A DNA stretch of 64,000 nt from an uncultured Desulfobacterales bacterium (GTDB lineage Bacteria > Desulfobacterota > Desulfobacteria > Desulfobacterales > B30-G6), in the NCBI GenBank assembly GCA_964633115.1, contig CAZWEO010000004.1, positions 276 to 64,275 on the forward strand, written 5' to 3'. The translations under genes and the position numbers were made by a program. Positions 1-64,000 of the stretch are shown in pieces. Below the pieces are notes generated by a model. That model searched no databases. It saw nothing but the letters and a program-made list of their open reading frames with translations, and was not told where the DNA came from. The number at the start of each line of letters is the position of its first letter. Position 1 is the stretch's first letter.

Positions 1-262
1 TGTAAATTTTAGCTATGACCGTGGCAATCCCGAAATCCTGGCAAACATTTCCCGTTAAGGCCCGTTGTGCAACACCAGAGGTCTCATCCCCATCACCAGA
101 ACCCGGCCACGCCACATTGAAGCTGATAGATCCCGTATCTATAGACACTTTATCACTATCACTTTTATTTTCACTACACCCCAAAATCAGCAGCACGCTG
201 ATCATGGTGGAAAAAATCCATTTTAGCTTTAGGAATGCATTTCGAGTGGTGACATATTTCAT
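1..262 (-). CDS. Lipoprotein, N-terminal part only (gene runs off the left edge); paralog of the neighbouring 649-aa protein
   Basis: Not in the ORF track because there is no stop in the window. Reverse-strand ATG at 262-260 gives MKYVTTRNAFLKLKWIFSTMISVLLILGCSENKSDSDKVSIDTGSISFNVAW... The lipobox is LILGC. The mature N-terminus parallels TGSVSFNIEW of ORF 312..2261. Confidence 0.5.
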   Translation of the reverse strand, partial: MKYVTTRNAFLKLKWIFSTMISVLLILGCSENKSDSDKVSIDTGSISFNVAWPGSGDGDETSGVAQRALTGNVCQDFGIATVIAKIY

Positions 263-311
263 GATATTCCTCAGGTGTTATCTGCACAGTCCTCTTTCAA
301 AGCAAACGTGA

Positions 312-2213
312 TTAAGGTGTAATGCTAACAGCATAATAATCCAACCCCGCCCCTATTCCGAAATTATCGATTTCGTTCGATTCTTCAATATCATTATTGG
401 GATCGATAACCATGCCGATATAAATTGTGCCTGAATCGGGGAAGCCTTCCGGGGCTGATGCTGGTAGTGTAAAGTTACTGGTTCTCCACTCGTACCAGTC
501 GGCCGGTAGGCCGTCTGCATAGACAAGATCCATCCTGACAGTACCCAGCAGATAGTCATAATTCATAGAGGTTCGATAGGCAGTCCAACATCCTGTATCA
601 CCATCGGCATCGACCATATTCCCTTCCACATAGTCATAGGCCTCAGGATTAAAGGTTGTATCAGTAGACAAATAAAAATCTAAAAAAATCTCAGTACCAG
701 AATCAATATCCCAGGAACCAACGTTCTTTACGGCAGAAGCTATATCAAAACTCTGTCCCCATGACATTGTATCGGGAGTCACATCAAAGCTATTATTTTC
801 ACTTGCGGCAAATGCTGTCAGATTGAGGTTTGATGCAAAACCGGTAAGCGGAGCTGTGTAGATTGCACCTCCGCCAAAAATTACTGTTAAATAATCTTCA
901 TTTAAAAACCATGAGCCTCCAGCCTGCTGCCATAAATCTCTATCCGAATCATACCATTTCACAATAAATCGATTGTTGGCATACAAAAATGCGGTCGAAT
1001 CACCGTAGGATCCATCACAGTTCCAATCAAATTCCATCGTCCAAATTCCATCAGCACTCTCCTTTTCAACATCATTCCAGTAGAGGTCGTAAGTATTCGA
1101 ACCAACATCGATATTCTCAATCTTGATATAATAGATTCCCGTGGACGGCACCACAAAATCGATGTGCTCGTTGTTTGATCCGGAAACCGAGTATGCCAGC
1201 TCGTTTTCTGACGCATCGTATAGGTATAATTCGATATCACCGTAATCATGATCAAACCGGCATTCGATCATAATGCGTTCGTATCCGTCTGTATTGACTT
1301 CTATTTTATACCAATCATCATCGCCTGCGACAGCGGTGCCGCTACCTTCGATATCAGACAACCACTCGCCTTCCCAATCCGCCGGCGCACCGCCATTATC
1401 CCATGCCGTTGCCAGGCTGTCATTCTGTTCGTAAAGATCTTCTGATGCCGTAGTACCGGTCGTAAAGCTCCAGACGAAATCGTAACCCCCATCTGCATCA
1501 AAGCCTTGAGGAAAGACCCCCCAAAAATATTCTGTATCTGAACTTAAACCATGATCTGAATTAATTATAAAAGAAGTGTCTCCCTGCAGGTGTTCATTTA
1601 CCAAGATTAAAGAACTGGGATCATCCCAAGGAAGATTTCTGATTTGGAAGCGGTATTCATTAACACCCAGAGCAGCGCGCCATTCAAATGTTTGGCCGTC
1701 TGGATCTATGCCCATGGCACCACTGAAAGATGGAACTGTTTTGGTCGCATAGGATTTGATTGCTATAACCGAACCGGCATTGGTAGTCTGACCTGCGACG
1801 ACATCGATGGACGTTTCTCCGCTGTATCTGATTAAATTATCCGAATTGAGACCAGCTATTCGCAAGCTGTAGCTATCTCCTGGCATGACATCAGTAATCG
1901 TACCAGAGCCAGCACTGCACAACCAAGACGGGCCTTTTTTTATCAATGTAGTACCGGAATAAATCTCGGCTTTTACTGAAGAAACTTGATTTGATGCAGT
2001 ACCGCACACATCTGAAATAGCTTGTGGCGACAGTTGCCCCTCAACTTTATTTGTTGATAGCCACTCAATATTGAAACTAACAGATCCCGTGGAGGACGTG
2101 GCATCTATTTTGTTGACATGACTCGCATCTTCACAGCCTATATTCACATACAACATCGACAAAATCATCAGCAACCTTGAAAATCGCCTAAAGAGGCTAC
2201 AGGCAACTTTCAT
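312..2213 (-). CDS. Secreted lipoprotein with a PPC (pre-peptidase C-terminal)-like domain and a CARDB-like C-terminal domain
   Basis: ORF 312..2261. The likely start is MKVACSLFRRFSRLLMILSMLYVNIGC (signal peptide plus lipobox). DDDWYKIEV...GDIELYLYD is PPC-like. The C-terminal ...MVIDPNNDIEESNEIDNFG resembles the end of CARDB domains. Confidence 0.7.
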   Translation of the reverse strand: MKVACSLFRRFSRLLMILSMLYVNIGCEDASHVNKIDATSSTGSVSFNIEWLSTNKVEGQLSPQAISDVCGTASNQVSSVKAEIYSGTTLIKKGPSWLCSAGSGTITDVMPGDSYSLRIAGLNSDNLIRYSGETSIDVVAGQTTNAGSVIAIKSYATKTVPSFSGAMGIDPDGQTFEWRAALGVNEYRFQIRNLPWDDPSSLILVNEHLQGDTSFIINSDHGLSSDTEYFWGVFPQGFDADGGYDFVWSFTTGTTASEDLYEQNDSLATAWDNGGAPADWEGEWLSDIEGSGTAVAGDDDWYKIEVNTDGYERIMIECRFDHDYGDIELYLYDASENELAYSVSGSNNEHIDFVVPSTGIYYIKIENIDVGSNTYDLYWNDVEKESADGIWTMEFDWNCDGSYGDSTAFLYANNRFIVKWYDSDRDLWQQAGGSWFLNEDYLTVIFGGGAIYTAPLTGFASNLNLTAFAASENNSFDVTPDTMSWGQSFDIASAVKNVGSWDIDSGTEIFLDFYLSTDTTFNPEAYDYVEGNMVDADGDTGCWTAYRTSMNYDYLLGTVRMDLVYADGLPADWYEWRTSNFTLPASAPEGFPDSGTIYIGMVIDPNNDIEESNEIDNFGIGAGLDYYAVSITP

Positions 2214-2320
2214 AACTTCTTCCCCCTTGCCAGGTTTCGTGTCTCGCATAGCATCAGCCACTAAAATTTTATTATACTACGGACCCTTGATAATCTTGCC
2301 TTCAAGGTAGCTCACCCAAT

Positions 2321-2680
2321 TTACCAAGACACGGTTACATTTCCGGTGTCATCATCATCATCGTCACCACCACCACCGCCACCACTACCGCCACCTGCAG
2401 CGGCTGCGATGCCGCCTACTAAAGCCACGCCAAGAATCGCCCACAACCAACTACCACCGCCACCCTCGGACTTGGCGGCCTTAACGGTTTCCACGGGAAT
2501 TTTTTCTTCAGGCAAGGTCCGGATGACGGGTTTATTCTTGGTTATATCAGCCTTGGCATACCAGTTTTCCTGACTGAACACTGTACCCGCCATTAAAAAA
2601 TTGAAAACACACAGGCTGAGAAATGACACAAACCAACGTTTCCATTGAATCATATGAAGTCTCCCCATAAATTGACGCAT
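2321..2680 (-). CDS. Small membrane protein with a Gly-run/Asp-run tail
   Basis: 119-aa ORF with an N-terminal hydrophobic signal (WFVSFLSLCVFNFLMAGTVFS). A second helix is WLWAILGVALVGGIAAAA, followed by GGGSGGGGGGDDDDDDTGNVTVSW. Support is only ORF length and operon context. Confidence 0.45.
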   Translation of the reverse strand: MRQFMGRLHMIQWKRWFVSFLSLCVFNFLMAGTVFSQENWYAKADITKNKPVIRTLPEEKIPVETVKAAKSEGGGGSWLWAILGVALVGGIAAAAGGGSGGGGGGDDDDDDTGNVTVSW

Positions 2681-2728
2681 GCAACCTTGTCTTGAGCGGC
2701 TTCGGCGCCCTTAAAATCCGATGCCGTA

Positions 2729-3577
2729 TTATTTTGTTATGCGATATTGAATAAATTTTTCCGCCCGGTAGGACAGGGGGATATCTACGATGGTTTTAAC
2801 CAGATCGTTCACCAATGCGGACTGGCCGTCATAGATACCAAATATGCCTTCCTTAAACTTGGCGGCATTAAAAAACAAAGGTTCTTTTAAGGCCAACACA
2901 TGAAACATCTCATCGGTATGCTGCTGACCTTCATTTAGAAACGCTTCCAGCGTAATACCTTTTTTGCGATCATTGTTACCTGGAAAAATGAACTGTGTAT
3001 TTGCCTTAATAAAATTGTTTTGATTGAAACGATTGGGGAAAAGAACAATCACGGTTTCATCTTCCAAGACATTAAAAATAGTCACATAGCAGTCTTTGCT
3101 CGGTGTAACCTGAAGTTCAATCTGATCGCCTTCCCTGTAAACCGTCCGGTTTGCCTTGGCCTCCAGTCGAAAAAAGGCGTCTGTACGCCCGATTTCCTTG
3201 GCCACCTGCGCCCTGATTTTAACTTTATACGCCAAAAAGGGTACGTCGCCCTTTTTTTCGGCCGGGATCAATTCAATATCTTCGTTTAGAATCTCAATCC
3301 CGATGACCTTGCCATGGGGAATGGCCCGAATCACATCGCTGGTTACGTTATAGTTGATCACCATGGTTTCAGCTAGCAAATCAACGCCCACGACTTTTTC
3401 GACAGCCTCACGGCGGGCGTTGTTGATGGCTAGTTTGCGAGCCTCGGTTTTGGTCACATTTTCTATGGGTGCAAAGCCTTCAACGGTAACCCACGTTGTT
3501 TCTTGCGCAAACAACGTCCCTGAAGGGAAACCAGCGAGTATCACCACAAATGCCCAAACAATTATAAGTTTTATCAT
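2729..3577 (-). CDS. LPP20-like / DUF4384 domain protein (exported)
   Basis: Signal peptide MIKLIIVWAFVVILAGFPSGTLFA. The C-terminal half (YREGDQIELQVTPSKDCYVTIFNVLEDETVIVLFPN) matches the DUF4384 pattern that commonly accompanies bacterial caspase domains. Confidence 0.7.
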   Translation of the reverse strand: MIKLIIVWAFVVILAGFPSGTLFAQETTWVTVEGFAPIENVTKTEARKLAINNARREAVEKVVGVDLLAETMVINYNVTSDVIRAIPHGKVIGIEILNEDIELIPAEKKGDVPFLAYKVKIRAQVAKEIGRTDAFFRLEAKANRTVYREGDQIELQVTPSKDCYVTIFNVLEDETVIVLFPNRFNQNNFIKANTQFIFPGNNDRKKGITLEAFLNEGQQHTDEMFHVLALKEPLFFNAAKFKEGIFGIYDGQSALVNDLVKTIVDIPLSYRAEKFIQYRITK

Positions 3578-3607
3578 CCCATCCGGCTTCCAATATAGTT
3601 ATCGCGG

Positions 3608-4918
3608 CTATTGTATTACCCTGGATACGGAAATATCCTTGAGGTCTTCCAGGGCGGGAGAAATGGTTGGCGTCTGTTCCTTACCCATGCGACGTGCAAC
3701 TCGAGTTACTTGTCGATTCACGTAGTCATATATTTCTTTGATGGTCACAAAGCGGTCTTCATTATCATCAGCCTGGCCTTTTAAGGCTTTTAGTAAATAA
3801 AATGTGAATAGCCCATGCTCTTCTCTGGGTAAGGGATTGCTGACTTGATCATTGGTCGCGGCACTGATGGATATTACCTCCTGGGTGGCCAAACCCACGT
3901 CTTCTACTTTTATAAGCGCCGGGCGAGTGCCTTTGGTGAGCATCTCGGCAGCTCTATTCGCCACGCCGCTAAAACAGGAATCCAAAAAAACATAGGCTTG
4001 ATTCACATTCAGATCATAAATCGCCTTGTAAAAATCTTTCAATTTGTAGCCTGTCTCTTCAATAAACAAGGTGTCGCCATCATAGGGTACCAGGTATGGT
4101 TCCCCTTTTTGCATATCAGGCGCCCCATGCCCGGCAAAATATACATACAGCGTGGTTTCTCTGCTGACATTATTTGGGATATAGCGTTTAAGATAGCCAG
4201 CTATTCTGGCTCTGGTGGCATCACTGTCAATCAGTGTTATAATATTCTCTTCAGGTACGCCCAATATTTGGTTGAAATACTCTTTAATTACGAGAGCATC
4301 TTTGCGGGCATAGTCGACTCTGGGCAGGTGGGCATAGTCTTCAACACCGATAATTAATCCCCAATCGTCAGGAAAAATTCGCTTACTCGTGGATACTGGA
4401 ACTGCAACGGGTACAACTTTTTTTGTCGCTATGATTGAAAAGTTTTTGCTCTCCAGGACTTCATTATCAAAAAACACCTTAAGCCGCCACTCTCCCGGCA
4501 TCTCTTGGGCCTTGTCACCCTTTATAGACAGGCTGTGCCAGGGGGTGCATTTGGGGATATAGTTTCCTCGACTGGCTTTAATGCGGGTGTTACCAGTCGT
4601 ATAATACAACTTGCCATCCGGGCTATACCAATCCCAGCGAATTTTATGATCTCCGGAAAGATTTTCAAGATTCAGATGCGCGTAAACAGCTTTGTCATCA
4701 GCGTCAAACCGGTTCGTTACCATGGTGGGCATATCTAATTTGCCGCTGCTTTTAACGCCCTTGGACAGTGTGGTTCCGGCATATTGAAATTTGGGCGTCT
4801 TCTGAATGGTTTTTGAACCACCACAACAAACCATCGTGATAGCTATACATAATGATATGAAGAGCATGATTAAACGACGAAAACATGAATGGGCAGATCT
4901 ATGACAGGCTGAATTCAT
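3608..4918 (-). CDS. Caspase-family (peptidase C14) protein, exported/lipoprotein
   Basis: His-Cys dyad contexts LYVYFAGHGAPD and VFLDSCFSG. N-terminal hydrophobic signal with CCGGS. An Ig-like N-terminal domain precedes the protease domain. Confidence 0.8.
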   Translation of the reverse strand: MNSACHRSAHSCFRRLIMLFISLCIAITMVCCGGSKTIQKTPKFQYAGTTLSKGVKSSGKLDMPTMVTNRFDADDKAVYAHLNLENLSGDHKIRWDWYSPDGKLYYTTGNTRIKASRGNYIPKCTPWHSLSIKGDKAQEMPGEWRLKVFFDNEVLESKNFSIIATKKVVPVAVPVSTSKRIFPDDWGLIIGVEDYAHLPRVDYARKDALVIKEYFNQILGVPEENIITLIDSDATRARIAGYLKRYIPNNVSRETTLYVYFAGHGAPDMQKGEPYLVPYDGDTLFIEETGYKLKDFYKAIYDLNVNQAYVFLDSCFSGVANRAAEMLTKGTRPALIKVEDVGLATQEVISISAATNDQVSNPLPREEHGLFTFYLLKALKGQADDNEDRFVTIKEIYDYVNRQVTRVARRMGKEQTPTISPALEDLKDISVSRVIQ

Positions 4919-5152
4919 TTTTTCACCTATCTATGATTGTAAGATCATTTATTTTAGTGTGGATTGATGGAGCTTTAATTATAGAAAAGAAATCCTAAAA
5001 AATTTGGGAAAACCACTTCATGGGACCGACACCAATAATTAGAACGACACCTACCCTTAGTATCTTTATTCAATTTTTAAATTTTGTTTGGAATACGCCA
5101 TGCCGGCTCTCAAATCTCGATACGCGATTTGACAAACTAGACCTAAGGCAAT

Positions 5153-6709
5153 TTAGGCAGGATAACCTGTAATTTTTCGAATCCGTTCATAGAGGGGTTT
5201 CAAGGTCTTATACATTTTCTTGTAGACTTGATGATAGAGGGCGTCATACATCTCATGGGTCTTCATATGCGGTTCGTATACCTCGCCCACGCGTGTCATG
5301 GCCTTGACCGCATTTTCAAAATTAGTGTGTATTCCCAAACCCACAGCTGCATCGATGGCAGCCCCCAGACCAGAGGTCTCGTAGGTGTGCGGTTTACCCG
5401 TGGGCAGACCGAATACGTCTGCCGTCAGTTGCAATGCATTACGGCTCTGAGACCCGCCCCCGGAAACCCGCAAACTGGTGACTCGCGTTCGGCTACGTTT
5501 TTCAATGCGTTCCTTGCCCTCGCGCATGGCGTATGCCAATCCTTCGATGATCGACCGGTATAGATGTGCCCGGGTATGAATATCACCAAAACCGATAATG
5601 GCGCCTTTGGCTTCTGGGCCAGGATTCTTAAGCCCCGGTGTCCAGTAGGGTTGGAGCACCAAACCCATGGAGCACGCCGGAATATCGGCCAAAAGATTTT
5701 CAAAAAGGGTTTCGGGTGTCAAACCTAGTTCTTTGGCCTCACGCCGTTCCGGATGCCCAAATTCTTCCTTGAACCAGTTGACCATCCAGTAACCCCGGTA
5801 TACCTGAACTTCGACCGTATAATACCCGGGAACGGCCGAAGGGTAAGCCGGCAACAACGGAATTGGTTCAATATATCTCTTGTGGGTCACATTGATGGTG
5901 GCAGTCGTTCCGTAGCTGATACATCCGATTGTCGGATCCAGACTGCCGGAGCCGATGACTTCACACGCTTTGTCGGCGGCCGCCGCTATCAATGGCAGGT
6001 CTTTGGGTATACCGCTGGCCGCAGCAGCATCCGCCGTAATGGCCCCCAGAACCTGACCCGGTGAGACCAAATCCGGCAACATTTCCGGCTTTACCGGCAG
6101 ACACCGCCAGCTCCAATCCCAGGAAGGTTCCCAGCGCAGATGTTTGTAATCAAAAGGTATATAACCGACCTGGCACCCGATTGAATCAATAAATTTACCT
6201 GTAAGGCGGTGGGTCAAGAATCCGGACAACAACAAGTATTTGTAAGTATTTTTCCAAATTTCCGGCTCGTAGGTATGTATCCAATTGGCCTCCGCCTCGG
6301 ACTGAAAGTAGGCAATGGTGTCGTCCAAACGAATCAGCCGGAAAAGAAGGCCCCAAAGTCCACCAATAAAAGGCAATCCATGAGTTTTACGTTGATCCGG
6401 CCACAAAATAGCCGGTCTCAGGGGATTACCCTTTTCATCAACATTGATGACCGTGGCGCGTTGGGTAGTGAGGGTCACACCGCGCAAACGATCTTTAAGA
6501 TCGGGATTATGTTTCCATAGGGATTGGCACGCCTGGCAGAGGGTATTCCAGAAGACTTCCGGATCCTGTTCAGCCCAACCAGGCTGGGGGGAATAATAGG
6601 GGTCAAACCCGATCTGTTCTTTGGCGATTTGATCGCCGCTGCCATTGAATATAATGGCTTTCAGGCTCTGAGTACCATTATCTATGGCCAGTATCAGGTC
6701 CCGCTCCAT
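5153..6709 (-). CDS. FGGY-family carbohydrate kinase
   Basis: 518 aa. The N-terminal [17 protein letters not shown] and C-terminal VSGGGSQS motifs are typical of xylulokinase/glycerol-kinase-like FGGY kinases. Confidence 0.85.
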
Positions 6710-7114
6710 AATACTTTACCCGTATTAACGCTTCTACCTTCCTTAACTATACAATCATCGTTTTTGCTTATTTGAGTGTATGGATTCGTTCACCACGTAG
6801 CGTCTAAAAACAAACACCTAAAAACTCAAATCCTAAGCTCCAATGATCTGCTTATGCCATATAGGAAATGTATAATAGAATTGGTTTTAAAAACTCAGAT
6901 TACGCCAATGAAAAAGTTGGGGATGACATAAATTCATCCGCTAAGAATTCAATCTAATCATAGTTAATATTAGAAGCCTGCATCAAATTAGGATTTTGGT
7001 TCAAGCTCAAGGCGGGCTGGTGTTTCAATCCAGAGTAAACCTTTTTGGTTTTTGAGGCATTGAAATATCAGCCCAACACAGAGATTGGGCCAAAAGGCAA
7101 TTTTAGGCCGGCTT

Positions 7115-8125
7115 CTAAAATTTGTGGCGGACTCTTGTAATATTCTCTACCTCACCCATCACAATGAGGGTTTCGCCAGATGCCAACGCCCGCTTCGGCG
7201 GCGGATTGAACTCGATTTCCTGGCTATTATTACGAATGCCCAGGACCAGCAATTCGTATTTCTGCTTGAGTCCGGCATCGATAATATTTTTATCTACCAA
7301 AGGTGATTCATCCGCGATACTGATTTCATGGATGCGCAGATTCCCGCGGCTACTACGCAGCATGCTGTCTAAAAAATCTACTGCCGTCGGCCGAATCATC
7401 TCAGACGCCATCCGCAACGCGCCAATATAGTTGGGCGAGACAATTGCATTGGCTCCGGCTCGTCTCATTTTGGCTTCGAGGGCTTTATCAATAACCCGAC
7501 TGACAATTCGGATTCGGCTATTGAGCATGCGTGCGCTCATGGTGGTAAACAGATTATCCTTATCTGACGCCAAGCTGACAATCACCCCTTTTGACTTTTC
7601 AATCCCGGCAGCTTTTAAATTGGCATCATCGGCAGCGTCCCCTTTGATATAGAGCAGATCCTCCCATTGGTTTTTACAGCGCTCAATTGTATCGGGGTCC
7701 TGTTCAATCAAGACCACGGGCTCCCGATTAATAATTAGTTCCGCCAATACGGGCCGACCGGTCTGTCCACCGCCGCAGACAATATAATGGTCTTTTAACT
7801 TTTGAATTTTTTTCTCCATTCTTTTTTTCCTCAATATACCGGAAAGTTCGCCTTCAACGATGACAGCCGTCAAGGTGCTGATGCCATATAGGATAATCCC
7901 CATGCCAAAGGTTATAAGAACCATGGTGAATATTTCGGCGGGGACATTGCCGGTTACTTCGATAATCTCACCGTAGCCGACTGTTGTTAGCGAAATAACG
8001 GTCATATACAGACACCGCATGAATCCATGTTCCGCCTGAAATATGAAATAATACCCAAAACTGCCTGCCCAAATAACACAAAAGATAGCAAACAGGATGT
8101 AGGCAAAACGTCGCTTTATTTCCAT
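7115..8125 (-). CDS. Potassium channel with RCK/TrkA-N domain
   Basis: Selectivity-filter-like TTVGYGE after two TM helices. A Rossmann-like IVCGGGQTG begins the RCK domain. Confidence 0.85.
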   Translation of the reverse strand: MEIKRRFAYILFAIFCVIWAGSFGYYFIFQAEHGFMRCLYMTVISLTTVGYGEIIEVTGNVPAEIFTMVLITFGMGIILYGISTLTAVIVEGELSGILRKKRMEKKIQKLKDHYIVCGGGQTGRPVLAELIINREPVVLIEQDPDTIERCKNQWEDLLYIKGDAADDANLKAAGIEKSKGVIVSLASDKDNLFTTMSARMLNSRIRIVSRVIDKALEAKMRRAGANAIVSPNYIGALRMASEMIRPTAVDFLDSMLRSSRGNLRIHEISIADESPLVDKNIIDAGLKQKYELLVLGIRNNSQEIEFNPPPKRALASGETLIVMGEVENITRVRHKF

Positions 8126-8243
8126 TTAAGTTAGTAACCGGAATGTTTTCGGAACGTTGATGAGATATCGGAATTAGAACTATCTTTAACGCATAGGCCC
8201 ACAAGACTCAAGCTGAAAAATGTTTTTGTGATTGCAAAAGCGT

Positions 8244-8576
8244 TTAGAACGAGACCTGCGTTACCGATTCGTTCTCTCGAAGGACATTGCTGATATATAT
8301 CTGGGAATCATCGTCGCGGATGGGTTCAACGCGGGAGATGGGAGCGCCGGTATTGTCGGTTTTGTATTTATAATCGCGAATATAACCGGGAACCTGTGCA
8401 AATGCGACCCCGCCTGCACCACAGCAGGTGCTGTTCATGACCGCACACCCCACATAATACAGCACATTGCGTCCCGCATGCAAAAGGGTACCTTCTTTCA
8501 GGAAAGCGTAGTGGCCGCCTATGGCTGTAATTTCGCAATTCAATTTATAATGGACATGGTCCTTTGACGTCGGCAT
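8244..8576 (-). CDS. Hypothetical Cys-containing protein downstream of hgcB
   Basis: 110-aa ORF, 71 nt after hgcB on the same strand, containing NSTCCGAGG. No family recognised. A competing + strand ORF (8232..8567) exists, so coding strand is uncertain. Confidence 0.35.
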   Translation of the reverse strand: MPTSKDHVHYKLNCEITAIGGHYAFLKEGTLLHAGRNVLYYVGCAVMNSTCCGAGGVAFAQVPGYIRDYKYKTDNTGAPISRVEPIRDDDSQIYISNVLRENESVTQVSF

Positions 8577-8647
8577 TATTTTCTATCCAATACTAGCACA
8601 GCTCTCAGGCCAAGGTCGCCTAAAGGTAAATTATGGATAGGCAATTG

Positions 8648-8938
8648 TTAGCAACAGCCCGGGCCACCACACGCTGCCTGCTCCTTGCCCTTAAACCATG
8701 TCTGAATAATATAGGCGGCACATCCCACGCCCGGATTAACAGAAATGGCCGCCACGGGGCAATTGGTGGCACAGGCACCGCATTCCATACAGCCATTTTT
8801 ATCCATTATTTTTGCCTTTTGCTGCATGACTTCAAAAACATGATGCGGGCAGACGTCTTCGCAGGTGCCGCATCCGTTGCAGGTTGCTTGATCAAGTTCC
8901 AAGGTGGTTACATTGTCAAGATATCTAAAATTTTCCAT
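8648..8938 (-). CDS. hgcB: HgcB, 2x[4Fe-4S] ferredoxin of the mercury methylation pair
   Basis: 96 aa with CNGCGTCEDVCP and CMECGACATNCP cluster motifs and a C-terminal ...CGGPGCC vicinal Cys pair. It lies directly downstream of hgcA. Confidence 0.85.
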   Translation of the reverse strand: MENFRYLDNVTTLELDQATCNGCGTCEDVCPHHVFEVMQQKAKIMDKNGCMECGACATNCPVAAISVNPGVGCAAYIIQTWFKGKEQAACGGPGCC

Positions 8939-8996
8939 TCTATTTCCTTGTATTTCTGATTATCGCACGAGTCAGGAATGAAACCTCAACGTGGCT

Positions 8997-10199
8997 CTAT
9001 GAGGTAAATGCAGCCGCTACCCATCCCACCAATACCAAAAGCATGGCTCCGGCCTGGATAGGTATGGCCACCCGCATCTCCTTTTCAACGCCTGAGGGAG
9101 AGGTATAGGGGGTCGACCCCGTAAAGTTCATTGCCAAATAGGATGAAATCGTAACAATCAGTAGGATCAAAGTTACCGATTCCATCAGGTTGACCGTATT
9201 GCCCAGTCCCAACAGCATGGCGATTGCCAACACAAGTCCGGTAATCGAGCCTTTTAGGGCAAATGCCCGTACCGGTATCCATGGGAGTAGGATAGGTGCC
9301 GCGACTGCACCCGCGAAAATACCCAAGAAGCAGCCAGCCCATATAATAATCCCGCGAGTCCAGGCCATGTTTATCGAGAAAAAATCAGAACCGATACCGG
9401 AAAGCAAAAATCCGGCGAGTATACTCCAGAGCAGGTACTTACGTAAAAAATTAAGCTCCACCGGCACCAGCACCAACCGCTCCAGCAAATTGAATGTTAG
9501 CATGCGCATTCTTCTGTCGGCCTTCATATCAGCCAGGAGGAAAGCACGGATATCAGTTGTCCGAATGGGTCCCCATATCACCTTAAAGCCGCACCCGCGC
9601 CTGACCTGCTTAGCGGAAACGCCGGTTGCAGACAATTGCGGCAGTATCAGTTTCTTATGGTTGACAACTTCCTCCAGGTGGCTCTGTTTGACACGCTGAA
9701 CAACTTCTTGGCTGGAAAATGTTTTTTTTCCGGCGGCACACCAAACATTAATGCCGCGGGTGTCCAAAACTAGTATCCAGGCATCCACACCGGATAGCTC
9801 TTTGCGCAGCAAGTCAAATGTAAGTTTGTAGTTGGCTGTTACCAATACAGGTGACGTTTCATTTGCATCACCGATACAATATAAACCGGGCGCAACTTTA
9901 TACTGATCACGGTTCACCCCCAGTCTCACCTTAACCAAGCCGAAACGGTCGCTAGCAGTGAGCTCACTTTTAATTTTAGGGATCGCGCCGGCCGGAGTCT
10001 GTCTAAAGGATTCTACAAAGGGACACAGATCATAACCCGGTCGCTCAAATACACTGCTGGCAGGACCTGCTGGGGGACCGCAACAAACCTTCTCTGCAGG
10101 CTCTTGGTTATGAATAGGAAAAAATTCGCTTAGTCCATCAGACCTACCGAATGCCTTATCCGATCCGCAGCAGCTTTCTTTTGGTCGCTGTGTTTCCAT
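8997..10199 (-). CDS. hgcA: HgcA, corrinoid protein of the mercury methylation pair
   Basis: Contains the diagnostic cap-helix motif GINVWCAAGKKTF. The N-terminal soluble corrinoid-binding-like domain is followed by about 5 hydrophobic C-terminal helices. The N-terminus has CC pairs (ESCCGSD, KVCCGPP). Confidence 0.9.
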   Translation of the reverse strand: METQRPKESCCGSDKAFGRSDGLSEFFPIHNQEPAEKVCCGPPAGPASSVFERPGYDLCPFVESFRQTPAGAIPKIKSELTASDRFGLVKVRLGVNRDQYKVAPGLYCIGDANETSPVLVTANYKLTFDLLRKELSGVDAWILVLDTRGINVWCAAGKKTFSSQEVVQRVKQSHLEEVVNHKKLILPQLSATGVSAKQVRRGCGFKVIWGPIRTTDIRAFLLADMKADRRMRMLTFNLLERLVLVPVELNFLRKYLLWSILAGFLLSGIGSDFFSINMAWTRGIIIWAGCFLGIFAGAVAAPILLPWIPVRAFALKGSITGLVLAIAMLLGLGNTVNLMESVTLILLIVTISSYLAMNFTGSTPYTSPSGVEKEMRVAIPIQAGAMLLVLVGWVAAAFTS

Positions 10200-10215
10200 G
10201 GTTTCCTTCGGGGAT

Positions 10216-19088: not shown

Positions 19089-19114
19089 AATTGCGGAGCA
19101 ATTTTATTTGTTTT
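19078..19114. terminator. Bidirectional intrinsic terminator shared by the convergent M48 and EF-G genes
   Basis: AAAACAAATAAAATTGC gga GCAATTTTATTTGTTTT: a 17-bp perfect stem with A/T runs on both sides. Both stop codons lie inside the stem. Confidence 0.75.
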
Positions 19115-21146
19115 CGCTGCGATCAAAATGCGAAAATTGCATGCTAAATGTCCCCCGCCCCTGCGTAGCCGATCTCAAGGAGGTTGAATAACCAAACATT
19201 TGGGCCAAGGGTACCACGGCTTTGATCACTTGCAACCCGGTTTTAGCTGCAATTGATTCAATCTTACCGCCGCGAGAATTTAAATCACCAATCACATCGC
19301 CCATAAAGGCCTCGGGCACAAATGCCTCCACCCTCATGATTGGATCCAGTAAAAAGGGATTCCCGTTTGATAACGCCGATTTGCAAGCCATTGACGCACT
19401 CACTTTAAACGCCAGTTCCGAGCCAACCGATTCTTTGAACGAGCCACCGATGAGTACAACCGCCACATCAACCACAGGATAACCCATCTGGACACCACTT
19501 TCCAGCGACTCCATTACCCCCGCCTCCACTGCCGGAATTAAGGACTCGGGTATCTCTTGGTGCTGGAGTTTTGTAACAAACTTATTTCCAGTACCACGGG
19601 GTAAGGGATTGATTTGCAATTCAACTTCGCCGAAATGTCGCTGCCCAGCCACCTCCTTATCAAAAACAGCGCTGCCTTCGGCTGAATCCTCGATGGTCTC
19701 CCGATAAACAACTTGCGGTTTTCCAACGCGTACACTGGTCTTGAATTCACGCAGCATGCGGCTGATGATTATTTCCAGATGCAGTTCGCCCATACCAGAT
19801 AGTATGGTCTGACCAGTATCTGGATCCTCCTTGACAGTCAGGGTGGGATCCTCAGCCACAAACTTATTAAGGACCTCCTCCAATTTCTCTTGATCTGCAT
19901 GTGTCTTGGGTTCAACCGCTACGGAAATAACCGGTTCGTAAAACTCGATCCGTTCCAAAACAACCGGCTGCTTTGAATCACACAAGGTTTCACCGGTGGA
20001 ACTATTCTTCAACCCAACGACGCCGACAATGCTCCCGGCGCCGGCCACATCCACCCGCTCACGTTTATTGGCATGCATTTGTAAAATTCTACTGAGCTTT
20101 TCAGATATTTTGCGATTGGAATTATACACCGCCTCCCCAACAGACAGTTTGCCGCTGTATACCCGAACAAACGATAGTTTACGCCGCTCCATCATGGCGA
20201 CCTTGAAAATTAAGGCCACCAGCGGTTCGGAATCCTTCGCGCCATATTCGTGGACGTCGCCGGTTTCAGGATCGGTTCCCTGGACAGGCGGGATATCTAC
20301 CGGACTGGGCAAATAGTCGACAATGGCATCGATTAGTGGTTGAATCCCCTTGTTTTTGAGGGCGGCACCACAGAGGACCGGTACAATCTTCAAATCAATG
20401 GTGGCACTGCGAATGGCTTGTTTAATGGCGGCATCATCGATGGTTGTTTCGGAGAGGTAAGCCTCCATGATATCATCGTCGACTTCAGCAAGTGTTTCAA
20501 TCAGCTTTTCACGATATTCTTGGGCCGTGGCTGTCAATTCAGGCGATATGCTTTCAAATTCGAAACTAGAGCCGAGAGAATCATCATCCCAAATAATCTG
20601 TTTCATCTGAATCAGGTCGATTATTCCTGAAAACGTATCCTCCGATCCGATGGGAATTTGCATTATCAAGGGATTTGCACCGAGACGTTCGTGCATCATG
20701 TCGATGGCATTAAAAAAATCTGCCCCAACCCGGTCGAGTTTATTGATAAAGGCGATTTTGGGTACAAAATATTTATCGGCTTGGCGCCAGACAGTCTCAG
20801 ATTGCGGTTCGACACCCCCGACCGCACAAAAAACACCAACAGCACCATCCAATACCCGTAGGGAACGTTCTACTTCAATGGTAAAATCCACATGACCCGG
20901 TGTATCGATGAGGCCTATTTCAACACCTTGCCAATGGCAAGTTGTTACCGCGGAGGTGATGGTAATGCCACGCTCCTGCTCGTCCGCCATCCAGTCCATG
21001 GTGGCCTCACCATCGTGAACCTCCCCCATTTTATGTGATCGGCCGCTGTAATACAAAATCCGCTCGGTTACAGTAGTTTTACCGGCATCGATATGGGCAA
21101 TTATGCCAATATTCCTGATCTTATCTATTTTATTCTTTTTCGTCAT
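19104..21146 (-). CDS. Elongation factor G paralog
   Basis: [17 protein letters not shown] and NKLD G-motifs over the full EF-G length (680 aa). It is not in an rpsG-fusA-tuf context, so it is likely a second EF-G copy. Confidence 0.9.
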
Positions 21147-21712
21147 CTCACGTATAGCAGATTGGGCCGCAATGGAAATCGCAGGTCCATGTGCCCTCGT
21201 AGGGTCGTTGCTTCCTGCCCTTCAATCAGGATTTTTACGGTTTCGATTTCAACCAAATTCATCGCCAATGTGTTCACGATGGAATAGATTGTCAGTAGCT
21301 CCGAACGAGCACCACCTGGATGGCGATCGCGAATCGGGCTAGATAAATCAACGTATGCGGTACGATTTTTTAATATATAAAACCCCCGCAAGCGGGTTTC
21401 CATGGGAATCGTTCTTTCAAGCCGCTGTTTGGGTCCTTCCAGCAAGGCTTGCATGATCCGGACGCCAGCTTCCTCAGATCGAATCCCAGCGGGCAACGAT
21501 CTTTGCTCAGCCATTAAAACAGTATGCTTATTATCTGAAAAATAAAGATACACCACCCGATCTTCATCCGAACGTTCGGCAATGGCAACAGTTTCGGTGG
21601 CTGTTTGGTTTTGGCTGGTCGGTTCCCCGCAGGCCGTCAAAAGAAGCAGCCCCACGATACCGAACAATCCAGCCCCCATCGAACCAACCGATTTGATTAC
21701 GTTCCTGGCCAT
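21143..21712 (-). CDS. GerMN-domain lipoprotein
   Basis: Lipobox LLLTACG, then a GerMN-like pattern (VYLYF...IMQALLEGP...YVDLS). Its stop overlaps the EF-G start (ATGA). Confidence 0.6.
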
Positions 21713-21880
21713 GAGGTTCGCCTAAGTAAAGAAATTCTTATTCTCGCATGCGTCGGCCGCTATCAGATTCCTTGCAAGTTTGAGCTTAGCAAGCACCTCG
21801 CCAAATCGCTCAAAGGAAAACTGCGCAATAAAGACTTGAATTTTTATGCTAATCTCTTGGTGATGTCAACAGGTATGGCT

Positions 21881-21907
21881 GTCTTAAATCGTAGAACGAT
21901 TTAAGAC
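21881..21907. repeat. Perfect 12-bp-arm palindrome with the AATCGT-N3-ACGATT core
   Basis: GTCTTAAATCGT AGA ACGATTTAAGAC, in the divergent spacer upstream of cytochrome c3. Confidence 0.8.
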
Positions 21908-21910
21908 TTC

Positions 21911-21960
21911 ATTTTATTTCATTCTATGCGTTTAGCAAGGAATGAAATAAAATTTTTGTA
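21911..21960 (+). terminator. Terminator-like hairpin (14-bp AT-rich stem plus T tract) with no upstream CDS
   Basis: ATTTTATTTCATTC (21911-24) / GAATGAAATAAAAT (21940-53), followed by TTTTGTATT. Only a T tract on the + strand follows the stem. Confidence 0.35.
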
Positions 21961-22025
21961 TTGAAAGTTCCTGTAAGACGTATTATAGCAGACGAGATTT
22001 TTTCGGATATCCAAGGGGGATGTGA

Positions 22026-22499
22026 ATGTCAAAATATTATCGATTAATGGTGGGAGTCGCCCTAATTGCTTTATTGGGTTTCGGTCTGGTCATTGCGGAT
22101 GAATCCGGGGATGATTTGTGTATTCCTTTGGGTACAATTCTTCTGGAACCACCAGAAGAAGTTGAATCGAAAAGGTCCGCCGTTGAGTTTCCGCATGCGA
22201 TCCATTTTGATTATACCTGTAAAACATGTCATCACACCTGGGATGGGGAGTCACCGGTGCAATCTTGCATGGCCTCAGGTTGCCACGATCTCGCCCAAAA
22301 CCTGCCCAAAGAGGATCGCTCCGCCAACCCAGAATTGGCACTCCGCTATTATAAAGAAGCCTACCATTCCGCTTGCATCGGCTGCCACAAAGAAATCAAA
22401 AAGCAAAACCTGGCGCTTGAAAAATCTTATCGCTCTGCCACAGAATCAATCCAGAGCAGCGGTCCCAGTGGCTGCACCGAATGCCACCCCAAAGACTAA
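22026..22499 (+). CDS. Tetraheme cytochrome c3 family protein
   Basis: Signal peptide and four heme sites: CKTCH, CMASGCH (CX4CH), CIGCH and CTECH. RBS GGGGGA lies upstream. Confidence 0.85.
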   Translation: MSKYYRLMVGVALIALLGFGLVIADESGDDLCIPLGTILLEPPEEVESKRSAVEFPHAIHFDYTCKTCHHTWDGESPVQSCMASGCHDLAQNLPKEDRSANPELALRYYKEAYHSACIGCHKEIKKQNLALEKSYRSATESIQSSGPSGCTECHPKD

Positions 22500-22551
22500 A
22501 ATCATTACCGAGATTTTAGTCGACCCGACTTCGTCACGCAACTAAATTGAA

Positions 22552-22580
22552 GGCCCCCTGGATCTTGGATCCAGGAGGCC
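22552..22580. terminator. Hairpin between the convergent cytochrome c3 and TRAP genes
   Basis: GGCCCCCTGGATC tt(g) GATCCAGGAGGCC: a 13-bp stem with one mismatch, followed by TTATTAATTT. Confidence 0.6.
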
Positions 22581-22614
22581 TTATTAATTTCAGGTCTGAT
22601 ACAATTATTTTGAT

Positions 22615-23715
22615 TTAGCCCTTCAGGGAAAACTCCGGCGCAATTCCATTATAGTATGCCTTCTCGGAAATACTGCCCCAGGTACCCACAGCTTTCTGAA
22701 ACTTTTTGAAGGATGCATTGACTTTGGTGGCCATGGGGCTCTTAGCGGCCTCTTCCTCGATAACTTGCTCAGCCAATGGCATCATGTCCCTGAGCATCTT
22801 CTGCGGGAATGGCAGCACAGGCACCTTATGCTTGTTTATCAAGGTTTGCAGGGCCGCCCCGTTGCGGGCGTCAAATTGGGCCAATACCCAATGTTCGTTT
22901 TCAACACAGGCGGCATCCACGATGTGCTTTAAATCTTGAGGCAGCGCATCGTATGCCTTTTTGTTGAAAAAATACTCCAGGTAAGTCCCGGGTTCATGCC
23001 AGCCTGGATAATAATAATATTTAGCCGCCTTGAAAAATCCGAATCGCAGACCATGCAAAGGACCGACCCACTCAGTGGCGTCGATAACGCCGCGCTCCAG
23101 GGAGGTAAAAATCTCGCCGCCTGGAAGCAGTACCACGGTGCCTCCCGCCTTGGCGACGACCTTGCCGCCTAAACCTGGGATCCGCATTTTAAGACCCTTG
23201 AAATCATCCAGGGAATTAATTTTCTTGTTAAACCAACCGCCCATCTGGACACCCGTGGAGCCGCCGGGCCTGGGCACCAGGTTAAAAGGCGCATAGACCT
23301 CTTCCCATAGTTTCAACCCGTCGCCACCGTGAAACCAGGCCGACATGCCCTGGGCATTCATGCCAAAAGGTACGGCTGCAAACCACTGGGTTGCCGGCTC
23401 TTTACCCGCCCAGTAGTAGGACGCACCGCTTCCCACCTCAACGGTATGGTCTGATACCGCCTGAAAACTCTCCATGGCTGGTACCAATTCGCCAGCTGCA
23501 AACACCTCAATTGTCAGCCGCCCATCAGAGATTTCGCCAATTCTTCCTGCCAAGCGTACACATCCCTCTTGGAGTACGTCCAGTCCGGCAGGCCAAGTGG
23601 TAACCATTTTCCATCGATAGGACTGCTGGGCTATCACCGCCGGAGCACTCACTGCTGTCGCGGCCACGGCAGCGGCGCCAATACCGGCCTTTTTGAGAAA
23701 ATCTCGTCTCTTCAA
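22615..23715 (-). CDS. dctP: TRAP transporter solute-binding protein (DctP family) with a Tat signal
   Basis: MKRRDFLKKAG twin-arginine signal, plus conserved GLKMRIPGLGG and IDATEWVGP. Confidence 0.85.
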   Translation of the reverse strand: MKRRDFLKKAGIGAAAVAATAVSAPAVIAQQSYRWKMVTTWPAGLDVLQEGCVRLAGRIGEISDGRLTIEVFAAGELVPAMESFQAVSDHTVEVGSGASYYWAGKEPATQWFAAVPFGMNAQGMSAWFHGGDGLKLWEEVYAPFNLVPRPGGSTGVQMGGWFNKKINSLDDFKGLKMRIPGLGGKVVAKAGGTVVLLPGGEIFTSLERGVIDATEWVGPLHGLRFGFFKAAKYYYYPGWHEPGTYLEYFFNKKAYDALPQDLKHIVDAACVENEHWVLAQFDARNGAALQTLINKHKVPVLPFPQKMLRDMMPLAEQVIEEEAAKSPMATKVNASFKKFQKAVGTWGSISEKAYYNGIAPEFSLKG

Positions 23716-23801
23716 TGACTATCTCTTTTCATTTGAGAAAGGGCTCTTAACAAAATTAAAAGAGCAGTAGATAGACTATTATTGTGCGACATAGATAGTG
23801 A

Positions 23802-26462
23802 TTAGAATTGCAATGAATAATCGCGGTGTACCGACCGGCAACTGGCGACCGCTTTTATCTGCTCATCCGTCATCCATCGCTGTAATCGAAGACCGATGGA
23901 ATCCTTGATAGCATTGTCATAGGTAGCTAGAGCAGGGGTAATTTCAAGTGCCGCTCGACGCCGCCATTCGACTTCAGCAGTGTACAACGTCAAACCTTCT
24001 TTAAGAAACTGAATTGCCTTTTCCGGGTCTGGTTTTTTCCCTTTGATAGCCCTGCGCGCTTTTGAAAGCTTTGATCGAACCGCGTTTGCACCGGCAATTT
24101 TACCAAGGGTTTTTTCCGATTGTTTGATCTGATCCACAGCAAGTTTCGGCGGCTCATTCATTATGGTTGTTTCGAGCGCAGTCATTTGTTGTTCGAGACC
24201 GGCCATTTCATCTGCACCTTCTATAACCTTTCGTAATTCCGAAATGGTTTCATAGGCATGGTCGATGTTGTTGCGGTACATACGGCGTGCTTTCTTTTCG
24301 GTCTTGTCCAGTTCCACAAAACGTTTGCGTGCTTCAGTCCAGCCCTCAGGAATTTGGTTTTGAAGTTCTGTTATTGCAGCCTCCGCTTTCTCGATTTGTG
24401 TTTCAATTCGATTTAGATCATCCTTGTCCGGAGACTCACTCTGAGAAGCCCTCGCCAAATCCTGTTTCAATTTTTCGATTTTCAATCTGATATTGCTCAT
24501 TTCCGACTGCAGACTGCGAACATGCTCATGCTGTGGACGATATTCAGGTGAATAGGCGGCAAGATCTGCTTCTGCCAGGCGAACCGCTGCCACAAGATCG
24601 AACGTATCTAAGGTCCGATCCAGGCTTTTATTTAAGGCTTCCTGTCTTTTTTTCGGCAAAAAACTGATATCAGTAGCACGTAAGGTGCTGACATGGCTGC
24701 GCAGTTGATCGGCGTTGTTGTCATAATAATCAAAAAGCATTTCTTCAATGCAAGGCTGCAGGCGTGGATTTATGGGCGGTGGCGCTGTTTCGGTGGACAG
24801 CGAGATACGTGTGGGCAGATAGTTCACCATGGCGGGCGTAAGCGCAACAAGCGTCAATGCCACCAACTGCAATACAATAAAGGGAACAGCACCACGATAG
24901 ATTTGCAGGGTTTTAACAATAGCGGGTGCAACACCACGCAGGTAAAACAAGGAAAAACCAAAAGGCGGCGTCAGAAATGACGTCTGAAGATTGAGGCCAA
25001 CCATCACCCCAAACCACACGGCCGTTACATTGGCACCGGGATCGGAAAGCAGAATGGGGGCCACGATAGGGACGACAACGACCGCTATTTCAATGAAATC
25101 AAGGAAAAAACCGAGAACAAACATAACCGCCATGACCACGAAAAATTGAACCCAGAATCCGCCTTGCAGGTTGGTTAAAAAATGCTTGACCAGTTCTTCC
25201 CCACCAAACCCGCGAAAGGCAGAGGTCAGCATGGCCGCACCAATCAGTATGATAAACACCATGCAGGTTGTTTTGGCCGTTTCAATCATAACCCCGTTGA
25301 GGGTATCTTCAATTTTATAGATTCGCCAGGTACTCCAGGTTATGGCGACCAACAGTCCGGTGGTGGCCACCGCAGCCAGGAATATACCGATGGCTTCCCC
25401 CTCCTTGATACTTTTGACGTTCAGGTCATAGAAGGCGAGAATGATCCCAATGGCTATGGTTGAGACGACGGCCAGAATCGCAGGGTAATAGGAGTTGCGT
25501 TGCCCTTCGGTGAGGCGGTAGCCCCCCATGATCATGGCGCCGATGGCACCGACCGCACCGGCCTGATTGACCGTGGCGATGCCCAGTATGATGGAGCCCA
25601 GCACCAGAAAAATAAGAGTCAACGGTGGTGTCAGAGCCATGGCAACCCGGATGATGAATTTTCCATCGTATTTGCCATCATAGGGTACCGGCGGCGCGGA
25701 CCCTTTCCGAAAGATGGCCACGATCAAGATATAGAGGGTATATAAACCCACAAGTACCAATCCAGGTACCAGGGCGCCCATAAACATTTCACCGGCACTG
25801 GTGGAGGTGACATCCAGTATCGAAGGCATGCTGAATTCCCCGGTTGCCGCTTTATAAGCTGCTTTGCGGAGCGTGCTGGCCTGATCGGAAGCACCGGATA
25901 ACTGGTCGGCCAGGATGATGAGCACAATCGAAGGGGGGATGATCTGTCCCAGGGTGCCCGAGGCGCAGATGGTGCCCGTTGCCAAGGGTTTGGAGTAATT
26001 GTTGCGTAGCATGGCCGGAAGGGAAATCAAGCCCATGGCAACCACCGTGGCCCCAACGATACCGGTGGTAGCCGCAAGCAGGGCACCGACCAGGACGACG
26101 GAGATGCCCAAACCTCCGGGAACCGGCCCGAACAGCTGGGCCATGGCAACCAGAAGGTCCTCCGCAATCTTGGAACGCTGAAGCATGATGCCCATAAAAA
26201 TAAACAAAGGGACCGCGATCAGGGTATCCCGTTCCACATCCCAGTAGAGGCTTCGAAAATTGGTCACGCCGGCACTGAGCCACTGTACGGGGCCTCCTTC
26301 TACGAAAAAGGCGCTGGAATCGCCTGCAAACAGAAAACCAAACAGAGCCGCCAACCCAATGGATAAAATGGCTGCCCCCGGTAATGAAAAGGCGACCGGG
26401 AAACCGGAAGAAAGCGCAACCACCATCGCCAAAAGAAGAATAACCAGAAAAACGATTTCCAT
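23802..26462 (-). CDS. dctM: TRAP large permease DctM with a ~340-aa hydrophilic coiled-coil-like C-terminal extension
   Basis: The first ~545 aa are polytopic DctM-like. From NYLPTRISLS... to the end (encoded at about 23805-24824) the sequence is 340 aa, E/K/R/A/Q-rich, with no hydrophobic helices. Confidence 0.85.
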   Translation of the reverse strand: MEIVFLVILLLAMVVALSSGFPVAFSLPGAAILSIGLAALFGFLFAGDSSAFFVEGGPVQWLSAGVTNFRSLYWDVERDTLIAVPLFIFMGIMLQRSKIAEDLLVAMAQLFGPVPGGLGISVVLVGALLAATTGIVGATVVAMGLISLPAMLRNNYSKPLATGTICASGTLGQIIPPSIVLIILADQLSGASDQASTLRKAAYKAATGEFSMPSILDVTSTSAGEMFMGALVPGLVLVGLYTLYILIVAIFRKGSAPPVPYDGKYDGKFIIRVAMALTPPLTLIFLVLGSIILGIATVNQAGAVGAIGAMIMGGYRLTEGQRNSYYPAILAVVSTIAIGIILAFYDLNVKSIKEGEAIGIFLAAVATTGLLVAITWSTWRIYKIEDTLNGVMIETAKTTCMVFIILIGAAMLTSAFRGFGGEELVKHFLTNLQGGFWVQFFVVMAVMFVLGFFLDFIEIAVVVVPIVAPILLSDPGANVTAVWFGVMVGLNLQTSFLTPPFGFSLFYLRGVAPAIVKTLQIYRGAVPFIVLQLVALTLVALTPAMVNYLPTRISLSTETAPPPINPRLQPCIEEMLFDYYDNNADQLRSHVSTLRATDISFLPKKRQEALNKSLDRTLDTFDLVAAVRLAEADLAAYSPEYRPQHEHVRSLQSEMSNIRLKIEKLKQDLARASQSESPDKDDLNRIETQIEKAEAAITELQNQIPEGWTEARKRFVELDKTEKKARRMYRNNIDHAYETISELRKVIEGADEMAGLEQQMTALETTIMNEPPKLAVDQIKQSEKTLGKIAGANAVRSKLSKARRAIKGKKPDPEKAIQFLKEGLTLYTAEVEWRRRAALEITPALATYDNAIKDSIGLRLQRWMTDEQIKAVASCRSVHRDYSLQF

Positions 26463-26489
26463 GTAGTGGCCCTTTATATCTTGTTCGTT

Positions 26490-27683
26490 TTACGACTCAC
26501 CGGCTAACTGATCACCACCTGGTTCCTGACGAAGGTCAGCAACATTGTCGAGCAGATAACTGGAAAATTGTACAATCATGGACACGGCGTAGACGGCCAG
26601 AAATCCTACCATCAGCCACTTCACATATAATCCGTAACCGGATTGTGAAACCTCGAAACTGTATACCGGACTGTTGATACTGCTGGTTTTATACCACATG
26701 CCGGTCCCGAGGATAACCCACCCCAATGGCAGGCCCAACAGCAATGTGCCCACGGTATTGGACCATGCCTTGCGGCGTTTGCTGAAACGTGAATAAAAAA
26801 CATCGACACGAACATGCCCTTCATTAACAAGGGTATAGGCACTGGCAAAAAGAAACAGGGCTGCATACCAGAAACGTACCAGATCGCCCATGAAAGGCTG
26901 TTCATAGGAAAAAACAAACCGGGAAATAACGATCTGGAACTCCGCCAATACCACCAGAAAGGTCAACCAGGTAAATCCGAGAGATCTGTTAAAAAAAGCG
27001 ATGACAAACGACAGCAGGATCAATGGATAGTGTACATAAATACCGCGAAATTGGGCGCGTCCCAGGGCCTGGGACAATTCATCACCAACTAAAGGCGCCA
27101 GGAGATTCTCCACCCTTAAAAAAGAGATGAGGATATCGACGAAGCCAATAATCAGTACGGTCCAGAAGGCCGCTCGGATGATATAGGCGGCAAACCCGGA
27201 CAGCAAAGCGGCATCCGCACGCAAGGACTGGTTGCGGGTCCGCATGACATACAGGACAACAAGAGCAACTGCTCCCAGGTAACTTAGAAGCTGCAGCCAC
27301 CCTTTTACAATCTGTCCATTATCGAGAGCGGTGCTTAGGGCTTCCAGGCCAAACCAGCCATGGTGTGAAAATAGTGATGGTAACCCAGGCCATTCCCGCC
27401 AGAAATTCAGGTAGTTGTTAAGCAAGAACAGCAGCATGACCGCCACGATCGATACTGCTAACATGCGTACCAGCAACACAAGAAATTCTTGACCTGAGAC
27501 ACTTTTCTCAACAACGGTGTCTAAGACATCTTCCTCAATAACGGTATCTTCAACGTCATTTGTTACAGTAGGTTCTGAAGAGCTCATGAGTTTTGTATTG
27601 TTTAATACCGCAGAATTCTTTGGGTTGTGATAGTAAGGCCGTGCCACATTCAACGACCAAATGGATTTACAAAACCTCCCCAT
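26490..27683 (-). CDS. dctQ: TRAP small permease (DctQ-like), unusually large
   Basis: It sits between dctP and dctM and has multiple TM helices. At 397 aa it is about twice the usual DctQ size. The start is uncertain (alternative MSSSEPTV...). Confidence 0.55.
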   Translation of the reverse strand: MGRFCKSIWSLNVARPYYHNPKNSAVLNNTKLMSSSEPTVTNDVEDTVIEEDVLDTVVEKSVSGQEFLVLLVRMLAVSIVAVMLLFLLNNYLNFWREWPGLPSLFSHHGWFGLEALSTALDNGQIVKGWLQLLSYLGAVALVVLYVMRTRNQSLRADAALLSGFAAYIIRAAFWTVLIIGFVDILISFLRVENLLAPLVGDELSQALGRAQFRGIYVHYPLILLSFVIAFFNRSLGFTWLTFLVVLAEFQIVISRFVFSYEQPFMGDLVRFWYAALFLFASAYTLVNEGHVRVDVFYSRFSKRRKAWSNTVGTLLLGLPLGWVILGTGMWYKTSSINSPVYSFEVSQSGYGLYVKWLMVGFLAVYAVSMIVQFSSYLLDNVADLRQEPGGDQLAGES

Positions 27684-27748
27684 AAAAAGGCGAAATATGG
27701 CATCCTGAAGGGTGCCATATTTCTATGGAAAATAGTTTACAATATCCT

Positions 27749-28843
27749 TTAGAGACCCAGTACACGGTTACGCTGGTTGAGGTAGGCCTGGTCTGAGATC
27801 TTCATCCAGCTGCCGACCTCTGCGCGCGCTTTGACAAAGCTTTCGTGGATTCTCTTTGCCAGAGTGCTGTGTTTGACTGTCTCTGCATAGACTTCCGCAG
27901 CGGCTTCACCAAAGGCATCGTAGACATCGTCGTTGAACTCACGCAGTTTAACACCCTGTTCGGTGACCAGTTTGGCAAGGGCTTCCCCGTTTTTGGCATT
28001 AAATTCAGCCATCATCATGTCATTTTCCATGGATGCGGCCGCTTCAATGGTCAGCTGGTCGGATTTTGCAAGACCATCCCACCATTTTTTATTCATGCCG
28101 ATGGACAGCATCGAGCCCGGCTCATGCATACCCGGGTAGTAGTAGTACTTGGCGGCTTCATATAATTTCATGAAGCCGTCGTTCCAGGGACCGACCCACT
28201 CGGTGGCATCAATCGATCCGGCTATCAGGTTTTCATAAATCTGGCCACCTGGGATGGACACGGTCGAAGCACCGAGTTTGGTCATGACATCCCCGCCCAG
28301 GCCTGGAATACGCATTTTGAGCCCCTTCAGATCGTCGGGAGAGTTGATTTCCTTGCGGAACCATCCGCCCATCTGTGAACCGGTATTGCCGCACATCAGT
28401 CCTTTGATCCCAAACCCGGCTGCCAGTTCATCCCACAATTCCTGACCGCCACCGTAACGTATCCAGGCGTTCATTTCGGTGTAGGTCAAACCAAATGGGA
28501 CACCGGTGATGTAAGCCCAGCCCGGATGCTTGCCTTTCCAGTAGTAATCGGCAGCATGATATATCTGGGCATTGCCGGAGGCAACTTCATCGAAGGAATC
28601 GAAGGCCTTGACGCGTTCATTGGCGGCAAAATAGTTTACTTTCATGCGTCCATTGGTCATATCCTGCAATCGCGCTGCAAATCGCTGGGCTCCAGTACCC
28701 AGACCTGGAAAATCCCGACCCCACGTCGCAACCATGGTAATCTCTATCATCTTTTGTGCATGTACGGCAGGAGCGCCTGCAATCACTGCTCCTGCGGCAA
28801 TAGCCCCAACACCGGCCTTCTTTATAAAGTCTCGTCTTTTCAT
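27749..28843 (-). CDS. dctP: Second TRAP solute-binding protein (DctP family) with a Tat signal
   Basis: MKRRDFIKKAG signal. It shares the GLKMRIPGLGG and IDATEWVGP blocks with the 22615..23715 protein (paralog, roughly 40-50% identity by eye). Confidence 0.85.
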   Translation of the reverse strand: MKRRDFIKKAGVGAIAAGAVIAGAPAVHAQKMIEITMVATWGRDFPGLGTGAQRFAARLQDMTNGRMKVNYFAANERVKAFDSFDEVASGNAQIYHAADYYWKGKHPGWAYITGVPFGLTYTEMNAWIRYGGGQELWDELAAGFGIKGLMCGNTGSQMGGWFRKEINSPDDLKGLKMRIPGLGGDVMTKLGASTVSIPGGQIYENLIAGSIDATEWVGPWNDGFMKLYEAAKYYYYPGMHEPGSMLSIGMNKKWWDGLAKSDQLTIEAAASMENDMMMAEFNAKNGEALAKLVTEQGVKLREFNDDVYDAFGEAAAEVYAETVKHSTLAKRIHESFVKARAEVGSWMKISDQAYLNQRNRVLGL

Positions 28844-29320
28844 TGCTTACCTCCTAAGGTTGAATTGATAGGTGAATAAACTGCCTCCAACACTGAAATT
28901 TACTGGGAGAAGTTTCGACCTGCTGCGTTGACAGCAGATCAAAGAGCCTCTTTGTGAATTCTAAAAGTTTCGCGTTACACCCAAAATAAGGGCTGCTCTT
29001 TAAACCGTATCTGTCATAGCCGCGTGATAATATCCTCCTAAAAATGAAGAGGATGCTATGAACTCAAGAATACGGAGAGAACAATTTCTAATTGAAGCAG
29101 CATGTCGCAAATTTATTAAGAGCATCATCTGACATATCAGTCGTACTTGCCCTGAGGATACAATGTAGGACACTATAGGACCAGGGAAAACTTGAGTCAA
29201 GCATTAACAGTGGAATTGGGTAATACTCGATATGTGAAAAACACTCTCAGTAAATCGACAAAATGCCCGGTATCAGCATTGAAAGCATCAATAATTCCAC
29301 TTGAAAATAGAATGCAACGG

Positions 29321-29950
29321 CTATTTTTTCAGCCCTCTGCAAAAAAGCTCAAAAGCAGTGGCGAGCGTTGACTTTAAATGATCTTTATCCGCGTCGATCA
29401 CTTTCTTGCTAGCCTCCCATAAAATAACGCCCGAAAATAGTGACCAGAAGATATCGGCCAGTGCAATGGGGTGGCGTTCAATAAAATATCCCTGTTCGAT
29501 CCCATCCTTAAATATGCTGGCCATATGACCCAGCGCCTTTTTCGATAATGTATTGATTTCCTGCAATAGCGCTGGAGAAAGGTTTCGCAATGTCTCACTG
29601 GATTGCAGATGAAACATATTAATAATCACCATGGGATCAAACTCGTAGACCTCATACATGGCGGCAATGAGTTTATCGAGTTTTTCTGGTGGGCTCGTCT
29701 TATCTGCTTCAATTACCTGGGCCACACGAATATTCAGAAACTGTAGAATCCTAAGTGACAGTGAGGCATAAAGCTCTTCTTTGTTCTTAAAATATAAATA
29801 GAGGGTACCCGGACTCAGCTCGGATTCCTTGGCGATATCCTCCATCGTGGTCTTGCTCAGACCTTTTTTGGTAAAAACACGTTTGGCGGCAACAATGATC
29901 TGCTGCCGTCGTCGCTCCTTTTCACGTTCTTTTCTTTCCTGTATGCCCAT
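29321..29950 (-). CDS. TetR/AcrR-family transcriptional regulator
   Basis: The N-terminal HTH AAKRVFTKKGLSKTTMEDIAKESELSPGTLYLYFKNKEEL is typical of TetR_N. Confidence 0.85.
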   Translation of the reverse strand: MGIQERKEREKERRRQQIIVAAKRVFTKKGLSKTTMEDIAKESELSPGTLYLYFKNKEELYASLSLRILQFLNIRVAQVIEADKTSPPEKLDKLIAAMYEVYEFDPMVIINMFHLQSSETLRNLSPALLQEINTLSKKALGHMASIFKDGIEQGYFIERHPIALADIFWSLFSGVILWEASKKVIDADKDHLKSTLATAFELFCRGLKK

Positions 29951-30074
29951 CTGATTAACAATATCCCTTAAGCAATATGAATTGCGTTATGCTCGCATTC
30001 TAGCTAAATTGCGATGTAATATCCTTTAATCTCTTAGAAACTTTGCATGTTGCGCCATGCCGCCTCTGGCGGCG

Positions 30075-31211
30075 CTAATCCATCTCTTTGAATATATCCC
30101 CTTTAGACTTAGATTGTTTGAAATCGGTCATTTTGTCGCGCATCTCATCCATGAGATCTTCCATGTCTTCCATAGATATTTTCATGCCCTCTTCGGCCAT
30201 GGCGTCGAATTCAGCGTAAATCGATTCGATGTTATCCAATTGATTCAGAATAAATTCACGTCCTTTAAACCGTTTGGAGATTTCCGGGTGTTTTGCCAGA
30301 TCGCCATAATGTGAAAACAGGCCAAAATGACACTCCAGCCGGCGGCTATAATAAGCAATTTTTTTGTTCAATGCTTTCTGCTCTGAACTGATTTTCTCGA
30401 TTTCAATCAAATAAGTTTCATAAGCCTCGCTATCGCCCGCGTCCTGGGCAGCAGCGGCCTGTTGTTTGAGTTGCTCTTTTGCCGCCGCCAAGTCTGCGGC
30501 CCGGTCTACCAGATTCTTTAAATGATCCCTTCGTCGGTAGATCTCATCACTAACGTAACCGCCATATTTCTCACCATCCCCCAATAGCTTCTCCCGCGAT
30601 CTTTGTTGGTCCTGTTCCCAATCCGGATCAAAATCAGTTGTGACCCGAATTTCTTTTTGATCAAAGGAAACCTGGGTTCCCTGATTAGCAGCCAGCGTTT
30701 GGCTGGTAGCTTCGCTATCCACCTCGACCTCGCCGCTGACCACCTGCACCAGCATGGTGCCATCTTCGTAGGCAGCGATTTCAAAATCGGTTCCACGCAC
30801 GCCGCACACAGCGGTTGGTGTTTGAACTTCAAAGACTTTTTTACGAAGTGCTTTTTTACTAACCTTGTTCCATAATCTGCCAAAAAACAACAGGACAGAG
30901 TTCTTCTTCTCAACGGGTGATATACGGGTGTTCAGTACAACCTTGCTATTGGCTCGAATACGCATAATGCTGTCGTCTACCAGACTGATAACAGCCTCGG
31001 AATCTTCTCCGGTTTGGATCATATCCCCAAAGAATATTTCCGTATGTTTGCGGGCCTTCAACCAGGTGGTTTGTTTGGCCCGCTGAATTTCTACGCTACC
31101 CAGCATCGACGCGACCTCTCCCATGGCAGCCTCTTGTGCATGGGTGAAGTAAGCGGGACTCAAACAAAAGATCCCCACAAGCAGAGCAAGAATTAAGGTT
31201 TTAATTTTCAT
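30075..31211 (-). CDS. FecR-domain protein with a coiled-coil C-terminal half (exported)
   Basis: Signal peptide, then MGEVASMLGSVEIQRAKQTTWLKARKHTEIFFGDMIQTGEDSEAVISL, which is the FecR-domain pattern. Confidence 0.65.
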   Translation of the reverse strand: MKIKTLILALLVGIFCLSPAYFTHAQEAAMGEVASMLGSVEIQRAKQTTWLKARKHTEIFFGDMIQTGEDSEAVISLVDDSIMRIRANSKVVLNTRISPVEKKNSVLLFFGRLWNKVSKKALRKKVFEVQTPTAVCGVRGTDFEIAAYEDGTMLVQVVSGEVEVDSEATSQTLAANQGTQVSFDQKEIRVTTDFDPDWEQDQQRSREKLLGDGEKYGGYVSDEIYRRRDHLKNLVDRAADLAAAKEQLKQQAAAAQDAGDSEAYETYLIEIEKISSEQKALNKKIAYYSRRLECHFGLFSHYGDLAKHPEISKRFKGREFILNQLDNIESIYAEFDAMAEEGMKISMEDMEDLMDEMRDKMTDFKQSKSKGDIFKEMD

Positions 31212-31366
31212 TGCTGGACTCCTGTTGATTGGGTGGGTGCACCCTTAAAAATGATAAATCCGTATAAGTAGATGGCAGATTTATAAAATGCTCAGATTCA
31301 ACTGGAAATTCATAGATAGCCGGTTTTGCAAAAAGCTCAAATTCATGGCTACATCAACGCGATCTC

Positions 31367-33379
31367 TTAACCCATAAATACCGAGATTAAACCGCCTCTG
31401 GCATTGACTTGTTGAATTTTGACGCTCACCAAATCTTCAGGTTTTAAATCAATACCCTTGGAAAAGGGCAAACCGCATTCCAACATATATTCGCTGAGTA
31501 GAATTATATAGGCATTCCGCTTTCGTCCCAGGACGATGGCCTCTGTCCGCTCACCAACCTTCTGCTGTAGATATTTTAACAACCAGTAGCGATTGCGATT
31601 GTACTGGATTTGAGACACCGCGCTCATACGTTTTTCCAGTGCCGTGATCAGATGATCAATTTCCTCTTTTGAGTATGGTTTGTCAAGCCCCAGAACAGCA
31701 CGGATCTGCCGTTGCGTTACCAGATCAAAATATTTTCGAATGGGTGATGTCGCAGTTACATATGCTTCTAGACCCAGGCCGGTGTGAAAATTGGCATTGA
31801 AACTCAATGCAAAGCGACTGAGTAATTTTCGCTGGGCCCAGTTTTGATATAATGTACCTTCATGATCCTTGAATATCCGACTGCGGGGCTCTGGCTGTGA
31901 CCTGAATATCGCTGGCATATTGTGATCGCGTAAAAATTTGGCCGTAAGCCAGTTGCACATGATCATCAATTCTGCCACCAGCATGCGGCCCGGACTTTCC
32001 CTGTTGATTTTGCTGACGGTGGGTTCTCCATCTTGATTAATCCAAATATTGATTTCCGGAAGCGTGATTTGTAATGCTCCCTGGGAAAGCCTTTTTTGCC
32101 GGAACTGCTTGGCTATCTCATACAGAATCCGGATTTCTTCGTCATCATCGGCAACGGTGTTTACATCATAGTAGCTTAGCTGCCGTTGGACTGAGACCAG
32201 ACTGGGGACCACCTCGACCTCGCCGATTTCACCATGTTTACTGATCTGCACCAAGGTACTGATGGCAGGACGTAGTTCCCCGGCTTTTAAACTACAAAGG
32301 CCCTCCGCAAGACTGGGCGGTATCATCGGTATCTTCATATCAGGTGTATAGATGGAACTGGCACGCTTGGCCGCCTCCTGATCCACCGAACTGTTATTCT
32401 GAATCAAACTTCCCACGTCTGATATATGGATACCCAGCCGATAATGGTTATTTGATTTTTCAATGCTCAAGGCATCGTCATAATCCAGTGTTGCTTGGCC
32501 GTCTATGGTGATCAGATGCAGATCGGTTAGATTAACACGATGACTATCTCGCGTGGTTTCGGTATTTGCGTAGTAGGCCTGTTTGACCAGATCTTCGGCG
32601 TTTTCCTGAACCCTCTCAATAAAATCCATAGTGACACCCAACCGCAGGAGATCCAGGTTTACATCTTTATCCCATACCCCAAGATCGACAAAAATTGCAA
32701 AAAGTCGGTTGTCATCCACGTTGCTGCCGGCTTCTTTGAGTATTTTTCTCCCCAGGGCATAATGAGGGCTCTCTTTTTGATAAAGATACGTGGATGTTAA
32801 TACCTTCAAAATTTCAATATGTTCGTTTTCGGTAAGCTCAGAGTGGAAAACCGTATCTGGGTTTAGAAGGTGTTTAATCCAACGTGCACCAAGATCCGCA
32901 AGGTGCTTTAAGCGCATAGTTTCTTTATGGCGGTTATCCAGCGCAACTACTTTTTCTTCGGAATGGGGGAAAAACCGGTTACCGCTGAATTGAAAATAGT
33001 GCCGGTTATTAAAAAAGGCGCGCATGACGGCAGACTCATGATCCGGTGTCGCACTATTGGGGAAACAGAATGCCGTCATGGTTTCAAGATCGATCCATTC
33101 CTGTTCGCTGTTTAATACTTCCCATAATTCTTTAACATCCACATGATCGATGAGCGCTCTACGCTGATTGGAAATCTCCTTCAAGGTGTCAACTAGTTTC
33201 TCCCGGCTCATGGACAAATCGAGATGACGGCCGCTTCGGTGGGATAGTCTGTCAGCTGAAAGTTTAACTTCACGATTACCCTCGGTCAAGAGCCGTAACC
33301 TCAGTTTTTTTATCTCTAAAATGACCGCACAAACCATTTTTTGACGGTCGATAAATTCGACCACATTTCCTAAGTCCAT
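31367..33379 (-). CDS. RNase II/R-family 3'-5' exoribonuclease (RNB domain)
   Basis: RNB motifs TIDGQATLDYDDALS and IYTPDMKIPMIP, with a C-terminal S1-like end. The ATG at 33379 is preferred over the TTG at 33397. Confidence 0.85.
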   Translation of the reverse strand: MDLGNVVEFIDRQKMVCAVILEIKKLRLRLLTEGNREVKLSADRLSHRSGRHLDLSMSREKLVDTLKEISNQRRALIDHVDVKELWEVLNSEQEWIDLETMTAFCFPNSATPDHESAVMRAFFNNRHYFQFSGNRFFPHSEEKVVALDNRHKETMRLKHLADLGARWIKHLLNPDTVFHSELTENEHIEILKVLTSTYLYQKESPHYALGRKILKEAGSNVDDNRLFAIFVDLGVWDKDVNLDLLRLGVTMDFIERVQENAEDLVKQAYYANTETTRDSHRVNLTDLHLITIDGQATLDYDDALSIEKSNNHYRLGIHISDVGSLIQNNSSVDQEAAKRASSIYTPDMKIPMIPPSLAEGLCSLKAGELRPAISTLVQISKHGEIGEVEVVPSLVSVQRQLSYYDVNTVADDDEEIRILYEIAKQFRQKRLSQGALQITLPEINIWINQDGEPTVSKINRESPGRMLVAELMIMCNWLTAKFLRDHNMPAIFRSQPEPRSRIFKDHEGTLYQNWAQRKLLSRFALSFNANFHTGLGLEAYVTATSPIRKYFDLVTQRQIRAVLGLDKPYSKEEIDHLITALEKRMSAVSQIQYNRNRYWLLKYLQQKVGERTEAIVLGRKRNAYIILLSEYMLECGLPFSKGIDLKPEDLVSVKIQQVNARGGLISVFMG

Positions 33380-33652
33380 AAAGACGCACTTTAACAAGTG
33401 GCCGCATGAAAGTCAATATCTTCAAGTGGTTGATCAAGTTTATTTCACAGCTTAGAAACAACAGTATGAGCCTATTATTTAAACATTTTCATGACAATTC
33501 ATAATTTATGCTAATATTCTGATTAAATTTGTGACAGGCTTGTCAGCGTGTCCGCATGACAACCCTGTTTTTCATTAACGCAACTTTGGTCTTTGATTAC
33601 AGGGTTCCTTGATAGCCTAAACTTGCGCTAAGAATGTATCACGGTTTTCCAT

Positions 33653-35389
33653 ATGACTCCTTTACAATTGATCAAACCTTATTTTATCGAAAATCGGTGG
33701 ATCATTCTGATCGGTTTTGCGTGCCTGATTCTGGTAGACATATTGCAGCTACTTGTTCCACGCGTTATCAAATGGGCAATTGACGACCTGACAACATTTG
33801 CAATCGACGCTAGCGGTTTAATTCGCTATGCCCTCATCATACTCGCTATTGGTTTGGGTATTGGGTTGTTTCGTTACCTATGGCGGCGATGTCTGCTAGG
33901 GACATCCCGTCGTGTGGAAGAAGGTCTTCGCAACAAGTTGTTTAGCCATATTGAAAAACTTTCCAGTGCTTATTTCGATAAAACCCAAACTGGCGACCTC
34001 ATGGCCAGAGCCACCAATGATATCCAACAGGTTCGCATGGCCACTGGCATGGGGATGGTGGCCCTCAATGATGCCATTGTCCTTGGGGCAGCATCCATTG
34101 GATTCATGGCCTATATCGATCTGCATCTCACTGCCTTTGTCCTAATTCCCATGCCTTTTATCGTTTTGGGTACACGCCTCCTCGGTCGGCAAATGCACCG
34201 GCGCTACCGGGATGTTCAAGGATCATTTGCAGATCTGACTGAAGGTGTGCGCGAGCGTTTGGCCGGAATTCGGATTGTAAAAGCTTACGGTACGGAATCA
34301 ATCGAAAAGCAACAAATTGAGCACAAGTCTGGCGATTATGTCCGCCAAAACCTACGACTGGTGACCATTACAGGTACATTTTTTCCGTTGATGCTTCTGT
34401 TTTCTAATCTCAGCTTGGCAATCGTGATATACCTGGGTGGTCGTCAGGCGATTTTACAGGAAATCACTCCGGGAGATTTTGTAGCTTTTATCAGTTACCT
34501 CGGTCTTCTAACCTGGCCCATGATGGCCATGGGATGGGTAACGAACCTGGTCCAGCGCGGTCGAGCATCTCTGGACCGAATCCATGCTGTTTTGGAGACG
34601 ATCCCCGATATCAAGGATGTCCCCAATGCTGTCCCCATCAGACGTCAGGCCGGTCATTTGCAATTTGATGGCGTGGGTCTCTCCTTTAATGCCAATACTG
34701 CCCCGATTCTCTCAGAAATTCATTTCGAACTAAAACCAGGAGAATCGTTGGGCATTTTGGGGCCGCCTGGAAGTGGCAAAACCACCCTTTTTAATCTGAT
34801 TCTCAGATTCTATGATGCAACTCAGGGCCGGATCCTGTTAGACAACATAGCGCTGCCTCGCATTCGAATTGAGGATTTGAGGTCCCAGATTGCCTATGTG
34901 CCCCAAGAACCATTCATGTTCGCAGGCACCATCATGGAAAATCTGACCTTGGGTGAGAACCGATACAGCCAAAAGTCTATCGAGCAGGCCGCACGCATGG
35001 CATCTGTTTACGATACCATCCAATCATTTCCACTCGGCTTTGATACCGTAGTGGGTGAACGCGGAATCATTCTCTCTGGGGGTCAGAAACAGCGCTTGGC
35101 TTTAGCCCGCGCACTGTTAGTCGATCGACCGATTTTACTATTGGATGATCCCATCAGCCAGGTCGACACCAATACCGGCAACCAAATCATAGACAATATC
35201 CGCCAATTGACAGATCGGCGCAGCATTATGATCATCTCACATCGTATATCCGCCATCCGCTTCACCGACCAGATGCTGTCACTCAACCAGGGTCGAGCCA
35301 TCGAGTATGGAAATCATAACGAATTGATGGCCAACAACAAATACTATGCTCGAACCCTTCGTCTCCAAGAGGTCCACCATGCGGCATGA
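33653..35389 (+). CDS. ABC exporter, fused permease/ATPase (MdlA/MsbA-like half transporter)
   Basis: Six-TM domain, then Walker A GPPGSGKTT, signature LSGGQKQR and Walker B ILLLDD. Confidence 0.9.
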   Translation: MTPLQLIKPYFIENRWIILIGFACLILVDILQLLVPRVIKWAIDDLTTFAIDASGLIRYALIILAIGLGIGLFRYLWRRCLLGTSRRVEEGLRNKLFSHIEKLSSAYFDKTQTGDLMARATNDIQQVRMATGMGMVALNDAIVLGAASIGFMAYIDLHLTAFVLIPMPFIVLGTRLLGRQMHRRYRDVQGSFADLTEGVRERLAGIRIVKAYGTESIEKQQIEHKSGDYVRQNLRLVTITGTFFPLMLLFSNLSLAIVIYLGGRQAILQEITPGDFVAFISYLGLLTWPMMAMGWVTNLVQRGRASLDRIHAVLETIPDIKDVPNAVPIRRQAGHLQFDGVGLSFNANTAPILSEIHFELKPGESLGILGPPGSGKTTLFNLILRFYDATQGRILLDNIALPRIRIEDLRSQIAYVPQEPFMFAGTIMENLTLGENRYSQKSIEQAARMASVYDTIQSFPLGFDTVVGERGIILSGGQKQRLALARALLVDRPILLLDDPISQVDTNTGNQIIDNIRQLTDRRSIMIISHRISAIRFTDQMLSLNQGRAIEYGNHNELMANNKYYARTLRLQEVHHAA

Positions 35390-37403
35390 TTCTGGATTTT
35401 TCGAGGAACAACAGCTGGGTAAGTCCTATGACCTAAAGCTTCTGAAAAGACTGCTTCCTTTTTTAAAACCGCACCGATGGATGATTTCTGTATCCATCGT
35501 TCTGGTTATGTTTATCACGCTGCTGGATTTGGCCATTCCCTATGTCACTAAAATTGCCATTGATCAGTACATTGTGCCTAAAATGGAAGCGGCTTTCAAG
35601 CCAGACAGCAAGGATGCGTCGGATAAGACCCTTTCCCGCTATTTAAAAATCGAGCCGGATACGGCTGAAGTCCAAACAGTAATCAATCGCCATCGCAACC
35701 AATTCAGACGATCGGGTCAATTTTATCTAATATCCTACCAACAACTTTCCCGGCTCCAGACCGAAGAAATCGCAATCTTGCGAAAAAACCATTTGACCGG
35801 TATTACACGCGTTACTGTCGCCTTCCTGCTAATCATTGTGCTGAACTTTGGTTTTAATTTTTTTCAGAAAATCGTCATGGAATACACCGGTCACCGTATG
35901 ATGAACGACCTCCGGCTAGCCCTTTTTGATCATATTCAACACCTGAACATGCCCTTTTTCACCCAAAACCCGGTAGGCCGTTTGGTAACTCGGGTCACCA
36001 ACGACATTCAGAATATGCATGAACTTTTCACCTCGGTTATTTCCTTGGTATTCAAGGATTTTTTTCTGCTGATTGGCATTGCCGTGGTACTGATTGTAAT
36101 GAATTGGAAACTGGCCCTGTTTTCGTTTATAGTCATGCCGCTGGTGGGGTATACCAGTTTTGCTTTTTCAAGCCACATTCGGGATGCCTTCAGGGTACTG
36201 CGAATCAAAGTTGCTGAAATTAATACCAAGTTTGCTGAAATGATTGACGGCATTGGTGTAATCCAATCCTTTTGCAAAGAAAAGATAACAGCCCAGCACT
36301 TTGCGAAACTCAATCATGAAAATTATTTAGCCGGTATGCGCCAAATTCATGTATTGGCCGTGTTCATGCCATTGATAGAAGTGTTCGGTGTTGTCACTGT
36401 TGCCGTGATCATCTTTTATGGTGGTCAAAGTGTTCTGAATGAAGCCATCAGCCTCGGTGTCCTGGTGGCCTTTATATCCTACATGCGTATGTTCTTCAGA
36501 CCGATCCGGGATCTGGCTGAAAAATATAATATTCTTCAAAACGCCCTGGCATCGGCCGAAAGAATCTTTCTGATTTTAGATACACCCAACGCGATTGATG
36601 CTCAAATAAACACCGATGATGTGAAAACGAAGACCCTGTCCGTACCCCAAGCCCTGCCAAAAATTGAAACCATTGCCCTGGATCGAGTATCCTTTGGATA
36701 TCTCCCGTCTGAAACAGTTTTGACGGATATTTCTCTTAAAATTCAGGCCGGCGAAAGTGTGGCTATTATTGGTCCCACCGGCTCGGGTAAAACTTCCATT
36801 GCCAACCTGATTATGCGCTTCTACAGTCCGGTTTCAGGCGGGATTTTTCTAAATAATCAGGATATTAAAAACCTAAGTGTCGCCGATTACCGTGCCAAAA
36901 TGGCATTTGTATCCCAGGAGCCCTATTTATTTTCAGACACTATCCGTGCCAATATCTGGCGGGATCAAGCCAATCCCAGCGAAGCCGATGTGGCTCGGAT
37001 TATAGCGGCTGCCAATTGCCAGGGGGTGGTTGCAAAACAAGTCCACGGATTGGACACCATCCTCTCCCGTGGCGGGGCCTCTCTTTCCAGTGGCGAGCGC
37101 CAACTGATATCGATTGCCCGGGCATTTGCACGCGATCCCGAACTGATCATTCTAGACGAAGCCACTTCCTACATTGATTCCTTAACCGAAGATGCCATCC
37201 AAGACGCCCTTTCCAAACTCATGATCGGCAGAACCGCCTTGGTAATTGCCCATAGACTTTCCACCGTCCGCCAGGCCGATACCATCGCCGTCCTTGATAA
37301 AGGCCGTATCCTGGAAATCGGCAATCATGATGTACTCATGCGAAAGCAGGGATTCTATTTCCGCATGAATCATCTGCAGCACTGCGTTGGCGAAACCTGC
37401 TGA
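35379..37403 (+). CDS. ABC exporter, fused permease/ATPase (partner half transporter)
   Basis: GPTGSGKTS, LSSGERQL and LIILDEATS. The ATG at 35379 (MRHDSGFFEE) overlaps the upstream gene end by 11 nt. Confidence 0.9.
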   Translation: MRHDSGFFEEQQLGKSYDLKLLKRLLPFLKPHRWMISVSIVLVMFITLLDLAIPYVTKIAIDQYIVPKMEAAFKPDSKDASDKTLSRYLKIEPDTAEVQTVINRHRNQFRRSGQFYLISYQQLSRLQTEEIAILRKNHLTGITRVTVAFLLIIVLNFGFNFFQKIVMEYTGHRMMNDLRLALFDHIQHLNMPFFTQNPVGRLVTRVTNDIQNMHELFTSVISLVFKDFFLLIGIAVVLIVMNWKLALFSFIVMPLVGYTSFAFSSHIRDAFRVLRIKVAEINTKFAEMIDGIGVIQSFCKEKITAQHFAKLNHENYLAGMRQIHVLAVFMPLIEVFGVVTVAVIIFYGGQSVLNEAISLGVLVAFISYMRMFFRPIRDLAEKYNILQNALASAERIFLILDTPNAIDAQINTDDVKTKTLSVPQALPKIETIALDRVSFGYLPSETVLTDISLKIQAGESVAIIGPTGSGKTSIANLIMRFYSPVSGGIFLNNQDIKNLSVADYRAKMAFVSQEPYLFSDTIRANIWRDQANPSEADVARIIAAANCQGVVAKQVHGLDTILSRGGASLSSGERQLISIARAFARDPELIILDEATSYIDSLTEDAIQDALSKLMIGRTALVIAHRLSTVRQADTIAVLDKGRILEIGNHDVLMRKQGFYFRMNHLQHCVGETC

Positions 37404-37598
37404 TGGGACTCCCTATTTAATCAATTGGGGTGGACTTAGCGCTTGCCAAATCAATCTTCACATGATAGCTGGTTGGGGTCATCAATTTGACGCCTTTTTC
37501 CCCATTTCACCAATTCTAAAAGGCAAAAAACTAAGGACATATGAACGCTCGCATAAGAGCATCCCTGAGAACTCTATAAACGTAAGGAGGTTGGAACT

Positions 37599-39362
37599 AT
37601 GGCATACAACGCAGTAGAAATGGCTGACTGGCAGATTTCGGAAGCAGCGGAAAAAAACATGCCGACACCGGATGAATGGGCCGAAAAACTGGGCCTGGCC
37701 CCGGGGGAAGTGCTTCCCATGGGCCGGCTGGCCAAACTGGACTTTCTCAAGATCATCGATCGCCTTAAAGACAAACCCGACGGTAAGTACATTGAAGTCA
37801 CCGCCATAACCCCGACCCCGCTGGGTGAAGGCAAATCCACCACCTCCTGCGGCCTGATGGAAGGTCTGGGTATGCGTGGCAAGAATGTGGGCGGCGCTCT
37901 GCGTCAGCCCTCCGGCGGTCCCACCATGAACGTCAAGGGTACCGCGGCCGGCGGCGGCAACTCCCTGCTGATCCCCATGACCGAGTTTTCTTTGGGACTC
38001 ACCGGCGACATCAACGACATCATGAATGCCCACAACCTGGCCATGGTGGCCTTGACCTCGCGCATGCAACACGAGCGCAACTACAATGACGAGCAGCTGG
38101 CACGCCTGACCGGCATGGCGCGTCTGAACATCGATCCCACCCGCATCGAAATGGGCTGGATCATCGACTTCTGCGCCCAGGCCTTGCGGAACATCATCAT
38201 CGGTATCGGCGGCCGTTTCGACGGCTTCACCATGCAGTCCAAGTTCGGTATCGCGGTGGGCTCCGAGTGTATGGCCATACTGTCGGTTATCCGCGATCTG
38301 GCCGATCTGAAAGAGCGCCTCAACAACATCACCGTGGCCTTTGATAAGAGCGGCAACCCGGTAACCACCGGCGATCTTGAAGTTGGCAATGCCATGACGG
38401 CCTTCATGCGCAACACCATCAACCCGACCATGATGTGCACCGCCGAGTACAACCCCTGCCTGGTGCACGCCGGCCCGTTCGCCAACATCGCTGTGGGCCA
38501 GAGCTCCATCATCGCCGACCGCGTCGGCCTGAAGCTCTTCGACTACCATGTCACCGAGTCAGGATTCGGCGCCGACATCGGCTTTGAAAAATTCTGGAAT
38601 GTTAAATCCCGTTTCAGTGGCTTGAAACCGCATGTATCGGTTCTGACCACCACCATCCGCGCCCTGAAGATGCACGGTGGCGGCCCCACAGTCGTGACCG
38701 GCAAAGCCCTGCCGGACGATTACACCAAGGAAAACCTGGAGTGGGTCGAAAAGGGCTGCGAGAATATGGTGCATCACATCAACACCATCCGCAAAGCCGG
38801 TATCAACCCGGTGGTATGCATCAACCGCTTCTACTCTGACACCGATGCCGAGTGCGCCGTCATACGCAAGATCGCCGAGGCCGCCGGTGCCCGTTGCGCC
38901 GAGTCCAAACACTGGGAAAAGGGTGGCGAGGGCGCTCTGGAATTCGCCGATGCGGTCGTCGATGCCTGTGAAGAAGAGAACGATTTCAAATTCCTGTATC
39001 CGCTGGAAATGAAGCTGCGCGACCGGGTAGACCTCATCGCCAAGGAAGTTTACGGCGCCGACGGCGTGGATTGGGCTCCCGAAGCCAACGCCAAGGCCGC
39101 AATGCTGGAAAACGATCCCAAGTACGCCGACTTCGCCACCATGATGGTCAAGACGCATGAGAGCCTCAGCGCCGATAAGACCATCAAAGGGGCGCCCAAG
39201 GGCTGGACACTGCCCATCCGCGACGTGCTGATCTACTCTGGTGCCAAGTTCCTCTGCCCCTGCGCAGGTGTCATCAGCCTGATGCCGGGTACCGGCTCCA
39301 ACCCAGCCTACCGCCGCGTGGATGTGGAAACAGATACCGGCAAGGTCACCGGATTGTTCTAA
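37599..39362 (+). CDS. fhs: Formate--tetrahydrofolate ligase
   Basis: 587 aa. [13 protein letters not shown] and the full-length FTHFS pattern are present. AGGAGG RBS upstream. It is markedly more G+C-rich than the flanking genes. Confidence 0.95.
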
Positions 39363-39390
39363 AACCGGTTTTTGTTGGTTGTATAATCAT

Positions 39391-39424
39391 AGGGTCCGGA
39401 ATTTTCCGGACCCTATTTTCTTTT
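39391..39424 (+). terminator. Intrinsic terminator after fhs
   Basis: AGGGTCCGG aatttt CCGGACCCT, followed by ATTTTCTTTT. Confidence 0.8.
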
Positions 39425-39606
39425 AATAATGATGAATGGTCTCCTAAAGAGGACGTGAATCGTATGGCAAAGTAAAATGTTCAAGTTCAAGGCGTCGCAA
39501 ATTCCGTAGCTAGGCGTACATAAAGTACGTTGGTATAACAGCGGAATGAAGCGCAACGCAGAAATTGGATATTTTAGGAAGTCATTGCCTTTGTATAAAT
39601 ACCACT

Positions 39607-41190
39607 ATGCGTGTATTATTAATTAACCCTTATTACCCTATTTCGGAAACCCCCTCACCGCCCCTGGGACTCGCCTTTCTGGCTGGCGCACTGGAAGCCG
39701 CCGAAATTGAAGTTAAGATTCTGGATTTAGTAGTCTATCCCTACGCCAAACAGAATCTTGAACAAGTTATTTCAGATTTTGAGCCCCACTTGATTGGGGC
39801 CACTGCCGTAACCATGAATTTCAACCACGCTGCCAGTGTATTGCAGGATGTTAAATCATTGGCGCCAAATATCGTCACGGTAATGGGCGGGCCCCATGTT
39901 AGCTTTTGCGCTCACGATACTTTAGCGAACTGCTCGCAAATCGATGTAATTGTCGTGGGTGAAGGCGAGGACACCCTCCTAGAATTGGCCAAGTCCTACC
40001 AGGACAGACAGTTTTGGGACCAGATCAAAGGAATGGCCTTTCGAACTCAGAATGGTGTTATATCAACGCCGCCCAGGGAACCGATTGCCAATATTGACGA
40101 CCTCCCAGAACCGGCCAGACATCTGATCCCCCTGGTACGCTATCGTGCCCTTGGTCTGCCCATCAGCATGACCACCAGCCGGGGCTGCCCATTTAAATGT
40201 ATATTCTGCGTCGGTCGAAAAATGGTCGGTGGCAAGGTCCGTTACCGCAATCCCAAAAAAGTCGTGGATGAACTGGCATACCTTAAGTCACTCGATTTTC
40301 ATCAGATCAATATCGCCGACGATCTCTTTACAGCTTCCAAAAAACACTGCTTGGCTGTCTGTGACGAAATCATCCGGCGACAGTTAGATGTGCAATGGAC
40401 TTCCTTTGCCCGGGTTGATACAGTTTCAAAATCACTCTTGGAACGCATGCATCAGGCTGGGTGTACAGCCGTCAGCTTCGGTGTTGAATCGGGCAGCCCT
40501 GAAATTCTCAAGCGTATCAAAAAAGGCATCCGCCTGGATCAGGTAATAGACGCGGTGAACCTGTGCAATCAGGTGGGTGTCACACCCCAGGCGTCCTTTA
40601 TCCTGGGATTACCGGGCGAAAATGAGCAAACCCTCCAAGAAACAGTTAGCTTTGCCGAACGGCTCAAGGGCATGGGGGTTCTACACGGCTATCACCTGTT
40701 GGCGCCCTTTCCCGGTACCGATGTTCGCGAAAACCAGCATCAATATGACCTTCAAATCATGAGTCATGATTGGGATGACTATCATGCCAATTGCGCCATT
40801 ATACGGACAGCGGCAATCGATCAGCAAAGACTTGATGGGATCGTCAAAGAATGGCAGGATCACTTTGATACTTGGTTGGATGACATTAAGAAACGTCGCG
40901 ACCGCGGAACGGCCTCTGAAGAGGAGGCCTGGCCCCTGACCAACCTAGAACACATTATTTTAATATACGATCTAATGATGAAGTCGGTTATCGAAAACAT
41001 GGAAACGGTGCCACGCAACGCAGCCGTAGATGATCTCAACCTGGAAAACCTCGTGATCCAAATCAACGGGCAGATGGACCACTCCGAAACCCAAATCCGA
41101 AACTCCCTGCAGTACGCTATTCAAAGAAATTATTTAGCTCGGGTACAAGCTGGTGGACATTATCACTGGGAATGGATAGATTATCTGTAG
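39607..41190 (+). CDS. B12-binding-domain radical SAM protein
   Basis: MRVLLINPYYP... is an N-terminal cobalamin-binding-type domain. SRGCPFKCIFC is a CX3CX2C radical SAM motif. The ORF track start at 39565 is probably too early. Confidence 0.85.
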   Translation: MRVLLINPYYPISETPSPPLGLAFLAGALEAAEIEVKILDLVVYPYAKQNLEQVISDFEPHLIGATAVTMNFNHAASVLQDVKSLAPNIVTVMGGPHVSFCAHDTLANCSQIDVIVVGEGEDTLLELAKSYQDRQFWDQIKGMAFRTQNGVISTPPREPIANIDDLPEPARHLIPLVRYRALGLPISMTTSRGCPFKCIFCVGRKMVGGKVRYRNPKKVVDELAYLKSLDFHQINIADDLFTASKKHCLAVCDEIIRRQLDVQWTSFARVDTVSKSLLERMHQAGCTAVSFGVESGSPEILKRIKKGIRLDQVIDAVNLCNQVGVTPQASFILGLPGENEQTLQETVSFAERLKGMGVLHGYHLLAPFPGTDVRENQHQYDLQIMSHDWDDYHANCAIIRTAAIDQQRLDGIVKEWQDHFDTWLDDIKKRRDRGTASEEEAWPLTNLEHIILIYDLMMKSVIENMETVPRNAAVDDLNLENLVIQINGQMDHSETQIRNSLQYAIQRNYLARVQAGGHYHWEWIDYL

Positions 41191-41260
41191 CATTGCAAAA
41201 AACCAAATTTCCGATCGACAGATTAGATCAGGTTTTCAACATAGATCGTATTAATTTCTA

Positions 41261-41881
41261 ATGAAGATTCTCGTATTTCAACAAAACCAAAGTGGTGAAA
41301 GTAAAATCGCTGGGATTCGCAAATATGGCGGCGATCAATTTGAAATTATCACTATTTCCATCGACGCAGAACTGCCCCCTATCATCGATGATGCCCGCGA
41401 GTACTTGCCCCAGCATATCGAAGCCGACCTGGTACTCGATTTTTTAAAACATCCGGACCTCTCGCACGATCTGGCCAGGCTGTGTGCAGACCAGGAAATC
41501 CCGGTGGTTGCATCCGGCAAAAAGCATTCCGGAACCTGTGTTATCACCCCGCCCACCTGATGCGGCCTTTCCAGGCCGGGCTGCTTGGGAAGCTATGAGG
41601 AACGTTTTGGTGCACCAGAGGTGGATGTTGATGTTGTCGACGGTAAGATTCAACGCATAACTGTCACGCGGGGCGCACCATGTGGCGCCACATGGGAAGC
41701 GGCCCAAAAAATGATTAGTAAAGATGCGGCCGATGCCCCCACACGCTTTGGCTTGGAAGTTCAATTTTTCTGCAGTGCCGATCCGGCTGGATGGGATCCC
41801 ATCCATGGCAAAAGCCCGGTTCACTTTGCGGGCCACATTCATCAGGCCGCGCTCAAAAAGGCACTCAAAAATAAATCCTAA
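41261..41881 (+). CDS. DUF166-like protein, probable selenoprotein (in-frame TGA at 41558-41560 read as Sec)
   Basis: ORFs 41261..41560 and 41585..41881 are in the same frame, separated only by one TGA and 8 sense codons. Read-through gives 206 aa with ...VITPPT-U-CGLSRPGC... The later GAPCGATW, FFCSADP and VHFAGHI blocks look like DUF166. A SECIS-like hairpin follows the TGA. Confidence 0.6.
41567..41592 (+). promoter_or_regulatory. Candidate bacterial SECIS hairpin for the TGA at 41558
   Basis: C TTTCCAGG CCGGGCTG CTTGGGAA G: a 9-bp stem (including 2 G-U pairs) with an 8-nt loop. The loop GGG lies 18-20 nt after the TGA. Confidence 0.5.
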
Positions 41882-41917
41882 CTTAATCGTTGTACGATTA
41901 GATTAGGATTTATTTTT
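41867..41917. terminator. Bidirectional terminator / long palindrome shared by the convergent DUF166 and pspF genes
   Basis: AAAAATAAATCCTAACTTAATCG ttgta CGATTAGATTAGGATTTATTTTT. Both stop codons (41879-81 and 41903-05) lie within the arms. It contains the AATCGT-N3-ACGATT core. Confidence 0.75.
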
Positions 41918-42955
41918 TAGCGCAGCTGCATGCTTTTTTAGCAAACCCCTCACTTGATCATAGGTCAAACCCAGTTTGTGAGCAGCTTTTTTTTGATTAT
42001 AATGGGTGCTTTCAAGTGCTGTCTTTAGCATTCTAATTTCCAGTGTTTTAACGGCGTCTTTAAAAGGCATGCTGGTCAGATCGGTTGGGACTGGGTGCGA
42101 TATGGATTGGTTAGCTTCGGAAATTGCTGGCCTTGCCACGAGCCCATAAGGTGATTGGAACGGATTGAAATCAATATCTGTTATGGCGCTACCCACAGTC
42201 TTATAAACTGCGCGCTCGATCACATTCTTCAATTCACGCACATTACCTTTCCAGGCATAGTCCTCCAGAAGGGTCATTGCATTTTCACTGAAATCCGGTG
42301 GTTCCTCGCGACCGAGTTCAAAGGCCATCCGCGCAGCAAAATGGTTGGCCAATAAGCGGATGTCCGCTTCCCGTTTGCGTAAGGGCGGTAAAAAAAGTAC
42401 TTCAAAGGAGATGCGATCCAATAAATCACGTTTAAATAAACCTCTAGCGGTCAAGGCCACCAAATCCACATTGGTGGCGCCCACCAAACGAACATCTGCT
42501 TCAACTGGAACGGAGCCACCCACGCGTTCAAAGCTACCGTATTCAACTACCCTTAGTATTTTCTCTTGCACTTCCAAGGGTGTATTGCCAATTTCATCCA
42601 GAAACAGGGTGCCGCCGTCGGCAGCCTCAAAACGCCCTTTGCGGGACTGGGTTGCACCCGTGAAGGCTCCCTTTTCATGCCCAAACAATTCTGTTTCAAT
42701 CAATGTCGGGCTTAAAGCAGCACAATTCAATGTTACCAGGGGTTCCTGCCAGCGGGGTGACAGGTAATGTAGCCGCAGGGCGGCCAACTCTTTACCGGTT
42801 CCGCGCTCGCCCATCAACAACACCGGTCGATTGACTGGTGCAACCTTGGAAAGTGATTCCTGAAAAAGAATAAAGGCATCCGATTGTCCAATTGCGTCGG
42901 TTGCCATCCGCGGAGTGGCAATTTTTGATGATGAATGTTCCATGTAATTAACCAC
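41903..42955 (-). CDS. pspF: PspF, sigma-54-dependent activator of the psp operon (no receiver domain)
   Basis: AAA+ domain with GERGTGKE and the GAFTGA loop (EKGAFTGA), plus a C-terminal HTH. It is divergent from pspABC. The start is the GTG at 42955 or the ATG at 42943. Confidence 0.85.
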   Translation of the reverse strand: MVNYMEHSSSKIATPRMATDAIGQSDAFILFQESLSKVAPVNRPVLLMGERGTGKELAALRLHYLSPRWQEPLVTLNCAALSPTLIETELFGHEKGAFTGATQSRKGRFEAADGGTLFLDEIGNTPLEVQEKILRVVEYGSFERVGGSVPVEADVRLVGATNVDLVALTARGLFKRDLLDRISFEVLFLPPLRKREADIRLLANHFAARMAFELGREEPPDFSENAMTLLEDYAWKGNVRELKNVIERAVYKTVGSAITDIDFNPFQSPYGLVARPAISEANQSISHPVPTDLTSMPFKDAVKTLEIRMLKTALESTHYNQKKAAHKLGLTYDQVRGLLKKHAAALKNKS

Positions 42956-43063
42956 TAATTCGTTTATTTTACCATTTATTGGTTAATAATACCACATCAT
43001 CCAAAGCGTGTCAATTTATACTTTATATTATTATTTCAAATAGTTATATTAAACATGTAACCT

Positions 43064-43079
43064 TGGCATGCATTATGCT
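43064..43079 (+). promoter_or_regulatory. Sigma-54 (-24/-12) promoter of pspABC
   Basis: TGGCATGCATTATGCT. GG is at 43065-66 and GC at 43077-78, exactly 12 nt apart, about 110 nt upstream of the pspA ATG. Confidence 0.65.
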
Positions 43080-43187
43080 CATAATAATTTTTCAATAGGC
43101 CACGAAATGCAGTTGATTTTGCTTGCCGGCACAGAATCAGCTGTAGTCAATCGAACCTGAAATGCACTAAAATCCGGAGGTTTTAAA

Positions 43188-43871
43188 ATGGGTATTTTTA
43201 CACGATTTCGAGATATCGTCAGTTCCAACATGAATGCCATGCTGGATAAGGCCGAAGACCCTGAAAAACTGATTAAACTCATGATACGGGAAATGGAGGA
43301 TACCCTTATCGAATTGAAGGCCGCCTGTGCTGGCGTCATTGCCAGTCGCAAGAAACTACAGCGACGGCTCGACAATGTTGCCGCCCGCAAGGACCAATGG
43401 CAAGCCCGGGCCAACCTGGCTGTGGATAAAGGTCGGGATGACTTGGCTCGCGAAGCCCTCAATGAAAAACGGCGATTTGCAGATCTGGCCGACTCTCTGC
43501 ATGAGGAGCTCTTGGAACATGAGGATATGGTTACCAAATATCAAGAAGACATTCGACTCCTGGAAAGCAAGCTGGATTCCGCTAGAGAGAAACAGCGCAT
43601 GCTGATTCAGCGCCATATCCACGCCCGCAGAAAAAAACGTGCCCAAGAAGAAATTCGCCGCATGGATAATTTCGAAGCCATCGCCCGCTTCGATGATCTG
43701 GAAAACCGTATCGAACGCATGGAGGCTGAGGCCGATTTGGTCAATTTCGGTAAAAAGCCAACTATCGAAGAAGAATTTGACAATTTGATGATGGATGATG
43801 ATATAGAGAAAGAACTCGCGGCCCTAAAGTCCGTACGTAAAAAATCATCAACCGATTCCGAAACAGCCTAA
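43188..43871 (+). CDS. pspA: Phage shock protein A
   Basis: MGIFTRFRDIVSSNMNAMLDKAEDPEKLIKLMIREMEDTL... is a near-canonical PspA N-terminus and coiled coil. Confidence 0.95.
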   Translation: MGIFTRFRDIVSSNMNAMLDKAEDPEKLIKLMIREMEDTLIELKAACAGVIASRKKLQRRLDNVAARKDQWQARANLAVDKGRDDLAREALNEKRRFADLADSLHEELLEHEDMVTKYQEDIRLLESKLDSAREKQRMLIQRHIHARRKKRAQEEIRRMDNFEAIARFDDLENRIERMEAEADLVNFGKKPTIEEEFDNLMMDDDIEKELAALKSVRKKSSTDSETA

Positions 43872-43922
43872 GTAACGCAGTGTCTGTGGGAATCGGCAAT
43901 CATCATTTGGGAGTACAACCAT

Positions 43923-44165
43923 ATGAACGCTGTCATCATCGTATCCATCGTTTTCACTAGCCTCGTACTCATATTCGGGATTTTGGCAGGTACCATATTA
44001 ACGATTATTAAAATGCGACATGGCGGTGTTTCCCGCAAAGGCCGCAAACGATACGATGAGGAAACCAAGATGATCCAGGAAATCTATCATAATCTTTCCA
44101 ATATGGAAAAACGTGTGGAAAGCCTGGAAACCATTCTCATGGAAGGAAAGGATAAAACACCATGA
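43923..44165 (+). CDS. pspB: Phage shock protein B
   Basis: 80 aa with a single N-terminal TM helix, then ...EETKMIQEIYHNLSNMEKRVESLETIL. It follows pspA. Confidence 0.85.
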   Translation: MNAVIIVSIVFTSLVLIFGILAGTILTIIKMRHGGVSRKGRKRYDEETKMIQEIYHNLSNMEKRVESLETILMEGKDKTP

Positions 44166-44548
44166 GCAGATTCAAATATATCAATGGTCGCGGCATCTAT
44201 CGCTCCCGCAATGGGATCATACTGGGTGTCTGTCAAGGCCTGGCCGAACATTTCGATTTCAAACCCTTTTGGATCCGTGCCATCGTTCTGATCATATTTC
44301 TAGCCAGCGGTGTATGGCCCATACTGGTACTATATTTCGTGGCTGCTTTTCTCATGAAACCAGAACCGGTCCGACCGATTGAAACCGAGGCCGAGCAAGA
44401 ATTTTATGATAGCTATACCACCTCTAGCCAACGCGCAACCAGCCGCATAAAGCGGCGCTACCAAAACCTGGATCAGCGCATCCGACGCATGGAAGACGTG
44501 GTCACGGCACGCGAATTCGAATGGGATCGCAAATTCAACGGATCATAA
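44162..44548 (+). CDS. pspC: Phage shock protein C
   Basis: IYRSRNGIILGVCQGLAEHFDFKPFWIRAIVLI is the PspC domain. The start overlaps the pspB stop (ATGA). Confidence 0.85.
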   Translation: MSRFKYINGRGIYRSRNGIILGVCQGLAEHFDFKPFWIRAIVLIIFLASGVWPILVLYFVAAFLMKPEPVRPIETEAEQEFYDSYTTSSQRATSRIKRRYQNLDQRIRRMEDVVTAREFEWDRKFNGS

Positions 44549-44572
44549 AATCGTGTTCCACGATTTTATATA
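44547..44572 (+). terminator. Intrinsic terminator after pspC
   Basis: AAAATCGTG ttc CACGATTTT, followed by ATATAT. This is an N5 variant of the AATCGT/ACGATT dyad. Confidence 0.7.
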
Positions 44573-44732
44573 TCGCGACGCTGTCGCTCCTAATTGAGGG
44601 GTTTATCCGCCTTTGGTTTGGCAGGCTAAAATCTCTATCCCGTGACAAGATATCGGGTATTTCGGGATTATTACCAAAATTCATCGCATTTCGGCACCGC
44701 ACTTTCTTATCACATTAGGACCTTATATGACA

Positions 44733-44791
44733 ATTTGAATTCATCCCACGCTGTTTACTGCGGTCGCTGCAAAGCAGCGGGGAATTCAAAT
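44733..44791. repeat. 59-nt imperfect palindrome upstream of the acyltransferase gene
   Basis: The outer arms ATTTGAATTC / GAATTCAAAT are perfect over 10 bp. The inner part contains CGCTGC aaa GCAGCG and CCC/GGG pairs. Confidence 0.75.
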
Positions 44792-44877
44792 TCAAATCAT
44801 GGCATTTTTTTCACTAGTTGCCGAGTGGGTTCGTACGTCCAAAATAATCATTCTCCAAAATAGTAAGGGTAGAGAAA

Positions 44878-46656
44878 ATGACGACACCAACATCACAAAG
44901 AATGTATGAACTGGACTGGCTGCGTGTGCTGGCCATTGGGGTGGTCTTTCTGTATCACAGCACCCGTTTTTTTAATCTAGGCGACTGGCATGTCAAAAAT
45001 ATTGACACCTATATTTGGGTGGAAATGTGGAATGTGTTTGCTACCCGCTGGATGATGCCGCTCTTTTTCGTCATCTCCGGATCAGGCCTTTTCTATGCCC
45101 TGGGCAAGTCCGACGGTTTTGGAAAATTCTGTCAAAATAAGTTTCTACGGCTGATGATTCCGGTATTGGTCGCATCGCTTACCCACAGTGCTTTGCAAGT
45201 TTACCTGGAGCGATTGACCCATGGACAGTTTTCTGGATCCTTTTTTGCATTCCTGCCCGAATACTTTAACGGCCCTTACATGGGCATTGGTATACCAGGC
45301 AATTTTGCTTTTCACGGGATGCATCTTTGGTATTTGTTATTTCTATTCCTCTTTAGTCTGCTTTGCTATCCTTTGTTTATCTGGTTTAAAGCCAGTGGGC
45401 AGGGGGTACTGGATCGGGTTACATCCATATTTGCCTTGCCCGGATTCATGTATCTATGTTTTCCGCTACCGCTCTTGATCATGAAGGCCGTGATACCTCA
45501 GGCTATTTTAAATGTCGGCAATGGTGGCTGGGGATTTCTGTATTACATCTGGTTTTTGATCGCAGGCTTCCTGATTGCGTCCAATGTAAAGCTAAAACAA
45601 CAAATAAAGAATCTGTGCTGGGTATCGCTCCTGCTGGGTTTTGGTTTTTCGGCCGCATACCTATATCTGATGTTCTGGCCGACGCGTGCGGTGCTACCCT
45701 TTTTGGGCAGTGACTGGGTCTACACCACCCTCTCTTTCTGGAGTGCCTGGCTCTGGTTATTGGCTATCCTTGGTTTGGGTATGCACTTTCTCTCTTTTGA
45801 TCGTCCCATTCTGCAAAAAGCCAATGAGGGCGTGATGCCCTTTTATATCCTGCACCAGACGGTCTTATTGGCTTTAGGTGTTTTCGTCGTAACCTGGCAG
45901 ATTCATGATGCCGCCAAATGGGCCATTGTGTTCACCGGTTCCCTTGTCATTATTATAGTCCTGCAAACACTTGTTGTTCAGCGCTTTGATTTGCTGCGAT
46001 TTTTGTTTGGAATGAAAACAAACCGCCCCGTTTTCCAGATCTTTGAGAAGTGGCGTACCCTGGCTCCTTTGCATATACTGTTTGTCGGTTTGATTGTCTT
46101 TGCGGCTATCAATCCATTCAGCCAGGCTGACCAAGGACACGCGGCCATGCCTTTGCAGTATAATCCGGACCAGGATATATTGCTGAACTGCCAATCCATA
46201 ACCAATCAGTCGACAACCGGAGTGGGTGTGGTCCCAGACGGAGATGCGTCCATTGGCCGGGCCATCGTATTTTCTTCGGGTGCAAATCAGCGAGTGGCCG
46301 CTCAGCCATCGGTTTATTTCAACATGCATTTTAAGGCACCGGCCGGCCGTTATGTCGTCTGGCTAAGGGGTAAATGCGAAGTAGACAACGGCTACACCGA
46401 TTCGGTCTGGCTTCAGGTAGATGACCACATCGGGACGCCCCATGGCGGACTGCGCATGGGCAACTGGTTTGATGTCCAACCCCCCGGCGTCTATAAGTGG
46501 GCCAGTGACAGCCATCATCCCAAAGCTATAATTTTAAAGCACAATGGTGACCACCGGATCCGGATCCAACCACGGCAAACACCGCATCGGATCGATCAGA
46601 TTTGGCTGAGTCGTTTTCAACATAGCAGGCCCACCAGCCTAAACCCCATAAAATAA
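44878..46656 (+). CDS. Acyltransferase family 3 membrane protein with a C-terminal beta-rich soluble domain
   Basis: MYELDWLRVLAIGVVFLYHSTRFF is an acyltransferase_3 start and is followed by about 10 TM helices. The last ~170 aa are hydrophilic (YVVWLRGKCEVDNGYTDSVWLQVDD...), like a carbohydrate-binding/malectin-type module. Confidence 0.8.
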   Translation: MTTPTSQRMYELDWLRVLAIGVVFLYHSTRFFNLGDWHVKNIDTYIWVEMWNVFATRWMMPLFFVISGSGLFYALGKSDGFGKFCQNKFLRLMIPVLVASLTHSALQVYLERLTHGQFSGSFFAFLPEYFNGPYMGIGIPGNFAFHGMHLWYLLFLFLFSLLCYPLFIWFKASGQGVLDRVTSIFALPGFMYLCFPLPLLIMKAVIPQAILNVGNGGWGFLYYIWFLIAGFLIASNVKLKQQIKNLCWVSLLLGFGFSAAYLYLMFWPTRAVLPFLGSDWVYTTLSFWSAWLWLLAILGLGMHFLSFDRPILQKANEGVMPFYILHQTVLLALGVFVVTWQIHDAAKWAIVFTGSLVIIIVLQTLVVQRFDLLRFLFGMKTNRPVFQIFEKWRTLAPLHILFVGLIVFAAINPFSQADQGHAAMPLQYNPDQDILLNCQSITNQSTTGVGVVPDGDASIGRAIVFSSGANQRVAAQPSVYFNMHFKAPAGRYVVWLRGKCEVDNGYTDSVWLQVDDHIGTPHGGLRMGNWFDVQPPGVYKWASDSHHPKAIILKHNGDHRIRIQPRQTPHRIDQIWLSRFQHSRPTSLNPIK

Positions 46657-46767
46657 ATCATACCCACCGTACTGGGTGCCGAGTCGGTATAAACCATGCG
46701 GCCCGGCGCCCTCACCATCTCCCCAAAAGGCCCGCCAACTTTTCCAGATTGTTGGCAAATATAGAGC

Positions 46768-46869
46768 GTTTGTCAGAATCTCACATAAATCTGGGCCGTT
46801 AAGTAAAAGCCTTTACTTATTAAAACAATTCTCAATCGGAACATATTCATTAGAAACAACCGGTATAAA
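46768..46869 (+). repeat. Intergenic repeat, copy 1 (about 100 nt)
   Basis: GTTTGTCAGAATCTCACATAAATCTGGGCCGTTAAGTAAAAGCCTTTACTTATTAAAACAATTCTCAATCGGAACA...CAACCGGTATAAA. By eye it is about four-fifths identical to 51095..51190. Confidence 0.8.
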
Positions 46870-47015
46870 TTCATTCAATCCCAAATAATTCAGTTCATCA
46901 CCCTATATGTCATCCGGTCGCATAAGCCTGGATAAATCTTTTGCCAAAGGTCATACTCACGGCCAACCATGTCAAAAACGATACCCATTCACCGTGTCTA
47001 AAAAAGGAGTCAGGC

Positions 47016-47462
47016 ATGAACATCCTAAAAAAAACAAACTGTGTTGTCTTAATCTGCTTGTTTTGTCTCGCTTACGGTGGCCCTCTGGCTGCTGAAACTC
47101 TGGGTACACTCATTGTCGGGATTGACGGTTTTCCGAGTTCCGAAGGTTATGCCATGGTCGCTATTTTTAATTCCGAGTCGGCTTACAAGGAAGGTACGCC
47201 CAGGGCGGCCCAGGCAAAGATTAAGGTGGTGGACCAGGAAGCAAGGGCCGAATTCAAAGGGCTGCCCTACGGCACCTATGCCGTGGCCATGTTTCATGAT
47301 CGCAACGCCAACGGCAAAATGGATAAAAATGCCATGGGCATTCCCAAAGAACCTTACGGCCACTCTAACAATGCCCGGGGAATCCTGGGACCTCCTTCTT
47401 ATAAAAAGGCAAAATTTGAACTGAACCGTCCGCAAAAAGAGATTCACATCAGTTTGGATTAA
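47016..47462 (+). CDS. DUF2141 domain protein (exported)
   Basis: The ATG at 47016 is preceded by AAAGGAG. A signal peptide is followed by GTLIVGIDGF...GYAMVAIFNSE...LPYGTYAVAMFHDRNANGKMDKNAMGIPKEPYGHSNN, which is the DUF2141 pattern. Confidence 0.75.
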   Translation: MNILKKTNCVVLICLFCLAYGGPLAAETLGTLIVGIDGFPSSEGYAMVAIFNSESAYKEGTPRAAQAKIKVVDQEARAEFKGLPYGTYAVAMFHDRNANGKMDKNAMGIPKEPYGHSNNARGILGPPSYKKAKFELNRPQKEIHISLD

Positions 47463-47536
47463 CTTACAAAAGTAAACCTTTATTAATCCGAGTATTGCCT
47501 GTTCTTGGCTTCGCTATACGATAGGAGAAATCTGTT

Positions 47537-49135
47537 ATGCATATGTATTCCAACAAACACCTCACCCGCCGGCGTTTTCTAAAAATTATGGCCATGGCCG
47601 GTGCCACGGCTGCTGTCCAGTGGCATAGTATTGAAACCCTGGCAGCATCACTGCCCACAAATAAGAAGCATCCGGTTGTAGTTATCGGATCCGGACTGGG
47701 CGGCCTGATCTCGGCCGCCTACTTGGCGCAAAACGGTTTCCCGGTGACTCTCATGGAAAAACATGATCGCCCCGGGGGCTACGCTACATCGTTTGATAGG
47801 GCCGCGGGCAAATTTACTTTCGAAGTGTCATTGCATGCAACCGTGACCGAAAATGCCATGCCCCAAAAAATACTGACTGAATTGGGCTTATGGCAGGACC
47901 TCGACCTCGTGGATACACCCGAATTTTGCCGCATTGTTCACCCTGATTTCGATTTGACCCTGCCGGCAGGAGACCCGGATGCCTATGTTGATCGGCTGGC
48001 AACGGTGTTCCCAAAAGAAAAAGACGGCATCAGCGCCTTTATGGAAGATATGCAAGCGGTACAGGCCGAAATGCGCGGTCGTTTTGGCAAGGAATCGGTC
48101 ATGGACCGCCTCGAAACGCTAAGCCTTTCCCAGTGGCTGCAAATGCGCACCCGGGACAAACAACTCCGGCACCTCCTTTCCACCCTATGGGGCTACTATG
48201 GACAGCCTCCCTCGCACATGAACGCCCTCTATTTTGCCATCGCCACCGGTGAATATATTTTACAAGGCGGACAATATTATAAAACCCGCTCCCAGGATCT
48301 CAGTGACCTGCTCACGCAATCGGTGGTTCAGAACGGCGGCGAAATTCTGATGAATACCGCAGCGATCCGAATTGGTATTCACGATGACCGGGTGGCCTGG
48401 GTCGAAGACGCCGAAGGAATTAGGCATACAGCCCGAAGCATCGTGGCCAATACCAGCGTCCCTGACGTGCTGGGAAAATTGCTGCCCACAGCGTCGATGC
48501 CTTCTCACTATGTTGAAAAGATGGGGGCCTTGTCGCCATCGGTCTCCTCCAGCATTGTCTGGCTGGGTCTCAACCAGGAACTGCGCGGCCGGATTCCCGG
48601 ATATGAAATCGTGGTCAGCGACAACCTTGATCCGGAAGTCGAGTACCAAAATATTCTGGTCGGCAATTTTAAAAAAAACGGCCTGGGCGTCACCCTGTAC
48701 GACAACCTTTTTGAAGGCTATTCCAGGCCCGGGACAAGTACAATGTCCATTATGACCCTATGCGGGTATGCACCTTGGAAGCCATTTGAGGCGGATTACA
48801 TTGCCGGCCGCAAATCAGCCTATAACCGGACCAAAAATGAAATGGCCGATCTCTTTGTAAAAAGGGTCGAAGACCGGCTGATACCCGGTCTGGGAGACAT
48901 GATCGAGGTTATGGACACAGCCACCCCCCTCACCAATTGGTATTATACAGGCAACCCCCAGGGCGCCATTTACGGTTTTTCGCGGCCGCTTGAGCAGTTG
49001 CGGGCGCTCGATGTGCGTACGCCCCTCAAGGGGCTCTACTGGGCCAGCGCCTGGTCCCATGGCGGCGGCTACACGCCGGCCATGATGGCCGGCCGACAAG
49101 CTGCGGAGGCTCTGGTGACGGACGCCGGTGGCTGA
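47537..49135 (+). CDS. FAD/NAD(P)-dependent oxidoreductase of the phytoene-desaturase (CrtI-like) family, with a Tat signal
   Basis: RRRFLKIMAMAGATAA is a twin-arginine signal. VVVIGSGLGGLISAAYLAQNG is a dinucleotide-binding fold. Confidence 0.8.
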   Translation: MHMYSNKHLTRRRFLKIMAMAGATAAVQWHSIETLAASLPTNKKHPVVVIGSGLGGLISAAYLAQNGFPVTLMEKHDRPGGYATSFDRAAGKFTFEVSLHATVTENAMPQKILTELGLWQDLDLVDTPEFCRIVHPDFDLTLPAGDPDAYVDRLATVFPKEKDGISAFMEDMQAVQAEMRGRFGKESVMDRLETLSLSQWLQMRTRDKQLRHLLSTLWGYYGQPPSHMNALYFAIATGEYILQGGQYYKTRSQDLSDLLTQSVVQNGGEILMNTAAIRIGIHDDRVAWVEDAEGIRHTARSIVANTSVPDVLGKLLPTASMPSHYVEKMGALSPSVSSSIVWLGLNQELRGRIPGYEIVVSDNLDPEVEYQNILVGNFKKNGLGVTLYDNLFEGYSRPGTSTMSIMTLCGYAPWKPFEADYIAGRKSAYNRTKNEMADLFVKRVEDRLIPGLGDMIEVMDTATPLTNWYYTGNPQGAIYGFSRPLEQLRALDVRTPLKGLYWASAWSHGGGYTPAMMAGRQAAEALVTDAGG

Positions 49136-49224
49136 CACCGGTAACCGAAGCCGATTTACAGTGTTGACATAGATGCGGAATTATTCGAAAAATAAAGACA
49201 GAAATCAAAATAAGTGTATCTCCT

Positions 49225-50280
49225 ATGACCAATTTCCGCCAAAAAACATTTATGCGTCGGTTCTTACTGGTCGCTTTTTTCAACACCCTTATCGCCGTCT
49301 TTATCACCTTGACGGATTTCACCGGGGAGGGTATTGGTGAAAACTTTGTATTTTCCCAATGCATCGGCCTGTCGATTTTCACTCCCGTACATTTCATAAT
49401 CTACCGGTTTCAAAATGCCAGTTCCCTGCGGCTGTCCGCACTGGTATTGGCCGCCATGGTCGCCGCTATTTTGGTGGGCACATCTTTGGCAATATTTATA
49501 ACCGGCACCGACGCCATGGCATTCATACGCAACAGCGACAAACTGATGCGTACCCTGTTTATAAGCCTCGTATTCGGCTTCATCATTACCTACTTTTTTA
49601 TCTATAGAATGAAAATCGCTGATGCTGAGAATCTTGCCAAAGAAGAAAAAACCCGGCGCCTGATCAGCGAAAAAAGTGCCGCCGAAGCCCAAATCAGACA
49701 GCTCCAGGCTCAAATTGAGCCGCATTTCTTGTTTAATACCCTTTCAAATGTCCTCATACTCCTGGACACCGAGCCCCAAAAAGGGAAAACCATGCTGGAA
49801 GATTTTATCCGCTACCTCCGGTTGTCCCTTGCTAAAATTCGTGAGAACATGACGACTATAGGCTTGGAAATGAAACTGATTCAAGCCTATCTCGATCTTC
49901 ACCGTGTGCGTATGGGAGAGCGGCTCACGTATCATATTGACCTGCCAGAAAATCTGACTGGGATCAATTTGCCACCCATGCTTCTGCAGCCCCTGGTGGA
50001 AAATGCGCTCAAACATGGTCTAGAACCTAAAATTGAAGGCGGGGAAATAGCCATTCGTACCTCAAAATCAGACGACCTGGTTCGCATCGAAATTCGTGAT
50101 ACCGGGCTGGGTTTTGCGCCGGGCGGCACGTCCGGATTGGGTCTGACCAATATCAGGGAGCGGTTGCAGACCCTATTTAATGACAACGCCCGACTGATCC
50201 TGGAATCACCCGAGAGCGGTGGCGCAAAAGCTATTCTGGAGGTGCCTGATGTCAGTTCTCCGAGCCGTCATCGCCGATGA
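49225..50280 (+). CDS. LytS/YehU-type sensor histidine kinase
   Basis: Four to five N-terminal TM helices. IEPHFLFNTLSNV is the His_kinase motif. A C-terminal HATPase follows (LLQPLVENALKHG, DTGLGF, GLGLTN). Confidence 0.85.
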   Translation: MTNFRQKTFMRRFLLVAFFNTLIAVFITLTDFTGEGIGENFVFSQCIGLSIFTPVHFIIYRFQNASSLRLSALVLAAMVAAILVGTSLAIFITGTDAMAFIRNSDKLMRTLFISLVFGFIITYFFIYRMKIADAENLAKEEKTRRLISEKSAAEAQIRQLQAQIEPHFLFNTLSNVLILLDTEPQKGKTMLEDFIRYLRLSLAKIRENMTTIGLEMKLIQAYLDLHRVRMGERLTYHIDLPENLTGINLPPMLLQPLVENALKHGLEPKIEGGEIAIRTSKSDDLVRIEIRDTGLGFAPGGTSGLGLTNIRERLQTLFNDNARLILESPESGGAKAILEVPDVSSPSRHRR

Positions 50281-51016
50281 CGAAGCTCCCCTGCGGCTTC
50301 ATCTCCGGTCGCAGCTAGAAAAAACATGGCCGCAACTGGAAATCTGCGCAGAAGCCGAGAACGGCCAGCAGGCCCTTCAGGCCATTGAAAAAAGCCAGCC
50401 GGATATCGCCTTTCTGGATATCAAAATGCCCGGATTTTCCGGCCTGGAGGTTGCCGCTAAAATTCGTACCGCGTGTCTCGTGGTCTTTGTGACAGCCTAT
50501 GACACTTTCGCCATAGAGGCTTTCGAGAATGCCGCCGTGGATTATCTCCTCAAGCCGGTCAGCCTAGACCGCCTGACACTAACGGTTAAACGTCTGCAGG
50601 GTCACCTGGCACAAACGGACAGATCCCCGGGCGGGATACAGCGCATCGCTAAGGATTTGATGGCAGCCCTGGACGCCGAACCCGCAGACGACTACCTTAA
50701 ATGGGTCACGGCCCGTGAGGGTGATGAAATCCAAATGATTCCGGTTGCGGACATTTACTATTTCAAGGCCGAAGATAAATACACTGTAGTCAAAACCCAG
50801 GATAGGGAATACCTGATACGCATCAGCATCAGCCGGCTGGAAAAAACCCTTGATCCGGAGTTGTTCTGGCGAGTGCATCGCGGCACCATCGTTAATATCA
50901 ATCGTATCGCCAAGGTGTACCGTTCCCTGGCAGGGCGCCTGGACATTACGTTGGATGGAGTGCCGGACAAATTGCGCGTCAGCCGGACATATGCCCATTT
51001 ATTCAAGCAAATGTAG
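50249..51016 (+). CDS. LytTR-family response regulator
   Basis: Receiver domain (VIADDE...DIAFLDIKMPGFSG) plus a LytTR DNA-binding domain (YYFKAEDKYTVVKT...HRGTIVN). The ATG at 50249 overlaps the kinase gene end. Confidence 0.85.
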   Translation: MSVLRAVIADDEAPLRLHLRSQLEKTWPQLEICAEAENGQQALQAIEKSQPDIAFLDIKMPGFSGLEVAAKIRTACLVVFVTAYDTFAIEAFENAAVDYLLKPVSLDRLTLTVKRLQGHLAQTDRSPGGIQRIAKDLMAALDAEPADDYLKWVTAREGDEIQMIPVADIYYFKAEDKYTVVKTQDREYLIRISISRLEKTLDPELFWRVHRGTIVNINRIAKVYRSLAGRLDITLDGVPDKLRVSRTYAHLFKQM

Positions 51017-51094
51017 CCCTCAAAAGGGCGTTTAGAATGGCACAATGTTCCATAAAAGTCTAGATTTTTTGTTGATGAAATCAACACCATCGCG

Positions 51095-51190
51095 GTTGTC
51101 ATAATCTCACATAAATCTGGACCATTAAGTAAAAAAGCTTTACTTATTTAAACGAATCTCAATCGGAACATTTATGACAACCGGTATTAA
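51095..51190 (+). repeat. Intergenic repeat, copy 2
   Basis: GTTGTCATAATCTCACATAAATCTGGACCATTAAGTAAAAAAGCTTTACTTATTTAAACGAATCTCAATCGGAACA...CAACCGGTATTAA. It ends 3 nt before the ATG at 51194. Confidence 0.8.
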
Positions 51191-51193
51191 GGC

Positions 51194-52921
51194 ATGCAGA
51201 GCAATCAAGATTTAAAAACCCACCTGAACCGGATCGACGGCCGCGGCTACAAGGCTTACAAGCAGATCAAGGGCGAGTATGAATTCGCTGCTTTCACCCT
51301 CATTATAGATCATGTCCAAGGAGATCCTTTTGCCGCGCCTTCCCGGATCCGGGTACGGATTAAGCGAACCGCTTCCGGTTTTGATTCCGCGCTCTCAATA
51401 AATAAAAGCCGAATTATCGGGTTGTGCGATTATCTAACCCGCATTTTTTTCCAAAACTGCCGAAAGTACTCCCGGGGCAACCGCGGCACCGGAAAAAGCG
51501 GCTTGATCACCATTGACCCTCCCAATCAGGAAATTCTGGAATCAACGGCCATGAAGGTGACCGATCAGGTTGTTGAGGCCCGATTTTTTATGGGGCTGCC
51601 GGCTCAAGGGCGCCGGATACTGGGCCGGGATGCTGCGGCCATGTTTTTTGGCGAACTACCCCAAATCGTAAAGCATTCGCTATTTTTCAATGCCCTCAAC
51701 CCGAATATGCTTAAATCCCATGTTGAGGCGGCCGAGGATGCCGACCAATTAAGAAGTCTTTTGTCCGAATTAAACCTCATAGGTTTTGTGGCCAATGATT
51801 CCCTGCTGCCGCGTGTCAGCGGCATCGATCCTGCGCCCCTGGATAACGATTTGGCTGTTCGATTTCAATCACCCCCACGTTTGCAAACTGAAATTGTACT
51901 GCCCAATAGCGGATCTGTTTATGGCATGGGTATCCCCAAGGGCGTAACCCTTATCGTGGGGGGTGGCTATCACGGCAAGACTACCTTGCTGAATGCCTTG
52001 GAGTTGGGAATATACAACCATATTCCTGGTGATGGACGCGAACTTGTAGTTACTTTGCCGGAAAGCGTTAAAATACGAGCAGCCGATGGCCGCAGCATTG
52101 AAAAGGCAGACATATCCGCCTTTATCAACAACCTGCCCTTTGAAAAAAATACGCATACTTTTTCAACTCAAAACGCCAGCGGCAGCACTTCCCAGGCTGC
52201 CAACATTTCAGAGGCTTTGGAGGCCGGGGCTCGCGTATTGTTGTTGGACGAGGACACTTCGGCCACTAACTTTATGATCCGGGATCATCGCATGCAAATG
52301 CTGGTGGAAAAGGATCAAGAGCCCATCACGCCTTTTGTCGACAGGGTGCGGCAACTTTATGATCAACAGGGCGTTTCCACGGTTATGGTTATGGGCGGAT
52401 CGGGCGACTATTTTGCTGAAGCCCACCAGGTAATTCAGATGACTAATTATCGACCGCAGGATGTCACAACAAGGGCACATCAGGTTGCTAAAGACCATCC
52501 CACGGGCCGCTTCAAAGAAGGCGGTGAACAATCTAATGAAATAAAAGGGCGCATTCCGCAAGCACAAAGCCTGAATCCCTACCGGGGAAAGCGGTTAAAA
52601 ATAGCAGCCCTTCGGATTGACGAGATCCTATTCGGCTCAACCGTCGTAGATATTAAAGATGTCGAGCAAATCGTGCATCTATCCCAAACCCGAGGCATCG
52701 CCTTGGCCATGCATTATGCGACTCGCTATATGGACGGTCGCCGAAATTTAAAACAAGTGTTGGACCAGGTCATGCAGGACATCGAAATAAAAGGTCTCGA
52801 CGTGCTTTCGCCTCATGTAACCGGGGATATCGCCTGGTTTCGGCCCCTGGAATTGGCCGCAGCCATCAACCGTATGCGCACCTTGAAAGTAACCCAAAAA
52901 AATTATTTAAAGGATATTTAG
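51194..52921 (+). CDS. ABC_ATPase-family protein (predicted ATPase of the ABC class)
   Basis: The LNRIDGRGYKAYKQIKGEYEF..IDHVQGDPFAAPSRIRV N-terminus, GGGYHGKTTLLNAL Walker A and LLLDEDTSATNFM Walker B fit this family. Confidence 0.8.
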   Translation: MQSNQDLKTHLNRIDGRGYKAYKQIKGEYEFAAFTLIIDHVQGDPFAAPSRIRVRIKRTASGFDSALSINKSRIIGLCDYLTRIFFQNCRKYSRGNRGTGKSGLITIDPPNQEILESTAMKVTDQVVEARFFMGLPAQGRRILGRDAAAMFFGELPQIVKHSLFFNALNPNMLKSHVEAAEDADQLRSLLSELNLIGFVANDSLLPRVSGIDPAPLDNDLAVRFQSPPRLQTEIVLPNSGSVYGMGIPKGVTLIVGGGYHGKTTLLNALELGIYNHIPGDGRELVVTLPESVKIRAADGRSIEKADISAFINNLPFEKNTHTFSTQNASGSTSQAANISEALEAGARVLLLDEDTSATNFMIRDHRMQMLVEKDQEPITPFVDRVRQLYDQQGVSTVMVMGGSGDYFAEAHQVIQMTNYRPQDVTTRAHQVAKDHPTGRFKEGGEQSNEIKGRIPQAQSLNPYRGKRLKIAALRIDEILFGSTVVDIKDVEQIVHLSQTRGIALAMHYATRYMDGRRNLKQVLDQVMQDIEIKGLDVLSPHVTGDIAWFRPLELAAAINRMRTLKVTQKNYLKDI

Positions 52922-52953
52922 ACCAAAAACACAATCAAGAGGGGGATGATCAT

Positions 52954-53223
52954 ATGGAGATCAAAGTACAAAAACCAGAGGAAAAGGAAATGGAGAAGCA
53001 GGGCGTCCTCGCTTGGCCCATCTGGGAAAAGGAAGTCTCCCGCTTTGACTGGCATTATGACCAGACAGAGCAATGCTATCTCCTGGCAGGCAGAGTTGTA
53101 GTGGAGACTGAAGACGGTCAAACCGTCGAATTCGGTCAAGGCGACTTCGTAACTTTCCCCCAAGGATTATCCTGCAAGTGGGATATTCAGGAACCGGTGA
53201 GAAAGCATTACAACTTCAGATGA
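52954..53223 (+). CDS. Small cupin (DUF861/cupin_3-like)
   Basis: WPIWEKEVSRFDWHYDQTEQCYLLAGRVVVETEDGQTVEFGQGDFVTFPQGLSCKWDI is a single cupin barrel. Confidence 0.75.
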   Translation: MEIKVQKPEEKEMEKQGVLAWPIWEKEVSRFDWHYDQTEQCYLLAGRVVVETEDGQTVEFGQGDFVTFPQGLSCKWDIQEPVRKHYNFR

Positions 53224-54026
53224 TGCAAGACTCGCAGTTCCGCCAGCTTCTGGATCACTTCAATTATTCCTGGGCCGGTTTTCGCAAGGTCCGCAAGGGC
53301 GCCAAGAAGCGCCTAACGCGCCATATGCAGGCAGTTGGATGTAATGGTGTGGAAGCATATATCGCAGCGATCACAGACAATGCTGACACCCGTCTTGTTT
53401 TTAAACATTGCATGACTGTTTCTATCAGCCGCTTTTTTCGCGACCGGGACCTTTGGGAAATCCTACAAGAACGGGTTTTGCCCAAATTGGCGCAAACTTC
53501 ATCTCAAACCATTAATGTATGGTTTGCCGGGTGCGCTGCCGGTGAAGAAGTTTATAGTTTCAAAATTATTTGGGAACAATTCCGAAATTCACGTTTGCAA
53601 ATACCAGAGCTACAAATTTTGGCGACTGATCTGAATCCGAAAAACCTGCACAGAGCTAAAGCCGCGAATTACCCCAACAGCAGCTTGAGGGAAGTTCCGG
53701 AGAAAATTCGAAAGCACTATTTCGAAAAATATAGTAGGGGTAGATATCGGCTAAGCTCCGATCTTAAAAAAGGAATTGACTGGCGGATTCATGACCTTTT
53801 TTCAGAACCGCCGGGCTGCCGGTTCAATCTTATATTCCTGCGCAACAACCTGCTGACCTATTACCACGACCAAATTAAAATTTCTGCTTTTAAGCAGGTA
53901 ACTAAATCGCTTTTCGCCACTGGCTTTCTGATAATCGGCAGCCATGAAAAACCTCCCATCGAAGGTGAAGATCTTAGGCAATTTGAGGAAAGTCCCTTTA
54001 TTTACCAAAACCAAGTTCCAATTTGA
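53220..54026 (+). CDS. CheR-like SAM-dependent methyltransferase
   Basis: SISRFFRDRDLWEIL and INVWFAGCAAGEEVYSF are CheR motifs. The start overlaps the cupin stop (ATGA). Confidence 0.8.
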   Translation: MMQDSQFRQLLDHFNYSWAGFRKVRKGAKKRLTRHMQAVGCNGVEAYIAAITDNADTRLVFKHCMTVSISRFFRDRDLWEILQERVLPKLAQTSSQTINVWFAGCAAGEEVYSFKIIWEQFRNSRLQIPELQILATDLNPKNLHRAKAANYPNSSLREVPEKIRKHYFEKYSRGRYRLSSDLKKGIDWRIHDLFSEPPGCRFNLIFLRNNLLTYYHDQIKISAFKQVTKSLFATGFLIIGSHEKPPIEGEDLRQFEESPFIYQNQVPI

Positions 54027-54391
54027 GAATCACCGCTATTTTAGTTTAGAATTCTGTTGGAATTAGCTGCTCTGGATACTACGAGAAAAGAATAGTATAT
54101 CCTTCCAATATAATTAAATAAATATATTGTCGGGCCGCTGGTATTCAGCATTAAAAAAGGTCTGTAGTCTTTGACTTCCTAACCAGCATTTGTTATCTGG
54201 GTACCATCGTTGGCAAGGGGAAACTTTTTACGGTTCGATATCCGGCGCTAAAGCAAGTTTTGGCAAATCCTGTTTAACCACATATTCAATCATTTCTCTT
54301 TTACGTGCGATAAAAGTTAGTAAATATGGTATTAGCTTGTTCCGAGAAAATAAATGTAGACTGTATGATAGCGATTAAGCAAAAAAACGAA

Positions 54392-55324
54392 ATGCAATTT
54401 GTAGGTCGATACATTTTTTTACTTATTATCCTTCTATTATTTATTGGATGTTCACAGCACCACGTTAAACCGGAAAATGACGATTTCAACAGCAGCCCCC
54501 AAGTCGTAGACCAGAACACACCTGGCACAGATCCGCTTCAAACCGATCCGGAAACTACAAATATCGCTTTCCAAGACAATGAAGAAGGTTCAATGAATAG
54601 CGGTGTGGACCTTGATACGGCCGATGAGGATTTTGACGAATTCGAAGACGAGTTTGGGGATGTGGTCACCACTGAGGTTTATGATCCTTTAAGCGGGTAC
54701 AACCGGTTTATGACCGGATTCAATGATAAGCTCTATTTCTGGGTACTTAAGCCAGTAGCTACCGGTTATAGCTGGGTCATGCCAGAATTCGCCCGACAGG
54801 GAATCAAAAATTTTTTTAAGAACCTATATTTCCCGGTACGACTCGTCAACAATGTCCTGCAGTTAAAGTTTAAAAACGCGGGCGAGGAAACCTTACGCTT
54901 TGCAACCAATACAACCATCGGTTTGCTGGGTTTATGGGATCCTGCCAAAATTTGGTTTGGCCTGGAAGCCCATCCTGAAGATTTTGGCCAAACGTTCGGT
55001 GTTTGGGGCATTGGTCCGGGACCTCACATCGTCCTGCCCATTTTAGGGCCTTCCAATCTACGCGATTCCATCGGCTTAGCCCCCCAATGGATTTATCTGA
55101 ATCCCGTCAACAACCTTTCCACGGTCTCTGGCTGGGCTGGGTTTGAGGCGGTTGAGGATCTCGAAAAAACTGAAACAAAACTTGGCATCTTGGCATTAGA
55201 GCGCGTCAATAATACCTCACTTCGCCTGGGCGAATACGAAAATCTTAAAAAGGATGCCATCGATTTTTATCCCTTCTTAAGGGATTTATATGAGCAAAAA
55301 AGGCAAAAAGAAATAGAGGAGTAA
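54392..55324 (+). CDS. mlaA: MlaA/VacJ-family lipoprotein
   Basis: Lipobox LLFIGCS. DPLSGYNRFMTGFNDKLYFWVLKPVATGYSWVMPEFARQGIKNFFKNLYFPVRLVNNVLQ is the VacJ core. Confidence 0.8.
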   Translation: MQFVGRYIFLLIILLLFIGCSQHHVKPENDDFNSSPQVVDQNTPGTDPLQTDPETTNIAFQDNEEGSMNSGVDLDTADEDFDEFEDEFGDVVTTEVYDPLSGYNRFMTGFNDKLYFWVLKPVATGYSWVMPEFARQGIKNFFKNLYFPVRLVNNVLQLKFKNAGEETLRFATNTTIGLLGLWDPAKIWFGLEAHPEDFGQTFGVWGIGPGPHIVLPILGPSNLRDSIGLAPQWIYLNPVNNLSTVSGWAGFEAVEDLEKTETKLGILALERVNNTSLRLGEYENLKKDAIDFYPFLRDLYEQKRQKEIEE

Positions 55325-55326
55325 TT

Positions 55327-55932
55327 ATGAGAATTTTGTTACTTTCAGTTATCATCGCACTAGTTATGCCCCAACTAACTTTTGCTGATGAAGCTGCAAC
55401 AGTAAAAAAGAATGCCGAACAAAGAATCAATGCGGTCATCGACCACATCCGAGACAAGAGCCTGGATAAAAAGACCCGTAATGCAGAAATCATTGTGGCC
55501 ATAGCACCCATGTTCGATTTCAGCCAAATGGCCAAATTGAGCATGGGCAAAAAAAACTGGAGTATGATGAACCCGGCTCAAAGACAGGAGTTCAACCAGC
55601 TGTTTGTAATCCGGCTGCAGGAGTCTTATCTTGAAAAACTGGATCTCTATACCGACGAAGATGTGGTTGTGGACCAAGCCAAACTGGTCAAGAAACGCAT
55701 TCACGTGCGTTCTCATTTGGTGGCCAAAGACGACAAAATCGAAATGATTTACAAATTCTACAAGAAAAAAAACCAGGGCTGGAAAGTCTACGATGTCGTA
55801 ATTATGGGGGTTAGTATCGTGCAGACCTATCGCTCCCAATTTGCAGGCATACTTAAAAATGAATCCATTGAAGATCTCTTGAAACGACTGCGCCAGACTG
55901 GTAGATTTACGGTTCCCGCAGGCAAGTATTAG
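55327..55932 (+). CDS. mlaC: MlaC/Ttg2D-family periplasmic lipid-binding protein
   Basis: Signal peptide. FDFSQMAKLSMGKKNWSMMNPAQRQEFNQLFVIRLQESY is the MlaC pattern. Confidence 0.8.
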   Translation: MRILLLSVIIALVMPQLTFADEAATVKKNAEQRINAVIDHIRDKSLDKKTRNAEIIVAIAPMFDFSQMAKLSMGKKNWSMMNPAQRQEFNQLFVIRLQESYLEKLDLYTDEDVVVDQAKLVKKRIHVRSHLVAKDDKIEMIYKFYKKKNQGWKVYDVVIMGVSIVQTYRSQFAGILKNESIEDLLKRLRQTGRFTVPAGKY

Positions 55933-55952
55933 AAACGGCTATGTGATCTATC

Positions 55953-58475
55953 ATGTTAAAGCGTTTTTTTAAAGTCACTGCCCTGGCACATCCGCGCATC
56001 GTATTTATAATCATCCTAGCAATTATCTGCTTTTTGGGCTACCAAGCAACCAAGCTCGAAATCGATGCCTCTACTGAAACCCTGATAATGGAAAATGATG
56101 CCGACCTGCGCATCACCCGCGAAATAACAAATCGATACCGTTCACCGAATTTTCTCATCATAACTTTCAGCCCCAAGAACGAGAATTTACTTTCGGATAC
56201 AACCCTGGGTTACCTTCGACGACTCAAGGCAGACCTGCTCGGAATAGAGCAGATCGAGTCCGTTACCTCCATCCTGGATGTACCCTTGTTCGAAAGCCCA
56301 CCCAGGCCAGTCAAGGAAATGATCAAGAATATCGTCACGCTGGAATCGCCCGGTGTCGAAAAAGCTCTGGCTAAAAAGGAGCTGTTGGGCAGCCCCATCT
56401 ATCAAGACAACCTGGTCAGCCCAGATTTCAAAACCACTGCCCTTTTGGCCAATCTGTACACTGACGAACTTGCGGCAGGCTATATCAGCCGCCGCGACGC
56501 ACTCCGCAAAAAGCAAACCAACGGTACCCTCACTTCCCAAGAAGAAGCCGAACTGGAAACATTACGCGATGATTTTAAAACTCACCGCGATAAAATGCGC
56601 GCTGCCCAGCATGAAACCATCACCCAGGTTCGGGTTATAATGCAAAACTATAAAAATACAGCCGACCTCTTTCTGGGGGGTGTCAGCATGATTTCAGATG
56701 ACTTGATCACCTTTATCCGCACTGATCTGAAATTTTTCGGCCTGGGCGTACTTGTGTTTCTGATCACTATATTGTGGATCATTTTTCGTCAATTGCGCTG
56801 GTTGATTCTACCGGTTTTGACCTGTTTTTTCTCTGTCGTAGCCACCTGCGGCATCTTGGGTATCTTTGGATGGGAGGTGACCGTTATCTCCTCCAATTTC
56901 ATTTCCATTCAGTTGATCATTACCATGGCGATTACCATTCACCTGATTGTGCGATATCGGGAGTTGGCGGTGGTTCGATCCGAGGCTACCCAGCGCCAAT
57001 TGGTTTTGGAAACGCTGCTTGCCATGGCCAAACCCTGTCTGTATGCCATCTTGACCACCATGGCCGGTTTCAGCTCTTTAGTCTTCTGCGACATACGCCC
57101 GGTCATCAGCTTCGGCTGGATGATGAGCGCCGGCATCGGCGTGTCTTTGATTCTGACCTTTCTGATCTTTCCCAGTTTGATGATGATGCTGCCAAAGCTA
57201 AAACCAAATACTGCCTTTGAAACTCGTTTTGCCCTTACCAAAGGCATGGCTAGTTTGACGGCAAAACACGGCCCTAAAATCCTGTGGATCAGTGCCCTGG
57301 TTGCCGTTTTGAGCATAGTGGGGATATCTCGGTTGATTGTGGAAAACAGCTTCATCGATTATTTCAAAGAATCCACCGAGATCTTTCAGGGCATGCAGGT
57401 CATTGACCAGCAGCTTGGCGGTACCACCCCATTAGATATCGTCCTCAACTTTGATGGTAATGACAATTCCGCCACTGATAACACGGATACCACTTTAAAT
57501 GATGCTGAAGAAGACGCAGAATTCGATGAATTTGAAGATGAATTCGAGGCAGACAAAGACGAGGCCCAATATTGGTTTACAGCCGATAAAATGGCACAAG
57601 TCGAAAAGGTACACGACTATCTGGACCGTATTCCCGAAACCGGCAAGGTCATGTCCCTGGGCACGATGCTGAAAGTCGGAAAATCTCTGAATAATGACAA
57701 ACCATTGGATAATTTCCTATTGGCTCTCATCTATAACGAACTGCCAGATAGTATGAAGGACATCATCCTGAATCCTTATGTTTCAGTGGCAGACAACCAA
57801 GTCCGGTTTGCCGTCCGAGTGCGAGACTCGCAACCGGATCTAAGACGCAATGAACTGCTAAAAAAAATCCACAGCGGCCTGAGGAATGATCTGCAATTGG
57901 ATGAAGACAGCTACCAGCTTGCCAATCTACTGGTTCTCTACAACAACATGCTTCAAAGCCTGTTCAGCTCACAAATTCAAACCTTGGGGGCTGTGATTGC
58001 TGCCTTACTGGTCATGTTTATTATCCTCTTCCGCTCCCTCAAGATCGCCCTGATCGCTATTTTCCCCAATCTGCTTTCCGTAGTTGCCGTTCTGGGATTC
58101 ATGGGCTGGGCCAGAGTTCCTCTGGATATGATGACCATCACCATCGCCGCCATCAGTGTCGGCATCGCCGTTGACAATACCATTCATTACATCCACCGTT
58201 TTAAAAGGGAGTTTGCCGATTGCGGCCATTATCTTACCAGCATGCATCGCTGCCACGGGAGTATCGGCTATGCCATGTATTATACCTCCGTGACGATTAT
58301 CATCGGCTTCTCGATCCTTGTTCTTTCCAACTTTATTCCCAGTATTTATTTCGGCTTGTTAACCGGATTGGCCATGGTTATCGCCCTGATAGCCGCCCTG
58401 ACACTGCTGCCGCAGCTTATCATCTTCATTAAGCCGCTCGGACCGGAAGGCATGGATAAAAAGGCTCAACTCTAA
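55953..58475 (+). CDS. RND/MMPL-type membrane transporter (HpnN-like)
   Basis: 840 aa with two 6-TM bundles, each preceded by a large soluble loop (MMPL/SSD architecture). Confidence 0.85.
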   Translation: MLKRFFKVTALAHPRIVFIIILAIICFLGYQATKLEIDASTETLIMENDADLRITREITNRYRSPNFLIITFSPKNENLLSDTTLGYLRRLKADLLGIEQIESVTSILDVPLFESPPRPVKEMIKNIVTLESPGVEKALAKKELLGSPIYQDNLVSPDFKTTALLANLYTDELAAGYISRRDALRKKQTNGTLTSQEEAELETLRDDFKTHRDKMRAAQHETITQVRVIMQNYKNTADLFLGGVSMISDDLITFIRTDLKFFGLGVLVFLITILWIIFRQLRWLILPVLTCFFSVVATCGILGIFGWEVTVISSNFISIQLIITMAITIHLIVRYRELAVVRSEATQRQLVLETLLAMAKPCLYAILTTMAGFSSLVFCDIRPVISFGWMMSAGIGVSLILTFLIFPSLMMMLPKLKPNTAFETRFALTKGMASLTAKHGPKILWISALVAVLSIVGISRLIVENSFIDYFKESTEIFQGMQVIDQQLGGTTPLDIVLNFDGNDNSATDNTDTTLNDAEEDAEFDEFEDEFEADKDEAQYWFTADKMAQVEKVHDYLDRIPETGKVMSLGTMLKVGKSLNNDKPLDNFLLALIYNELPDSMKDIILNPYVSVADNQVRFAVRVRDSQPDLRRNELLKKIHSGLRNDLQLDEDSYQLANLLVLYNNMLQSLFSSQIQTLGAVIAALLVMFIILFRSLKIALIAIFPNLLSVVAVLGFMGWARVPLDMMTITIAAISVGIAVDNTIHYIHRFKREFADCGHYLTSMHRCHGSIGYAMYYTSVTIIIGFSILVLSNFIPSIYFGLLTGLAMVIALIAALTLLPQLIIFIKPLGPEGMDKKAQL

Positions 58476-58543
58476 ATTGAATACTTGAGGATAGTTGAGC
58501 AATGATATGAAAGTAACTATGCATTTGTGAAACCGGCTGATCT

Positions 58544-59488
58544 TTACCTTAGCTTTTTTGTCTTGACTCTCGCCTGTTCAGCCCGACGTTCCTCTCCCAC
58601 TCTTAGCAACATTTCACGATTTTCCGCTGAAACTTGCATAAAATTCGTGCGCCAGGATTCGTCTTCGGACCAGATAAAGGGTGCCTGGACCGTGGTTCGC
58701 GGCTGCCAGGCATATTCAAGCAGATCCAGCACCATTGCCATGATGGCACGTTGCATTTCCTTATCCCAAGGCCTACCAAATGGATTCCCCAATGGAAAGT
58801 CCGTGAACAGAAAACGGGCTACGCCGCACTCTTCAACGATATCTCGAGCAGACCCCACCACAATAGTAGGGATACTATTTTCTTCCAGATGTCGGGCGAC
58901 CAGACTCACGGTCTGGTGACACACCGGTCAAAGGGCCGGTAAAATCATGGCTTCAACTTTATCCTCTTGGCAAAGGGAAAGAACTCGGGGGGCAGATTTT
59001 TTGGATGTTTTGCCTTGGCTGTAGTCGGTCATGACACCGTAGAATCGGGGCGAGGCTAAACCGATTCTGCCTTCAGTAGCACATTCCGCCAGCCGATTCA
59101 GGGGCATAAAGCTGCCATTATCATCTGTGTGGGTAGCTTCCTGATCCCATTGTAGGTCCTGGGTGTAGAAATGCTCGGGGGCATCCACCACCTGATGGGC
59201 AAACACTTTGCGGGTCAGATGCCGTTCCTGCTTACTTTTACCGGGCGGCTTTTCAAGATCGGCCGTGGTCAGCAATCCGATTCGGCATTCGGAAAGCGGT
59301 TTGACCAGTTTGGCGAAGGGAACCTCTTTATGCGCAACCCATTTATAGGGCTGTGTGTAGCCATGGGCGGCATAATATTCCCTGGAACGGTCGATGTAGT
59401 TCACAAATGAACTGTTGGATCGACGTTTGATCATGTCGTCTATCCTATTATATGTGGTGAGGGTCTTTTTGGGAATGGTTTTTGGCAT
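58544..59488 (-). CDS. GrdB-family (glycine/sarcosine/betaine reductase selenoprotein B-like) protein, probable selenoprotein (TGA at 58930-58928 read as Sec)
   Basis: ORFs 58928..59488 and 58544..58924 are in one frame, separated by a single TGA. Read-through gives 314 aa with ...EAMILPAL-U-PVCHQTVSLVARHLEENSIPTIVV..., a UxxC motif in a GRDB-like context. A SECIS-like hairpin follows. RBS GGGAGGG upstream. Confidence 0.7.
58896..58920 (-). promoter_or_regulatory. Candidate bacterial SECIS hairpin for the TGA at 58930-58928
   Basis: On the minus strand: ACCAGAC CGTGA GTCTGGT (58917-58899). The 7-bp perfect stem starts 11 nt after the TGA. The loop G/U residues lie 19-21 nt after it. Confidence 0.55.
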
Positions 59489-59599
59489 TTATAGGACACC
59501 CTCCCCTAACCCCTCCCATCAAGGGAGGAGAATACGGAAGACAAGTACTGTTGGCTTATTAACTCAACTTTCGGCTTTCGCTCAGAGGTGACGGATTGT

Positions 59600-61036
59600 T
59601 CATTTCGCGTCACCTGAATCCCGCGACTTTAGAAGTTCGTCCCAAACTGTTTGAACCCGACTTTTAGTCTCTTCAAGCGAACCCTCATTTTCAATTACAA
59701 AATCCGCATAACTGGTTTTTTCATCGATGGGAAGCTGGGACTTCATGACGTTTTCGGCTTCGGCCATGGATATACCATCACGTTCCGCCAGCCTTTTGGC
59801 CTGGGTATCGGGTTTAACATAAACCACTAGCAGTTTGTCGAAAAGAAACTGTAGGTTCTGTTCGATGAGCAGGGGTACCGACACCTGGATTACTGCATCG
59901 GGTTGATCTTGTGTGATCTGTTCAATCGCTTTGAAAAATTCGTCGTAAATATAGGGGTGGGTGAAGCTTTCCAGTTTTTTACGTTTCTCTAAATCACCAA
60001 ATACAATGCCGGACAGCTTTTTGCGATCCAATTCACCATTTTCCTGCAAGACCTGCTTACCGAAATAATCCACAATCTGCTTATAGCCCTGAGTTCCCTG
60101 CGCCACAACTTTTCTGGCTAGTAGATCAAAATCGATCAAGGACGATCCCAATTCTGTCAGCATGTCGGACACGGTTGACTTGCCGCTGGCGATTCCGCCG
60201 GTAACGCCCAGCAGCAGGTGTTTGCCTTTGATCCTTTTCATGATATCCTCCAGACCGGCATAGGTGGCCGGAAACATGGGACCCACATCCCCTTCGGCAC
60301 CGGCATAACTGATGGGATAGCGCACACCCCGCCGATATAGTGTCTCCAAGCCTGCCAGCGCTTTGGCCATCATACCTCTAGGCAGGGCCATCACCAGGTC
60401 CTCGTCCTGGGCATGTCCGTAGCGGCGCTCGCCATAGCAGGGAATACTCAGGGATGGTTTACCGGTTTGATAGCTGCGGACGATGGCATCCGAGCAGGAG
60501 GATTCGCCCACACAAAAAAACTGCATCACCTCATAATCCTCAAATTGCAATGCATTGATCAGCAAGATCATCTGAGCCGGGTTGGCATATATGAGCACGA
60601 TGTCAGGCTCAAAAGGCTTATATACCAAGGGTGCCATGACCACGGCCTCATATTTTCCCAACGGCAATCTGGGTATGGCCGCCTCGAACTTGCGCGCATC
60701 CTTTTTGGTCTTGACCCAGACGATGCTTCGGAAAGTACCATCCTTGCAGATCTCGGGGACATCGCAGAGTCCGATGATGGAGGGGCAGGCTGAAAACAAA
60801 AAGTCATCCAGATCAGCGCCCACGGTCCAGTCAAAGTTGCGTACCCGTGTAATCAACTGGCACAAGGTCGTCTTTTTGCTACTGCGACGCAAAAAGGGAA
60901 TATGTTCAAGCTCGGATTTGTCGGTTAACATCTTAAATGCCACCGGAAATGATTTCAGACGGAGCAGTTGCTCCATGCGTCTAACCACTTTTTCCCAGTC
61001 TATTGGCTTAAGTGACTGCGGACTATCTGGCATCAT
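59600..61036 (-). CDS. coaE: DUF169 domain fused to dephospho-CoA kinase (CoaE)
   Basis: The N-terminal ~270 aa are DUF169-like (FPVAFKML...TLCQLITRVRNFDW...CYGERRYG). The C-terminal ~200 aa are CoaE (LGVTGGIASGKSTVSDML, HPYIY, PLLIE). AAGGAG precedes the ATGATG at 61036/61033. Confidence 0.8.
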   Translation of the reverse strand: MMPDSPQSLKPIDWEKVVRRMEQLLRLKSFPVAFKMLTDKSELEHIPFLRRSSKKTTLCQLITRVRNFDWTVGADLDDFLFSACPSIIGLCDVPEICKDGTFRSIVWVKTKKDARKFEAAIPRLPLGKYEAVVMAPLVYKPFEPDIVLIYANPAQMILLINALQFEDYEVMQFFCVGESSCSDAIVRSYQTGKPSLSIPCYGERRYGHAQDEDLVMALPRGMMAKALAGLETLYRRGVRYPISYAGAEGDVGPMFPATYAGLEDIMKRIKGKHLLLGVTGGIASGKSTVSDMLTELGSSLIDFDLLARKVVAQGTQGYKQIVDYFGKQVLQENGELDRKKLSGIVFGDLEKRKKLESFTHPYIYDEFFKAIEQITQDQPDAVIQVSVPLLIEQNLQFLFDKLLVVYVKPDTQAKRLAERDGISMAEAENVMKSQLPIDEKTSYADFVIENEGSLEETKSRVQTVWDELLKSRDSGDAK

Positions 61037-61043
61037 GTTCTCC

Positions 61044-62201
61044 TTATTGCCTATGTTTGCGATACGCAAAGGGGCTATAATTGCCCTTTTTTAGCGCTGT
61101 CACAAGATCCTGCTCATTTTCTATGGTCTGCTGAAAACAGGTTACATACCTGCCCACATCCCCAATAGCATGGGCATCACTGCCGCCGGTGGCAGGCAGT
61201 TTCATGCCGGCGGCTACCTGGGCGGCAAAATCATTCTCCGGCCGGGTGACTTTGCCATTTAATACTTCTATTGCATCCACCGCTTGATAAACTTGGCGCT
61301 GCATGGCCTTTTCTACGGTCATGCCAATCTGACTGGTGTTGAAAACGAGGAAACCTCTGAATGGATGGGCGGCAATTACAAATCCGCCAGCAGTATCCAC
61401 CATCCCTCTAAGGTCGGCCAAGTTGATAATGCCTTTGACATCCTGGTACATCCCAAATACCAGCATGTCTCCCTGATCGGTGGTAATTTCATTACCCCTT
61501 ATAATTGGGAATCCATGTTTGTGTTTCAAATTTTCGATATCATTGAGAGACCACACATGGTTGTGGTCGGTAAGGCAGATGGCATCCAGACCGATCTTTT
61601 TAGCCTCAACGATCAGATCATCGATATTGACGGTGCTGCACTGGGAAGCCGGGTAAGAATGCATGTGCAGGTCAATATAGAAATCTCCGGATGCTTCTTC
61701 TTTGGATTCCCTACGAGGCTCTGCTATGAAAATATGCTCTGCCTGCTTGGATTCTGGCGCAATCGTAGGCTGTTTCTCCCTATCCTCACCCACTACATCA
61801 GCTAGATAGTCAGCAAACGTCAAATCGTTTTGTTCTTTGTGAGCGGCCGTGAATTGGATAACACCAACTGCTTCTTTGGCTGCCTGGCAACATTCCAACA
61901 ACAAATTGGCAAAGTGGGGACATGCTTGGCGGCTCACAACCTTGTTTATTTGTTGGCCCAGAGATTCATTGTCAATTTTAAATCCTTTAGCGACTTCCAT
62001 TAAAGGCAGGGCTCGCGAGCATTCGGGGGTTTCTTCCCGGTTCCATTTTCCCTGGATGGATGTAATTGTCATGTCGTCAATGCAGACCGTCAGATCGATC
62101 TCCAGGCCCCAAATATCGTCTTCCAGTAATCCATGAACGCGAACATCTTCAGAATTATCCTGATAGACACTGACCAGCTTGTTTCTCTGGAATTTGAGCA
62201 T
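61044..62201 (-). CDS. DUF2889 domain fused to a PHP-family phosphoesterase domain
   Basis: The N-terminal ~130 aa resemble DUF2889 (...ACPHFANLLLECCQAAKEA). The C-terminal part has the PHP motif YIDLHMHSYPASQCS, plus CLTDHN and GGSDAH. Confidence 0.75.
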   Translation of the reverse strand: MLKFQRNKLVSVYQDNSEDVRVHGLLEDDIWGLEIDLTVCIDDMTITSIQGKWNREETPECSRALPLMEVAKGFKIDNESLGQQINKVVSRQACPHFANLLLECCQAAKEAVGVIQFTAAHKEQNDLTFADYLADVVGEDREKQPTIAPESKQAEHIFIAEPRRESKEEASGDFYIDLHMHSYPASQCSTVNIDDLIVEAKKIGLDAICLTDHNHVWSLNDIENLKHKHGFPIIRGNEITTDQGDMLVFGMYQDVKGIINLADLRGMVDTAGGFVIAAHPFRGFLVFNTSQIGMTVEKAMQRQVYQAVDAIEVLNGKVTRPENDFAAQVAAGMKLPATGGSDAHAIGDVGRYVTCFQQTIENEQDLVTALKKGNYSPFAYRKHRQ

Positions 62202-62320
62202 CTAAAGCTATCCTTACCTAATGATTTTCAGTTAAAGTCAAATGCCTCGACCATGGCAGAACTTAATGATTCATTTTAATTATAGATTATTGAACCTAAC
62301 AGAATTGTATAACACAACAA

Positions 62321-62812
62321 TTATATCTCTATTCCGTCTAACAATGGGCTCCCCGCCGCAAAGGCAGCACAACTATTATGTAAGCGGATGTTTTCCTTAA
62401 CCATTTTTTTAAAGAACTCAGTGGATTTGGCTTTTCCTTTGGGCGCCAAAGCCAAAGCATCTTTGGTAAAGGCCAGGATTACGGCATGGCAGCATTCCTC
62501 GATAAGATAGGGTAATTCCGCATTGTCGGTCACTTCACCGATCAGGCCCCGGATGATTTTTTTCATACCGGCACCGATGCGCACGCCCTTGATCTTCTCA
62601 AGTGCTTCAGATGCTGGAACGGCGTGACCAGCTGCCGTACGGTTGAAGCTTCCTTCAGCATTCAGAATCGTCAATTCAGGAAATTGAATGCGGACACGAA
62701 CAAAGGCCTCGGTTAGGGTGTCTTGGAGAGAGCAAGTCGATACAAGGGTTTGATCATCCACTTGCTCAACACTGGTGGAACGATTGCGGGAATAACTCAG
62801 GATGGTAGTCAT
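62321..62812 (-). CDS. DUF2889 family protein
   Basis: 163 aa. LPYLIEECCHAVILAF parallels PHFANLLLECCQAAKEA of the neighbour. Confidence 0.65.
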   Translation of the reverse strand: MTTILSYSRNRSTSVEQVDDQTLVSTCSLQDTLTEAFVRVRIQFPELTILNAEGSFNRTAAGHAVPASEALEKIKGVRIGAGMKKIIRGLIGEVTDNAELPYLIEECCHAVILAFTKDALALAPKGKAKSTEFFKKMVKENIRLHNSCAAFAAGSPLLDGIEI

Positions 62813-62905
62813 GTCGCCCCTTTTGTGTGGCTGCCTAGATTGATTATGGCGGGTTCAGCCCATAAGGCCATTTTTACTTTATAAACAAATAGGCTATAGG
62901 CTAAT

Positions 62906-64000
62906 TTAGGCCCGATGCGTTTCGGGCAGCGTGGCCTGCTCTGACCATTCTTTGGGAAAATTTTGTTTCGGTTCTTCACCGAATTTTTCTTTCAGCTTGG
63001 CCAAACCAGGTCGGGCAAATTTCATATGGCCCTCGGTTAATGTACGCCCGTTGATGACGGCCTCCGACCGCAGGCGATGCCCCACGGTGCGCTCAAGCTG
63101 CCTTCCCAGCCACAGGATGCGATCCACATTATAACCGTGTTCGATACCCATTTCATCGATTTGAACCAGCATGTCTTCCAGACAGGTCAGGCCCACATAG
63201 CGGGGATCCTCATAGTAGTATTCGCCGGTTCCAGGCACCGGAGTATCATCCAGGAAATTAGCTGGCTGACCGCCCATTCCGCCCATGGTGGCTTCAAAAT
63301 GAGTTATACCGGCATGCAATGCTGCCAATACAGATGCCGATGCAACCCGTTTGGTTTCATGAAAATGGGCAATATGGAGTTTGGTATCTGGAATTTCATC
63401 CAGGATCATGGAGAAATAACGGTAAACATCCGGTGCCGAAGCACTGCCGTCATGATCGGCATGTTCGATATCCGAGGCCCCTATCTCTAACCAACGTTTG
63501 GTGAATTCCACAGCATCTTTCATGTCTGTTGCACCGGCGATGGGGCTTCCCCAGATGGTGCTAACAGTACCGCACATTTTGATACCGGCGTCGGTGCATT
63601 TTTTAATGGCGCGCTCAGCTTCGGCCCAGTAATCCGGCAGCGTGGTTCCGGAGTTCGCAAAATGGTGCTCTTCTTCCGTGGACACCATCATCAGCACCCG
63701 ATCCGGTCCGATGCCTTTCTGCTTGAGTTGAATTGCGCGATCCACAGATCTTTCGCGAATGGTGACGGCGGTGATACAAATATCGTCGTAATTGATGCCT
63801 TTGCGCTCGCACCGTTTTTTGAAGCGGTCACTGCGCAGATGCGCCAGCACCTCCTCGGCATCGGCAAACTGCGGCATCAGATATGCGTTCCCCAGGTTGG
63901 TAACTTCGATATTGAGGCAACCAGCAAAAATCAGTTCCTCGGCATAAAATATCTTGGCGCGGGTGCTGATGAACTTTTCCAGATGTTGGAAGCCATCCCG
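62906..64000 (-). CDS. HMGL-like (pyruvate carboxyltransferase / HMG-CoA lyase family) protein; the N-terminus lies beyond the right edge
   Basis: The reading frame stays open upstream of the listed ATG (63877) to the window end. That stretch translates RDGFQHLEKFISTRAKIFYAEELIFAGCLNIEVTNLGNAYLMPQFADAEEV, i.e. the RDG(L/F)Q and PQ(M/F)AD motifs of this TIM-barrel family. HFHETK and the His/Asp ligand context lie downstream. Confidence 0.8.
   Translation of the reverse strand, partial: RDGFQHLEKFISTRAKIFYAEELIFAGCLNIEVTNLGNAYLMPQFADAEEVLAHLRSDRFKKRCERKGINYDDICITAVTIRERSVDRAIQLKQKGIGPDRVLMMVSTEEEHHFANSGTTLPDYWAEAERAIKKCTDAGIKMCGTVSTIWGSPIAGATDMKDAVEFTKRWLEIGASDIEHADHDGSASAPDVYRYFSMILDEIPDTKLHIAHFHETKRVASASVLAALHAGITHFEATMGGMGGQPANFLDDTPVPGTGEYYYEDPRYVGLTCLEDMLVQIDEMGIEHGYNVDRILWLGRQLERTVGHRLRSEAVINGRTLTEGHMKFARPGLAKLKEKFGEEPKQNFPKEWSEQATLPETHRA

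What the first reader, a model, noticed from the sequence alone, without database searches (positions are those of the whole stretch)
41261..41881. Split ORF pair is probably one DUF166-like selenoprotein (T-U-C) with a SECIS-like hairpin
The two listed ORFs (99 and 98 aa) are in the same frame. They are interrupted only by the TGA at 41558-41560. The 8 codons between the TGA and the second listed ORF are sense (CGLSRPGC). The second ORF's listed start is a TTG with no RBS. Downstream of the TGA lies a 9-bp stem with an 8-nt loop (41567-41592). Its loop Gs are 18-20 nt after the TGA, which is the geometry of bacterial SECIS elements. The Sec would sit next to a Cys (U-C), and I expect homologs to have a Cys-Cys pair at this position. 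Gene callers would annotate two fragments or a pseudogene. I do not know whether a Sec-containing DUF166 has been described.
Basis: partly seen in the sequence, partly recalled or inferred. Interest (0 to 1): 0.7.

Follow-up and report, generated by a model that had tools for sequence, protein, structure and literature searches.

The report
Known DUF166 selenoprotein gene (DfsP)

Summary
ORF 41261-41560 ends at TGA 41558-41560. The frame stays open to 41881. A hairpin follows the TGA.

The 206-aa read-through is a full-length DUF166 domain. It scores 335 bits (cut-off 200) against NCBIfam NF041372, "DUF166 family (seleno)protein DfsP".

- Among the 120 closest full-length homologs, the aligned residue is Cys in 115 and a mistranslated TGA in 5. 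The next residue is always Cys.
- In 80 species-representative genomes the codon is TGA in 66 and TGC/TGT in 14.
- The hairpin is conserved in register in all 67 TGA loci. Its loop GG is invariant and one pair covaries at synonymous sites. It decays in the Cys loci.
- The downstream half is under purifying selection (pN/pS about 0.2).
- The same TGA occurs in three independent assemblies.
- A second, unrelated Sec gene (GrdB/PrdB-like, 58544-59488, minus strand) lies in the window, which supports a Sec-decoding host.

selA/B/C/D were not found in the window and could not be checked genome-wide.

The family was reported as a selenoprotein in 2007 (COG1810, Zhang & Gladyshev). Its biochemical function is unknown. 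The best lead is a methanogen DUF166 needed for CODH/ACS-dependent CO2 fixation.

Verdict: interpretation supported, already known, low interest.

The parts
41261..41881 (+). Single dfsP coding sequence of 206 codons plus stop, with one in-frame UGA (Sec100). It encodes a DUF166 family selenoprotein.
   Evidence: Translation. Pfam DUF166 1-220/221 at 153 bits. NCBIfam NF041372 DfsP at 335 bits against a cut-off of 200. pN/pS about 0.2 on both sides of the TGA against the closest orthologs.
41558..41560 (+). TGA read as selenocysteine (Sec100), followed directly by the family-invariant Cys101 (motif PPT-U-C-G-L).
   Evidence: The aligned residue is Cys in 115 of 120 homologs and 'W' in 5. The codon is TGA in 66 and TGC/TGT in 14 of 80 genomes. 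The same TGA occurs in three independent assemblies with 0 mismatches over 621 nt.
41568..41591 (+). SECIS-type hairpin inside the coding sequence. The conserved core helix is 41570-41576 with 41583-41589. The apical loop is 41577-41582 (CGGGCU), with the family-invariant GG at 41578-41579. Two extra window-specific pairs are 41568-41569 with 41590-41591.
   Evidence: RNAfold. Alignment A2 of 67 TGA loci. 93.2% of cells paired, covariation at columns 18/33, and slid controls at 23-61%. Only 66% paired and the GG not kept in the 14 Cys loci.
41561..41584 (+). Eight sense codons (CGLSRPGC) that join the two listed ORFs. They are coding sequence, not a spacer.
   Evidence: C101 and L103 are invariant and the segment aligns without gaps to all homologs.

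Best explanation
41261-41881 is one gene, dfsP. It encodes a 206-residue DUF166-family selenoprotein.

During translation the UGA at 41558-41560 is recoded to selenocysteine. The hairpin that starts 7 nt after it (41568-41591, apical loop with GG) acts as a bacterial SECIS element. It would recruit SelB-GTP-Sec-tRNA(Sec) to the ribosome paused at the UGA. This recoding step is inferred from sequence comparison, not shown.

The Sec sits directly before Cys101. Cys101 is one of three cysteines (C101, C141, C171, plus His188) that are essentially invariant across the whole DUF166 superfamily. The Sec/Cys at position 100 is therefore a clade-specific extra residue at what looks like the metal-binding or redox centre.

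My preferred inference is that U100-C101 forms a redox-active selenenylsulfide, or supplies a fourth selenolate ligand, at a Cys3(His) metal or Fe-S site. I infer that the protein serves as a redox or maturation accessory in anaerobic C1 (Wood-Ljungdahl-type) metabolism. That functional part is a hypothesis.
For: Shown here:
- Full-length match to the curated DfsP model: 335 bits against a cut-off of 200. One continuous DUF166 domain spans the TGA.
- A Cys-Cys pair in 115 of 120 close homologs.
- TGA at the identical codon in 66 of 80 species genomes. These include Desulfacinum infernum, Desulfonema magnum, Desulfoprunum benzoelyticum, Desulfoferrobacter suflitae and the Olavius Delta4 symbiont. 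The other 14 carry Cys codons.
- The hairpin is conserved in register. Both covarying positions are third codon positions (Ser/Pro codon and Leu codon), so protein constraint does not explain the covariation.
- The hairpin and its loop GG decay in the Cys loci, except L041, which looks like a recent Sec-to-Cys change.
- pN/pS is 0.16-0.24 downstream of the TGA for the six closest gap-free orthologs (0.40 for the more distant L011) and 0.22-0.36 upstream.
- The TGA is identical in three independent assemblies.
- TGA is an ordinary stop in 8 of 45 other ORFs, so the genetic code is standard.
- A second Sec gene lies in the same window. Its TGA aligns with Cys in 114 of 115 homologs, and the 5 closest homologs end exactly there.
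- Many 50%-cluster representatives end at profile position 108 or start at 117-118. This is the footprint of split Sec forms.

Active-site inference:
- C101, C141 and C171 are kept in 50-51 of 51 distant full-length DUF166 proteins, and H188 in 42 of 51.
- Position 100 is C in 23, F in 15 and L in 5 of those 51, with other residues in the remaining 8.

Functional lead:
- A M. maripaludis DUF166 knockout cannot fix CO2. Its fitness pattern matches that of CODH/ACS and CooC2 (bioRxiv 10.1101/2024.03.05.583561).
- Here dfsP follows fhs and a B12-radical-SAM gene. In other loci it lies within about 4.3 kb of formate dehydrogenase genes, aldehyde:ferredoxin oxidoreductase, rubrerythrin or FeS+DUF3786 genes.
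Against: - No selA, selB, selD or tRNA-Sec was found in the 64-kb window or in 10 kb beyond its end. The genome-wide Sec machinery is unverified.
- The window's hairpin alone is not statistically unusual (z = -0.85).
- No Rfam SECIS family matches it.
- Selenium incorporation has not been shown experimentally for any DfsP, as far as I could find.
- The functional hypothesis is weak. No neighbour is conserved across the family; the commonest is present in only 17 of 80 loci.
- The high-confidence AF2 model (pLDDT 92.9, built on the Cys homolog P0001, 70% identical) has no significant PDB fold match: best E = 7e-3, TM 0.35 or less. There is no PDB sequence match either.
- The methanogen DUF166 is a distant relative, not an ortholog.
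Confidence: 0.93

Rival explanations
1. Pseudogene. A nonsense mutation has inactivated a Cys-type DUF166 gene, and only the 99-aa N-terminal fragment, or nothing, is made.
For: Under the standard code the frame is interrupted. Gene callers output fragments. No Sec machinery is seen in the window.
Against: - The same TGA is kept in 66 of 80 species.
- The downstream half is under purifying selection as strong as the upstream half: pN/pS about 0.2 at pS of about 0.75.
- A structured element with covariation follows the TGA only in TGA-bearing loci.
Confidence: 0.02
2. A true split gene. Two separate polypeptides (99 aa and 98 aa) are made, the second starting at TTG 41585, and they assemble into one DUF166 fold.
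For: Both fragments score individually against Pfam DUF166 (54 and 95 bits). They are called as separate genes in JGI assemblies.
Against: - The eight codons between the ORFs encode the invariant Cys101 and Leu103. These would be lost.
- The TTG has no convincing Shine-Dalgarno sequence.
- All 120 closest listed full-length homologs are single chains.
- The TTG aligns with the nearly invariant Leu109 (at least 90% conserved) of the LG.Y motif, which is an internal residue and not a start.
Confidence: 0.02
3. Sequencing or assembly error, or an alternative genetic code in which TGA is a sense codon (Trp or Gly).
For: Five database homologs show 'W' at the position. That is what a code-4 or code-25 translation would give.
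Against: - Sequence is identical, including the TGA, in three independent assemblies.
- TGA terminates 8 of 45 other well-supported ORFs in the window. Long genes such as fusA, fhs and the ABC transporters are intact under table 11.
- Homologs carry Cys, not Trp or Gly, at the site.
Confidence: 0.01

Closest known systems
NCBIfam NF041372 'DUF166 family (seleno)protein DfsP'. This is the 'conserved protein COG1810' selenoprotein of Zhang & Gladyshev 2007 (PMC1976440).
   Same: - End-to-end match (2-203/203) at 335 bits against a cut-off of 200.
- The Sec/Cys position matches that in the Olavius Delta4 symbiont ortholog (L029) and 65 other species.
- The in-frame hairpin has conserved G residues in the apical loop, as drawn for this family in that paper's Figure 5D legend.
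   Different: Nothing of substance. The window's copy is at most 74% identical to any species-representative genome searched. Its loop is CGGGCU rather than the majority AGGNNN; the related loop CGGGCC is found in Desulfacinum. The 2007 paper found no Cys homologs, whereas many are now visible (14 of 80 genomes; 115 of 120 database proteins).
Pfam PF02593 (DUF166), the superfamily, including the M. maripaludis MMP_RS05055 protein needed for autotrophic CO2 fixation.
   Same: The domain is the same. The three family-wide cysteines (C101, C141, C171) and His188 are present.
   Different: In most distant members the residue aligned with Sec is Phe, Leu or another residue (28 of 51) rather than Cys. 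The vicinal U/C-C pair is therefore a feature of the deltaproteobacterial DfsP clade and some relatives. No CODH/ACS genes are adjacent here.
E. coli fdhF-type bacterial SECIS (SelB-binding hairpin directly 3' of the UGA).
   Same: - The hairpin lies inside the ORF and starts within about 10 nt of the UGA.
- The apical-loop G residues lie 18-20 nt after the UGA.
- Conservation is tied to the presence of TGA.
   Different: - The sequence differs.
- No Rfam family matches.
- There is no conserved bulged U on the 5' side.
- 18 of the 65 distinct TGA sequences have C opposite U at pair 19/32 (not a standard pair). They can instead be drawn with a 3'-side bulged U.
Vicinal Cys-Sec redox centre of mammalian thioredoxin reductase (GCUG). 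From my own knowledge, not tested here.
   Same: An adjacent Sec and Cys could form an eight-membered selenenylsulfide ring.
   Different: The order is reversed (U-C, not C-U). The pair is internal, not C-terminal. The fold is unrelated. This is an analogy only.

Membership tests
NCBIfam NF041372 DfsP (DUF166 family selenoprotein) | Whole-protein HMM score above the curated equivalog cut-off | tested here: met
   335 bits against a cut-off of 200, E = 1.6e-100, model positions 2-203/203.
NCBIfam NF041372 DfsP (DUF166 family selenoprotein) | Sec (TGA) or Cys at the family's conserved position, directly before the invariant Cys (PPT-[U/C]-C-G-L) | tested here: met
   The window TGA aligns with TGA in 66 and TGC/TGT in 14 of 80 genomes. 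It aligns with Cys in 115 of 120 proteins.
Pfam PF02593 DUF166 | Full-length domain match above the gathering score, with the conserved Cys and His residues | tested here: met
   153.4 bits against 24.4, profile 1-220/221. C101, C141, C171 and H188 are present.
Bacterial selenoprotein gene (general) | In-frame UGA with Cys-containing homologs aligned at that position | tested here: met
Bacterial selenoprotein gene (general) | SECIS hairpin immediately 3' of the UGA with G in the apical loop, conserved among Sec-form orthologs | tested here: met
   The helix at 41570-41576 with 41583-41589 is kept in 67 of 67 TGA loci. 93.2% of cells pair, the loop GG is invariant, and pair 18/33 covaries. The helix is degraded in the Cys loci. 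The single-sequence fold is not significant and there is no Rfam hit.
Bacterial selenoprotein gene (general) | The genome encodes SelA, SelB, SelD and tRNA-Sec (selC) | not testable with these tools
   None are in the 64-kb window or in 10 kb beyond its end. The rest of the genome is not available. Indirect support comes from a second Sec-type gene in the same window.
Bacterial selenoprotein gene (general) | Selenium actually incorporated (75Se labelling or mass spectrometry) | not testable with these tools
   This is an experimental test.
Thymidylate synthase (the name JGI gives to many homologs) | Similarity to the ThyA or ThyX catalytic domains | tested here: not met
   The Pfam scan at E <= 0.01 returns only DUF166 for the full-length protein. 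No PDB sequence or fold match to any thymidylate synthase was found. The name appears to be a legacy annotation.

The most novel reading that the evidence does not exclude
DfsP may be a selenium-dependent accessory factor for anaerobic C1 or metallo-enzyme metabolism. It would be a distant counterpart of the methanogen DUF166 protein required for CODH/ACS-dependent CO2 fixation. In this reading the clade-specific Sec100 next to the invariant Cys101 either forms a vicinal selenenylsulfide redox switch or supplies a selenolate ligand to a Cys3-His metal or Fe-S centre. That would give DUF166 its first biochemical role and explain why Desulfobacterota so often spend Sec on it (66 of 80 species).
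Probability: 0.25. Interest if true: 0.5.

Novelty: already known. Interest (0 to 1): 0.12.

Why it matters
In practice this is an annotation fix. The two DUF166 fragments, and the spurious antisense ORF that one caller placed over them, should be merged into one selenoprotein CDS.

It also marks the source organism, an uncultured Desulfobacterota-like bacterium, as a Sec user. At least two selenoprotein genes lie in 64 kb.

Scientifically it adds nothing new to the selenoproteome catalogue. The open question is what DUF166 proteins do. The pattern seen here could guide biochemistry: three family-invariant Cys plus one His, with Sec as a clade-specific neighbour of one of them.

Tried and rejected
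- **Rfam.** The gathering scan of the whole window gave no hit. Permissive scans around both TGAs gave no SECIS family, only chance hits to a lncRNA and a snoRNA model at E of 0.58 or more. Bacterial SECIS elements are too family-specific for this to count against the finding.
- **tRNA-Sec.** None was found in the window or in 42 related loci.
- **sel genes.** NCBIfam and Pfam annotation of about 40 window ORFs found none. Another 10 kb of the source contig beyond the window end held none. One look-up failed because the called start codon differed.
- **Structure route to function.** The AF2 model is good (pLDDT 92.9). Foldseek against the PDB gave nothing below E = 7e-3, only generic Rossmann/flavodoxin-like partial overlaps. 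A profile search of PDB sequences gave nothing below E = 0.26.
- **Conserved gene neighbourhood.** There is no family-wide partner. The window's fhs / B12-rSAM / dfsP / pspF arrangement is shared by only 7-13 close relatives.
- **Other in-frame TGA junctions.** A scan of the window gave 29 candidates. Apart from dfsP and the GrdB/PrdB-like gene, the others appeared to be off-frame or antisense artefacts; only a few were inspected individually.
- **Literature.** A search for 'DfsP' found no paper. The name seems to exist only in NCBIfam.

Full report
**1. The observation**

- An ATG at 41261 is preceded by an in-frame TAA at 41252-41254.
- It opens a 99-codon ORF that ends at TGA 41558-41560.
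- The same frame continues through eight sense codons (CGLSRPGC) into the ORF listed from TTG 41585, which ends at TAA 41879-41881.

RNAfold pairs 41568-41576 with 41583-41591 around the loop CGGGCU. The loop Gs lie 18-20 nt after the TGA. On its own this hairpin is not exceptional for such G+C-rich coding sequence: z = -0.85, and 31 of 200 shuffles fold as well. The single-sequence observation is real but not significant by itself.

**2. What the gene is**

The read-through product (Sec written as Cys) is one complete DUF166 domain. Pfam PF02593 matches profile positions 1-220 of 221 at 153 bits. The two fragments alone cover only 1-90 and 129-220.

Against NCBIfam it matches NF041372, "DUF166 family (seleno)protein DfsP". 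This is an equivalog-level model. The score is 335 bits against a cut-off of 200, end to end. The family is therefore already curated as a selenoprotein family.

**3. Comparative evidence for Sec**

A search of 5.8 billion proteins gave 1354 relatives.
- The 120 best are 58-70% identical, and those that carry an organism name are Desulfobacterota.
- The residue aligned with the TGA is Cys in 115 of them. It is 'W' in 5, which is a TGA translated under a wrong code. The following residue is Cys in all 120.

At the DNA level, 80 species-representative genomes were retrieved.
- The best is 74% identical, so the source genome itself is not among them.
- The codon is TGA in 66 genomes and TGC/TGT in 14.
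- Carriers of TGA include Desulfacinum infernum, Desulfonema magnum, Desulfoprunum benzoelyticum, Desulfoferrobacter suflitae and the Olavius algarvensis Delta4 symbiont.

In a search of 50%-identity cluster representatives, many entries end at profile position 108 or begin at 117-118. That is the footprint of Sec forms split by gene callers.

**4. The SECIS element**

The 48 nt around the TGA align without gaps in all 67 TGA loci. The helix formed by columns 16-22 and 29-35 corresponds to window 41570-41576 and 41583-41589.
- 93.2% of cells are paired, against 23-61% when the 3' partner is slid by 1-3 columns. None of 500 shuffles reaches the observed pairing or covariation score.
- Pair 18/33 is C-G in 45, G-C in 12 and A-U in 8 sequences and is never broken. 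Both columns are third codon positions (a Ser/Pro codon and a Leu codon). Protein constraint therefore cannot explain the covariation.
- The second and third loop bases (GG, window 41578-41579) are invariant.
- In the 14 Cys loci only 66% of cells pair and the GG is often lost. The exception is L041, which keeps a perfect hairpin and looks like a recent Sec-to-Cys change.
- 18 of the 65 distinct TGA sequences have C at column 19 opposite U32, which is not a standard pair. They can be redrawn with a bulged U.

Rfam holds no matching family.

**5. Rival readings**

*Pseudogene.* pN/pS against six of the seven closest orthologs (L005 is uninformative because of an indel) is 0.16-0.24 downstream of the TGA and 0.22-0.36 upstream, at pS of about 0.75. 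The more distant L011 gives 0.40 downstream. The 3' half is as constrained as the 5' half.

*Sequencing error.* Three independent assemblies (one ENA, two JGI samples) carry the identical 621 nt, including the TGA.

*Alternative genetic code.* TGA terminates 8 of 45 other ORFs in the window. Long housekeeping genes are intact under table 11.

*Two separate proteins.* The linking codons encode the invariant Cys101 and Leu103. The TTG aligns with an internal, nearly invariant Leu (at least 90% conserved).

In one assembly they output the first fragment plus a spurious 132-aa antisense ORF.

**6. Sec machinery**

No tRNA gene is found in the window. No selA, selB or selD is among about 40 annotated ORFs. 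None is in the 10 kb of the source contig beyond the window end. This criterion stays untested.

There is indirect support from a second in-frame TGA, which I found by scanning the window. On the minus strand, ORF 59488-58931 (186 aa) ends at TGA 58928-58930, and the frame stays open for 127 more codons to 58544.
- The read-through matches the PrdB/GrdB selenoprotein-B superfamily across the TGA, though below the family cut-offs.
- The TGA is followed by a 7-bp hairpin with z = -2.29.
- It aligns with Cys in 114 of 115 full-length homologs (motif L-[U/C]-PVCHQT). The five closest homologs (75-81% identical) end exactly at that point.

Two independent Sec-type genes in 64 kb make a Sec-decoding host very likely.

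**7. How the protein may work**

An AlphaFold2 model of the 70%-identical Cys homolog P0001 is confident (pLDDT 92.9, pTM 0.87).
- It has no significant fold match in the PDB: best E = 7e-3, TM 0.35 or less, only partial Rossmann/flavodoxin-like overlaps with the N-terminal half.
- It has no sequence match in the PDB.

Among 51 distant full-length DUF166 representatives, C101, C141 and C171 are kept in 50-51 and H188 in 42. The Sec position is C in 23, F in 15 and L in 5, with other residues in the remaining 8. Sec is therefore a clade-specific addition next to a family-invariant Cys, in what is probably a Cys3(His) metal or Fe-S or redox site.

I infer, without proof, either a vicinal selenenylsulfide or an extra selenolate ligand.

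The only experimental handle on DUF166 that I found comes from Methanococcus maripaludis. Its duf166 knockout cannot fix CO2. Its fitness pattern matches that of CODH/ACS and CooC2 (bioRxiv 10.1101/2024.03.05.583561).

Gene context here is compatible with C1 or redox metabolism but is not conserved.
- In the window, dfsP follows fhs and a B12-binding radical-SAM gene and converges on pspF.
- Across the 80 loci, the recurrent genes within about 4.3 kb are an ABC-F ATPase (17 loci), an unannotated 128-aa protein (15), an FeS+DUF3786 protein (14), rubrerythrin (13), aldehyde:ferredoxin oxidoreductase (12) and formate dehydrogenase subunits (11-12).

**8. Comparison with what is known, and verdict**

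The DUF166/COG1810 selenoprotein was reported by Zhang & Gladyshev in 2007 from the Olavius symbionts, with a predicted SECIS (PMC1976440). It is listed in the 2022 and 2026 reviews of prokaryotic selenoproteomes, the latter citing NF041372.

The window's gene meets every membership feature that could be tested. It differs only in sequence detail.

The feature is already known, and its main value is correct annotation. Interest is low. The residual novelty lies in the still unknown biochemistry of DUF166.

Noticed in passing
window 58544-59488 (minus strand); TGA at 58928-58930; hairpin about 58898-58916: A second split ORF that is really a selenoprotein: 186 aa + U + 127 aa, a GrdB/PrdB-like 'selenoprotein B' relative with the motif L-U-P-V-C-H-Q-T. 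The TGA aligns with Cys in 114 of 115 full-length homologs. The 5 closest homologs end exactly there. A 7-bp hairpin follows the TGA (z = -2.29). JGI calls it as 186-aa and 121-aa fragments. It scores below the PrdB and GrdB family cut-offs, so it is a distinct subfamily, often named 'glycine reductase' in Bradyrhizobium.
   Followed up: yes
window 8997-10199 (minus strand): A mercury-methylation corrinoid protein HgcA: NF040863 at 436.6 bits against a cut-off of 275. The organism is a likely mercury methylator. I did not look for the partner ferredoxin HgcB next to it.
   Followed up: no
window 12983-14716 (minus strand): IspH (residues 1-278) fused to a UbiA-type prenyltransferase-like C-terminal half (residues about 296-568). 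This is an unusual domain fusion.
   Followed up: no
window 59600-61069 (minus strand): A fusion of DUF169 (COG2043) with dephospho-CoA kinase CoaE. It lies directly next to the GrdB/PrdB-like selenoprotein gene.
   Followed up: no
window 3608-4918 (minus strand), with neighbours 312-2261 and 2729-3577: A caspase-like protein: the EACC1-associated caspase model gives 85 bits, below its cut-off. It sits beside two large ORFs with no family match. This could be a defence or programmed-cell-death-type module.
   Followed up: no
L041:5332-5379 (Desulfobulbaceae MAG), compared with the other Cys loci: A Cys-form (TGT) dfsP ortholog still carries a perfect SECIS-type hairpin with the AGG loop. This suggests a very recent Sec-to-Cys replacement. 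The other Cys-form loci have lost the helix.
   Followed up: partly
L061 and related loci, about 2.5-3.6 kb upstream of dfsP: The formate dehydrogenase alpha subunit appears as two ORFs (348 aa ending ...NVDHCARY, then 529 aa). This is consistent with another split Sec gene (FdhA) next to dfsP in some genomes. I did not check the junction codon.
   Followed up: no
window 41444-41842 (minus strand): A 132-aa antisense ORF lies over dfsP. One public assembly calls it as a gene (L081). It has no family hit and is almost certainly an artefact of the split dfsP call.
   Followed up: partly
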